Part shown: positions 1-64,000 of the stretch, piece after piece
How the letters are laid out: the number at the start of each line of letters is the position of its first letter
Position numbering within the stretch: position 1 is the first letter of the stretch
NCBI GenBank assembly: GCA_026936335.1
Contig: JAPMXV010000049.1
Coordinates: 62,001 to 126,000, forward strand
DNA: 64,000 bases
Direction: 5' to 3'
From: Mantamonas sphyraenae STR306
Lineage: Eukaryota > Protista > CRuMs
The notes under the pieces: generated by a model
What the model was told of the DNA's origin: nothing
Databases searched by the model: none
What the model saw: only the letters and a program-made list of their open reading frames with translations
Made by a program: the position numbers and the translations under genes

Positions 1-1364
1 TTGGCTCCGATTTCCATGCTGAACTGCAGTTCTTTCTGGTTCAACGTGCGGTTCCACACGCGCACGTCGTCCATCAAACCCTGATACACAAGCGCCCCAG
101 TCGACGCCCCAATCGTCAGTTCCGACGGAGAGCCGTAGTCAAGCGTCGCCGCAAGGGCGCGCGAGTTGATCAAGCCCCCGTCCACGTACAGAGACATGGT
201 CTGTCCGTTGTAACCACACGCAACATGGTGCCATGTGCTGTCTGCGTACGATGCTGTGGGCGACTGCAGCCGCTGCAGGCCATGCACCTGCACAAAGAAG
301 ATGCACTCCAGGTAATTGTCAAACAGTCGCACACCCCATCCGTTGCTAGCCCAGCGCAGCAGAAAGTTGTTGCTGCCCACACTGGTCTTGAACCACGCCG
401 AATACATCACTTGCGCGCTCTGAAATGCGCTCGACGCCGCTACGCGCACATAGTTTGTTCCGCTCGCGGGCCACGAAAGTGCGCTCAACGACGGCCTCGG
501 GCCTGTGTGACCCATCCATCACAACACATACGCGTCCCAGTCCATGCAAGACACACGCATGCACACATGCATGTTCACATCGTCCCGTCAACCGCCGCCA
601 TGCGTGTGTGCAGAACGCACGTAAGCGTGTGCCCGTTTTCGCCCCAGCCGGTGTCAGCCTGCTGCCCGTTGAACGCGTTGCCTTTGCCCGCCTCGTGCGC
701 CCTTCTGCATCACCCCCACGCCCATTTCTGCTCCGTGTACACCATGATGCTCGCCAATGCACATCCTCACTGAATGGCCATGCCTACCATGCCCTTCATA
801 CCCCCTCGGGGGTCGTGCAAGGACATGCGTCGTCCTCTTCACACTCTTTGCTCGCGCCAAACACCTACCTTGCAATGTCACTGCCAGTTCGTATGTCCCT
901 GGCGTGTATGATGTATATGTTGCCGTGTATGTTCCGTTACCGTTGTCCACCACAAGGGCCGTGATCGACGCCGGCCCGGCAAACGACACCACAAACGAAT
1001 CTCCACCGACCGAGATGGCGCTGCTCGCGTTGCGCGCCTCAATCATGAACGACCGGTCGTATCCAGCGATGTGGCTGGTCAACCCCTCGCCTGATGCCCT
1101 CGACAGTGCTGCCACTGTGCCTACCGTTGTCGTTTGGTCGATATCTGTGTGTTGCGGTCACGTTTTCAACACCTCCGTCAGCTCGCGTTTTGAACGTTGG
1201 GATCAATCCCGAAACCGTCCCGGCAACAACCCGTCTTCCATACCCTCCCACACACACGCACCCCCCCCCCCTTCCCCCCTCCCCTCCACACACACACACA
1301 TCCACATACACTGCGCATGAGCACACAAGCTCAAGCAGAGCAGAAGTACCGCGACTCGCAGCAT
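1..1364 (-). CDS. Filamin/LamG giant surface protein, paralog A (5' part only; runs off the left edge of the window)
   Basis: Exon 1364-1310 encodes the signal peptide MLRVAVLLLCLSLCAHAQ. Intron 1309-1145 is GTATGT..CAG. Exon 1144-869 is a filamin repeat (ASGEGLTSHIAG..FMIEARN..VVDNGNGTYTATY..PGTYELAVTLQG). Intron 868-503 is GTAGGT..CAG. Exon 502-1, translated by hand, is a LamG domain (AWFKT..WHHVACGYNGQTMSLYVDG..LTIGA..YQGLMDDVRVWNRTL). It is colinear with paralogs B and C. Confidence 0.85.
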
Positions 1365-1415
1365 CTCCGGTTTCTTGTTGGCTGCCACTGCGCCGCCGCA
1401 AGCAACGACACCAGC
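1365..1415. promoter_or_regulatory. Putative bidirectional promoter / shared 5' region between paralogs A and B
   Basis: 51 nt separate two divergent ATGs (1364 on -, 1416 on +), each starting a signal-peptide exon. The function is inferred from position only. Confidence 0.5.
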
Positions 1416-4400
1416 ATGCGCGTGGCCCTTTGTGTTCTCCTTGTGTTTGCTGTTGTGCTCCACGCCCACGGCGAATCTGGTGCGTTCCATCCTCTTCCCC
1501 CCGTTCATGCTCAACGAACCCCCTTTCCCCCCCCCACGGATGGGTGTCTCGTTCCCGCCATCCGCTCCCGCCACACACACTGACAACCCCAGCACCTCGC
1601 CTCACAGTCACCTCACAGGGCACCCAGGCTTCACAGTCTGTTGCCACGGGCTCGGGACTCGCCAGCCACATTGCCGGCTACTTCCAAACCTTCACCATCT
1701 CTGCACGCACCGCCGCCGGCGCTGCCGTCGCATCCGGCACCGACAAGTTTCGAGTTCACCTCCAGTCCAACACAGATGCCACCACCATCACCGGCTCTGT
1801 CGTTGACTTTGCAAACGGCACCTACGCTGTCCGCTACGCCTCCTACAATCCAGGCTCCTTTGCCCTCAACGTCCGTCTCGCAGGTCCGTTCACCTCGCCT
1901 CCCCGCATTTTGCCGTTTCCCGCATCCCCACTCGAACATCCCCCCGTTCCCCTTTCCCCTCGCTCCCTTGCACAACCCCACCCCACCTCCACTCTCCGAT
2001 CGCATTCCCATCCTCCATTCAGCCCCATCTTTGCCACTTGGCCCCCTCCTCTCTTCTGCACGGCTCCACACCAGTCCTCCCTTTCAATCCCTCCCCGACC
2101 TCCTCGCTCTCCCGGTCCCGCAAACCTGCCCCTGTCTCCGATTCACCTCCACGAACCACCCACAGCTCCCGCCCCTTCCCCATCCACTCCCTCCTGCTCA
2201 CCCTTTCATCCCGCATAACGCGTCCTGCAAATCTCTGCCCGCCTCGCCCCGCCAACCACAGGTCCGGCCCCGTCGCCAAACTCTATCCTCTTTGGTAACG
2301 GCAACAACTACATCGAGCTCGGCAACGCTCCTATCCTCAAACCCACCCAGTACACCGTCCAGACCTACTTCAAGACCTCCTCCACTGCCAACGAGGTCCT
2401 CTTTCGCTGGCACGACAACGGCTACGGCATCCGCATCGAGAACGGCGTCCCCCAGTGCCTCCTCTGGCTCAGCAGTGGCTTCCAGCAACTTTCCGCAACA
2501 GGAACTTCCTATGCAGACAACAAGTGGCACCATATCGCCTGCACCTTTGATGGCACCCTCCTCGTCATCTACATGGACGGCGCAAAGGTCAACCGCCAAA
2601 CTGCCGTCGGCTCCATCAGCTACTCCAATCCATCCGGCGCACAGATTGGTGCGAGCTCAAACACCCTTCATTATCACGGCTCCCTCGACGACGTGCGCGT
2701 CTACAACCATTCCCGCTCCCAGAGCCAAATCCAGGACTCCATCCTCCAGGCCGCAACTCCCACCGACTTTGGCCTCCTTGCAAACTGGAACTTTGACAGC
2801 CGCGACCCGGCCGCCTCTTCGGTCGTCATCGACCTCGCCGGCAATGTCAACGGCACCCTCACAGGCGACTTTCCTCTACCAGACAGACACTCCCGATCAG
2901 GACTTTGCCACTCCCCTCCACATCAGTGGCTCCCCGTTTGCTCTCACCGTGAGCGCACAACCCACCACTGTCTACGGTCCCGACCTCCTCCGCACCACGC
3001 CGGGCCTCAACCGTCGCTTCACAATCCAGGCCACAGACAGCTTCGGCGCAAACAAGACCCTCGGCGGTGACCTCTTTACCGTCACCCTCGTGCCCATACG
3101 CCATGCTGCCACAAACATCACCGCCACAGTCACAGACCTCGCCAACGGCACCTATGCTGTCTCCTACGATGCCACAAACCGCGCCGTGTTTGAAACTTCC
3201 GTGCGCCGAGTCGGCCCTTCCGAGAATCGCTTTGCCCTCGCCTTTGACGGCACCTCCAGCTACGTCTGGCTCGGCTATGCCCAGGCCATGCAGGTCGGCG
3301 CTGTTTCTATCCAGGCCTGGTTCCGATCCTCCTCCACAAGCTCCAAGGCCACAATCCTTGCTTGGTACAAGAACGGCTACCGCGTCCACCTCAACCAGGG
3401 CAAGGTCACCTTTGTCCTTTACGACGAGCTCAGCGCGCCCCAGACCCTCGCCACAACTGCTACCTACAACGACAATGCCTGGCACCAACTCGTTTGTACA
3501 TTTTCAGGTTCCCAGCAGCACATCTACATCGACGGCTCCCTTGCTGCCTCTCGCACAGCCACCTTCAATGTCATCTACTTCCCCAATGCCGGCGCAACCA
3601 TCGGCCGCCTCGAGGACACCCTCGACCACGCCTACTTTGCTGGCTACATCGACGAACTCGCCATCTGGAGCTACGCTCGCACAGCCAGCCAGGTTGCACA
3701 GACCTACAACACACAGCTCAAGGGCGACGAACAAGGCCTCATCGCCTACTGGAACATGGACGAAGGCTCCGGCTCTATCCTCCAGGACATTGGACCTAAT
3801 TCCATTCGCGGCACCATCAACGCCGCCACGTTTGACAGCAACACCACAACCCTCCTTATCTTCAACCCCCCCGGTGTTGCTGGTTCTCCCTTCACCACCA
3901 TGCTCAACTTTCCCACAAACGGCAGCCTCTCCACCATTTCTCCAGGCGCAGGCGTGGCTGGCCTCTACAGTTTCGCCTCCATCCAGGCCATCGACATCGG
4001 CGCAGTCGCACGCGATTACGGCGGCGACTCCTTCTCTGCCACTCTTGTCGGTCCCGCTGGCTCCGTGCCCATTGCCATCTTTGACAACGACAACGGCACC
4101 TATGCCCTCCGCTACAACGCCACCGTTGCAGGCTCCTATTCCCTCTCAGCCACCCTCCAGAGCGACGGCAACACCCTCGCCAACTCCCCGGCCTCCGTCA
4201 CCGTCCATCCCAACGTCGCTTCGCCGCGCTCCCTCCTCTACGCCGTCGGACAGCTTGCTAGCCAGGCCGGCGCCACAAACGCCGTCCTTCGCGTACAGGG
4301 AATCGATGCCTTTGGCAACAACCGCACAACCGGCGGCGATTCGTTTGCCGTTCTCTTTGCCCGCAACGGCGCTTCCGTCACAGTTGCCCACTCGCTTCAA

Positions 4401-7400
4401 CACCAGGCCAACGGCATGTGGCTACTTTCATTCAACGCCACCCTCGCAGGCTCCTATGCTGTCGATGTGCGTGTCGCTGGCCAGTCGATCGCTTCCAGCC
4501 CGTTTGCTGGCATCCAGGTCACCCCTGCTGCCACGCATGCGCCCACAAGCACGGTCTTTGCCCCAGGTCTCTACAATACCGTCGCCGGACAGCTGTTCAA
4601 TGTGTCCTTTGGTGCACGCGACGCCTTTGGCAACGCACGCACTGTCGGAGGCGATCCGTGGAGCGTCACCCTTGTCGGCGCCCTCTCCACCAGCCCAGCC
4701 CTCCAGGTCCTCGACCTCGGCAACGGCAACTACACGGGCATCTTCCGTCCCTTGGCCGTCGACACGTACACCTTCCGTGCCACCCTCAATGGCGTCACCC
4801 TTGCCTCCGGAGGTGTTGTGCGCACCCAGCTCGCAGCAGCTCCCTTTGACGTTACTCAGGGTCTCCTCACAGGTCTGGGCGACGCAGTCACATTTGTGGC
4901 AGGCGTTCAGGGCTCGTTTGCCCTGCAGGGACGCGACGCCTTTGGTAACCCTGTCACCGGCGCCTCCGCAGCGTACACGATCTACATCCCCGATTCTACG
5001 TTTGCCAATCAGACAGGCACCTTTGCATTTGGTTCCCTCGGCGTCAACGTTGCCCTCAACAGGGCTTCCAACTACTCGGTGCAAGCCACGCTCAATGGCG
5101 TGCCTGCAGCCAACAGCCCGCAGCTCCTGCGAGTTGTCCCTGCGTCCGTCCATGCCCCATCCTGCTTCGCCTATGGGCCGGGCGTCACCATCAGCCAGAC
5201 TGGTGGCTCAGACACCTTCACCATCCAGAGTGCCGACCAATTTGGCAACAACCGCACCCTCGGCGGCGATCTGTTTGCCATCAATGTCATCGACGCCCAG
5301 AACGCTTCCGTCAGTGTGGCCACGGGCTCTCTCACAGATCTGGCCAACGGACGTTACAGCGCAAGCTACAACGTCACCCAGAGCGGCACCTACAACGTTT
5401 CCGTGACCCTTGCCGGCGTACACATTGCCGGCAGCCCGTTTGTCGTTTCTGTGGTGGCTTTCGTGCCCGATCCCACTCTGTCGTCCATTTCGGGCTTCAA
5501 CACATCCCTGCTTGCTGGCCAAGGCGACGCCTTTTCCATGGATGTCTTTGACGCATTCGGCAACCGCGACGACCAGGCCGAGCTGTTCACAGTCCGGTAC
5601 ACTCGCGTGCTGCCTTTCGGCCAGCCCTTCTCCGGCACTGGCTCTGCCGTCTTTCAGGGCAATGGCCGCTACGCTGTGAGCCTGAACGTGACCCAGAGTG
5701 GTACATTCACCGTTTCGGTGCGCTTCCAAGACTCACTGCACGTCAGCGGCTCTCCTTACACCTTGCAGGTGCTACCGCTCGGCATCGTCTCTGGCTCTGC
5801 CTCCATTGCAGTCAATGTGCCTGCGTCAGTCGTCGCTGCCAACGATGTGCACTTTGATGTCCTCCAACGCGATGTGTATGGCAACAACGTCACCGTGGCG
5901 GCCGCACAGGGCAATCTCGTTGTCAGTGTGCAGCGCCTCGGCGACGGCGGCGTCGTAAACGCCACGCACACAGCACAAGGCACAGGGTACAACGTTGTAT
6001 GGAGCAGCACCGTGAGTGGCACGTACAACGTGGCGCTGACGCTCTTTGGCCAATCGCTGGTCAACTCGCCGCTGCAGACAGTGCTGCTGCCGCAGCCGAC
6101 CACACAGTACAACAAGTCGGTCGTGGCCATGGCCAGCCCTGTGCGTGCTGGTGTGCAACTCCTGCGTGTGCGCAGTGCAGACCAGTACGGCAACTTCCGC
6201 TCCGTCGGTGGAGACTCGTACACCCTGGGCGTGACCAGCGCAGCTCTGGGCCCCTCCGGACTTGTTTTTGCCACGGGTAGCAACCTGACGGATCTGGGCA
6301 CAGGCGCGTACGAAGCAAGTACCAATCTGACCCTTGTGGGCACCTACACGCTCACCGCACGCGGCGGCCTGGCCCAAACGGAGCTTGGCAACTCGCCCTT
6401 TGCCTTGACCGTGCTGCCCAACGTCATCACTGCCGCACGCTCGTCTGTCAATGCGTCTACGCTGCCCACCACAGTGGCCGCCTCAGACCGGCTGACAGTT
6501 CAGCTGCAGGCACGCGACGAGTTTGGCAACGACCTCACATCTGGCGGCGACGACGCGCTCGTCTCCGTGCAAACCGTGCACGTGGCCACCTCCACAGTGC
6601 AGACAAACACTTCGTACCCGGCCTCGATTGATCTCGCCTCTGGCAAGTACACTCTGCAGTTTCCTGCACGCATCGCCGGCGCCACGCAGCTGTGGGTCCG
6701 CATCGGCTCCCTGCACGTCGCAGGCTCTCCGTACGCTTTCAATGTGGTTGCAGCGACCCCTTCGGCTGCCCAGTGTGCTCTTCTGTCCCCTGCATCCCCC
6801 GCTGTTGCTGGCCAATCAGTCCACGTGGTTGTCCTTGCTCGCGACACCTTTGGCAACAATGCCACAGCTGCCGCGAACACCTTTGCGCTGTACGCGAGTG
6901 CAGTCAACGCCACCGGAGCCACACAGCTCGTGTCGTCCATCGCACTCACGGTCTCGGCCGACGCAGCGACGTACGCCTTCAATGCTACCCTTGCAGGCAC
7001 GTACACATTGAGCGCGCGTGTCCAAGCCACAGGAACATCTGTGCCAGGTACGCAGCAGGTGGTAATTGTGCCTGCTGATGCTGTGGCTGCCACGTCCACA
7101 GTTGCAGGCGCCGGTGGCCTCACATCCTGGAACGCCGGCGCCACAGCCACCGTCTACGTGCAACTGCGCGATCAGTACGGTAACCGCGTGTCCCAGCCGG
7201 GTGTCGTTACCTTTGCCACCACAAACATGGTGTCTTCCGACGTCACATACGACTCAGCCGTCGGGCCCGCGGCCATCCGCTTCGTCATCCAGCAATCTGG
7301 CTCCTACCAGCTGGCCGTCCGTGTGGCAGGTGCCCTCGTGGCTCCCAACTATGACTTTTCTGTGCTTCCGCTGACTCAGGTGCGCTCCGTGGCCTTCTCT

Positions 7401-10400
7401 GGCACACCCGGCCCGTTCAACGCCGGTGCTCCTGGATCCGCCTCCTTTGTGGCTCGCGATCTGTATGGCAACACGATGTCCGGTAATACGGGCGCATCTG
7501 CCCTCGTGGCAGAGTTTGTCTCGCTCCCGACAAACGCATCTCTTGCGTTTGGTGGCTCCGATGGCGTCTACATCGTCAACTTCACAGCGACCACTGCAGG
7601 CACGCACACCCTGCGTGTCCGTTCCACAGAACTCTCCCAGGTTCTTCCCACGCCTGTGAACGTGCAGATCAACCCGCTTGGCGGCGTCGCCAACCTGACC
7701 ACGGCCGCTGGTGCCGGCTTGGCCAACGTCGGCGTCGCACAGGCGTCTACGTTTTCGGTCACCGTGCGTGACATTTTCGGCAACACGCCCACAGCCTCGC
7801 CCACCACCGACCAGGTCACCGTCACCTTCCACCCTGCAGCAAGCGTCGCGTCGAGCTCTGTCTCCGCGGCTGGCAACAGCGTGTACACAGTGGCCTACAA
7901 CGCGACGGTGACGGGCGAACTGGCTATCAGTGTGTTTGTGGCTGGCGAGCGCATCAACAACGACGCCCCCTTCACTGTACAGGTGCTCGGCGTGGCCGAG
8001 ACCTTTGCCGGTGCTAGCCACATCGTGAGCAACAGCTCTCTCGTGGCGGGCGAGGACGCACAGTTTGTCGTGCAGTCTCGCGACGTGTTTGGCAACCGAG
8101 TCAATGTGACCACAGATGCGTACCAGCTGTCGGTGCCCGCGCTGTCCCTGTTGGCCAATAGCACCTATGTGCTTGGAAGCAACGGACAACACCGCCTCGC
8201 TTTTACCACAACCAAGGCGGGCACCTTTGCAGCCTCCATCCGTCTGGCCGGCGTCGCCGATGTCCAAGGCTCGCCCTTCTCCTTGCAGATTCTGCCTGCG
8301 CAAGCAAATGCAGCAGCTTGCAACGTCGTCAGCGCCCCTGCTTCCGTGCAGGCAAACCAGAGCGTAAACGTGCATGTGCTGCTCCAGTCGCGCGACGAGT
8401 ACCTCAACCTGCGCACACACACAGTGGCGGATGTCTTTGGGGTTTCTCTCTCGCTGGCAGGCGCCGTTGTGCAGCAGAGCACAGCCACGCCGGCCATCGC
8501 CGACCAGGGACGCTACAGCTGGAGTACGGCCCTGACTCGCACAGGTACCTACAGCCTGGCCCTTGCTCTGGACAACACCACGCCCATTGCAGGCTCGCCC
8601 CTCACCATTGTCGTGACACCGGGTCCTCGCAATGTCGCCCGCACCTCTGTTTCCGGAGCTGCCTTGACACAGGATCTGCAAGCAGGGCTGGCCAACGACC
8701 TTGCCCTCCAGTTTGTGGATGTGTACAACAATTCCGATACCACCGCTACGGGTCTGACGGCTTCCATCAATGTCACGCTGAGCGGCTCCGCCTCACAAGG
8801 CGCAACCGTGCTCGTCACCGAGACCGGAGCCGGAGCGTACCGCGTGCGAATTACCCCGCTCATCACAGGTGATCTTCGCCTCCGTATCAACATCGACAAC
8901 ACAGACGTGCATGGTTTCGCTGCGCCGGGCTACGCAGTCACTGTGGCTGCAGGCAACCGCGTGCCCGTGCAAACCCTTCGCTTTTCAGACGACGGCGTGC
9001 GCCTCCTCGCTGTGTTCAGCACAGCCACAGACATGACGGGTCTCGCCACCAATGTCTACACTTCATGCGACGCAGTGTTTACCGCCACCTCTGTGCAGAC
9101 GCTGGGGTTGGACGCACGCTGCGTGTTTGAGTCTCCCCAACTCCTCGTTGTACGCCTTGGTTCTGCCTTTGCCGTGCGCACAGGCGCCCAGCTCGCCTTC
9201 AAGGCGGCTGGCCTCGGTTTGGCCAACGATAACCGCACGCTGGAGCTGACCACAACCACTGTGCTTGGCCCGCAAAACAGCCCCACACCCGTCGTGTCTG
9301 TCGTGCTTCCGGCAACCCTTGGCAAATGCGACGGCCTGCGTGCCATTGCAACGGTCGCTGCAGGCACTGCTCCCGTGCAGGGCTTCCACTGGACAGTTTC
9401 CTCGACCGACGCAACACCTTCCGAACAAATGGCCGCCGCATCTGCCGTAGCCGTCGCAAACGCACAGGCTTCGGCTGCTGGAGTGCTCGTTCTCTCCGCC
9501 GCCGACCTCGCTGCAAACCGCACCTGGACTGTCGCCGTGCATGTGACCAACATTTTCGGCCAGAACAGCAGCCTCGCCTCTGCTCAGGTGGCAAAGTCGG
9601 CCTTGGACACCCCGGGTATCCTCGTGGCCGGTGGTCTCAACCAGACCGTGCGTATGAGCAGCGACCTCACTCTCGCAGCATCGGCGTCTGTCTTTCAGTG
9701 TTCCGGTGCCTCTGTGTCAGCCGTCACCTACGCCTGGCAAAGCCTGTCTGGCCTCACCCTCGACCAGCGCACCGCTGCCACCCAGACCCTGCACGTGCCG
9801 GCCTCGACGTGGACCCATCCGGGTGCCCAGTTCCACTTTCGCCTGCGCGTCACTGCCGCCGGAGTGTCCAGCTCTGTCGATGTGCATGTCTCCGTCGAAG
9901 CCGATCCACTCGTGGCCGTCATCGCAGGTGGCAGCGCACGTCGACTCAGCGCTGCTCTGCCATTTGGCCTCAACGCCACCGGCAGCAACCCAGTGGCTCT
10001 GTCTGGCTTCTCCTACGCCTGGTCCTGTGTAAACATCTCCACGCTGCCAGGTACCGCCTGTGTGTCGAACGGCTCCCAGCTTGTGTTGCCGTCCGTCCCA
10101 GCCCTGACCAGCATCCTCCTGGACTCGCCCGGTCTCTTCCGCTTCACCGTCCAGGTTTCTGCGTACGCACAGACCAGCACGGCCTCGGTTGAGCTCACGA
10201 TGACCGAGGCGGCTGCAACAGGTGCCGCCGCAACGCCCATCGTGCTTGTGGACACCGCCTCCTTGGTGGTCAACACGGCAGATCGCCTCGTATTGCACGC
10301 CAGCTATGACCCACAGGCTCCTGCCGTCGTCAGCTGGCTGTGGAGTGTTGACCTGGCTTCCACTCACCTCGACCTGCGCTCCTCCGACGTGGTCAGCACA

Positions 10401-13400
10401 GCCAACACAGCGGCCACTCTTGTCATCTTTGGCGACCGCCTTGTTCCGGGCCAAACCTACGTGTTCACCGTCAACGGTACCACCGCCACGGGTACTTGGG
10501 CCACCGCCTCAATGCGCATCGCTGCGAACCAAGCACCGAACGGAGGCGCTCTCAGTCTGGCTCCTGCCAACGGCACAGCCCTCGACACACAGTTCACCCT
10601 TGCAGCCCCGGGATGGGTCGATGCTGAGCAACACTACCCTCTGCAGTTCCAGTTCTTCCGCACAGCCGTGCACGCGGACGGCACGTCGACGGCCGTTCCC
10701 CTCGGACCCCCCTCCACCCAAACGGTGCTCACCACACAGCTGCCCCTCGGCGACGCAAGCGCAAACGGTGCCCTTCAGCTCCACGTGCGCGTGTACGACG
10801 CCCGGGGTGCATATTCTACCGCATCCGTCACTGCCTATGTCACAGGCAACGCTCAGGCCGGTGATCTCACCACCGACATTGCCTCCTTGCAACAGCTCGC
10901 CACTCTGGGTGACTGTGAAGCAGCCAAGCGCCTTGCCGGCGCCCTCATCGAGCGCATGAACGAACAGGTGGCCCTGGGCATCGGCTCGGCGGACAGCAGG
11001 CGCACGTGGCGCCAGCAGGTGCTCACCATTGCCCTGCAGTGCTTCAACGCAACTCACATCGACAAGTTTACCGTCCATGCCCAACTGCTCTCATTCAGGG
11101 AGCTTGTGCGCGTCAGCGGCGAGGTCGTCAACAACGACACCCGCCCGCTGCTCGCACACGTCTCGGACGTACTCTCGCGTGTGGGTTCGCTGTTGCCCGA
11201 GTCCGCCTCAACCGCGACCACCCTTGTCACCCAGGTCATGACTCTCAGCAACTGGACACAGAACCCGCAGGCCTACGCAAGTGTGTTCACCGACGCACGC
11301 GCTGCCATCCATCGCCTGGGCTTCCTCCTCCTTGACGGCGTCCAGTGCGGCGAACAACCCGTCAGCGCCGGCCAGGGAGGTCTGCTCCTCAAGAGCACAC
11401 GCCAGCCACCCAGCACGTGGGTGTCCAGTGTCGTCGACGTCGGCACAACCTCCTTTGGCTTGCCCAACTCTGTCTTTTCCCAAATCACAGGCTCCCTGCC
11501 CTGTGTCGACGGTCTCCTGGTAAGCTGGGACACAAACCCGTTCGCCTACGACGCACAGTCTGCCTCCATTGCCAGCAACGTCTCTTCCTTCAGCATGCTC
11601 GACGCATCGGGCTCGCCACTCGTCGTCTCGGACCTGCTCGAGCCTCTCAACATGACCTACCGCTTGCCTGTCGTTGTGTCCGACACCCAGACCGCCACCT
11701 GCGAGTTCTGGAAGCCCCTCGCCAGCGGCAGCTCAAGTGGTGAGTGGAGCCGCTCGGGCTGTTCCCTCAAAAGCGTCACCGGCTCCGTGGTTGTCTGCGA
11801 GTGCAACCACCTCACAGACTTTGGCCTGCGCCTCACCGAAAGTCCGCCCAACATCGACGTCAAGGTCGTGTTTGAGGGGCCCTTGCAGATGCCCGTGCCA
11901 GTCATGTGTGTGGTTGTCTTTGCATCGGTGCCGGTCGTCACCGCCTTTCTGTGGTTCCTCATCCACCTTGCTGTGCTGTTTATCGTCCGCAAGCGCGACG
12001 ACACCACCAAGAGCGAGCGTGGCAAGCAGGGATACGAAGCAGACAACCAAGACAACATGCTGCTCGGCAAGGACTCCACCGTCATCAACCACCGCTACAT
12101 GCGCCGCCGCCCCAAGCAGCCCTCCTTTGCCGTCGAGTTTAAGGAGACCATGTGGTACCACCACGCCTTGCTCTCCATGCTCCAGCGCCTCAACAGCCGC
12201 GTCTCGGACACATACACCGAGTTCCAACGCGAGCATGTCGCCACCGTGGTTCTGTTCAGCATCATGGCCGCCGAATCGTACCTGCTGGACTCCCAGGAGG
12301 TCCAATGGTTCAGCACCTCGGGTGCCGTCCAGGCTGCCTCGGTTGGCCTCTTCTTCTCCCTCTTCTTTTCGCTCTTCTTCCAAAAGATCGGAACCGTGCC
12401 CTCCAAGGCCGCTCTTGCCAAGATGAACCTCTTTGAAAAGCTGGATGGCGTGTGGCTCAGTCAAGCTGGATGCGACCGCTGTACGTGCTGTGCTACCTGT
12501 ACCTGGCCACCTGCGCCTTTATCACCTTTTGGTACAGTCGCTGCTTCACAGAATCCATGGGCTGGAGTGCGTGGTTCGGAACGTGCTTTGCCGCCTATGG
12601 CTTCTTCATCTTGGTGCAGGAGATGATCAAGGTGCTTCTGATTACCCTCTGGCGCCGACGCGCACGCAAGGAGCGCCGCGAGCGCACCGAAGAGCTGCAA
12701 CTGCGTGATCAAGCACGAGTCGACGCTGCACGCTCCCAGCAGCAGGGAGAGGACAACGACAACGGCGATGAGGGCCAAGGTGTGGACTTTGCCCCTCCTG
12801 GATCCTCCAGCAAGCCGCAACGAGACAACAACGGCTTCAGCCGCTTGGATGAAGACGACGAGGAGCACGACGGCCTGTTTGGCATCCAAGTGGACGAAAA
12901 TGACGAAGAAGCTGGCACACATGGACGCTCGGGAATGCCTCGCCTCAACGCAGACCGCTACACCGAACAAGACGAAGGCGAGTGGCTCGACGAGGATCTG
13001 GTCGTGCTCCAAGGTCTGCAAGACTCTGAAATGGGTCAAATGATTCCCAACAGCGCACGCAGCGTCGATTTGGCCTTCACCATGAGCGATGAGCTGCCCG
13101 ACGTGCAAACGTACAGCGAACCGAAGAAGCGCAAGAAGCAGGCATCGCAGCAGGCGGTCGTCGTCGAGGGCATGGAAGCGGCTGTGGCAGGGAAGGAAGA
13201 GGCGCAAGCAAGCAGGGCCGATGAAGACAATGACGCTCCAGTGGGCATGGACTCGCTCATGGAGCAGTTTGCCTCCCCCGAGGCCGCGCAGGCTCGTGCC
13301 CAGGCCAGGCTTCAGCACGAGGCCCAGACCGAAGAAGACGACAACTCCAATGCCGACGATGACCTGTCCTTGCTGCCCCTGTCGTCCCTGACCCGACCCC

Positions 13401-13669
13401 AGCTGGACGAAGACAACCGCGCTCTGTTTACTGCCCACAAGCAGATTTCCCCGCGCAAGAACAAGAACATGGGTCTGCCTCAGCAGATGAGCTCCCCCAA
13501 GGATGACGAAGACGACGAATCCTCTCTGCCTAGGCGCACCTTGCCTCCTACCCCCCCTCCGCAGGACACCGACGCCGAACGCGAATCCTCCCTCGCTGCG
13601 ATGGACTTTCTGGCCGGTCTCGATGCCCACGAGCAAGAAGATGATGGCGAAGAGGATTGGGCAACATAA
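1416..13669 (+). CDS. Giant polycystin-1-like receptor, paralog B: signal peptide, ~18 filamin repeats with 2 inserted LamG domains, REJ, GAIN/GPS, 5 TM, acidic tail
   Basis: Exons are 1416-1479 (MRVALCVLLVFAVVLHAHGES), 1593-1883 and 2262-13669, with apparent frameshifts near 2870 (+1) and 12436 (-1). Filamin motifs (RDxFGN, DLxNGxY, GSPF) recur throughout. The REJ segment is NQAPNGGALSLAPANGTALDTQFTLAAPGWVD and the GPS is CEFW..WSRSGC..CECNHLTDF (11700-11822). The TM segments resemble PKD1 TM1-5 (..QEMIKVLL). Confidence 0.85.
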
Positions 13670-13684
13670 AGCACCTGCAACCTG

Positions 13685-16600
13685 TCATTTCTTCCCCTTC
13701 TTCCCTCCCCGCTTTGACTTTCTCGCCTTTTTGCTGCTGCTCGCCGAGGTGTCCTTCTCCTCCTCTTCCTCATCCACCGCCTCGTCTTGCTGGCCTGTTT
13801 CGTCTTCAACGTCGTCACGAGAACGTTTGCGAGCGTGTTCCGTGGCGTTTTTCTTGTTCTTCTTGCCCCGGGCCTTTTTGCCGCCGGTCTTGCTGCTGCT
13901 TTGTGTGCACAGAGTGACAATGCGCTTGACCATGCTGTTGAGCGGCTTCGTTTTGGTCTTGTCAGCGAGCTTGCTCACGTGCTCTTGCACTTGGGCGGCA
14001 ATCTCTGCGTCGGGCCACCCAGAGGTGTCCAGCCCGCTGGCCTTGATGTGCATGATCAGCGTGTTGACGCTCTGCAGCAGTTCCAGCATGCGCTTGCCAG
14101 ACGTCACGCGCGGCAACAGCGCAAACAGCGCCTCAGCGGCCATGTTATCTTCCAGCAGCCGTTGCATCTGTTCGCCGTGCAGCTTCTCGTGCAGCTTTCG
14201 CACGCTGAGACTTTTGTTCAGCAGCGCAAAGGCCTGGATGCCAGCGTACTCCTGCAATGCCTCCTCATCACACGCAGTGAGGTTTTGTACCATGTCCACA
14301 CAGGTCAACAGTCCCAGCTGTGGCTGTTTCGTAGCCACCGACTGGAAAAAGGCCACATTCAGGTTGGTGTTCTTTCGGCTGACAAAGTCCATGCTCGCTG
14401 CGCGCAGCTGCGTCTGCAGCGACTCCACATCCAGGGCACCAAAATCGATTCCTCCCACTTCCTGCGCATCCTTCTTGTTCACAGCCTGGCCACGCAGCAT
14501 GCGCACACACAGCAACAGGCCGTCGCCAAGAACACTCAGCGCCTCTGCGCTTTGACTGCGCATGGCCCTCTGCACCAGCTCTCCCGCCAGCCCGTTCAAC
14601 ATCTCCACGTCTGTGTCCTCCTTCTGGTACTGACTAATCTTGCACAGCCTGCGCCGGAAGCAACGCAACACACTGTCCCTGTAGTTCTTCTCTTCCTTCG
14701 ACGCCTCCTTGTTGCTTGCCCGACACAGAAAGTCCACAAACGGCTCGATTAGCTGCACCACGAGCTCGTGCGACGACTGGTGTCGGATAAACACTTCCAG
14801 TAGCTCCAGTGCCTTGTGTTTGAACTGCGTCAGCAGTCGCTTGCGCTCCTTAAAGTCACGCCTGCGCTTCTGGTTACTCTGCGTCATCGACTTGAATGCA
14901 GACGCAATCATTCCGTCGAGTTGCATCATGGCGTCGTCGTCCAGGTCTTCGGGCATCCCGTCATCGTAGTCGTCTGCGTTGATGTCCACCTTTTCCTTTT
15001 TCTTCTTCTCCTTCCCTTTGCTCTTGCCCTTCTTGCCCTTGCTGTCTTCTTCCTCAGACTCGTCGTCGCTGTCCTCCTCTTCGATCGACCCGTCGTCGTC
15101 GCTGTCCCCCGTGTTGTCAAACTCGACCTCGTCTTCATCCATCCCGTCCTCATCGTCCTCTTCGCCCTCCTCCGCCACGCTGTCTGTAAACACGACGTCG
15201 GTGATCAGTGCCAGTGACTCCTCTGTCACCTCGCCGCTGAATGCCTTGAACGAGCGCGTGACGACGTCGCGCAGACGCTGGCTGGGACGAATTAGCAGTG
15301 ACAGCAACAGGTCCGTCAACACTGTGATGCCCTCTGCCTCCTCCTCCTCCTCCTCGTCGTCATCATCATCATCATCATCATCATCTCCTTTCTTTTTGTC
15401 GTCGTTTGCGCGCTTGCGTGACCTGCGCTTGCTGCTGCCTGCGCTCTCCGTCTTGCTTTCGCGCTTCTTTGTGTTCACAATCGCATCGTAGCACTTCTCC
15501 AGCTCCTCCAGCACGGGCGTGATCTCCTCCGCCTCGGAAAGCTGCAGAATGGACACATGGATGATCAGGTCACGCACGCTGCTAAGGCGAGCACGCTTGG
15601 TGCGCAGCGCACCCAGATCCACCGCGCTCTTTTTGCTCCTTGACTTTTTCTTGCTGCTGCTGCTTGCGGTGTCCTGTGCTGCGGCCAACTCCTCATCAAT
15701 GGTGTCCAAGTCGTTTCCGATGCGTTGGATCAGCTCCACTGTGGCGTGGCGCCTCCCCTGCGCTTCCTCGTCCAGTGGTTTGATCAGCTGCACCGAATCA
15801 TCCTCCAGCAAAGACTGAAGCTGCGAGGCCACCGTAACCGTCCACGGCTCGTCGAATGCATTGTTTTCAGGCGAGGTGCACACGTCACCGACCACCGTGT
15901 GGTAGCGAGCCAGGCACAAGGTACGCAGGCTCTCCTGACGCTGCCTGCCAGCTCGGCAAACATCTTGCCGTCCTGCTCGGCATCGTTCTCGTCACTGCTT
16001 GCTTTGCGCCTACGCGAACGCTTGCTCTTCTTTGCGCTCTTGCCCGACGACGACGGCCGGAAAAAGGCCAGCGTGGCAAAGAAGCGCAAGATGCGTGCAA
16101 TGATCGCATGCTGCTCTTTCTTGACGGCGTCTGCCTTTGTCAGCGCATGCAGGTGGTTGATCACCCATGTGCGCACGGCATCTGCAGACTGATGACCGCC
16201 CTCCTCGAGGTCCATTCCGGCCACCGGAGCGTCTGCCTCCTGGCCAGCACGTTCAAACATGTCCAGCAGATACTGCACATACTCTTCCACGCCCTCCGAC
16301 AAGCCGGCCAGAAGCATTTCCGTTGTGTTTGTCTTTGTCAGCTGATCAAAGTTGCGGTTGCCGTACTTGCCCGTGAGCTGGGTGAGCAGGACGACACGCA
16401 CTTTGACGTGCTTCTCCGCGTGCGCCATCATATCCTTCAGCAGACTGCGGCTGGCTGCACTCAAGTAGCTGTCCTTGGACGCCAGATGTGTGATCAGCGT
16501 GTGCATAAAGTTGCGTGTGAACAGCACCGGCAGCTGGTCCGCTCGACCAGGCTCATCAAAATGGTAAACAGCTTCATGCCCAAGAACTTGCGCTCCTTTG

Positions 16601-17826
16601 TCGACAGCATCATCTTGCTGTCGACGATGTCGGTCCAGAACGAGCTCAACACGCTTGTGCTCACACTCCCGCTGTACTCCTCATCGGCCTCACGTCCGTC
16701 GGCCGAGAACGGCGTCGCCTCGTACACCTGGTCGCCCGAAAGCGAAAACAGCACGTTGAGCACATACTTCCAGGCCGAGTGCACTCGCGGGTGCGCACTT
16801 GGTGTTTGACACAGCACCGCGTACAACTCATCACGCTGAGCTACATCGTGCACCACGCCCGTGTGTGCAAACACAGCCTGCACCGCAGAGTCTCCTCGCT
16901 GCTTGCTCAGCACAGCCTGCAGATGCAGCGCCAGCCCCAATGCCTCGGGGGTGTACTCGGCCAGAGGTTTGCTCAGCAGCGGTGCCACCTTGGGCACCAC
17001 CAACGCTGCCACCTCCTTGGCGTCCAGCCGATCGACAAGCGCATGGACTGCTTCAAAGCAGATCTCCTGCACAAACGACTTGTTGTCTGCCAGCGACAAC
17101 AACTCGTCCACAACCTTTTCAACTGCCTCCTCGCGGCTCTCGTCCTCGGCGCTCGAGTCCAGGCGCCCGCTGCGAATCAGCGCAAGGAAACCAAAAATGC
17201 GACCAAACACCTGATCTCGGGTTTCCTGCAATGTCCGCCCCATGTGCTTGTGTCAGCGCCTCGCCTGCGCTTCGTCTCGTGCTATGAGCACTGGTGCAGC
17301 CTCGCACGACTCTGGGCCCATCTCTGTGCCTTCCTTTGGCCCAAACTCACCTGTCCGCTGAGTGCCTTGGTCACCACTGTGTTTTCCAGCACCCGCTTCA
17401 CCACCTCCCCAGCCTCCAGCGCTCCGTACTGCTTCAGCACCTGCGCTTGTTGTGTATGTGGACAACCCATGCGTGTGTCAGCGTCCCTCCTTTTCTCCTG
17501 TGTGAGGTCTCCCGGCTCGCCGTGCATGCGACGCCGAAAAGTCCGTCCGCCCACGCCAAGGCCCGTCCGCCTGTGCCTTCCCGCCCTATACTCACCTGCG
17601 CCAGTGCAAGCGAGAATCCCTGTCGTGCACCTGCGTTGGACGACGCCACTCCTCGCGTCAGACGACTCAGCGAATAGTCAAGCTGTGGAAAGTTGTCCTG
17701 GTCTTCCGCGGCCGCCGCGTACTGCTCCAGGTCATCCAAGAGACCCAGCACAGTCTGCTGCCGCACCTCGGGGTCGTACGACGACAAATCCCAGAACCGC
17801 TGCAACAATGACGAAGTCTGTGACAT
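13685..17826 (-). CDS. MYBBP1A: DNA polymerase phi (Pol5) / Myb-binding protein 1A homolog, nucleolar rDNA regulator
   Basis: Motifs are FWDLSS, LDYSLSRLTRGVASSNAGARQGFSLAL, ETRDQVFGRIFGFLALIRSG, HPRVH, KYGNRNFDQLTKTNT, VLTDLLLSLL..LRDVV, DDDAMMQLD and FKHKALELLEVFI. Introns are at 17595-17441 and 17350-17226. Apparent -1 indels lie near 16540 and 15937. Confidence 0.85.
15339..15385. repeat. (TCC)n/(TCA)n trinucleotide tract encoding poly-Asp/Glu in Pol5
   Basis: Directly visible simple repeat. Confidence 0.9.
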
Positions 17827-17934
17827 GGAATTTTCCCTGGCTGTCCCGGCGCCGACTCCTGAGCCGCCAACTGTGCACAGAATCGTCCTTTTGTTCTTTG
17901 TGTCCACTCACACTCTCCTTCCTGTCTCCTTTCC

Positions 17935-19077
17935 TCACTTTTTCCCAGCTGGCGTTCCTTCCGTCTTCATCTCTTCGATCATCTCGCTGATGTGTCCCGG
18001 CGTCACCATCTGGTTGAACGCCGAAGGCAAACGCTCGCCAAAATACACCTTTGTGTTGTTGGCCATGGACTGGAACATGGAATGCAGCAGAAACTCGGGG
18101 CTGAACTTGGCCTGGTTCGCTTCGGCTTCCCGCTTGCTCCGGTAGAACTTGGCGTCGGCCAGCGCCTTCTGGCGAGCCACATACGTCGCATCCTCGATCT
18201 TTCCCATCTCCTGCAAGGTCTGTTTGTGATGAAGCTGCTGTGCAAGCCGGATCTTGCTCACTTCCCGCATGCTCTCTGCTTCGATGGTCGCCTTCTTGCG
18301 CGCAGTCTCAGCCTCCTTCTCAATCAGCTTTTGCGTCTGTTGGGCAATCAGCAGCTTTGTCTTTTGCGCTTCCATCTGTTCATAGTTGCGTCGTACGGCC
18401 TCGGGAATCTTGGGTTTGCTTAGACGAATGGAGACGATGTCGATGCCCGGCGCCCAGATGTCGCAGTCGCGTTGGAGCGCGCTCTTCAGCCGTTCATCAA
18501 TCGAGTCAAACATGTCGATGTACACTTCCTGCAGCGTGTGCGACGAGCAAAATTGGTTGATCTCGTGTCTGTTTCGGTGGCGGCACAACAAGCGCGCGTG
18601 ACCAGGCATGACGTCAGCGGCAAACGCAACTCCACGACACCTCTGCACGCCCTCGTCCCGTCACTGCGGGACAAGGGCCCAACCCGGCACAGTGTTGCAT
18701 GCACAACCACGCACAACATACCCGAGACGTTCAAAGATCCACAGCTGGTCGTAGTTTGTGGAATAGTTGCGGATGGTGGGCAACACAAGCTCCTTCTTGA
18801 GCCGATTGACCACTTCGACCTTGGAGAACATGAGCATGACCCCACTACTTGTTCCGCAGGGCACAGACTCGAGCGAGTCGGTTTGCAGCGTGATCTGCAC
18901 GGGGCTCCACGACGTGATGTACGGCAGTTTGAAGTTGAAGCCCGGCTCAGACACACGCTCCAGCAGCTTGCCGCCAAAAAAGTACACTCCCACATGACCC
19001 TCGGGCACCACGTGGATGCCCTGGCTGATGGTCAGCGCCACAAAGCTGATGGCCACGAGGACAAAAACCAACTTCAT
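17935..19077 (-). CDS. ERLIN: Erlin (SPFH/band-7 ER membrane protein)
   Basis: It has an N-terminal anchor followed by HVVPEGHVGVY..GGKLL, VQITLQTD..VPCGTSSGV, HEINQFCSSHTLQEVYIDMFDSIDE, KPKIPEAVRRNYEQMEAQKTKLLIA and NNTKVYFG. The intron is at 18721-18569 (GTATGT..CAG). Confidence 0.93.
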
Positions 19078-19158
19078 CGGAGAGGAGTGCTGTAAAAGTT
19101 GCTGGACGAGGCGCGTGACTCAGCGTTGCTGGCCAAGCGAAGACGCACCCAGCGCAAT

Positions 19159-19770
19159 ATGGACGAGGCAGCGGCGTTGATGTCGTCGTACGTCAATATT
19201 GCCGAACGATTGCCACTTGTCGACGACGCGGGAATGTTCACAGGACAGCTTGGACACTTTGCTGGTCTGCAGGCTGCTCTGTTGGCCAAGCACGTTGAGG
19301 AAATGGAAAACCTCGTGGAGAGCATGCAGAAGCATTGGTGTGTTGTGTGTGTGTGTGCATGGCCGCGGGCGAGAAGTGTGCCCACTCCGCGAGAGCATAG
19401 GTGCTTGCCAACAAGACGGCTACTGACACTCCCGCCCCCGAACAGCCTTCAACTACTCCGAGACACGCAGCAGGAGAAGGAGGAGGCTGAATCTCAGCTG
19501 GAAGCGTTTGTGGCCAACCATCCGTGCACTTCTGCGCACGATTGCAAGCAGCTGACGCGGCCACAGGCAGTGACCAAGTACGATGCTGCTGGCAGTGCCT
19601 ACGTCGCTATGGAACCTTCAGCTTGGACAAAGCTCGAACAGCAGCTTGAAGACATTGAACACAACCACAGCACTGTGCTCGACATGCTGCAGACCCTCGA
19701 AGACATCGTCAACGGCGTTCCGCTCGACGCCTGCAACACCGATGTTTGGCTTGACGCCGGCCAAGGATGA
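19159..19770 (+). CDS. Hypothetical helical protein, weakly C1orf109/AIRIM-like
   Basis: ORF with an in-frame 108-nt intron at 19338-19445 (GT..CTGAC..CAG). The segment LGHFAGLQAALLAKHVEEMENLVESM recalls the C1orf109 family, but this assignment is from memory only. Confidence 0.5.
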   Translation: MDEAAALMSSYVNIAERLPLVDDAGMFTGQLGHFAGLQAALLAKHVEEMENLVESMQKHWCVVCVCAWPRARSVPTPREHRCLPTRRLLTLPPPNSLQLLRDTQQEKEEAESQLEAFVANHPCTSAHDCKQLTRPQAVTKYDAAGSAYVAMEPSAWTKLEQQLEDIEHNHSTVLDMLQTLEDIVNGVPLDACNTDVWLDAGQG

Positions 19771-19861
19771 CTGGGTGGATCTCCACCGCACACCCCTCCC
19801 TCACTGTGAATACAATTGTGCGAATGGAAATCCTGCCCCCGCGAAATGCGACGCAACCCAA

Positions 19862-20855
19862 ATGGCCTCCGAGGTGTCGTTGCCGCAGCAGGAGCCGCTA
19901 GAGGCTCCCTCTGTCGCCGAGACATCTTTCTTGCGCCTACTGGACAGGTGTCAGAAGAGCATGGCCAATGCACACAGTGTCAGTGACGATACATTGGTTC
20001 TACAGCAGCTTGTACGTTTTCTACGGGAGCCGTCGTCGGTTCCAACCGCCCACATTCCGTGCCCTTTTCCTGCGCGTATGAGAGTGTCTGACACTGCCTT
20101 GCTCACTGACCTCCCTCCCCTCCCCCCACATCTTTGCGTATCGACAGTACCTCAATGTGTTGCGCCAACTGTACAGCGAGCTGCGAGAGGAGGAAAAGGC
20201 CTCCGAGGACAAACTTTCAGACTACCACAAACGCCTTGAAGTGCTCAACAAGGCAGCTCGCACGCCGCTCGCAGAGATGTCGCTCACGGCCATGCGCATC
20301 CAGAGCAACAAGAACTTGAGTGTTGAGGAAAAGAATCAACAGATGGAGATTCTGCAGGTCAACAAAGAACGCTCGAGTCGGGAATTGCGTTCGCGGCTTT
20401 TCGCAGGCGCCACCCAGCGCGGCACACGTGTACATACAGACCGACCCATTGACGAGTCGCTCGGCGACGTTCATAACGCCAGCATGGTTTCCTTTGCCTC
20501 CACCAGCAGCGATCTGACCGACGACGAGGGAGCCACAGCCGGCAAGGATTTGCTCGCCCAGTACGCAGACATGGAAGAGCGCGTGACCAGTGACATGCTG
20601 GAACTTGTGCGCAACCTCAAGCAGGTCACTCTCAATGCCAATGACGTCCTCCAGCGCGACATTGCCACGGCCAGTGAAGCGGAAACAAAGCTGGACCGCA
20701 ACCTTGCCAACGCCACACGCGAAAGCCAGCGTGCAAAGCAATTCAACCAAGAGGTGTCCACTGGAACTTGTGCCATGTACGCGCTTTTCGTTCTCTGCCT
20801 CATTGTCTTTGTGGCAACCTACGCCGTGATCAAGATTTTTCCAAAGGCTGTCTGA
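19862..20855 (+). CDS. USE1: USE1-like Qc-SNARE (ER retrograde transport)
   Basis: The N-terminus has ETSFLRLLDRC. The intron is at 20012-20147. The SNARE helix is EERVTSDMLELVRNLK..LQRD..LDRNL, and the C-terminal TM ends in IKIFPK. Confidence 0.8.
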
Positions 20856-20925
20856 TCGGGGCGTGGAGACCACCATGCAAATGGACATGCTTTTTCATTC
20901 CTACGGAGGTCTCGCTTCACGGTGT

Positions 20926-23900
20926 TCACTCTGCATGCCACATGGCTTGCAGCGACTCAAGGACGGCGGCCGAAACCGCCTCGACGTCCTCCACCGTTGC
21001 CAAGGAGTCGGACTGTGCAACACCATGCACGATCAATCCGGTCACCTTGACGCCCAACACGTCGTTCACACGCTTGGCCTGCTCCTGAAGCACGTTCTTG
21101 GCTTCTTCAAGGCTTTCCACGCGCTGGTAGTATCGCACAAACAACTGTCCGCTGGCAGTTTTCATCGGTTGCTGTTCCTTGTCCATAGGATGCAACCAAA
21201 GCGCATTGCCATCGTACACGCTCACATACAGGGGCGATGTGTCCAAGTAGAATGCACGCACCGCCTCTGCCTCTTCGGGCTTGTTCACGCTCAGTCGATC
21301 CGACGACTGTGCAATGAGGGGACACGTAATCTCGTAGCCAAACGTTTGTGCTCCCTGGCGCACCAACGCGTCCACCAAAAAGTACTCCGGAGTCTTTGGC
21401 GTGGTACCGGGCAGCCAGCCCAATGCCTCGTGTGATTGCCACTCGGCGTATCGCGGATGCTCCACAAACCGTGCGTACTCTTCCTCCAGCATTTGCAAGC
21501 CCTTCAGAGTGTCAAACAGGTAGATGCCGCAGTTGCGCCAACCCCAGCCCGTAGCCGCCTCCAGCGCTTCCGGAACTCCAGCCTTGCGGTCTGCCTTTTG
21601 CCAGTTGCCGACCACGCGCCCGCTGTCGCAACTCCCCACGCCCACACGCAGGATGGGCGAGTACAAGTGCTCCGCGGGCACGTTCAACGACGGCAGCGCA
21701 GCCGCAATGGTGTCGTCCAGCGCAAATCCCAGCTCCAGCAGCCTGCGGATCGTTGCCGGATGCTTCACCGGGTTGTCACTCCACAGCACGGTGCTCAGAG
21801 ATCCTGCGAGCTCTCCTTCGCCCAGTTCCTCTCGGAGCGCCTGCAGCGCCACCAATACTGCGTCGCCGTCGCCCAGTCTGTCTCGTTGAACCGGAAACAA
21901 CAGCCGGTAGCCGTTCTCGGCGCAAAACTCGCTGTCCGCAACCACCTGCTGCAGCCGTTCTCGGTTGTTCTCGGAGCAAACCACCACAATGGTGCCCTCG
22001 CCTCCGTGGCTGCGTGTGATTGGCGCCACGTTGCGAAGACTCAGCAGAAACATCGAATCCCCCAAATCCACCATGTCCTTGCTTTCCAGGGCACCCACCT
22101 CGTCCTGCATGCGTCCACCCCATCCAGCGGCAGGGCAAATGGCAATCACGGGCCGCTCAGTCTGCACAGACGAGCCCAGACTGGCCAGCTGGGCCAGCTC
22201 CTCTTCCGAGTGGCCTTGGTCGCCCACGTTGCGGATTGTGTCCAGCATGCGCATGCGAGTGCGTCGTGTCAGCAGACCTTGGTGGCCACCGTCGTTCACA
22301 TACGTGGCCACCTCTGCGCAAAGGCGCATGCAGAATGTGCACATCTTGCCCAGGAAACGACTGTGTGGTTCCGTGTTCCACAGCGACGTCCACTCCAGCA
22401 ACAGCTCCAACGCCGTCTCCAGGTCTTGTTGCGTGTACTGTGCGTCCACCCACTCGCCATGCTTGTCCAGTTGGCCCTTGCGGTGAAGCGACATGGTTTC
22501 GCGCGAAAGCTCATCCTGGTGCGCGTGTGCAGGCAGACGTGCGTTGTGCAGGTGGTGCACCACGGTCTTGCGGATGTTGCTTTCAATGGCGGTTGTCGGG
22601 TTGTAGCCCACGGTATCGCGAGCCAAGTCGATCTGCGCGTGCGTCAGAGGCACATCACCCTTGGGCGGATCCACAGACACCATCAGTCCCTGGGCAAGGA
22701 GCGACTGGACACACTCGTCGACTGCCTCACTGCTCATCTGTTTTACCGCACCGCTCGTCTTCACCTTGCCCAGCTCGGCGGCAATCATCACAATCACCTC
22801 GCGCACGCTCGTGGTGTCCTCCTCACCCAGGTTGAACACCTGCAGCCATTCCCTGCCCTCTTGCCCGGCCTCGTAGCTCCCTTCCATACAACATCGGATC
22901 CCTTGCACAATATCCTCCACAAATGTGAAATCGCGCTGGTAGTTGCCGTCGCCATACATGGTCAGCGGCTCAGCCCCGTTGCTTTCCAGCATGCGCACAA
23001 AGCTGCCAATGGCCATGTCTGGCCGTCCGATACCTCCAGCGAGCATGGGTCCATCCACAGTGAAAAAGCGCAGTCCCGTCATTCGCATGCCGTGCTCCGC
23101 TGCAAACTGTCGCGCCTGTTCCTCGTTCTTCACTTTTGTGCCGGCGTACACACTCTCGGGCTCACTCAGCTCCATGCTCTCCGAGAACGGTCCCTGTCCC
23201 TTTTTGCCATACACAGACGATGAAGAGGCGTACACGACGTCCTTCACGCCAAACGCTGCCGCCGTGGCAAACACGTTTTGCGTGCCGTTTACGTTCACGC
23301 TGCGGTACAAATCCGGCTGCGCCATCGAAGGGCGCACGCCAGCTCGCGCAGCCAAATGCACCACAAAGTTGACCCGATAGCGGCGAAAGACAGCCTCCAG
23401 GGCGCTGGGGTCGCGCAGATCTCCAATCTCCATTTCAAAGCCCGGCTCGCTGTACAGCCGCTGAAGGTTGCGTGTCTTGATCCCATTGTCGTAGTAATCG
23501 TTGATGCTGTCAAACCCGACCACACGGTGGCCCTCCTTCAGCAACAGCAGAGCCAGGTTGCTGCCGATGAATCCTGCTGCCCCGGTGACCAGGACACACC
23601 AGTCACGTTCAGGTGAGCCTTGCTCTTGTTTTGCGCTGGACCAGTTTCGTGATTGTGTGACAGGAGCCAATCGCGCCGCTGCAATCTGCGTGCGCACGCG
23701 CAGGAGAAGACCGGCGATGTTCTCGCCCTGCGCCAGCGCGCCCGCATCTCCCTGTGCCACGTCCACCACCATCAAATCGTGCAAACGGCGCTCGTGTGCG
23801 CACAAAGTCATCAAAGCAGGGTGGATGAATCCTGTGCCGCTGACCGGGACCACGCGAAAGGCGTCCATCTCCTCTGTCAAGGATTGCACCTTGTTGTCGG

Positions 23901-25930
23901 GCACCAGGGCGACCACCACACCACCCATACCTGCACCTGTCAATGAAGCACCGACTGCACCGCCTGCACAGAAAGTCTGTTGCAACTCGTCCAGCTTGTC
24001 GCGGCTCGCTCGGAAGGCGCCTGGCTGCTTCGCAAGATCTCCATCCTGGTTGGCAGCAATGAGCTCGTCCAAAAGGTCGTCCGAAACGATTTGCGGTGAC
24101 GTGCTGCTATCTCCCGCATGTCCTGCAGACATGTGCGCTCCTGCGTTGGCCACTGCCTGAGCAGCGGCGCTCATATCTCCGGCGAGACGGCTCTCTTCGG
24201 CTTGGCGCATGCAGATATAAAACTGCTCTGCCCGCTCGCACTCTGCAATGCCAAACAGCAATGGTCCACGCAGGTCCAGTGTGACTGTTTCTGGGTCGAC
24301 GCCCGTGTCGCCAAGGGGCTCCAAGAAGCGAGCCTTTGCGTGGGCGACCGTATCTGCCAGCTCAGGGCACTGCTCCAGCAACTCCGCCACGTTTGTGCTT
24401 TGTGGCAGGTGCTTCAACAGGCTGAAGATTGCGGCCACACCGCCCACCTTGGCGAAGCGCGTGGGAGAGATTGCACTGAGGCAGTCGAGCTCAGCCACAA
24501 AGTCGGCGTCGTAGCCCAGCTTGTGTTGGGCAGTCCACTGGAGCAAGCCAATGCCCACTGTGTATGCAAAGCGTGGCAGGGCGTATGCCAGCGCATTGTC
24601 GCCCGAGAGATCGCGTTGAAGGTTGGAGTTGGCCACCAGCAGCTGGTAGCCAGGAGGGAAGGCCACGTAGCTGGGTGCAATGCCTTCCAGATCACCCTCG
24701 TAGAAGCGACCGTGTGTGATGTGGCCTGCACGTGCATACACCATGGCTGCCTGGTCGCCGAGACCTGTGGTTGCGCCTGCCTTGGCTTCCACGGCTTTGG
24801 CCATGGGCACCAAGTCGCGCTGTGCCAGCTTCAGATCGTTGCACACGAGGAAAGCCTGGAGACAGCCGAGGACGAGGGCATGGGAGGATGAGAGGCCCGA
24901 GCTGAATGGAATGTCGCTGGAGACCACTGCACGAGTGCCCTGCCACATGGTGTGCTCTGCAAAGTGCTCTTTGAGTACAGCAGCGGCACCGAGGACATAG
25001 CTGGCCCAGGACCCACGCCACTCTGTAAGTTTGGCGGCGGTGTCGTCTGCGCCGAGGTTGAGATCAAATTCGACGGGCTGAAAGTGCTCCGAGTCTGTGT
25101 TTGTCATGCGCACAATGCCAGCGTCAGCTCCCTGGGCGGGACTGAGGCTAAGCACAAGGAGAGTCTCGCGGTCGATGGCCACAGGGTTGACGGCACCGCC
25201 GTGGCTGTCGATGTGCATTCCACGCAAGTTGATGCGCGCGGGGCAGCGCAGGAGAGCCACGTGGTCGTCGGCTGCATACTGATCGGCATACGATTGGAGT
25301 GCTTGGAGCATGTGGGCGATGCGTTGTTCAACGACAAGCAGGTCGTGGCCGTATGTGGTGGCCAGAGCATCCAGGACGGCCGGAGAGCGGCCCATGAGCA
25401 GGCGCTGCCACTCGAGGACCGACAAGCCGACGTTTTGGTTGTAGATGGCAGTGTGGGACTGAAGAAGGGAGGTGGGCGACGGGTCTCGGCCGTGGAGGGT
25501 TGCCAGATTGGAACCCGTCGCCATGTAGTGGCAAAGAAGGGCAAGCCAAGGCTGGAGCAGATCCAGACCACATCCAGGCTCGGCTTCGCTGAGCAGAGGC
25601 CACAGAGAAGAGGCCGGAAGGGGAAGTTGGGCACGGCTGGCGAGCAGCGTGGCGAGGACGAGGAGTCCCAGGGCGAGCAGACGATGCTTGTCCTCGCCCT
25701 CAGCTGAGTCGCCAAAGAGGGCTTCGAAGCTCGGTGGCAGTACGACAGTGTGCTCAGCTTGCGACACGTCGGCATAGGCCAGCACGGCAGCCTGGCATGC
25801 AGCGTCGTGTCGGAGAACGCTGGTGGGAGGAAGAACGAGCAGGGTGAGCTCTGCGGGTCAACGACGGCCACCAGAGCGATGTGACGGGCGTGGGGAGGTG
25901 TGCAACGAGCAAGAGATCAAGTGAGAATTG

Positions 25931-25982
<52 letters not shown>

Positions 25983-26392
25983 GGATGTGAGCCGGCTGAG
26001 TGCGCGTGTGCAAAGGGAAACGGCATGACCAGGGAGGCCGGAAGCATCTGCAAATTACCCTCTGCCACGGCGTCACGAGCACGCTGAGAAACATTGGAGG
26101 CGTCGACACCGTCGCCAAGAAGCGCCTGCCACACACGGGATTGGGCGAGAGAGTCGACATGGACGTCAATCCACTCGAGGGCAAAGGAAAGGCCGTGTTC
26201 GACGAGGGCGTGCTGGGTTGGCGAGGCGTCAGCCAGGGGACATTGCACAGCGACAGCGACAGTCTTTTCCGAGGAAGGATCAAAGCCACTGTGGGCAATG
26301 CCGCCCGGGACAACATCGAGAGTGAAAGAAAGGACGCGATCGGCCAGCTGCACGTTGCTTGCGGCAGAAGTTGCGACAACAATCGATGCCAT
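20926..26392 (-). CDS. Trifunctional sugar-nucleotide enzyme: GHMP (galacturono/galacto)kinase + UDP-glucuronate 4-epimerase-like SDR + GlmU-type nucleotidyltransferase (~1752 aa)
   Basis: Exon 26392-26059, intron 26058-25851 (GTAATT..TTGAC..CAG), then exon 25850-20926 as one uninterrupted frame. Kinase motifs: PARINLRGMHIDSHGG, IPFSSGLSSS, GLGDQ, GASLTGAGMGG. Epimerase motifs: TGAAGFIG, HLAARAGVRPS, YASSSSVYG, YAGTK, RFFTVDGP..GRPDMA, RDFTFVEDI. Nucleotidyltransferase motifs: PAAGWGGRM..SK, QRDRLGDGDAV, WSDNP, NCGIYLF, EYFLVD, SVNKPEE. Confidence 0.88.
25934..25978. repeat. (GT)~22 microsatellite inside the intron of the fusion enzyme gene
   Basis: Directly visible dinucleotide repeat. Confidence 0.95.
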
Positions 26393-26485
26393 GGTTGATG
26401 TGGACCAGATGAGGCACGGGCACCCACACGCACCAAGAACACAACCTATGAGGATGTGAGATGGAGTGTTGGGGGTGTTGGGTGC

Positions 26486-29400
26486 ATGCTGGCGCTGGCG
26501 AGGCCAAAGAGCATGGAGGAGCTGCAGGCGTTGCGGCAGGAACGCAGCGAGGCGTTGGCGGAGCAACGAAGGGCCGGAGTCACTCGGTCACGTCTACAAA
26601 TGCAACTGCTCGGCGTTAAAATGGCGTGCAAAGGAACACGGCAGACGTTGGAGGACGTGCTTGCTCTGCACAGCTTCAGCGGACGTCGTGGCTCGGTGCA
26701 CCAAACGGATGTGCTTCGTGTGCTACACAAGCTGCGTGTGTTGAGGCGACGGATCAAGTCGCACCTTCAGGCGGGGCGACGTGCACGCAGTGAATCGCAG
26801 ATGGGTCTGTTGGTGCGTAGTGGTCACGGCCATGGGGGCCAGGCCAACGGGAGTGAGCAACAACGGTCGCAAAGTGGCAAACTGCCGACTGTGTATGACC
26901 TGCAGGAGGACGCGACGTCCATGCTGATCACACAGGTGGATATGATTATTAGTGAGATTTTGGCGAGTGGAGGAGGCGTCGGGGAGCTGGAGGAGGACGG
27001 CGGCGTGGAGGAAAACGCAGAGGATGCTGGCGAGGAAGGCGATGCGCAGCCATCGCTGGCCGACCGCATGAGCCAGGTGACGCCAAAGCAGCTTCTGGGA
27101 TTCCTTGTGCGAGCACACACACTGGAGATTGCCTTTCGCACCTCGTTGCAGGGCGAATCACGTTCCTTGCTGCTGAGTGCGGTGAGGGGAGCCAGCCAAG
27201 ACAAGGGAGATGGTGAAGGCGATGGCAATGAGACAGCCTCGGCTGCACCCAAGAAACCCTCTGTGATGGACCTTGCAGATGTGCTGCTCATGTCCGACGA
27301 AGGATTTGCAGATCGGTTGCTGCGTATTGAAGAGGACCGACGGTTTGCGTTGGAAGGGCCAAGCCGATCGGCACTTCTGCTACAGCGGCAGCGCGCAGCC
27401 ATGGAGGATGGAGGAAGCAGTGAGGACGTGGGGATGTGGGGTGGTCGCCGATCCCCGTCTGCAATGGGAGAGCGTGTGGACGAGGAGGAGTTGATCGGGC
27501 GGCAAGGGTGGCGAGCAGTGCTGGAAGCACGGGTCAAGCGTGTGAAGAACATGCACCTGATGTGCAAAGCCGAGAACGATCTTTTCCAAGAGCAACTGAG
27601 AGAGATGAAAAGTCAGTACGAGCGGGAGAGGATGCTGAACATGGCGCAGGACGAGCGGCGCAAAGAGTTGCTGGAAAGCGTGCGTCGTGTGAGCGGAGGC
27701 ACGTTTGCTCTGGAATTGCGAGAGTTGAAAAAGGCACAGGCGGAGAGCGAACCCTACTTGGAACGCATGTTGGACGCGATGAGCATACATGGAAAGGATC
27801 TGGTAGAGGTGCGGCTGCAGATTGGAGAGCAGCAGCGGGCAAACGAGTTTCTAGGCCATCGGGTAGCCATGCTGGAAGGCAAGCTGGCCATGGTGGAGAG
27901 GCAGCGACTGCGTGTGGAAACCGAGTGCAAGAAGTTTGCAAGAGACCTCGGAGCATCTGGAGGTGGATGTGAACGGGGCGGAGATCGGGGCGAACCGACA
28001 AGAGCGGGAAGAACGGGAGGCTGATCGGTATTTGGTGCAGCTGCTGGACGACATCCGAAGGTATGGCCAGGAGAACCTTGCGTTGCGGCAGGAAATCACG
28101 CAGGTGCGGTATGTGCAGCTGGACGATGTCCAGGAGATGATGGACGAACGATGGAGCTCGGGCAAGGAAATGAGAGCCCGGTTCAACGAGACGTTTGCTC
28201 GGCATCAAGAGCGCAAGCATGAGCTGGCTCAAGAAGTGAAGCTGTTGCAGCGGCGGGTGGAGTCGATGCGGACCAAGGTGGATGAGGGAGTTCGGGCAAA
28301 CCGCTTTCTTCAGCGAGCGATCGAGCAAATCCACACAGAGCTGAACGCAGCAGCAGCAGCGCGGCGGAGACGTGCCAGTGGAATGCGCTTGCACGGCAGA
28401 GAGCGTGCGGAAGCGGAGCGGAAGGAGCGTCTGGCCGCGAGCTCAGAAGACAAGAAACGGGCTGCACGGCGAGCGGCCATCGAGGCGATGGATAGGTCCG
28501 AGATTCGGGCGGCCAACGAGCAAGCAAGGCAGGAGATCCGGAAACAGATTAGCAAGGGGTCGCGCACGATGAAGGCGATGACAGAAGAGAGGCTGCAGCG
28601 GTACACACACCTGCGCGAGCGACGCGAAAAAGAGGACATGTTGATCCAAAAGGCACTTGCGCGCAGTGACGAGCGTGGGGCTGCGAGTTCTATGGAGATT
28701 CTGGAGCAGGAACAACGCGAGGCGCTTGCCAGGGGAATGGACCTTGACACGCTGCTAGGAGCGACGGGCATTGAGGATGTTTTGTACGGGGAAGGCGTGA
28801 GCGAGGAGGAGGTGCTTCAACGTGCACGTGGCACGCTGCGTCGCTCCCAGAAGGAGCTGGACCGGATGACAATCCGCATCTACCGGCGAGAAGAGGTGGA
28901 GACGGCCTTGCGGGTGGCGAAAGTGGTGCAACGCAAGCGAGGGCGGCAATCGATGAAACTGCAGCTGGCAGTGCATGCATTTGAGGATCAGAAGCAGGCA
29001 GAAAAGGACAAGGGCAAACGGCGGCAGGGAGCGTCGCGGCTGAGCGAGCTGAGCGCTCCGAAGCAGCGTGCAGAGCGAGTGGAGGACAGACGCAAGCGTG
29101 AACGCAAAGCAAAAGCGGCTGACGAGGTCAAACGCAAGCGCAGGGCACGGCATGTGCGTGACAAGCTGGATCGGCTGCGGGACAGGAGTGGCAGCAGCCG
29201 CAGCAGCGAGGTGTCTGCCCTCACAGCAAGCGAAATGGAAGACGGGAACGAAGAGGAAGACGGAGACGAGAGTGTCGTGTATGCGCATGACCGGGAGGAG
29301 GAAGGAGTGGGAAAGGAGGAAGCGGAGGACGTGTTGGCGAGCGCAGAGAACGATGACATGCAGGTTGAAAGCGAGGACGACGACGACGATGAAGACGACG

Positions 29401-29489
29401 AGTTGGACGAGTCGACTGGAATGCTGCCTTTGGTATTGCGTGAGGCCGGTGGGAGGCACATCAAGTTGGAGCAGCTGAGGCGCGATTGA
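26486..29489 (+). CDS. Hypothetical long coiled-coil, charged protein (~1000 aa)
   Basis: Two overlapping E/R/K/Q-rich ORFs (26456-28024 and 27912-29489) are joined by a +1 indel near 27935 (AAG TTT GCA versus TTG CAA GAG). No domain is recognised and the start is uncertain. Confidence 0.7.
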
Positions 29490-29586
29490 CCCACAACAAA
29501 ACCCAACCCGTTCTCCGCAAAAGATGACATTGGTTTCGCTTTGGGAGTTCATCTTGACGACATACACATTCTCACAGACTCAGGAG

Positions 29587-30138
29587 ATGCTGGAGCTGGT
29601 GCAGAGCAACCCGCACCTGATCTGGTGGCTGGGCGCCTTCTTCTGCATGTCTCTGGCAGGGTTGTTTGGGGCAATGCGGTACAGCAGCTCGGCCATCTTC
29701 AAGCTGGAGCATTGGTTCTTGCGCCAGTTCACGTCGACAGTGGGTGTGGTGTGGTTTTCGGCCAGTGGCTGGGCTGTGCTGGGCAAGCCGTGGTCGCCTG
29801 AGCTTGTCGTGGCCCTCTCGCTGGTTGCCCTGCTGCCCATGTACCTGTGTGTGGAGCACTGGGACGAGGGTCCCGCCCAGCTGGTCAAACTTCCTTCCAT
29901 TGTGTCCATGCTTCTCTTTGCTGTCTACCAGCTCGTGCTGGCTGTGCAGGCCGAGGCCGACCTCGCCACGCTTCCCGCCACTTGGATCGTTACCGCCATT
30001 GTCAGCATGGTCCTTCGTGACCACTACAAGAAGATCTTTGGAACCGACATGGTCAACATGTTGCGTCGTGTGGGCCTGGGCATTGTTGTCTATTCCTTCA
30101 CAAACGCTGCCAAGCTGAGTGTGGCAGCAGTCAACTGA
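29587..30138 (+). CDS. Small multi-pass membrane protein (about 6 TM), unknown family
   Basis: Hydrophobic ORF (HLIWWLGAFFCMSLAGLFGAMRY..) with good codon bias. An upstream ATG at 29524 is also possible. Confidence 0.7.
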   Translation: MLELVQSNPHLIWWLGAFFCMSLAGLFGAMRYSSSAIFKLEHWFLRQFTSTVGVVWFSASGWAVLGKPWSPELVVALSLVALLPMYLCVEHWDEGPAQLVKLPSIVSMLLFAVYQLVLAVQAEADLATLPATWIVTAIVSMVLRDHYKKIFGTDMVNMLRRVGLGIVVYSFTNAAKLSVAAVN

Positions 30139-30199
30139 ACGCTGACATGTCGCCGTTTTCCCGTTTTCCCGCGGCCAAAACAAAATTGAACTCAGTGCG

Positions 30200-31429
30200 T
30201 CATCCCCACTCCAGTTGGTCCACCAGATGCTCAATGACATCCACGCCACGTTGATCCAGGGCAGGTGCGCGGACCACGATGTGCCCATGTGTGTGGTACG
30301 CGTCGATGCGCACGTCAACTCTCTCCCACCCCACACTATCCAAAGACACAAACATCTTGCGCAGCAGCGGACCGTGTGCATCGCGCACGTAGAAGCGGTT
30401 GAGCCAGTCTCCGTGCAGATCCACATCCACGTCGTCGTCTGCTGCGGACGAGAAAACGCTCCAGCCGTCGTCTGCGTCCAATTGGCCGTCTCTCACCATC
30501 CGCTGGAACTTGGCAGCCTGAGACCGGCGGTGGATGTGCATGACATGTGGGTACTTCTGTCCTTGCATCCGTGCGTGTGTTTGAAGGACCTGTTTGCCCT
30601 TGTCGGTACGAAAAACATTCCTCGGTTGGATTGACGATGTTGGGTACGCGACAGTGTTGTCCGACTTGACATTGGCATAGGTCAAGCGGCGTTCGAACTT
30701 GGCCAGCCCCTGCATGAACGCGCTGCGGGGTTCGGTCATCTGCGCCAGCAGCGGCTGATCGCCATCCTCCATCAGCAGCTCCCGGGTTGTCGCCGCAAAG
30801 TCGCGTCCAAACTCATTGCGCCAGACACTAAACTTGGTCGCAGGCGGATGGCGTGCGCCGAGATGGGGCGTGGCCAGCGTGGCAAACACTCCGGCGGACA
30901 CACGGTCCAGCACGCCTTCTTCCCACAGACGTCCCACCGCAAAGCGTTGGTACAGTCCACCCAGGGAGTAGCCCACCAGACTCAACCGTTCCACCTGTGG
31001 GTTGGCTTCCAGCGTGGTCGAAATCAGCCGGAAAAGACGCTCGCCTCCGTTCGGGATGCCGTCGAAGGACATCTCGTGTTCGTTCTCGTGGCTGTTCACC
31101 ACAATGGCACTCTGACCAAAAGCATCGCGACATCGCTTGACCAGAAAGTCCATGGCCGAGGCGTCACCGAGAAAGCCGTGCTGCGTCACGATGAGGTGGC
31201 GACCTGCTCCGACATTGGCATGTTGTGGTCGCACGCCCGTACGCACCGGCACCAATGACGAACTGGGGCTATGCCACGCCCACTTGCGTCCTGCACGGCG
31301 ATCGATCACGCTGTGCAGCCACAGACGCTTGAGCCACGTCCGCCGCGTGCCAAACACCACCAAACGCAAAAGCGACAGGAATGCAGCCACCCCTTTCCAA
31401 AAGCCGTGTAAATAGCGCAGGACGGCCAT
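30200..31429 (-). CDS. DUF676 / putative serine esterase-lipase (alpha/beta hydrolase)
   Basis: Motifs are HLIVTQHGFLG, the nucleophile elbow SLVGYSLGG, FATLATPHLG, FERRLTYANVKSDNTV and HTHGHIVV. Confidence 0.88.
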   Translation of the reverse strand: MAVLRYLHGFWKGVAAFLSLLRLVVFGTRRTWLKRLWLHSVIDRRAGRKWAWHSPSSSLVPVRTGVRPQHANVGAGRHLIVTQHGFLGDASAMDFLVKRCRDAFGQSAIVVNSHENEHEMSFDGIPNGGERLFRLISTTLEANPQVERLSLVGYSLGGLYQRFAVGRLWEEGVLDRVSAGVFATLATPHLGARHPPATKFSVWRNEFGRDFAATTRELLMEDGDQPLLAQMTEPRSAFMQGLAKFERRLTYANVKSDNTVAYPTSSIQPRNVFRTDKGKQVLQTHARMQGQKYPHVMHIHRRSQAAKFQRMVRDGQLDADDGWSVFSSAADDDVDVDLHGDWLNRFYVRDAHGPLLRKMFVSLDSVGWERVDVRIDAYHTHGHIVVRAPALDQRGVDVIEHLVDQLEWG

Positions 31430-31519
31430 GGTTGTGGATGCCGCTGGTTGTGGTGGCAATGGGTTGTTCTGTGCTTGCTGGCGCTGCGGGAGCCAACCAC
31501 ACACCCCGCTGCTCGGCAG

Positions 31520-34500
31520 ATGATCCCTCGAGGGCAGCTACGGCGCACAGTGCGTAGCAGCGCACTATGGGCGGTGCTAGCTCTGCTGACATGGGTCGGG
31601 GTGGCCTGCGTCGACGCCGTGCAGACGTCGTCGCTGGGCACCTCACCAGCCCACAGCACCCTTGTGGATGCCCCGGCCACAGCCGTTGCGGGATTTCGCT
31701 CCACATTTTACATTCAGGCACGCACAAACACATCCGCCGTTCAGACACGAGCGCCTGACTCCTTTGCTGTCGCTTTGCGTGCTGCCTCGGGAGCCGACCA
31801 CTTTCAAGCTGTTGTTACGCAACACTCCACCGCAGGCCTGTACACAGTCTCCTTCCTGCCTCTGGCCCGAGGCACATACAATGTGTCTGTCACTCTTTCA
31901 GGTGGGTTGTGTACCTCGTTCCGTGTGCGCGCTAATGGTTCCTTTTGGTGAGCCCTGGTCTGCAGCCGAGAACCTTGCCCGTTGGGCATGTGCCCCGACA
32001 CGTTCGGGCCGGCACCTCCAGCTGCAATGTCCACCTGCTCCGCATGCACATCCCCAGGCTGTCTCTACATGTGTACAAAGTGCATGCCCTGCGCACGTGT
32101 CCCCTTCTTCCGTCTACACGTTTCCTTCGCACGCTTGCACTCGCTGCCCGAAACGGATGCAACGGCCTCCCGCCACCGCCACCGGACTCCGGTCGCCAAA
32201 AAGGCGCCTGCCTGCGTCCTGCCCCCGCTGCTCACACCCAAAGCCTCTGTCCACATCTGTAAACCCCACCCACAGGTCCCACCACCAACACGCGTGCTCT
32301 GCAGTTTGATGGCACCGCACAGCAGGTGACTTGCGTTGGATTGACGGCCATCACTCCCGTTCATCCGACGGCCTCCGTCTGGTTCAAAACCACAAGCTCA
32401 TCCAATCAAATGCTCTACCGCTACGACGACGGCAGCCAGGGCTTTGGGGTCCAGATGCTCAACGGCCAATTGTTCTGCCACATGTGGACGCCGACTCTTG
32501 TTTCCATTCTCTCGCCGTCCACGTATAGCGATGGCCAGTGGCACCACATTGCCTGCTCCTTCGACGGCTCCTTCTTCACACAGTACATTGACGGCGCACA
32601 GACACGCCAAACCACAACCACATCCTCTGTCTCGTACAGTCTGCCCTCACTCACCATCGGCAACAATCCGGGCTCCTCAATCTACTTCAATGGCCAGCTG
32701 GACGAGATGCAGCTGTGGTCCGTTGCATTGGCACACGAAACGGTCCAGTTTTACATGACTTCTCTCCTTCAGGGCACAGAGGCCAACCTTGTGCTCGCCC
32801 TGGACTTTCACCTCCAACCTAGCCGACCTCTCGCCAACCAACGCCCAGTGCACTGCCGTCAACACCCCCACCTATTCCCAGCGAAACAGTGATTTCCGCT
32901 TTTCCACCCCTGAACACATCGCTGCCTCTCCGTTTTCCCTCTCGGTAGGCGGCCTACCCGTTCGGTTTTCGGGACCCCAGCGCCTTGCCGCCGAGCCACT
33001 CCAGAACGCAACCTGGACGCTGCAGGACGTCAACTTTGACGGCAGCAACCGCACACAGGGTGGAAGGCACTTCAGCGTCACCCTCTACGGCCAGGCACAG
33101 AATATCAGCGCAAACGTCAGCGACAACGAGGACGGCACATACACAGTGGCCTACATGGGCCAGCAACGAGACATCCTGCAGACGTGGGTGCAATACGATC
33201 GCACTCACACAAACGCTTACTCGCTTGCTTTCAACGGCGTCTCGTCCTACGTGGATTTGGGCATCCCCGGCTCTCTTGACGTTCAGCGCTTCACTCTGCA
33301 GGCCTACGTGCGCAGCAATGGCACGACAGGGAACGGACAGAGCATTCTGCGTTGGATGAACAACGGCTATTCGCTGCAACTGACGGCCACGGGCCACGTG
33401 CAATGTGCCATTTACGACGACATCGGAAGTGCCACCACCGTCACGAGCTCTCGTGGGGCCTACAACAACGACACGTGGTACCACTTGTCCTGTACATACG
33501 ACGGCAACACTTTGGCTTTGTATAGCGATGGCCAGCTGGATGCATCGGTCAGCAAGACAATGACCATCTCCTTTGTCACCAACGTGGGCATGCGCTTTGG
33601 CATGCAGGCAGACGGCACTCTGCCCTTTTCAGGCCTCATCGATGAAGTTCGCGTGTGGAATCGGGCTCTTTCTGCCTCCGAAGTATCCACTACCGCGACA
33701 GCGGTCCTAGAAGGCACCGAGAGCGGGCTCGTCGGCGCGTGGTCCTTTGACGAAGGCACGGGCTCCCTGCTCCACGACTTGACCTCAAACGCATACCACG
33801 GCACAGGGACATTTGTGTCACATGACACACGCACGAGGTCTCTCTCGTTCCTCTCGCCCGTACACGTGGCCGGCTCACCGTTTCAGACGGTCCTCGAGTA
33901 CCCTCCGTACGCGCCAAATTCGTATGCCAACGGCACGGGACTCTTCAATACCACAGCAGGCGCACTCACCACAGTGCTCATTACCACAGTGGACATCTAC
34001 GGCAGCACCAGGAGCACCAGGGGGGGTGCGTTCAACATCACCGTGACGCCGACACAGTCCTTCGCAAGCCTGGCAGTAGAAGATCTTCAGGACGGCACGC
34101 ACAGCGTACAGTATAACCTTACGGTAGCTGGCAGCTATAGCCTGCACATGCAGCTTGTTGGCGCCGCAAATGCCTTTGCGAGCCTTGCCACTTCGCCCAC
34201 GATGCTCGTCGTGCTTCCTGCCACCGCGGCAAACTCTCTTTCTGCGCTTACGTGGCCCTCAGCCACTACCACTCCCTGGACTGCCACTGCAGGCGAAGGC
34301 GTCCTCTTTGGCCTGCAGCTGCGCGACATCTACGGCAACCTGGCCACGATCGCCTCGGATGCGGCTCTGCAGGCATCATCCGTCTCCCTGGCCTCTGCAA
34401 GTGTCCATTTGACGCCCACATGGACGACAAACAACGGGTCGCTATGGTTTGGCACTGTCAACGCGACCGTCGCTGGCGTGTACACCGTGCAAGCCCTGCT

Positions 34501-37500
34501 GAACGGCGCACCCGTACAGAGCAGTGTACATCTCGACGTGTCACCTGCTGTTGTGCACGTGCCTCAGACACTCCTCCCGGGAGTGAGTGGCGCTTTGATC
34601 TCCCCTGTCGCCGGATCTGGATTCTCCTTTGCGCCTCAGTTTCGCGACGTGTTTGGCAACAACGTCTCTGCAGCCGGTGTGGTTGCGGATTTGTCTGCTG
34701 CCCTCACTCCTGCCGATTCGGGCCTCACCCTCGCCGTTACACAAGCCACCAAGTTGGTGAGTGCAAACTTGACGCAGAGCGGCACGTACGCACTCTCGCT
34801 TGCCCTCGGTGGCGTGGCGTTGCCTCAATCTCCCGTTTCTGTGGTCGTTGCTGCGGCTGCCACGGCGACACCCTTTACACAGGTGCTCAACCCGCCCTTT
34901 AGCGTAGTGGCAGGTCAGCAGCTGACGTACACGCTGCTCGTCCGGGATGGTTTTGCCAACAACCGCACGGACGGCACTGCAAGCATCCAGCTTGAGCTCG
35001 ACGGCACCCCAGGATCCATTCTTGTCTCGTCTGTGTATGCGCATCCCGCCGTATACGTGCTTGGAGCCAACGTGACAGTTGCCAAACAGCACACGGTGCA
35101 GGTACGTGCGGACGGCGTGGTGTCAGCCGATTCGCCGATCGCGCTCACTGTCGTCCCTGCAGCCCTGCACGTGGCGAGCACCCACGTGTCGGGCCAGGGA
35201 CTGACAGAGGCATCTGCAGGACAAGGAGCTGCAGTCGCACTGCAGCTACGCGACGTGTTTAGCAACAACCGCACGGACCCAGCGCCAGGCGCAGGGGTGC
35301 AGGCATCTGTGCATGGGGCACAGAACCTCACAACCTCAGTGACCTACCTGGGTAGCGGTCTCTACGCTATCGCGTACAATCAGACACTGGCTGGAACATA
35401 TTCCCTCTCGCTGACTGTCGATGGCACAGCCGTTCCCGGCAGCCCGTTTTCTGTGCAGGGCCTTCCCGGTGTCGACGTGTCGCCCGTCTCGCGGGTGTTT
35501 GACTTGCCTGCTGGCGATGTGGTTGCAGGCTCGTTGTCGGGCTTCACCTTTTTTGGCGTCGACCCATTTGCCAACAATCTGACCTCGTTGACAAACTACA
35601 AGGTGCAAATGGCGTCCACAGATGCCACAGTGCAGCCCACCGCTACATCGACTGGCCAGAGCGGCACCTTTCGATTCTCTTTCAACGCCACGCGCGCAGG
35701 AACCTACACGGCTTCTGTCGCCACTAGCGCGGGTGTGCACGTGTCCAACAGCCCCTTTGTTGTCACAATCGTGGCCGCAACTCCGTCGGCCACAGGGTGT
35801 GCCCTTCTGCTGCCGTCTTCAACCACAGACGCTGGCACCGCACCCACTGTGCTTATCCAAGCACGCGATGCCTTTGGCAACAACGTCACGCACTCAAGTT
35901 TGGCCAGTCGGTTTGCGGTCTCCCTGCAGCTGCAGGGGTCCTCAAGCTCGAGTGCGATGCAGGTCTCCCACATCGCCGCAGGCGTGTACAACGTCTCTGT
36001 GCCCTCCATCACGATGGCTGGTCTCCATACGCTCCACGCAACCCTGGACACCTTGTCACTGGCAAATTCACCTGCACAGTTGCGCGTCGTTGCGTCGTTG
36101 CAGCTCAATGCGGCTGCCACGCGGCTGCAGTCCATCGCTCCAGTGCCAGCCGTCGCAGGTCAGCTTGTCACACTTACGTTGCAGACCGTTGATGTGTACG
36201 GGAACAACAACACACAGGGGACCGTCTCCGACGCGCTCTCGTTCCGGGTATCGCAATCTGGCGTCACCTGGTTCTCGGTGGCGCGCTCCGACGGCACGCA
36301 CACGCTTGCCATTCGTTTGAACACAACTGGTGACATTGCGCTGACTATTGAGGACGCTACGTCCGGCGCACAGTTGCAGGATGTGCCCGTGGTCACCGTG
36401 CTCCCGGCTTCTGTTTCTGCGTCTCAAACCACAGCCACGCTGTTGTCGCTGTCGCTCAGTGCATCCGTAGCCGCACAGCCTACTCTGCGCATACAACCCG
36501 CGATCGCTTTGGCAACCCCATCACCACCGACCTGCTAGCACTCAATTTTGCAGGCAACAGCAGCTTGGCAGCGCACAGTCTTTCGTTTGCGCTGTGCGCC
36601 GACACGCCCACCACTGTCTGTCTGTCCGTCGCCAACGCCACCCTTGCAGGTTCCTGGCAGTTGCATGTGTCTGTCAATGGCTCTGTGTTGGCAAGCTCCC
36701 CGTTTTCGTTTGCGGTCGCAGCAGCAGCAGCCTCCAACAGCACCTCACGGGTGCTCTCGGTGACCACAGGGAGCGCCGACGAGCCAGTGCGCTTGCACTT
36801 GCTGTGGCAGGATGCCTTTGGCAACAACATTAGCAGCAGCAGCAGTGCCATGCAAGCGACTGTTTTCGTCGATGGCACACAGGCACCGGGATCTCTGGTT
36901 TCACGCACCGTTACAACGTCAGGCCTGCTTCTCATCGACGTTTCCCTGCGCCAGGCTCGCAGCTACTCGTTGGCTCTGGCCGTGTCCAACGGCACCCTCG
37001 CACTACCTGCAGGCACTTCTGTGTTTTCCATCACCCCAGGGGCCCTGAACCTGACCACCAGTCAAGTGTTGGGCGTGTGGCCTCAATCTGTCATTGCCGG
37101 CGAGGCTGCAGTAGCGCTCATCATGCAGACAGTGGATACCTGGGGCAACAATCGCACAGCAGCTGCACCTGCATCTGTGCAGCTGGTCGTGCCTGCTCCT
37201 GCACTGCGCACATATGACATGACGCACGTCAGCCAAGGCCAGTACGCTGTGTCGAACGCCAACGTGACAGCCGCTGGAGCATACACCCTTCAACTACGTC
37301 ATTTGGACCAGACAAACACGTACACAGGGGTCGAACTGACCGTCTTGCCCGCCTCGGCAGATGCTGCGTCGTCTCTGATTGTGCTTCCGTCCCAAATCCG
37401 CCTGGATCAACAAGCAGCCATTGCGGTGCACCCTCGCGACGCCTTTGGCAACGCCGTCAATTCTGCAGTGCTCTTGAATGTCACTGTGCGAATCCAACAC

Positions 37501-40500
37501 GTACAAAGTGACCTGTCCGCTGGCGCAATCCAGCTGCAGCAGCTCGGCAATGGAACTGTCAAGGTCTTTTTTGTGCCAGTGCAGCTTGCTGCGTTGAACA
37601 TCAGCGTGTTGGTCAACGGCACACACGTGCTCACTCGTCAACTTGACGTTCTTCCCACCACACAGCCCATCCAGTCGCTGCGATTTGACCAGACGGGGAC
37701 AGTTGTGAGCTTGGCATTCAACGGCCAGCTCACCATATCCAGTGGTCCAGTGGCGTGCACCACGCTCTTTGAGACACACACTGTCGATCTGCTGGGGCCA
37801 TCTCCGTCTTGCACGGTCGCTGCCTCTTCGATCACCGTGCTTCTGGGATCCGGCTTTGCCCTTCGCCCTGGCACAAACATGACCATCCGCAACACATGGC
37901 TCCTCGATCCGAGCACAAACCAGACGTACACACACTCCCTGTCGGCGCCTGTGCTGGTGCCGCTCGTGGGCGCCACCGCGTCGTCAACCGCTTCCATTCA
38001 AGCTCCTCAGCTGGTGGGCAAGTGTGCCGAGGTCCAGCTCGGCGTTACCGCCCTCCAGGGCCCGCTTGTGCTCCACTACACCTGGAGTCTGCAATCGACG
38101 ACAGCAAATGCGTCCTTGCCATCGGTCGCTTCACTAACAGCTCTCCTGGCCACAACCGACGGCGCCTTTGTCACCATTGCTTCGTCATTGCTGCAGCCTG
38201 GCGCAAACTACACCTTTGGTGTACGATTGACCAACTTGTTTGCCGTCAATGGCAGCGTGGTGACAAAGACGGTTGCTGTGTCACCCAACGACGTTCCCAC
38301 CGTTGTGGTGCAAGGTGGCACCGACCAAACCGTCGTGTTTGGCAATGACCTCCTCGTGTCCAGCACCGTGCAGCAAGAGTCGCTGTGTGCCTCGTCCAAT
38401 CTCGGCACGCTCTCATTGCATTGGGCGTTAACCAACATCGCCAACCAGCAGCCGGTGGCTCTGGATGCCCAGCTGCAAGGCGCGGCGGCCATCAAGCTAC
38501 CAACGTCGGTGTTCACGTCCATCGGACAGCAGTTTGACCTCACGCTGACGGTGACTGCTGCCAACGATGTGTCTGTGTCGGCGACAGCAGTGGTACGCAT
38601 CACCGTGACCCGTCCGCAGCTGCAGGCTGTGATTGCAGGTTCCAACCGCACTGTCGCACGTTCAGCCGGGACCACCCTGGCCTTGGATGCGTCATCTAGC
38701 AATCCAAAGTCGCTTTCTGGGGTGCAATACCACTGGAACTGCGCCCCGGCATGCAACGGTGCGCTGAGCGCGCTCTCAGGCCCCACGGTTTCCGCCAATG
38801 TGGCCAGTTTGTCCAGTGGCCAGGTCTATTCGTTCACAGTGATTGTGGAGGATTCTGTTTCTGCACGGAACAGCTCGGCTGTGCAGTTGGTGACCATCAC
38901 CGACAGCAATGTGCCGGTGCTGTCAATTGCACCGCTGTCGTCGAACCGCATAGCTGTCCATGACCAGCTTGTGCTCCAGGCAAGCTCCACTCGAGCCGTG
39001 TCCTACGTATGGTCCTCGTCGCAGATCAATGTGACTTTGGTGGCCGTGGACGGCACTGACCGAGGCGCACATCTGATCCTTGCTGCAAATAGCCTCACCG
39101 CAGGCACGTCATACGTCTTTCGTGTGCAGGGAACAGATTCTTCCGACAGCCAACTGGTGGGTGAAGCCAGCGTCCAGGTGTACGCCAATGTGCCCCCCTT
39201 GGGTGGATCTGTGACCGTGCTCCAGCGCAATGGGTCGTTGTTCCAGTGTCGCTTCGCGGCCTGGACAGACGAGGCCGGCGATCTGCCGCTGCGGTACGCA
39301 TTGTCCTATACACGCACGGGTACCTCCACGACCGTGTGGGTGGTCCAGGACAGCGTTTCACCGCAGTTTGACTTTATCCTACCCCCGGACGCCGTGGATG
39401 CTTCAAACAATGCCAGTATGACGGCCTATGTGTCCGATGTGTACGGTGCACGCACCGCGGTGACCTTGACCGTGTCGCTGACAAGTGGAAACCCGACCAA
39501 TGACGCGCTGTCGTCGGGCAGCCTCAGCGCGGCCATCGGTCTGCTCACGTCGCTCAGCGCGAGTGCAGACTGCACGCTGTTGCGCCAACAGGTCGACGCC
39601 ATGGCCATCAGTCTCAACGCAGGCAACCATGTACTGTCCACCGCCGACGTGGCTTTGTTGCGCCAGGAGCTGGCCTCGCAATCACTGTCCTGTTTTGCCA
39701 AGCAGCCTGTACAGGCGAGCCAGCTCGTGCTGCAAGCGAATACCCTTGAGACTGTGCTCAAGGTGCCCACAGAACACACGCAATCGAGCCTGGACCAAGT
39801 GGCTCTGTACATCAACGACACGCTGTGGTCTGCTGCCCAACAGGGGATTGCTGTTGACACGGACGCCGCCATCCTTTTTGCGCGCTCGCTAGGCCATGTG
39901 ATGGCATACGGGTGGAATTCGACACAGCACAACCAAAGTCAAACGGTGCTCACACGCTGTCTGGAGGCAGTGGATGTGCTCATGCGTCTGCTCAGCGCAC
40001 AGCTAACCTGTGGCCAGGCACCGGCCAATGTGGACACGGCTGGATTCAGCTTGACCCTTGCGCGACGCTTTGTGACCCAGCTGGACGGCAGTGTCGTACA
40101 GCCGAGCAGTACCGCAAGCACAAGTGTCGCATCTGCCTCCATACCGTCGTCCGTCATCACCTCGCTGGCCAACGCGCCATCGTGTGTTGACGCACAGCTC
40201 GTCGTGTGGAAAACCAGCCCGTTCCTGTGGCAATCCAACTCCAGCGACGTGGCTGCCAATCTCGTTGGGTTCTCGGTGGCTCGCACTGACAATGTGTTGG
40301 ACACGTTGACGCTGTCCAACCTGGCCTCGCCCGTGCAGTTGACGCTGGACATCAACGGAACCGGCTTCGGTTCGCTCGCCACCCATTCGATCGCGTGCGA
40401 GTTTTTCGATCGTCTCGGTGCACAGTGGTCCACAAGTGGATGCACGCTGGTGTCTGCAAGCAACGTCACAAACACGGCAGTCTGCTCGTGTACGCACCTC

Positions 40501-43500
40501 ACCGAGTTTGGTGTTCGTGTTGTCCCGTCCACGGGCTCCACACCCACCAACGACGTCAAATTCGATGCAAACGGTCTCGTGGCGCCGCTTCTGTCTGTTT
40601 GCCCAGTCTCCGTAGGCATGTTTGCCGTTGTGCTCACCATCTCCGTCCTCGGGTTCTACCTGCTGCTTCTTGCTGTCATCTACTGCACGACCAACCACAC
40701 CATCCACGGCATTGGCGCCGCAGTAATGGACAACAACAGCACACACGGACCCACAAAGAGCAGGCTCGCCAATCGCACCCACCTCGACACGTCGCTTGGC
40801 AACGACACAACCATGCTTGGTCCGGGCCTGAGCTCTCCCAGCGTGTCGCGCAGACAGCCGGGGCAACAAAAGCGCGTTGCATCGTCGTCATCGACGGCGC
40901 TGCACATTGCAAGCGACGCCCCGTTCTCTGTTGTCTTTGCTCACATGTGGATGTTCCATCACGGCCTCTTTGGCCTGTTCCGACGCCGGCGCCCGTCCGA
41001 CGTGCGTTCGTTCTCCAACTTTGAGCGTGCCATGGTGCTTTTGGCCAGCGTGTGTGCAGTCATGATGGTCAGCGCCTTGTACGTATCCGGCGAGCACGTG
41101 GGCCACTTTTCGTGGGCTGTGGCCGCCACCGCAGGAGCAAGCGCCTTTGTGCTGGCCAACCTCTTTGCATTGGTGTTTGTGTTGACACAGCCGGATGGCA
41201 CAGAGAGCATGGTCATGCACACCGTGACGGTGTCGGCGGCAGCCGACGCAGGTGAGCTAGACGACAGCTCATCCGTGCTTGCGGACACGTCGGCACAGTG
41301 GCACACGCGTAGCAACGTCGACGAGTCACGCAGTAGCAAGCGCTCGGGCGTGGGACGTCTGAGTGTGACGCCGTGGAAGCGCATGCGTGGCGGGAACAAA
41401 GTGGGCGTCACGTCGACTCCAGAGTCCAGTGGCCATGCAACCCCAGGCAAAACTCACGGGACGTTTGAGGACAGCCGCACCCTGGGCACGCCCTTGAGTG
41501 TCAACACAAGTGCCATGCGACCGGGGACAGGAATGACGGCAACGCCTGAGCGCCCGTCCACTACTGGGCACCAAAGCGCGGCCACACAGACCCGTTACGC
41601 ACCAGGACACCTGTTTCCACCTTGGATGGACCATGTGACCATGTGTTTGCTGGTATGCTTCTGCCTGTCGGCCCTATTCCTGTCGATTTGGTACACGCGT
41701 TGCCTGTCGACAACCTACGCGCAGCTGGGCTTTGGCATCGCCGTGGGCGTTGCGTTTGGCATCTACCTGGTGCTGGAGTCCCTCAAAATCGTGTTCATGA
41801 GTGCCTTGCGTGTGGTCACGCCGTGGGACGCACGCAGGGACAGTGTCGAATCACTGGAGCTGAACAAGTCTTTGCAACACTCGCGTGGAGGCAACAATGA
41901 TGATCATGATGACGACGAGGACGAGGACGACATCGAACGGCACATGATGCCCACTCCGAAGCCACCAACGCCGCTGAAGGCTGGAATGAACGGAGCACAC
42001 ATGGGTGACAGGCTCTCCCAGGGCGAAGACAAAGACGAAGACGAAGACGAAGACGACGTTGCACGTGCTCGCACGGAAAGCAACGAGGAAGCAATGTCTG
42101 TGGAGCAGTCGATGAGCATCAAACCACCACAGGGACCGATGCAAATGCGCAGCCCTGCACCTGGAGAGAATGGCAGCCATCTGAACACGCCCAACTTGCC
42201 TCAGAACCCGAATCTGCACGAAGTCTACGACGAAGAGGACTTGGGCAAGGAGCATCCGATGCACAAACGCCTGCGCCGTCTGGTGGACGACGACGACGAC
42301 GACTTTTCCGATGCAGACAGTGACGGCGGCGAGTACGACGCGACTCTGAGGCGCAAGCAGAGTGTGATCAAACGCAAACCGCTGCTGCAAATGATGGAGA
42401 GCTTTGCAGACACAAACGAGGACGCAGAGCAGCAGGCGCTGTTTGAACAGCGGATGGAGCAACTGCGCAAGGAAGATCAGGGAATGCGACGCCGTTCGTC
42501 CGAGCTGAGCATCAACGGCTCCATGGACGCAATGACAGCGGGGCCTCCGTCGGCTCTAAATTTTACACGCCCCACGTATGCTCGCCACAACCAAGGAGAT
42601 CAACCCAAGGGAGTGCGCAAGGTGTTGCAAATGGGCAACGAACGCAGCAGCGACAGCGGTAGCGAGGCCGTACCAGGTATCAAGCCATTGCACACGACGC
42701 ATGGAAGCACTGGCGAAGCAGAAAAGGCAGAGCCTGTCGCGGAGCCAGCGCAAGGTCAGGAGGATGAAGAAAGTGACGAGGAGGAGCTGACGCAGGCACC
42801 TGCGCTGCCGGATGTTGCGCAGCGAGCGACGCTCGAGGTGATTGCGTCGGATGAGGTGGAAGAGGCGATGAGCAGGAAGCACACTGTTGTAGAAGACGAC
42901 TACGGCGAGCAGGAAGGCGAAGGCGATGGCATAGGCATCACGATGGACGCTGACCACCGTCGTGATCACCACACCGACGCAGCCATGACAACCATGGAGG
43001 CAGTGCAGGTGGTGTCTGGAGAGAGGCAAGGCGCAGGTGATGGGCGCGGGGCAGCAGTTGTGGACACAGAGACAGGCGAGGCAGTGCTTAGGGCTCGCCA
43101 ACCTGTGGGAGTTGTCGAACGCAGCCGTAGCTCGAGCTCACGATCAAACCAGACGCGCACGGTGCAGCTTGCAGGCCACCGCGTGGATGACGGCGGCTTT
43201 GACGCGGAGGATCCTGAAGAGGACGAAGAGGAAGTGCTGCGGGAGGAAGAAGCCGAGGCCAATGTGGGCATGGACGAGTTTGAGGCATTTGAGGCCGAGA
43301 TGGACGAAGATACAGGTCTGGAAGACGACTGGGACGAAGATGACGACATGGAACTGGAAGAGACGATTCGCAGGCTGAGCGGCACGGATGGCAAATTGAG
43401 CGCCAGCGACCTTGGGGCGCTTGTGAGCAGGGTGCGCAAGATGCAACTGGCCATCGGCGAGGTGGCGACAGCGAAGCGCAAGGCAAAGGAGATGCGAATG

Positions 43501-45262
43501 GCTCATGCGCGAGCCATCATCCAGGACGAACAGTCTGGTCTGGAGGCCAAGGAAGGGGCAGCCTCGGTTGCCAAGTTTGCAGCGCAGGAGAAGCTGCGCA
43601 TGCAGTTGGCAGAGCGTGCCAGGCGTGCCGGAAAGGAGCTGAACACGGAGAAGCTGCAGCGGCAGGGATCGAGCGGAGCGTTGTCTGTGGAGATTTTGGA
43701 ACGCAGGAAGGAGCAGCACGGCCAACTGGATAGCGTGGCACAAGAAATGGTGGAGGCGAACAAAGAGTCGCTGGCATCGTTGGAGCAGGCACGGGAGAGT
43801 GAACGGGCGCAGCTGGAAAAGGTCGCCCACAAACTTGAAGCGCGTCGCAAGAGGCGACAAGAGCGCACGGCGAGCCAAGACGACGCAAGCAGCAACAGCG
43901 GCGACATGGAAGAAGTGGCCGCGGACGCGTCGGACGAACTGGTGACCACTGTGAAGAAGCTGCTGGAACTGAAGCACCAAGAAAGTGAAGAAGGGCTCGT
44001 AGAAGAGTTGAGCGCGGAAGATGTGAATGCCATTGTTGGTAGCGTGCGCAAGGCACGCAACGCGCTGGTGCAGATCACGACAGCGAAGCGAAAGGCGCGC
44101 GAGGTGCATCAGAACTACGAGAACGCGAAAAACCTGATGGAAGAGCGGAAACAGGAGCACATCAAGGCAGTGGTGGAACAGGAGAAGGAAAAGATGGCTC
44201 AGGACGAGAAGCTAAAGGCAAAGATTGCAGCGAGGCGTGCGGCACGCACGGGAAGCGTTGACACGTCCACAGTGGCACAGACCAAGGTGCTGGTGCACAA
44301 GTCGCACGTGGAACACATGCAACGCAAGGCGGAAGAGCACCAAGAGGAGCTGGACAGGCTGATGGCTGAGCAACAAGAGGCCCAACGTGTGGAGGAGGAG
44401 CGGCGTGAGGCACAAAAACGCAAGCTGGAGGCACGCTTGGCCAAGCGGGGCATCCAGATGAAGAACAAAGTGCAAAATGAGCAGGAAAAGGACAAAGACA
44501 CAACGGAAGGGGCAGAGAAGAAGCAAGAGCAGGAGGTCCAACAGGCCAAGGAACCGGAGAGAGTGCGTGTGGTTGAAGCGCCTGAAAGCGCCTGAAGAAG
44601 CGGCAGCAAAGGCAGCATCGGCAGCGCCGACTGCAGAAAACGCCGGAGACAAGGCAACGAGGAAGGAGGAAAGGCTTCGACGACAGGAAGAGCAGCGAAA
44701 GGAGCTGGAGGCGAAGCAGCAGGAGGAATTGACGGCGAAGCAGGCAGCAGGAAGCGATTCGTTGCTGGCAAAGATTTCGACGGCCAAGGTGGCGGCTCAC
44801 CAGATTCACGAGTCTGCAGAGGAACAGGTGGCGCGCAGAAAGAAGGAAAAGGAGGAGGAGGAAGCAGCAGCAGCAAAGGCGGCACGTGCGAAGGAGGAGG
44901 CACTTGCGAAGGAGAGAGAAAAAGCAGCACAAAGGCGTGCAGCCGAAGCAGCACAGAGGCTGAAGGAAGAACGGAGAAACGCAGAGGTTGAAGCCCAGAA
45001 GAAATTGGCAGAGGAGAAGCGCAGGAAGGAAGAGGAGAAGAGGCGAGCGGCGGAGGAGGCGCGGGCAGCTGCAGAGGCGGCGGAGCTCGCAAAGCTGTTG
45101 GCGGAGGCAGAGGCAGAGGAACACGAGATGGAAATGGCACTGCAGACACAGGAGGAACGGGAACAGGCAGAGAAGCTGGAGAAGCGCAGGCAGCAGCGGC
45201 TGAAGCGTGAGGAACGCAGACGGCAGCGCGGAGGGCAGGCAGGCGACGACGACAGTGCGTAA
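31520..45262 (+). CDS. Giant polycystin-1-like receptor, paralog C: signal peptide, ~14 filamin repeats with 2 inserted LamG domains, REJ, GAIN/GPS, 5 TM, ~1100-aa acidic/coiled-coil tail
   Basis: Exon 31520-31901, intron 31902-32275, then ORFs 32276-, 32789-, 36565- and 44477- joined by indels near 32807 (+1), 36498 (-1) and 44586 (+1). The GPS is CEFF..WSTSGC..CSCTHLTEF (40396-40509). PKD1-like segments are HHGLFGLF..FSNFERAMVLL and FPPW..LESLKIV. Confidence 0.85.
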
Positions 45263-45369
45263 GGATGAGAGTGGAATTTTGGAATGGAAGCAGAATCATG
45301 TGTCCCTGCAGAAAGAGAGTTGTTGCGCCCCAGCGCCAGAGCAGACAAAGGAATCCGTCTGGGGGGAAG

Positions 45370-48300
45370 ATGCGCGTGTTGCTCGTAAATGCCTTTCAGG
45401 CGCCATTTGTGAGCACGCGCACGAACCAACAGAGCAAGGAGGAGGTGGAAGCGAGCATGGGACAAGATCACGTGCTTGAGTTTGGGGACACGATGGCGTG
45501 GCGGCGGTTTGTGCGAGCTGTGCGTCAGGCTTGCAAGCCGTTGGAGCAGGTGGACGAAGTAGAGTATCTGCAACGCACGGTGAACACGCTAGACGACTTT
45601 ATCTATGCATCGGGCCACTCTTCAAACACAGAGTCGATCACACGCTTTGACAGAGTTGATTTTGTGTTTGTCGGAGGTGAGGCGAAGCAGGTTCCCTGGC
45701 ACGACGGGCTGGTGAAGCTGTTCATTTTGCTAAAGATGTGCTATGAGACGGGAAAGTGTGTGTTTGCCTCGAATGTGGCGATGCAGGTGCTTGCGAACAT
45801 CATCTGCACGGATGGGGTGCGCATGAAAGTGCTCAACGGACACGGACTCGGCTCGCCCGGCCATTTGATGAAGGACTTTGACGTGGGCCACATCACACAC
45901 CAAGGTAAGTGTAAAACAAGTCAGGGACGGATAATCTGCGCCTTTGCGCGCGATGAAGCGCCCAGAAGGGTTGTGGGAGTCCATTTTGATCATTTGGATT
46001 CGGACGGTTGGATTTGGGCGGGCTGCAACGGGCGAGCGTGGCATGCTGCCAAGACAGGGACTAACGCGTGACGAGGGTGGATGACACGACAGGTCTGGAA
46101 CACTACCTGTTCTACGACAACCATACGGGCGAATGCTACCAGTATGACGCGAGCATGGGCGGTTGGTTCTGGACGTTCAACTGTGGAGTGCAACTTCACG
46201 GGGCACCGCGACAGCAGAGGCGATACAAGGCCAAACCGGTGCTGGACAGTGAGGACAACGCAGCGTACATGGGACAAACACGGTGCACAAAGGTGAAGCA
46301 GGAGCTGACGCACTATGCGTGGGCGGACATCCAATCCAACGATTTCCTGGTGCCGTGCCACCACGCGTGGGACGTGCGCGAGGATGTGGGCAAGCTTCAC
46401 GCAATGTGCACTGTGCTTGCCACAAGTGACTGTGGCATCGAAGTGTTTGAGTACGGCCACATGCTGGCAGTGCAGTTTGACATCAACCCTGTGTACAAGG
46501 AGACGGTGCAGCTGGTGCAGACCTGGGTTGCGCAGAAGCTGGAGCTGTTGCACAAGTTTGAACGGCTGGAGTTTATGAGCCAGGGCATGTTTCAGCAGTT
46601 TGTGGTGCAGGGGGCAGACTTTACGCAGGTGTTTCACCCGCCGCAATTCTCCGCAGGCAGCAGCAGCAGTAGCAGCAACAGCAGCAGTTCTTCGATGAGC
46701 AAGAGTGGTAGTCGCAGGGATGGAGGAAGGGGAGGCAGCAAGGACGATGAGGACGACGAAGACAAGGACGAACGCGGGATGGCCCGACCGCTAGCCGAGC
46801 ACTGGGAGAACAACCGGGATATGAACTTCCAACCACCGATGATGCGCAACCGCAACCAAATGGAAGCTTTTGCGCAGTATGTGAAGGAGAACCAGATTGC
46901 GGTGAAGGAGAGCGTGCTGCAGCGTGCCATGCAGCAGTCGCGGGAACGGCAACGCGGGCTGGCGTTGCGTTTGGAAACCGACGAGGACAAAGAAATGGCG
47001 AAGCTGTTCAAGCACGGAAGCAAGGTGGTGGAGAGTGGGGGCATCAGCAAGCAGGCCATGCGGTCTGCACTGGGGATCAAAAAGCGAGTACGAGGCCCGC
47101 CGCCACGTGCACCAAAGATGGTGACCGGCAAGGACTACAAGCTGCTGAGCGGAGGAGGACGTGCAGCACAGCCGTACCAGCAGATGATGCTGGAGCGACG
47201 TGGACAGGCGACGCGTGCGGCGATCGCTCAGCCCAAACGTCAGGTGACGCCGCAATACCGCAGTCAGGAAACAGAGACGAAGCGCAACACAATGCGGCTG
47301 CGTGCCAAGGACAGCAGTCGAGTGCACTCAGATAAGCTGAAAGACGGCAAGTTGGACGCCAGTACGGCAGCAGAAGTCGGTGGTGGGATGGATGAGGAGG
47401 ATGGTTCACAGCAGTTTCACGGCGAAGGCGAGAGCGAAGACGATGTTTTTGAACTTGCATTTGAGCGGACGATTGCATCTGCACGTGCGCAGGTGCGTGT
47501 GGTGGAGGAAAGCCCAGGGAGCATTCGTGAGCAGCATCGGCGGGTGAACGCACAACGGCCGGTGAGTGCGCGTCGGCCAATGTCCGCACGCGATTGGTAC
47601 GGTCGGACGAACAGCGGAGCACAGAAGCAACGACCAGCGAGCGCTCTGGACGCAGCTGTGAGAAGCAGGGAGAAACGGCCGTCGAGTGCAGCAGCCACTC
47701 GGCTGCTCCGTTCCGCAGCCGCCACGTACGGGGAACACGTGACACAGCAGGAAGCCATCGTCCCTGAGCCTCAGCTAACATATCGAGCCTCGCGCGTTCG
47801 CAAGGAAATGCACGACGGCCTGTCCACAAAGGACGCGTCGATTTTCGTGCGCAAAGAGGCGCCACGAAGCGAGGCCAAGACGCCGCCACCACGCACCGAA
47901 GTGGTGCACAGGCTGCAAAACGGCATTGAGATCCTGCGTGCTCGCAATGACCCGGGAAACGAACGTCAGCAGATGAAGAAGAAGCTGACGCGCATGCAAG
48001 AGCAGGTCGAAAGGGAGATCCGCGTGCAGGAGCGCAAGAAGAAGTTGCGTTTGGACCTGAGCAAGCTCAACACGCTGCAAGGGATGATGGGCCAAATCAA
48101 AGCAGATCTGAAGCAGGCTGCCAGCGAGGAAGATGGAGAGATGGACAAGAGCGAGGGCGGACTTGAGGCGACGATTTGGGTCAGGACGAGGTCAATGCTC
48201 GCAAGTATGTGGTGATCCAGCCAGTGCGCGACAATCTGAGCACAGAAAGACGACTGCGCAAGAAGAAGAAACAGGCTGCGGGTGAGTTGCTTGAGCGCAC

Positions 48301-48673
48301 TCCGCCTCGAGAAAAGTTCCAGGAGAGTGTGTCGATTCAACGGCAGCAGGAGAGGTCCAAGTTTCTGGCTGGAGATTTTGTTGTGTCACATCATCCGCCT
48401 CGGCAAGGCGACCAGGAGAGCCAGAGTCTGAGGCGTGCCACGGGCTACGTGGACGGATGGAAACTGGCGCACCACCCGCGCGACACAGACAAGAGCAAGT
48501 GGATCGACCCGAATGGATTCAACACCATTCACAGCAAGAGCAAGCGACGGCCACTGAGTTCCAAGCCGCAACGTCCGTCGGGGCAGCCGCAGGGTCGTGG
48601 GGGCGAACAAACGGACGTCGTGAAACCGCGTCGTCCCGTCTCTGCCGTGGTTCGCAGGGCATACAGGAGGTGA
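45370..48673 (+). CDS. Degenerate class-I glutamine amidotransferase-like domain protein with a long charged tail
   Basis: The sequence MRVLLVNAF..DFVFVGG..KCVFASNVAMQVL..AVQFDI follows the GATase-I pattern but lacks the catalytic Cys and His. The intron is at 45905-46092 (GTAAGT..ACTAAC..CAG). A probable -1 indel near 48176 joins ORF 48176-48673. Confidence 0.6.
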
Positions 48674-48715
48674 AGTGAAGGTGAGGGAGACATTGACACA
48701 ACAATGCTACTTCTT

Positions 48716-51700
48716 CTATTCCTCAGCGTTGCTGTTGGTGTTGCTGCTGGAAGACGATGCGCCGCTGTCCCTTCGTTGCCTGGAAAGCTCGATCATCTGC
48801 TGGTTCAGGGAATCCAGTGCGTGGAGGCCCTTGAAGGAAAAGTCGCCGAAGCTGTCGTCCATGGAGCCGATGGTGAGGGAAGAGGATACGTTGAGGCTAC
48901 TGTCAACGCCTCCTCCACTGAACACGGAATCATGATCCGAGGCATCGCCGCCATTAGCAAAGCGAGCACCGACGAGAAAGGGATCGTGGCTGAGGTCGTC
49001 GGTCATGCCTTTGCTGTTGAAATAGCTCGTGTCCTCCGGGTACGAGGGCTTGGGCACAAAGGGGGCGTCCTGCGTGCGCACCTTGTCCCAATCGATGTCG
49101 CGGAAGAACGGGTGTTCCTTGATGTCCTGGCTGCCGTTTGTGCTACCGAGGCGCTGCGTCGGGTCGAGGGTCAGCAAACCGCGGATGAGATCGATGGCTT
49201 CCTCCGACAAAGCATCTTCGTAGTAGATGACGTCGCCTTGGAGGATGTTTGCAAACACACGTTCGGGTGTCACGTCGTTGAACGGAGGAATTCCGACAAG
49301 GAACTCGTACATGAGGACCCCAAGAGACCACCAGTCTGTGCATTCGCTGTGGCTGGTGCCCAGCAGCAGTTCCGGAGCGATGTAGTCTGGTGTGCCTAGA
49401 GCACCACGCTGTGCGTCCGGCACAGCGCCGTTGATGGAGTCTGCGTTCTCCTCTGCGTGGTCATCGTGGTGGCCATCGTCGTCCAGGTCTCGTTGCCCAT
49501 CAGTGCCGTCGACACTGGTGCCGTCTTGTTCCGTGCCCAAGGCCTGGCCACGGCCGACAAAGCCGACGTGGGACAGACCAAAGTCTGTCAGCTTGACATG
49601 TCCATCTTGGCCAATAAGCAGGTTGTCTGGCTTCAGATCGCGGTGGACGACGCCGCGCTGGTGAAGGTATTCGAGGGCAAGAACGACCTCGGCGAGGTAG
49701 GCGCGTGCAAAGGGTTCGGAGAGGCGGCCGACATTTGTGAGCAGGTTTTGCATGTCGCCACCGTTGAGATACTCGAGGACAAGGTACAGGTGTTTCCTGC
49801 TCTCGAAGCAGTAGTACAACTTGACGACAAACGGGTTGGAGGACCGTGCGAGGATGTTTCGTTCCGCACGGACCTGCTCGACCATGTTCTTGGCAACCAT
49901 GTCTGACTTGCGCAAGACCTTGATGGCGTACAAATCGCCCGTGCGACGCTTGCGTGCCAGGTAGACGTGTCCATAGAAGCCTCGGCTGATGGGCTTGAGG
50001 ATTTCAAAGTCATTGATGCTGGGCACGCCAATGATGCGTGTCCACGACGGCAAGGTGTCCTCGTGGGAGGGTTGGCCACCACGCCCCCCCGCGTGTGGGC
50101 CAGGTTGAGCTTCGTCCGACGCTGTGGCAGACGCTCCTCGTGCCAGAAGGCCGCTGCTGGATGATGTAGCGCCGCCGCGCATCTGCGTGTCCACATCGTT
50201 TTGCTCGTGCATCTTTGCGTCGATGGCGTACAGTGTGTTGCGCTTCTGCTTGACCAGCTTCTTGAGATCTGCAGTGTAGGAGCGGATCATGATGCGGTCG
50301 CAGCGTACGGTTTCAATTGTGCTTTCGATGGAGCGCAGATCGTCGATGGCGGTGGAGCATGCAGTGACACTCTCCTGACACACTGTACGATGGTGCAGCG
50401 TCTGTGCAGCGATGCTTTGCACCCGTGCGAGCCACTCGGCCGTGTTGCCGAGCTTGTGGTAGTCCACGCGGCGATCGATTGGCGAAAGCAGGACGTCGGT
50501 GTTGGCCGAGCTTCCAACGCCAGCGGAGCCTGAGACCAGGGCAGGCGAGCTGTCTCGAAACTCACGGGCACTGTGTGGCTCCTGAAATGGCGAAGAGCGC
50601 AGAGCAGAGACAGAAGAGGAAGGCTGTGGACTTGCGTTTTCCTGGTCTGCCTCGTTTGCATGCGCCTCGTCGTTGGAGGGCGAACCATGGAGGGAGAAGC
50701 GGACATGGGGCTTGTCCGAATCGTCCCCTTTGCGTGACTCATGCTGATCAGAGTTTGAGCCCGACCAGGAGTCGCTGTTGGCAGAAAAGATGGCGTGGTA
50801 CTTGTACACCTGGCGGGACATCATGGCGACCTTGCGACGCAGGTCTTTTGCGAGCCTGCGCACACGCTTGTCGCAATCGATGACCTTGAGATGGAAGATG
50901 TTGTTGATGACACAGTTGCGCACATGTCGCTCAAAGCTGGACATGCCAACGTCGCATTCGCAGATGCGGCACACCAGTGTCTCTTCTGCACTCAGATCCG
51001 AGCTGTGCGACGAATCCGCTGCGCTGGTTGCGTCGTCTCGACTCATGCTCAGAGTTGGAGACTCGCTGCGTGTGGGCATCAACGTGCCTGCACCTGTGGC
51101 CGAAGAAGAAGAGGTGGACGACGACGAGGCAGTAGGCATGGAAGGGGCCGCAGCAGAGGAAGAAGGACGGCCGACTGTGCGTGTGGTTGTGCTGACGGAC
51201 ATGGCACGTTCGCGGCCAAAGCGAGGCAAAGGACGCGGGCGTAGATCGAGACGGGCGAGGGCGGCGTCGAGATCGTCCAGGTCGACGTCGTTGGTGGAAG
51301 CGCGGCCGGAACCCATGCCAGGGGACCCCATGAGTCCCTGTACAGAGGAGCTACGTTTGAGAGTGGCTCGCATGGGATTGAACTGGATGAGTGTTTCCGC
51401 CGTAGCTGCTGCGTCAAGGTCGTTGTTTTCGGCGCCGCCTGTGTCGGCCGCTGCGTTCTGGTTTGCCTCGGGCTCATCGTTGGAAGCGGCTCGACGGCGC
51501 TCAACCACGGCCCCAAAGCCTGTGATGTCGTCCATGGATCGCTTGTAGGCCGCATGGAGGGTGGACGTCGACTCGAGACTGCCTCGCAGTGAGGTGTTGA
51601 GGGCATCTGCGCGTGTGCTGCTGTGGACGTCGGCCATGTAGGAGACCATACGGTTGCAGCGCGAGAGGATGAAAAGCAGACGGGCGACAAAGGGTCTGCA

Positions 51701-53376
51701 GAATTCCGAGGAATGGTTGCGCAGCATCTCTTGCAACGTCTCGAGGACGATTTCAAGGTGTTCGCCGTTTTTGAGCTCGTCCACGGTGGCGACGAGGACA
51801 CTGTCGATGATGGCCTGCAAGTCCGAGAGGAGCTTGAGGTCGTTGGAGGTTGGTTGGTTGGTGTGCTTGGCCGAGTCGACGTCCTTGTGGTCGCTCTGGT
51901 TTTGCTGAAAGGCCGCTTCCAGGGCAGCTAGCTGGCGTGCGCTGTTGGGCGTGCGGTGGCCGGCCTTGGGGGTGCCCACAAATCCAGACAACTGGTTGCT
52001 GAGCACATGCAGGGCTTCTTCGGTTTCGCGTTTGGTGATGTACAGGGTGCGCTCGCGCGGCGCAAGGTCTTCTTGGTCGGCGTCGGCGTCGGCGTCGGAT
52101 GACGAGTCGTCATGGGCACACTCGGCATCTGCTTCTGTGTCAGACATGTTGTCGAGTGTGCTGTGGGCCTGTGCGCGGAGTTTGCGAGGGCGCAACTGTT
52201 GGGACGGGCGGTTGGAGCTGGTGCTGAGAATGTACAGGTCATCCACGCTATAGACTGGATGCTTGCGGAACTGGCTGACCACGAGGGCTTGGGTCAGGGC
52301 ACTGACGGGACCTGAGGAGCTGGAGGTGCTCATGGAAGAAGTGGACTCGTTGTTGAGGTCGTCGGAGGTGCTGCGTGTGCTTTGTGGAGTGCTGCTGGCC
52401 TGTGCACGCTTGCTGCCCTGAGGGCCAAAGCCCGTCTCGTCGTCCTCGTCGTCGCTATCAATGTACACTACGTCACGGCGCTGGCCAAAGCTGGGCAGGT
52501 TGCCGCTGACAAAGAGGCGGCGGGACCGAGAGAAGCCACCTTTCGTTCGCTGCTGCTGTGTTTCGCGACCGCGGCGGCCGAGAACGAAGAGGAGGAGGTT
52601 GAGGAGGAAGAGAGTGTGCCTGCGTCGTTGGGAAAGGCGACACCCTGTCCAGTTCCGCCTGTGAGGGATGCGGACAGCGGGGCTTGGGGCGTGGCTAGTT
52701 TGCCGTAGTTGGGTGATCGCAGCGCGCCGAGTCCCGAGTCAGCTGCAAGGGGCCCCGGGGTGGCTGTGCTGATGGACAGACCAACAGAGGCATTGGAAGC
52801 GGCACTCTCAAAGTTGCTGAAGCCGTTGTCCCAACTGGGAGACTTGGGCACGAGTTGGCCAGAGGCACGTGCGCCAAAGCGGAATACGCTGGAACGGGAT
52901 GGCGAGTGGAAGCTGCTGATTGCATCGAAGCTATCATGGCTGGTTTCGCTTGCATCTTCGGCGTCGCTGGTTCCACTGCTGGAGGAGGAAGAGGAGGAGG
53001 AGGATGATGATGAGGAGGAGGAGGCGGAGGAGGTTGAATGGGCGCTGGGAAGCGGGAAGTGATGGGTGCGCTGGTCGTCGTCCTCGTCGGGTGTTTGAGG
53101 CAGGGGTCTGAGCAGGCGGATGGGCACGGGTCTGCTTCGTGTCCATGGCGACGGAGTGGGCGTGACACTGGCTGCAGTGGAGGAAGCAGACGACGAGAGG
53201 CTGTCCTCTTCGTCGCCTGGGCTGTCAAAGGCGTCTGCGAGGAGATCTTCATCAAAGTCAAAGTTTGCCATCACGTCTGCCTCCTCATACTCGTAGCGCG
53301 GCGACAGGGTGCGCAGCTCCGAGGTGGGAGTGTCGTTGCGCACCAGCTGGTCGATGGACCAGCGTGCGTTGGACAT
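48716..53376 (-). CDS. AGC Ser/Thr kinase of the Rim15/IRE/Greatwall (MAST) family
   Basis: Kinase motifs are PSINDFEILKPISRG, GDLYAIKVLRK, AERNIL, HRDLKPDNLL, DFGLS, GTPDYIAPE and DWWSLG, followed by the AGC tail APFVP..DTSYF..FGDFSF. Upstream IRE-type elements are RLLFILSRC and CRICE..H..C. The N-terminal ORF 52468-53628 is joined by a -1 indel near 52540. Confidence 0.88.
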
Positions 53377-53461
53377 CGGGGCGGCAGAGAGTGAGTTTGC
53401 TCTTTGGGCCGACCTGCGCGTGCGTGGCCATCTCTGATTCCGATTCAAAAGTGCAGCTCCC

Positions 53462-54663
53462 ATGTGGAAGAGATTGGGTGTGCCGCACAGCGAATTGCGT
53501 GTGGACATCAGTCTGGTGAGTGGCCAAGCATTCCGATGGCGGCCCGTGCCAAGCGCGGACGGCTGTCCCGAGTTTGTGGGCATCGTGCAGCGGCAGCTGT
53601 GGCATGTGCGGCAGATCCAAGACGACACACTGGTGCGTCGCCTGTTGCCTGTGGAGGGTTCTCGCAGCAGCGATGTCCTGCTCGCAGAGAGCGCTGGGGC
53701 ACCGGTGGCAGCACATGTGGACGCCGACGACGCCGACGTGGCGTTCTTCAGGGACTATTGTCAGCTGGACACGCCGCTTGCACCGTTGTACAAGACCTGG
53801 TGCAGGGACGAGACATTTGCAGCAGTAAGCGAGGCGTTTGGAGGCGTACGTGTGCTCCGTCAAGATCCACTGGAAACGACGCTGTCGTTCATCTGTTCGT
53901 CAAACAACAACATCAAACGGATCTCTGGAATGGTGGAAACGCTGTGCTCGTTGTACGGGACGTTATTGGGACGCTGGACGGGGAGGCCGTGCACGCGTTC
54001 CCGACGTTGCAGCAGCTGGCCGACAACGTGGACGGGATGGAGGAGACCTTGCGTGAGGCCAGATTCGGATACAGGGCACGCTTTCTGGCAAAGACAGTGG
54101 CCAAGCTGGCGGAAAAAGGTGAAGATTCGCTGCTGGCCCTGCGGCAGGTGTCCGATCCGAAGGCTGTTCAGGCGGCGCTGGTGGAGCTGGATGGCGTGGG
54201 CAAAAAGGTGGCCGACTGCATTGCTTTGTTTTCATGCGACAGCGTGGATGCCATTCCGGTGGACACGCATGTGTGGCAGATGGCGTGCCGATTTGACTCG
54301 AAGCTGCGGAACAAGAACCTGAACGACAAAGTGTACGCACAGGTGGGTCAGGCGTTCAAGAAGCGCTTCCGCAAGCACGTCGGATGGGCCCATTCAGTAT
54401 TGTTTGCTGCCGAACTGCCGCAGTTCCAGCACCTGTTTGACGAGGTTGAGGGGACAAAGAGGAAACGGGAAGAGGTCGAGGAACTGGAATTGACGTTGCA
54501 GGTGGAGGAAGAGACGGAAACACTGGTGCTGGTCAAGAGAGAGGAGAAAGTGGAGGAGGATGTGACTGTGCTTGGGTCGTCTTCGTCTTCGTCTTCGTCG
54601 TTGTCGTCGCAGGTGGCTCGACGGGAGAGACTTGCGAAGCGGCGACGGCGGAGCCAAGCGTGA
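53462..54663 (+). CDS. OGG1: 8-oxoguanine DNA glycosylase/AP lyase
   Basis: Motifs are LVSGQAFRW, GVRVLRQDPLE..SFICSSNNNIKRI, FPT, FGYRA, the HhH motif LDGVGKKVADC..IPVDTHVWQ and GWAHSVLF. There is a -1 indel near 53965. Confidence 0.93.
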
Positions 54664-54677
54664 CAGGGTTGGTCGAG

Positions 54678-55697
54678 ATGCTCAGTTCACTGGAAGACAC
54701 AGGGGGTGAGAGCATTCCAGAGGCGGTGCCGATGGCCACATCGGCGGGGCAAGGGGACGAGAGCGGGGACGGAGTGATGCAGCTTCACCTCAAGGTGGCC
54801 ACAGGGGGCCAATGGGAGGTTAGCGTGCCCGTGGAATGTACAGTGATGCAGTTGAAGCAAAAGGTAGGTACACATCCTTTGGGGGGGGGTGGGTGGTTTG
54901 TTGCACGGTTTGGAGGGGTGACGGGGGCACATCGCGGAGAGGCGGAAAACTCACCCGGCTTGTACAGGTGCGTGCGGAGCACGACGTGGGTGACAAGACG
55001 ATCAAGCTGATCTATCAGGGCAAATTCATGGAGGACCACAAGACGCTGGCGTCGTACAAGGTGCACGACGGCGTGTTTGTACACTGCGTGCTGAGCAAGC
55101 CGAGCCGCAGAAACACGACGGTGAGAACCAAACGGGGCGGGGCGTTGTTTTGGGGCCGGGCGTACTGACACAGACGGCGCAGAACACAACGAGTGCACGC
55201 GGAGAGAGCATGGGTGGAGGTGGAGGAGGAGGCGGAGGAGGGGCACCCGTACGTGGATTCGACCGGTTGCTGGAGCTGGGGTTCAACGCAGAAGAGGTTG
55301 CGTCGATGCGTGGCCAGTTTCATGCCAACCGACTGCGGAATACGCTGTACACAGGAAACGAAACACAGGAGCAGCTGAGACAGATGGAGGAAGAGTGGAT
55401 GGAAGCCGAATACGGAGCGGATCCGGCGCGTGCAGGGACGACAAGCACGACGAGCAGGGGCGGGCAAGCGTCGGCAGGCCTTGCTGTGGCCGACAATGGA
55501 TACGACCTTCCGGAAGACCCGCCGCCGACCATGGGCACCAACATGCATATGTTGATGGGCATGATTCTGGGTTTCTGTTTGGCTACCTCGCCCTGTTGCT
55601 GGTGGTGGAGCGTGCTGTGTCGCACAGGCTGAAACTGGGCATCATCATGGGCGTGGGGATCAATTTCATGTTTGGTATGCTCAAACGCTACGCTTGA
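54678..55697 (+). CDS. DSC3: DSC3-like ubiquitin-domain membrane protein (Dsc E3 ligase complex subunit 3, DUF2407)
   Basis: It has a UBL domain (TVMQLKQK..IKLIYQGKFMEDHKTL..VHCVLS), then RGFDRLLELGF..MRGQFH..RQMEEEWM and C-terminal TMs (GMILGF..GIIMGVGIN). Introns are at 54864-54967 and 55121-55173, and there is an indel near 55575. The start could be a later ATG. Confidence 0.8.
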
Positions 55698-57184
55698 CCT
55701 CGCGCAGGACGCCTGCGTCCACGAGGACGGCTGCTGTGGCTTCGTCTGCGTGTGCGCCGGGTTCCAGTGCTGCGACTGCGACTATTGCGACTACGACTGC
55801 GGCTGCCGCGCGTGTGGCGTCTGCGAGTGCGAGAAGAGGAGGAGGAGGAGGAGGAGGAAGCAGAGTAACTGGGCTGCTGTTTGGACGACGTGCCCACACG
55901 AGCGTGCAGGCGTGCGACGGAGCGGGAGATCGATGATGAAGAGTTTCGTCGCCGCCGTCGTCGTTGTTGACTCTTGCTCCGCTTCCTGTGCCTGCCACGA
56001 CGTCGGCTGGATGAAGACGCCGACGAGGTGGCTTCGGCCAGAAACTCGGAAGTTTGCTTTTCGTCGTGGACATCAAACTCAAACAGGGGCCGCAGCTGAC
56101 GGACAGGTTGGAGGTCGGCGTACTCGCGTGCGAGGCGCTCGATGCCCAGGCCGATTCGCTCGGGCAGGTCACGCAGCACGTGGAGGTTGGGCATGGTTGA
56201 GAGGTAGGCTTGGGCAGTCTTGGTCAGGCGGATGCCCTTGCTGATGACAACCACGGCTGCCTGAGCTTCGTGGATCTCCAAGTCGCGTTGCACCTTTTCC
56301 AGCAGTGCTCGCTTGAGGACCTTGTTCTTGCCATGGGATTTTGCTGTCTGCACCACAAGCTTCAGTGCACGTCCCGTGTATGTGCTTGCTTCCTCTCCCA
56401 GCTGTTCCAACGGGTCCATGAGGTCGACTTTGTCGCCCTGCAGTTGCGGCCCTTGCTCAGAGTCCAGTTCCGGCTCACTCATGCTCAACAGACTGACATC
56501 CAACCCCAAATGGTGGATGGCGTTGCCATGTGTCGGTGCATTGGGCGACGAGGACGAGGAAGAGGATCGCTCCACAGGTTCGGCATCTCCGTTCCAAGAG
56601 TCGGCTGCGGTGACGGTGTAGTCGACTACAGACTGAAGGAACAGCTCGGGGTTGAGCAAAGACGGGTCTTGGTCTTCAGGGGACGGTTCGTCTTCGTCAA
56701 CAAGCATATACAAGCAGCGCACTTGACTCTGGACACTGGCTGCGTAGTTGCGCAGGGCGTATCGGATGCAGTCGCCCACGTAGGCCCGAAAGAGGTCTGT
56801 GTCCCGACTGAGCTTGCCCGAAGTGTCCATATACACGTCCACATAGTTGTGTTTGACGCCCGAGAAGCCACGTTTGCCGCCCAGGCAGCGGCGAAAGCAG
56901 GACTTGAGCCAAACGGGCGCCAGCTGGTCCTGCGAGACAATGTCCAGGTTGCGCTTGGTGCGAAACTGGCCCCATTCCCTTTGTACATACGAGCTGAACG
57001 CCTCGTCGGTCATCACGAGCCTGGGTGGGCGCTGGACGCCAGGGACGCCGTGCTTGGCGGCAAACCGAGCGAAGCGGCTCTGGACAAGCTCGTCCACAGC
57101 CGAATCCTTCTTGACCGGCAAGCCACGGGAAAGGAGCACATCGTACCTGTCCTCGTCCACGTAGGACGGGTCACGGGTGGACAT
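55688..57184 (-). CDS. Hypothetical protein with an Arg/Ser-rich C-terminus; possible degenerate NYN/PIN-like core
   Basis: 498-aa ORF with an alpha/beta core (VDVYMD..GKNK..AVVVISKG) and an RS-rich tail. Its stop codon overlaps the end of DSC3. Confidence 0.65.
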   Translation of the reverse strand: MSTRDPSYVDEDRYDVLLSRGLPVKKDSAVDELVQSRFARFAAKHGVPGVQRPPRLVMTDEAFSSYVQREWGQFRTKRNLDIVSQDQLAPVWLKSCFRRCLGGKRGFSGVKHNYVDVYMDTSGKLSRDTDLFRAYVGDCIRYALRNYAASVQSQVRCLYMLVDEDEPSPEDQDPSLLNPELFLQSVVDYTVTAADSWNGDAEPVERSSSSSSSPNAPTHGNAIHHLGLDVSLLSMSEPELDSEQGPQLQGDKVDLMDPLEQLGEEASTYTGRALKLVVQTAKSHGKNKVLKRALLEKVQRDLEIHEAQAAVVVISKGIRLTKTAQAYLSTMPNLHVLRDLPERIGLGIERLAREYADLQPVRQLRPLFEFDVHDEKQTSEFLAEATSSASSSSRRRGRHRKRSKSQQRRRRRRNSSSSISRSVARLHARVGTSSKQQPSYSASSSSSSSSSRTRRRHTRGSRSRSRNSRSRSTGTRRTRRRSHSSRPRGRRRPARGQA

Positions 57185-57235
57185 GGCCTTTCAATTTTTG
57201 GCGCGTCGAGGGCGCCAGCTGAACTTCCATCATCA

Positions 57236-58431
57236 ATGTTGCCACGGAGTCGATCCAAAGCTCAAAGGACGTGGTGTGCGACACGTGGTGTGCAGTGGAT
57301 CACAGCCATGGTACTTGCGTACGTGTGTTGGCTCGTGTTTGACATGCAGACCAGTGCGTGCGTGCGTCCTGTGATGCCGCCTTTGCTTCACAAGGTGCCT
57401 GTCATCGAGGACATGGACGTGCGCACGTTTCGTGACAAGTTCCAGCAACGAGGCATCCCCGTGGTGCTGGACAAGCACATGGAAAAGTGGCCTGCACGCA
57501 CAAAGTGGACCCTGGAGCACTTCCGCAAGACGTACGGCCAAGAAAAGATCGGCATCCAGAACGGCAACATCGAGCTCGACGCAACAAAGGGCACCTCGCT
57601 CACCCTCGGAGACTTTGTACAGATTCTGTTGGACATGGAGCAGGGCAAGGACAGCGCCCTGGTCAAGCAGTACACAGAACCGGGGCTCATTCCCTACTGG
57701 CGGGAGGTACTGCAGCGGTTTTCCGGACCGTATCAAACCGCACATTGCAGACAGCCACTGACATTGTCATTGCACACGCCTGCTACACAGGAATGGGAAC
57801 TGTTTGACAAGTATCCGCAGCTGTTTGCGGACTGCAACGAGTTTCCGCTGATTCGCGATCTTCCGGGCAAGGTGCACGACGAGGGTCTCTTCTGGCTGGG
57901 TCCAAAGGGAGGTAGGTTTGCATGCAACTGAGCGAACATGAGTGGTGGCGTGCGCTGTTGCGACTGACGAAGGACGGGCTTTCGGGCTTTTGCGCAGCAA
58001 GAACTGGGTTGCACATGGACTACGACCCGTTCAGCTTCCTGCACCAGTTTGTGGGGCGCAAACGGGTGACGCTCATTCCGCCGTACGACGCCCACAAGGT
58101 GTACCGCTCGAACAAGTACGACTTTCTGGCCGAACTATCCCAGGTGGATCCCTGGCACGTGGACGAGGCCAAGTTTCCCCGCTTTGCCAACGCTACCAAG
58201 CTGGAGGTGGAGTTGTCTCCGGGCCAGACGCTCTTTGTGCCCACAGGCTGGTGGCACTATGCCGAGAGCCTGTCCACCAGTCTCAGTGTCAGCAGTCGAG
58301 CACTCACCCGCTGCGAAAGTGCTGGCTTCTGGAAGTACCATGTGCTGCACTGGTTCCACAAACGCAATATGTACATACCGTGGGACAAGTGCACGTGCCA
58401 CAACATCAACGACGACGACAGCGGGTACTGA
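57236..58431 (+). CDS. JmjC (cupin-like, FIH/JMJD5/JMJD8-type) 2-oxoglutarate oxygenase with an N-terminal TM anchor
   Basis: Motifs are PVVL..WPARTKWTLEHF, FWLGPKGARTGLHMD, GRKRVTLIPP and LSPGQTLFVPTGWWHYAESL. Introns are at 57707-57790 and 57912-57997. Confidence 0.87.
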
Positions 58432-58463
58432 TGGCAGAGCACTTCCATGAACGACTGCACTTT

Positions 58464-60264
58464 TCACTCCCAATCTTCGTCATCCTCATCCACACCCTCG
58501 TCGTCCATTTGCTGGCGCCTGTCTAGCAACGCCATGGCCAACACGCTGACCATGTCATTCTTGTTGACCTTCTTGGCCTGCTCGTTGTCCAGACGTACCG
58601 TGACGCGTTTGAGCATGACATCCGGGTTGCGAATGGCTGCCATGAGGTTCGCACGTGCCTGCCCACCGGGCGCACCTGCACCGCCAGTCTTGCCCAGCTT
58701 GGGAGCGGGTGGAGCGGCAGGCGCTGGAGCCGGCGGTGCCGGCGCTGGCGAAGCTGTACTCGACGCTCCGGAAGCCGAGGACGCATTGGCACTGGCGGCA
58801 GCTGCCTGGGCTTCGGCTGCACTTGCCTTTGCCTCTGCAGCTTCTGTGGCAGCCTGTGCGTTGCTCAAGGCGGCTTCAAGTTCTGCAATGCGTCCGCTGA
58901 GCTCGCTGTTGACTGTCTGCGCAGCCACCAGCTGGTCTTCCAGTGCCAACATGTCCTTGCTGGCCTGCGAAGCAGCTTTGCTGTCCTGTTTGGCCTGTTT
59001 GGCTTCCTGCGCAGCTGCTTCTGCCTTTCCCTGTGCCTCGGCCAAGCGCATCTCCACCTCAGCCAGCATCGCATCGCGTTCTTGGATATCGGTCTCCATG
59101 TCATGCACCCGTTTAGCTGCATGTTCGTTCTCCTCGCGCAGGCGCGTCACATCGTTCTGCACCTTGCGCATCTCGCTGTGCACCTGCAGCGTCTCTGCCT
59201 TTGCCTCCTCCACCTCCTTCCGCAACGCTTCTTCCGTTTCCTCTGCAGACGAAGATGCTTTGCTGTCCTTCTGACGTGCTGCTTCTGCCTGTCTGCGCAA
59301 CTCTGTGCACTCCTCCTTCAAGGTATCGCACTCCGCGCGTGCATCCGCCGCTGCACTCTTGGCTGCTCGCACTTCCTTGCGCAGTGCATCCACCTCCCCT
59401 TGCATCGTCTCTGACTTGGATGCCGCGCGTTGCATGCGGATCATTTCCTTTTCCTGCTCGGTTGCCTTTCGCTTTGCCGTAGCAAGTTCCCGACGCAGCT
59501 CGTGCAGCTGAGCCTCGCGTGCGCTTCCTGCCATCGTGGCAGGTGCCTTGGTCTGCAACTTGCTCTGTGCCGTTGCCAATTGCCGTTGAAGCTGTTCCAC
59601 CTGCTTGCGTAGCTGCTGCACCTCTTTCTCGGCCTGTTTGTATGCCGCAAACTCGTTCGGGCTCGTTGTCGTGGTGGTTGTCGTTGTGGTGGCAATGCTC
59701 GACGACTCGGACGACGACTCACCGCCCGCACTGACTGCAACCATGTCCATGTCTGCCATGGCGCCCATGAGGAACTGCATCTCTTGCAGGCTCAGCTTGT
59801 CCTGGCCCATCTCCTTCAACTTGACGTCGAGATCGTCAAACAAGGCCACCAGCTCGTCTGGGATGGCTCCCTTCATCGCCAATGCCCCAGACTCTTCGTC
59901 GAATCCCACATGGCCCAGATTCTTGAACGACGTGGGTCCACTGACGGAGAAGGACGTGTCCTCCGTCGCGTCCGAGTCTTTGTCTCCCTCTCCCTTGTTG
60001 CCCAAGTTTGCCAGCATGCCTCGCAGCTTGGCTCCGTAGCCCCGCATGCGTTCCTGCATGGCGTTGGCCGCATTCGACAGCCCACTGCTTCCTCCGTCGT
60101 CCCCTTGTTCTGCCTCGCCGTCCCCTTTGCCCTTGTTGCTGCTGTTGCTCTCTTGCCCACCGCTCCCTGGCAGTTTGCTGGTCTCAACGGCCACTGCACG
60201 CAGGTCGTCGCTGTCCAGCCGTGTGAACCGGTTGTTGTTGTGTGCTCGGTTGCTCCGCGACGTG

Positions 60265-60305
<41 letters not shown>

Positions 60306-60440
60306 CCCTTTGCCTCCGTGAAGCTCTGCGATGCGTTCGCTCGCCTGCGCCGTGTGGTCGTGCAGACACTGTTTGCAGTACGACGGCTTGAATGGGTTGG
60401 CTACAAAGTCCTGGCAACCACACGTTGTACACTTGGACAT
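58464..60440 (-). CDS. WASP-like actin nucleation-promoting factor (Cys/His finger, CRIB, coiled coil, Pro-rich, WH2-C-A)
   Basis: The N-terminus is CTTCGCQDFVANPFKPSYCKQCLHDH and the CRIB is VSGPTSFKNLGHVGFD. The WH2 is RANLMAAIRNPDVMLKRV, the C helix is MVSVLAMALLDRR, and the acidic end is DEDDEDWE. Confidence 0.83.
60271..60303. repeat. (CTG)11 repeat encoding poly-Ser in the WASP-like gene
   Basis: Directly visible simple repeat. Confidence 0.9.
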
Positions 60441-60518
60441 CCTGCACTGGCTCGTGGCAAAGGAATTTTGTTGGCAAACACTCTGCTCTGCGTGGCCGCA
60501 CACACATGCACACGCACC

Positions 60519-63500
60519 TCACACCTTGAACTTGCCCAGACGGAATCCTCCTCCCAGCATGTGTTCTGCAATACGTGCTTGCACACGTCGAAGCGCATCG
60601 TACACACCCTCGTACGTGGGGCCCTCCACGAGCAAGTACAGCTTGCGTTGCAGTCCCTTGGGCTGTTGGCCAGGCGGGAAGTAGTTGCCCTTGGGTGTGA
60701 TGCTTGTTCCCGTCTCTGCCTCCACGTCGTCCAGTTGACCCTTCTTTGTGACTGAGAAACGTGCCTTGTTGGGAAAGTCGTTGATCTCCACCTCGGCCTC
60801 GTAGTGCGCTTCCTCGTCTTCGTCTTCGGCCATCGATGAAGACGACGATGACGACGACGACGAAGAGGTTGACGTGGTTGTGCTCGACGCCCCCCGTGCC
60901 AACGCTGCTGCAGCGGCTTGGGCAGCGGCCAATGCTGCCTCGCGTGCCGATCCTCCAGCACCGCCGCCCTTGGCTGCAGCCGCTGCCGCAGCCGCTGCTG
61001 CCTTTGCACGTGCCAACGCTGCTGCCGCCGAATTTCCTCCTGTACCTGTACCTGTGTTGTGTTCGCGCGCTGGTGGCCGTTCCCCCCCGCTGCTGCCGTC
61101 CCCTTCGCCTACCTTGCCTGCCACCTTGCGGATCACGACTTCGTCATAGCCTCCCCCACTGCTTCCATCGCGCCCGCTGCTGCTCTCATCCTCCGCCTCG
61201 TCCGATCCTGCGCCGCCCTGCCCGCCTCGTGTGCGGCCTCCGTCGACGCCCTTTGCTCCGCCGCCAACACTCTCTTCGTCCTCTTCACCGTCCATCGTGA
61301 CCCCCAGCGATTGCGCCTGTCGCTTACGCTCTTCGTCCTTCTTTCCAGCCTCCAGAAGGTTGAACTGGAAGCCGGAGCCGCCAAAGCCACCCGAGGCAAA
61401 CTTGGCCTTGCCCAATTGCTTCTTGGCCAGGTAGTCATCGCGCAGGGCAGCCAATTCTGGCGGGATATCTGCGTCCGAGTCTTTCAGTGCTCTGCAGATT
61501 TCCTTTGCCAGATGGCCCTCCTGTGGAGTCACAAATGTGTAGGCCCACCCCTTGCGCCCTGCTCGTCCCGTACGCCCCACCCTCTGTACATAGTCCTCCA
61601 GGTGGTCGGGTGCCTCGTAGTTGATCACCAGCACCAGTGACTTGACATCCAGACCCCGCGCGGCCACCGACGTGGCAATCAGGATTGGCACGAGGCCCTT
61701 TTTAAAGTCGGTGATGATCCCGTCGCGGTCTTCCTGGTCCTTGTCTCCATGCAGCGACATGCACACGTAGTTGTGCTCCAACAGCTCCTTGAACAGCTTG
61801 TCAGCAGTCACTTGTCGCTGCACAAACACAAGGATACTGCCGCGCTGGTTCCACTCACCCAGGAGTTGCAACAGCCTCGGGATTTTGGTCGCCTCTTGGA
61901 TCACCTCCACGTGCTGCTCCACCAGCGACGTCACTCGCGAGCGGCCGCCCACAATGATCTCCACCGGCCGTTGAAGCACCCCTTTGGCCAGTCGCTCGAC
62001 AGGCTGCGGGAAGGTGGCCGAAAACATGACCATCTGCCTGTCTGGGCGGATGTTGGCCACCACACGTGTTATTTGCGGTTCAAAGCCCATGTCAAACAGT
62101 CGGTCAGCTTCGTCCATGACTAGGAATGTCACGCGGCGCAGGTTGGTCACCTTGCCCATGTTCAGGATGTCGATCATGCGGCCCGGCGTACACACCACAA
62201 TCTCTGCACCACGTTTCAGCTCTGCAATCTGGGCGGTGATCTGTGTGCCGCCGTACACTGCGGCCACGTTGATGCCCACCGGTTTGGCAAACTGCTTGGC
62301 ATCCTGATAGATCTGCAGAGCCAGCTCTCGCGTGGGGGCAAAAATGAACCCGATGGGTCCATCGCCAGCCTTCAGGGGGGGTTGTGCCAGGATGTGGCGC
62401 AACATGGGCAACAGAAAGGCGAGCGTTTTGCCCGAGCCAGTCTTGGCGATGCCAATGACGTCGCGGCCCGACATGATGGCTGGCATGGCCTGCGCCTGGA
62501 TTGGAGTGGGTCGCTCAAAGCCAAACTTGCGTTGCAGCGTGTCCAGCACGCGTTCAGGCAGCCCAGCTTGTTCCCAGGTGCGGATGGGCTTTGGGCAGCG
62601 TTTGCCCTTAATCTTGATCCCTTCCAGCTCTGTACGCAAGTCGCGCACTTCCTCCTCGTCCATCATGGCAATCTCCTTGGCTTCGATGTAAAAGTCGCGT
62701 TCAAAGTCGGGGTAGTCGATCTGGGTGTGGTCCACAAGCTCCAGCTGCTTCTCCTTCTGTGCGCCGCGGCCACGCAGCAGCGCCATGATTTCGTCAAAAT
62801 CGTCGTCTTCCTCCGCAGTGTCTTCCAGGTCCACGTCGTCCAGCTCATCGCCCGTGTACACCTGCTCCTGCTTCTTACCCTTGACACGCTTGACGCGCGG
62901 TTTCCCCAGCTTGCTGGCCAGCTGCTCCCGCTGCATCTCCGCCATGTATGCATCCAGTGGGTCGATGTCATCGTCATCGTCGGCGTCGTCTTCGTGTGTG
63001 CCTTTGTGACTTGTGCTTTCGCTCGCGCTCGTGCTGGACGACGATGACGACGACGCCTGGCCGGGCGCGCCTTCCGCAGCATCGTCGTCGTCGTCTGCCT
63101 CCAGATAGGCATCTCCTGAATCATCGTGGATGACTCCAGTCCGTGCCAACTGTGTCGAATGGCCGGGTGCGTGTGTGTTGTCGGCCTCTGTGTCTGTGTT
63201 TGGTGTTTCTGTGCCTTCCAACTGCATGCTCCGTGCTTGTTGCGCCTTTCGCCTTGCTCGCCACTCCTCCAGCCGCTTTCGTCGCTCTTCCTGGCTCACA
63301 CGGTCCACTTGCTCCTCCAGAACGGTGTCAGAGGAACCAGAGGATGAGCTCGCTGCCTCTGAAGCGGCCACTCGCGAGCGCTTGAGGTCCCGCTGGGAGT
63401 TGCTGGGCTCCGGATCGTCGTCTGGCTCGTCTTCCAGTGCCAGATGGGGCCGCTTGCCGCCGTTCCCTCCCGCAAACTGCACTGACTTTTGAGTGTCGAA

Positions 63501-63545
63501 TGCCGACGGACGCGGTCGCTTGGGTTTGTTCTTGCGTCTGAGCAT
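60519..63545 (-). CDS. DDX46: DEAD-box splicing helicase Prp5/DDX46
   Basis: Motifs are DPLDAYM, PTPIQAQA, AKTGSGKT, PTRELA, TPGR, DEAD, SAT and ARGLD. The C-terminal KH-like region is EINDFP..AR..KGNYFPPG..RKLYLLVEG. Confidence 0.93.
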   Translation of the reverse strand: MLRRKNKPKRPRPSAFDTQKSVQFAGGNGGKRPHLALEDEPDDDPEPSNSQRDLKRSRVAASEAASSSSGSSDTVLEEQVDRVSQEERRKRLEEWRARRKAQQARSMQLEGTETPNTDTEADNTHAPGHSTQLARTGVIHDDSGDAYLEADDDDDAAEGAPGQASSSSSSSTSASESTSHKGTHEDDADDDDDIDPLDAYMAEMQREQLASKLGKPRVKRVKGKKQEQVYTGDELDDVDLEDTAEEDDDFDEIMALLRGRGAQKEKQLELVDHTQIDYPDFERDFYIEAKEIAMMDEEEVRDLRTELEGIKIKGKRCPKPIRTWEQAGLPERVLDTLQRKFGFERPTPIQAQAMPAIMSGRDVIGIAKTGSGKTLAFLLPMLRHILAQPPLKAGDGPIGFIFAPTRELALQIYQDAKQFAKPVGINVAAVYGGTQITAQIAELKRGAEIVVCTPGRMIDILNMGKVTNLRRVTFLVMDEADRLFDMGFEPQITRVVANIRPDRQMVMFSATFPQPVERLAKGVLQRPVEIIVGGRSRVTSLVEQHVEVIQEATKIPRLLQLLGEWNQRGSILVFVQRQVTADKLFKELLEHNYVCMSLHGDKDQEDRDGIITDFKKGLVPILIATSVAARGLDVKSLVLVINYEAPDHLEDYVQRVGRTGRAGRKGWAYTFVTPQEGHLAKEICRALKDSDADIPPELAALRDDYLAKKQLGKAKFASGGFGGSGFQFNLLEAGKKDEERKRQAQSLGVTMDGEEDEESVGGGAKGVDGGRTRGGQGGAGSDEAEDESSSGRDGSSGGGYDEVVIRKVAGKVGEGDGSSGGERPPAREHNTGTGTGGNSAAAALARAKAAAAAAAAAAKGGGAGGSAREAALAAAQAAAAALARGASSTTTSTSSSSSSSSSSSMAEDEDEEAHYEAEVEINDFPNKARFSVTKKGQLDDVEAETGTSITPKGNYFPPGQQPKGLQRKLYLLVEGPTYEGVYDALRRVQARIAEHMLGGGFRLGKFKV

Positions 63546-63595
63546 GGGCGATGGCGGCGCAAGCGCAGCACGCGCCAAACACTCCGCAAGCCATC

Positions 63596-64000
63596 ATGAG
63601 CAGCAGTGAGTCGTCAAAGGACGCCACAGGGACCACCAAAGGTGCTGCTTCGTCGTCGTCTTCCTCTTCGTCGTCGTCTTCGTCCTCGTCCTCGTCCTCG
63701 TCTTCATCATCGTCCTCTACCGCGGTGGACAAGGCCGCGTCGGCGGCCGCTACGAGCGCAAACGCAGAGGCCATTGCGCGGCTGCAAGTGATGCAGGCAC
63801 AGGTGCAAACGAATCTGGTGACCATTGAGAAACAGTTGTATCATATGGAGGGCGAGTACCTCAAGTCCACAAAGGCCACGGGCAACTGCGTCGTTGGGTG
63901 GGATGTGCTTGTGAATCCCAAGCTTACGGGCTCGCTGCGCAAGACAGCTGCCCAACAGCAGGCCTCAGAGCAGGAGGTCAATGACAAGGACAGGATATTC
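63596..64000 (+). CDS. EAF6: EAF6/MEAF6 NuA4 acetyltransferase subunit (3' end truncated by the window)
   Basis: Manual translation gives a poly-Ser N-terminus followed by LVTIEKQLYHMEGEYLKSTKATGNCVVGWD..DKDRIF, matching the EAF6 pattern LE.QIY..E..YL..GN...GWD..DR.FS. Confidence 0.82.
   Translation, partial: MSSSESSKDATGTTKGAASSSSSSSSSSSSSSSSSSSSSSSTAVDKAASAAATSANAEAIARLQVMQAQVQTNLVTIEKQLYHMEGEYLKSTKATGNCVVGWDVLVNPKLTGSLRKTAAQQQASEQEVNDKDRIF

Follow-up and report, generated by a model that had tools for sequence, protein, structure and literature searches.

The window analysed here, a 64,000-nucleotide stretch of the Mantamonas sphyraenae genome, carries on its minus strand a two-exon fusion gene with a 1752-residue product; all features described below lie on that strand. 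Exon 1 (26059..26392, 334 nt) codes for 111 residues plus one base and opens with a predicted ATG (26392-26390), read from the sequence, whose A coincides with the 5' limit of 26392 given in the preliminary description. It is followed by a spliceosomal intron (25851..26058, 208 nt, GT..AG), which includes a (CA)n microsatellite at about 25924-25989, and by exon 2 (20926..25850, 4925 nt), which codes for all three enzyme domains and ends in the stop codon at 20926-20928. The open reading frame 20926..25785 has 1619 codons without a stop, and the two exons are in frame after splicing, giving in the derived sequence 1753 codons with a single stop, at the end.

A contig of run X3 skips exactly 25851-26058 (plus-strand ends CT..AC), matching the predicted splice; this run is not recorded as RNA, and its spliced contig is taken as a transcript. 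The contig is colinear with 21069-25850 and continuous over both domain junctions, where neither a stop nor an intron occurs, so that the fusion proposed earlier across the linkers holds. In exon 1 it covers 26059-26386 and ends 6 nt before the ATG, running into adapter, so that both the start codon and the precise 5' end are only predicted; the final 143 nt before the stop codon lie outside its coverage. The DNA runs X1 and X2 retain the intron flanks and break only at the CA repeat, and over 20700-25923 their contigs match the window colinearly, differing from it by substitutions alone. The coding part has no indel, in agreement with the long exon without stop or frameshift described before, whose open frame extends over 4925 nt. 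The codon-usage log-odds of exon 1 are +0.354 per codon in the ATG frame, compared with +0.33 for the kinase, and negative in the other frames, and those of the whole fusion gene are similar to those of neighbouring genes. The two-exon gene is real and expressed, with the spliced contig taken as its transcript.

The gene is single-copy and its contig neighbours are eukaryotic (protein kinase, DEAD helicase and DNA polymerase phi), with GC and codon usage that agree with those of the fusion gene. An artefact could be suspected from the xenic cultures (PMC10492846) and the bacterial look of the domains, be it contaminating bacterial DNA, a chimera made in assembly or a gene model that wrongly merges separate genes. 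It is extremely improbable, being ruled against by the spliceosomal intron removed in the X3 contig, the colinearity of two independent DNA runs with the window, this agreement in composition with the eukaryotic neighbours and a homologous sequence among the transcripts of M. plastica.

Domain architecture

From its N-terminal part, the product runs through a galactokinase-like GHMP kinase and an SDR of the UDP-glucuronate 4-epimerase type to a nucleotidyltransferase, which a helical linker separates from the SDR. The three enzyme domains are of the types and in the order first described, in one reading frame, as determined by Pfam and, for the transferase, by a profile and an AlphaFold model. 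The Pfam-derived ranges of the kinase (about 25293-23863) and the SDR (23595-22564) agree with the earlier ones, and the motifs GAAGFIG, SSSS, YAGTK, HLAARAGVR and GRPDMA were all found in the translation. Pfam positions are given here in residue numbers of the ORF 20926..25785. The residues checked as catalytic are retained in all three domains, and a genuine three-module nucleotide-sugar enzyme is very probable.

The N-terminal extension before the kinase has about 255 residues, encoded by exon 1 and the start of exon 2 (25420..25850, upstream of the start of the kinase alignment). Exon 1 had no Pfam match, and no homologue of the extension was found in Pfam or Atlas; the bacterial kinase alignment begins at ORF residue 123. 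The exon-2 part has positive codon log-odds in the main frame, and its sole Met codon (25524-25522) is TTG in all three runs.

The GHMP sugar-1-kinase domain (23836..25419) was assigned by Pfam, with matches to GalKase_gal_bdg (residues 165-213, 35.8 bits), GHMP_kinases_N (263-351, 46 bits) and GHMP_kinases_C (571-641, 26.7 bits), and belongs to a long galactokinase-like subfamily, all of which shares the motif PARINLRGMHIDSHGG. Its closest relatives are from Balamuthia and Chlorokybus. In the alignment to solved galactokinases, the Arg, the GLSSS loop, the GDQ Asp and TGAGMGG are retained, and Met replaces the Glu of the galactokinase motif GEHxDY. This Glu presumably touches the C6 hydroxyl of galactose, and the plant galacturonokinase GalAK probably lacks it too. 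A canonical GEHVDY galactokinase is encoded elsewhere in the M. sphyraenae genome, which suggests that the fusion kinase may have a separate role. The junction to the epimerase (23680..23835) has about 52 residues, and the alignment to P0001, an epimerase-transferase protein of bacteria, starts right after it, at ORF residue 703.

The SDR of the UDP-glucuronate 4-epimerase type (22540..23679) is supported by Pfam (Epimerase, residues 731-975, E 6e-51; GDP_Man_Dehyd, residues 732-1074) and by its solved relatives, the best of which are 5u4q, MoeE5 and the Bacillus cereus UDP-GlcA 4-epimerase 6zl6. Matches to UDP-GlcA 4-epimerases have E values of 1e-52 to 2e-29, compared with about 1e-24 for the WbgU/WbpP type and 1e-27 to 1e-21 for chains named UDP-glucose/galactose 4-epimerase; the nearest epimerases in JGI are likewise named UDP-glucuronate 4-epimerase. 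The domain retains GxxGxxG, the Ser cluster, YxxxK and, in GRPDMA, the equivalent of Arg185, the one residue by which a solved epimerase holds the carboxylate of UDP-GalA (PMC12338863). Judged by sequence, the fusion epimerase is thus nearest to the solved UDP-GlcA 4-epimerases, carboxylate-binding Arg included. The fold and catalytic residues match those of the enzymes of Bacillus cereus (6zl6/6zla) and of MoeE5 (6kv9), which, unlike the Mantamonas module, are stand-alone. In the FFTVYGP loop, directly before the carboxylate-binding Arg, the Mantamonas domain has a 5-residue insertion and a Tyr-to-Asp change, both absent from the bacterial relatives fetched and from the solved epimerases aligned.

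These two domains bear on the identity of the sugar. A trifunctional enzyme acting on another galacto-configured sugar, such as D-galactose, GalNAc, L-arabinose or an N-acetyl-hexosaminuronic acid, with the epimerase working on the matching UDP-sugar, is unlikely, though it keeps some plausibility: the closest solved kinases are galactokinases and a GalNAc kinase, the GMHxDxHGG kinase subfamily is uncharacterised, many of its bacterial members occur in contexts without uronate genes, and the context of the locus L008 is general polysaccharide synthesis. Against such a substrate stand the ranking of the epimerase by E value, its retained uronate-carboxylate-binding Arg, the loss of the canonical GEHxDY Glu and the canonical galactokinase already present in the genome.

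The linker (22156..22539) has four helices in the AlphaFold model m1215d02bc054 (model residues 7-26, 31-52, 56-73 and 82-95); it was delimited by this model and by the alignments to P0001 and in the profile A1, and is conserved in bacterial epimerase-transferase proteins. It is followed by the GlmU-N-type nucleotidyltransferase core (21235..22155; PAAGWGGRM...K, Q..LGDGDA, LWSDNP, NCGIY). A single-sequence Pfam search gave only IspD for this domain (E 0.067). The profile A1, built from 16 homologues and run against PDB, matched the GlmU uridyltransferase domain (E 3.5e-12). The signature residues fall into register in this match, and GxGxR, Lys, Gln, GDGDA and Asp are retained in the GlmU alignment. 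The AlphaFold model (pLDDT 81.5) had among its top 50 Foldseek matches nearly exclusively GlmU, GalU, RmlA and ADP-glucose pyrophosphorylase, with GlmU at E 1e-13. The profile and fold matches place the transferase where it had been proposed (fold core about 22155-21235), and its fold and catalytic residues match those of the GlmU uridyltransferase domains 2qkx, 3spt and 1hm8. In GlmU, the domain is fused to a left-handed acetyltransferase beta-helix; the Mantamonas protein lacks this and has instead a small C-terminal alpha/beta module with a tail (20929..21234), modelled with strands within residues 407-479, helices at 447-465 and 494-506 and a last 30 residues of low confidence, and partly conserved in A1.

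A protein with one non-catalytic module, and therefore bifunctional or regulatory, is improbable, with the altered-loop epimerase or the divergent transferase as candidates. The insertion and the Tyr-to-Asp change in the FFTVYGP-GRPDMA loop and the very long branches would fit it, as would the zebrafish glucuronokinase fusion, whose pyrophosphorylase half was inactive in the standard assays that its authors ran in vitro, and the homologue from Xenopus, whose pyrophosphorylase activity was likewise unconfirmed (PMC3938481); it is at odds with the retained catalytic residues, the intact 1752-codon frame with log-odds like those of its neighbours, the apparent transcription and the occurrence of the transferase domain, in part at least, in M. 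plastica.

Bacterial relatives and origin of the fusion

The triple fusion, in the same order, also occurs as 1567-aa proteins of a few uncultured bacteria in public databases (P0006, L008 and L011; NCBI HQO34684.1, HPA46850.1 and HQP99338.1), where it is named 'GDP-mannose 4,6-dehydratase'. The three-way fusion, of which no described case was known at first, is not unique to Mantamonas, and the literature search found no paper describing the triple fusion, the bacterial gene pair or a kinase-transferase fusion. The bacterial operons that had been suggested were found, and their gene content and order agree with the fusion: the kinase and an epimerase-transferase are adjacent same-strand genes in five of the bacterial loci fetched (L001-L004 and L009) and in one JGI contig known from its gene table only, and are fused in two further bacterial loci. 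One prokaryote has a kinase-transferase fusion without the epimerase (P0004). Adjacent and fused genes alike speak for a functional coupling of these activities.

The bacterial relatives share with the Mantamonas protein the domain order, the helical linker and the C-terminal module, with an identity, for the epimerase-transferase half only, of 36-38% to three database proteins and at most 39% in the tree alignment. They differ in lacking the N-terminal extension, the intron and the epimerase loop insertion, and their kinase belongs to another clade, with the motif RINWEGHHVDHQGG. The vicinity of L004 includes a GH28 gene, and L001 adjoins a GntR regulator and an altronate-dehydratase-like gene, while the neighbours of L008 are polysaccharide-synthesis genes, not pectin genes. 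Counting the former for a uronate link and the latter against it, the genomic context is mixed. The M. plastica transcriptome contains a fragment that is 75% identical to the Mantamonas sphyraenae protein and covers the transferase domain at least in part.

By its sequence relationships, the epimerase-transferase half is assigned to a bacterial family that is very rare, and this half was probably gained by transfer before M. sphyraenae and M. plastica diverged. The kinase domain joins stand-alone eukaryotic kinases with support of 100/100 (Balamuthia, Chlorokybus and related sequences), and when it is instead united with the operon-linked and fused bacterial kinases, the AU test rejects the tree (p 0.0004), as it does a position of the epimerase-transferase half inside the fused bacterial clade (p 7e-5). 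The kinase half is accordingly placed in a clade of stand-alone eukaryotic kinases, and together the two halves point to a mantamonad fusion that is probably mosaic and independent of the bacterial ones. As the mantamonad branches are very long, with 3.1-3.3 changes per site in the trees of the epimerase-transferase half, these statements on origin are soft.

The fusion of an acquired operon, as first suggested, fits poorly with the eukaryotic affinity of the kinase and the AU rejection of the operon kinases, and is not supported. Uptake of a whole kinase and epimerase-transferase operon from one bacterium, followed by fusion, would require the eukaryotic-looking kinase to be an artefact of long branches or an unsampled donor. 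An operon of that gene order exists and bacteria themselves have fused it, every domain tree puts the Mantamonas sequence on a long branch that lies outside the bacterial clades sampled, and the transferase clusters with that of P0004, the kinase-transferase fusion (99/98); however, given the 100/100 kinase grouping and both AU rejections, this course of events is doubtful.

Comparison with known systems and proposed function

FKP, the L-fucokinase / GDP-L-fucose pyrophosphorylase, produces a GDP-sugar rather than a UDP-sugar, has an N-terminal transferase and is not known to include an epimerase, and its kinase and transferase belong to clades other than the Mantamonas ones. Plant galacturonate salvage was reportedly treated by Yang et al. 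in 2009, a study cited in PMC3938481. Passages in PMC11982464 and PMC6468028 present FKP of Bacteroides fragilis and Arabidopsis as a bifunctional kinase and pyrophosphorylase for salvage. Passages in PMC3938481 and PMC4002622 give for plants the same three steps as proposed here, by GalAK, UDP-sugar pyrophosphorylase and UDP-glucuronate 4-epimerase. These are three separate proteins, and instead of a GlmU-type enzyme the plants use a pyrophosphorylase of the UDPGP type found in eukaryotes.

The zebrafish DrGKUP, a glucuronokinase / putative UDP-glucuronic acid pyrophosphorylase, likewise has a GHMP sugar-1-kinase and a short bacterial-type nucleotidyltransferase in one chain, leading from uronic acid to UDP-uronate through an ATP-dependent kinase step and a UTP-dependent transferase step (PMC3938481). 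Its order is reversed, with the transferase N-terminal and the kinase C-terminal, it has no epimerase, and it is known from some animals and fungi, not from CRuMs (PMC3938481). Its kinase, specific for GlcA and inactive on GalA (PMC3938481), is of the glucuronokinase clade and not of the galactokinase-signature clade to which the Mantamonas kinase belongs.

The best reading of the Mantamonas protein, from its sequence, is uronic-acid salvage, from GalA to UDP-GalA/UDP-GlcA. The galactokinase-like GHMP domain would phosphorylate a free galacto-configured uronic acid, likeliest D-galacturonate, at C1 with ATP, the C-terminal GlmU-type domain would convert the sugar-1-phosphate with UTP to UDP-GalA, and the central SDR would interconvert UDP-GalA and UDP-GlcA. 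Which sugar and nucleotide are used, which way the flux runs and whether there is channelling are matters of inference. For the full reading, trifunctional salvage of a free uronic acid, most likely D-galacturonate, by a protein of mosaic origin, the chances are about even.

The M. sphyraenae genome also holds UDP-glucose dehydrogenase-family and UDPGP-family genes, so that the salvage route would be dispensable for UDP-GlcA supply. Here it is proposed that the three steps would bring free uronic acid, which may be released from prey during digestion or come from glycans of the cell itself, into the UDP-GlcA/UDP-GalA pool without UDP-glucose dehydrogenase.

Gene structure and genomic setting

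The gene lies on the minus strand, where translation gives an ORF of 1619 codons without a stop from 25785 down to the stop codon at 20926-20928. The intron borders read from the sequence are GT at 26058-26057 and AG at 25852-25851, and exon 1, of 334 nt from an ATG at 26392, joins in frame to exon 2, which starts at 25850; the spliced coding sequence has 1752 residues and one stop.

Public runs from the same study were compared with the window between 20700 and 26500. Two DNA-like runs gave contigs colinear with the window, with breaks solely at an intronic (CA)n microsatellite of about 66 nt (25924-25989); these runs also have one extra G after 26021, within the intron. In a third run, which is listed as 'DNA?', one contig of 5132 nt spans 21069-25850 and then 26059-26386 and omits exactly the predicted 208 nt with its GT..AG ends; this contig must be RNA-derived, though the run is not on record as RNA. 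The preliminary description had read the three domains as a single polypeptide, with cDNA across both domain junctions as the check, and this one contig is unbroken over both, with no additional intron and no stop. It ends 143 nt before the stop codon, and at its 5' end Illumina adapter begins from 26386, 6 nt from the proposed ATG.

Codon-usage log-odds trained on the other long genes within the window gave the ATG frame of exon 1 a value of +0.354 per codon, compared with +0.326 for the kinase, and negative values for the two other frames, overturning an alternative exon 1 frame that was apparently favoured by GC3 alone. The sole Met codon between the splice site and the kinase, an ATG at 25524-25522 of the window, is not the start, because all three public runs have TTG (Leu) there. 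The mismatch at 25524 may be an allelic difference or an assembly polishing error, and seven more single-base differences were found between the window and the public runs. The translation start is placed at 26392 with moderate confidence. An opposite-strand ORF (26456..28024, plus strand) lies about 60 nt from this start codon, and the gap, together with the contig end near the ATG, suggests either that the 5' UTR is very short or that the two share a divergent promoter.

Contamination or a chimera as the source of the gene is ruled out by the spliced intron and the colinear runs. Contamination is further excluded because this spliced gene is single-copy in the genome, has eukaryotic neighbours (filamin/LamG proteins, a protein kinase, a DEAD-box helicase and DNA polymerase phi) and has a homologue in the M. 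plastica transcriptome (EukProt), a 116-residue fragment 75% identical to the transferase domain. The GC content of the window is about 60%. Database searches were run one exon at a time; in this form the N-terminal extension had no Pfam match, its exon-2 part had no Atlas match, and the N-terminal piece had no match by tblastn against the collected bacterial loci.

Kinase domain

The first enzyme domain belongs to the galactokinase-like branch of the GHMP kinase superfamily, with three Pfam families above their gathering scores: GalKase_gal_bdg (35.8 bits, gathering score 23.1), GHMP_kinases_N (46.0 bits, gathering score 22.3) and GHMP_kinases_C (26.7 bits, gathering score 21), which together span ORF residues 165-641. 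In window coordinates, the Pfam positions of this kinase and of the SDR that follows it equal the ranges given in the preliminary description, and every motif quoted there is present in the translation. The motifs PARIN, GLGDQ and GLSSS align to the solved galactokinases 2cz9 and 1s4e; in galactokinases the catalytic Arg belongs to PGRVN and the Asp base to G(I/L)xDQ, and the GLSSS loop binds phosphate.

The position of the galactokinase motif GEHxDY reads GMHIDSH, so that Met stands in place of Glu and Ser in place of Tyr. A canonical galactokinase (GalK) was rejected as the identity of this domain, which reaches 100.9 bits for the NCBIfam galK equivalog TIGR00131, whose cut-off is 226.65, and has lost the Glu of GEHxDY; a separate canonical galactokinase, with the motif GEHVDY, is encoded in the same genome. 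In galactokinase structures this Glu touches the C6 hydroxyl of the sugar, and its loss therefore fits another C6 group. Plant galacturonokinase (GalAK) probably lacks that Glu too, with Ala in its place, which is a lead only; the specificity residues of plant GalAK were reportedly described by Yang et al. in 2009, and none of the sequences returned by the searches was a GalAK.

The motif R(I/V)NLRGMH(I/V)D(S/T)HGG is common to a whole subfamily of 540-600-aa kinases, and the operon-linked kinase clade has RINWEGHHVDHQGG. Long galactokinase-like kinases occur in many bacteria and in a few protists and algae; stand-alone GMHxDxHGG kinases were found in the amoebozoan Balamuthia mandrillaris (L022:8001-10374) and in the streptophyte alga Chlorokybus (P0023). 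The GMHxDxHGG subfamily is without an assigned substrate in any organism, and an Atlas search with the kinase domain returned generic galactokinase-like clusters only.

Epimerase domain

An extended SDR occupies ORF residues 731-1074 (Pfam Epimerase, E 6e-51, and GDP_Man_Dehyd). Its top PDB matches were 5u4q (E 1e-52), MoeE5 (5e-32) and 6zl6 from Bacillus cereus (2e-29), and GalE, WbpP and WbgU ranked behind them. The first of these was deposited as a dTDP-glucose dehydratase, yet it has the RFFTVYGPWGRPDMA motif, and we infer that it is a uronate epimerase. GAAGFIG, SSSS (T126-S128), YAGTK (Y149/K153) and the Arg of GRPDMA, which corresponds to Arg185, all align to 6zl6, whose residue numbers are given here. 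In the B. cereus UDP-glucuronic acid 4-epimerase, Arg185 holds the carboxylate of UDP-GalA (PMC12338863). Immediately before the Arg185 equivalent, the mantamonad domain has a 5-residue insertion and a change from Tyr to Asp, both absent in the bacterial partners. The nearest database proteins, where named at all, are called UDP-glucuronate 4-epimerase, and by sequence criteria the SDR is predicted to have this activity. Among stand-alone proteins, those nearest to the epimerase domain (P0139-P0150) have 474-510 aa, about 150 residues above ordinary UDP-glucuronate 4-epimerases, and these extra residues may represent the helical linker without the transferase.

Transferase domain

On their own, the last 507 residues gave no usable match by Pfam or by phmmer against the PDB (best Pfam family IspD, E 0.067), and the relatives P0004 and P0007 matched NTP_transferase at E 0.004-0.005, under the Pfam cut-off. 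A profile built from an alignment of this 507-residue C-terminal part with 15 relatives matched in the PDB GlmU from Mycobacterium tuberculosis, in its uridyltransferase domain (E 3.5e-12); this places GxGxR, the Gln that precedes GDGDA and the DxP-motif Asp on their GlmU counterparts. Signature residues of such transferases are GxGxR, a Lys, the Gln ahead of GxG(D/H)A and a metal-binding Asp. The residues G119, K124, Q188, G193, D194, G195 and A197 are invariant in the alignment and R113 and D225 nearly so; the invariant Lys124 lies off the GlmU Lys in the profile alignment. An AlphaFold model built on the same alignment (pLDDT 81.5, pTM 0.84) matched GlmU by Foldseek at E 1e-13, and the best 50 solved structures were nearly all sugar-1-P nucleotidyltransferases (GlmU, GalU, RmlA and ADP-glucose pyrophosphorylase). 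Because profile and fold both match the GlmU type, the third domain, previously read as a GlmU-N-type nucleotidyltransferase, is real. The left-handed beta-helix acetyltransferase of GlmU is absent, with no hexapeptide Pfam match, and in the AlphaFold model the C-terminal 100 residues form a small alpha/beta module. The conserved Gln is taken here to be the uracil-reading residue of GlmU, and UTP would therefore fit.

Distribution and gene layouts

The transferase family is very rare: a full HMMER scan across 1.84 billion representative proteins returned 7 clusters, and a pattern search through 185,579 species genomes returned 10 loci; it is present in 5 of the 35 species genomes of the phylum of L008, a locus with a triple fusion. 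A whole-protein search returned only three epimerase-transferase proteins, and the triple fusions, which it missed, were recovered by searching the representative proteins and the genome contigs.

The genes occur in four layouts. The first consists of adjacent genes, with a kinase of 645-647 aa directly upstream, on the same strand, of an epimerase-transferase of 920-945 aa, in L001-L004, L009 and one JGI contig (L001-L004 and L009 are labelled Proteobacteria, Acidobacteria and Myxococcales); bacterial operons with the same genes, as supposed in the preliminary description, do exist. The second is a bacterial triple fusion, a 1567-aa frame in the order kinase-epimerase-transferase, found in L008, L011 and the cluster P0006, whose nine members (NCBI, JGI, ENA) are named 'GDP-mannose 4,6-dehydratase'. 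The third, a kinase-transferase without the epimerase, is P0004 (1033 aa, L013:1753-4854) on a prokaryotic contig, where a divergent ADP-glucose-pyrophosphorylase-like gene adjoins it. The fourth is the mantamonad protein, which has the order of the bacterial triple fusion plus the N-terminal extension and the intron. A literature search found no paper on any of the four layouts. The preliminary description knew of no described three-way fusion that includes the epimerase; the 1567-aa bacterial triple fusions were already in databases, as bacterial proteins lacking annotation, and the architecture is uncharacterised and, among eukaryotes, new.

The layout varies inside one phylum, as the phylum with the fused forms also contains epimerase-transferases without an adjacent kinase (L007:7200-10679 and L006:7998-10763). 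Upstream of the match in L007, about 290 codons form an open stretch that has no assignment and may not be translated. L004 has a GH28 gene nearby, L001 is adjoined by an altronate-dehydratase-like gene and a GntR regulator, and the neighbours in L008 are a WecG/Bac_transf glycosyltransferase and a second nucleotidyltransferase. No linked partner genes were found in the examined contexts of the stand-alone bacterial kinases and of one 474-aa epimerase, and the Balamuthia kinase is also stand-alone. A Laminin_G_3 (concanavalin-like) protein is encoded just upstream of the gene pair in L004:5157-6038, L009:1973-2611 and the JGI contig of the P0002 protein, and Laminin_G_3/filamin proteins lie about 7 kb from the gene in the window (32789-36535); this recurrence in three bacterial contigs and the window is probably a coincidence. 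The case for a common pathway rests most strongly on the repeated linkage of the kinase, epimerase and transferase genes.

Origin of the fusion

In the epimerase-transferase tree, the mantamonad sequence is on a very long branch between two bacterial groups. Nesting of this half in the fused bacterial clade was rejected (AU test, p 7e-5), and a position beside the fused bacterial clade and L007 was not (p 0.12). In the transferase tree, the mantamonad domain pairs with P0004 (support 99/98), both on long branches. The best matches of the kinase are stand-alone proteins from Balamuthia mandrillaris (38% identity), Chlorokybus, an MMETSP transcript and three short contigs. The Balamuthia gene sits among eukaryotic genes and probably has introns, because its range exceeds the coding length. 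The mantamonad kinase groups with the Balamuthia, Chlorokybus and related stand-alone kinases (100/100), and its placement in one clade with the kinases of the bacterial operons and fusions was rejected (AU test, p 0.0004). Of the earlier suggestion that an acquired operon was fused, two points hold, namely that the operon exists and that the epimerase-transferase half is bacterial, but the kinase, grouping with eukaryotic kinases, does not follow it. The kinase half more likely descends from a kinase lineage that eukaryotes already had, or it may stem from an unsampled donor.

Predicted pathway and significance

Taken together, the evidence from the epimerase, the kinase, the context and the transferase makes a galacturonate pathway the best reading of the sequence. 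In this predicted pathway, the kinase would convert free D-galacturonate to GalA-1-P, the transferase would convert GalA-1-P to UDP-GalA, and the epimerase would keep UDP-GalA in equilibrium with UDP-GlcA. Confidence that the predicted substrate is a uronic acid is evenly balanced, and for GalA specifically the balance tips slightly the other way. The genome also has UDP-glucose dehydrogenase-family loci and two UDPGP-family genes, so the fusion would be an added route and not the only one.

The mantamonad protein would work like FKP and the zebrafish glucuronokinase/pyrophosphorylase DrGKUP (PMC3938481), although it is a member of neither family. In FKP and DrGKUP, the transferase is N-terminal to the kinase in a two-domain protein, whereas the mantamonad order is kinase, epimerase and transferase; its kinase is also of another clade, and the epimerase is added. 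The plant route through GalAK, USP and GAE has the same chemistry in three separate proteins, in contrast to the one mantamonad chain. It is proposed here, tentatively and as something that may well need revision, that this is a single-chain enzyme converting GalA to UDP-GalA/UDP-GlcA, with a kinase of the undescribed GMHxDxHGG subfamily and a transferase of the very rare GlmU-like family, and that this design arose independently on two or more occasions, in bacteria from an operon and in mantamonads by the joining of a kinase of the eukaryotic clade to a transferred bacterial epimerase-transferase gene.

If this proposal is true, having the 4-epimerase in the same chain would make the protein a new layout beyond the known two-domain kinase/pyrophosphorylase enzymes, and two unstudied families, the long galactokinase-like kinases and the rare GlmU-like transferase, would gain a first function. 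FKP serves in the one-pot synthesis of nucleotide sugars, and the mantamonad protein would be a ready-made catalyst from cheap uronic acids to UDP-GalA and UDP-GlcA. The three activities are found joined in an operon, in a bacterial fusion and again in a eukaryotic fusion, which gives strong genomic support to the view that they belong together. For a deep-branching bacterivore, the protein suggests that sugars from the prey or from its own surface may be recycled into glycan precursors.
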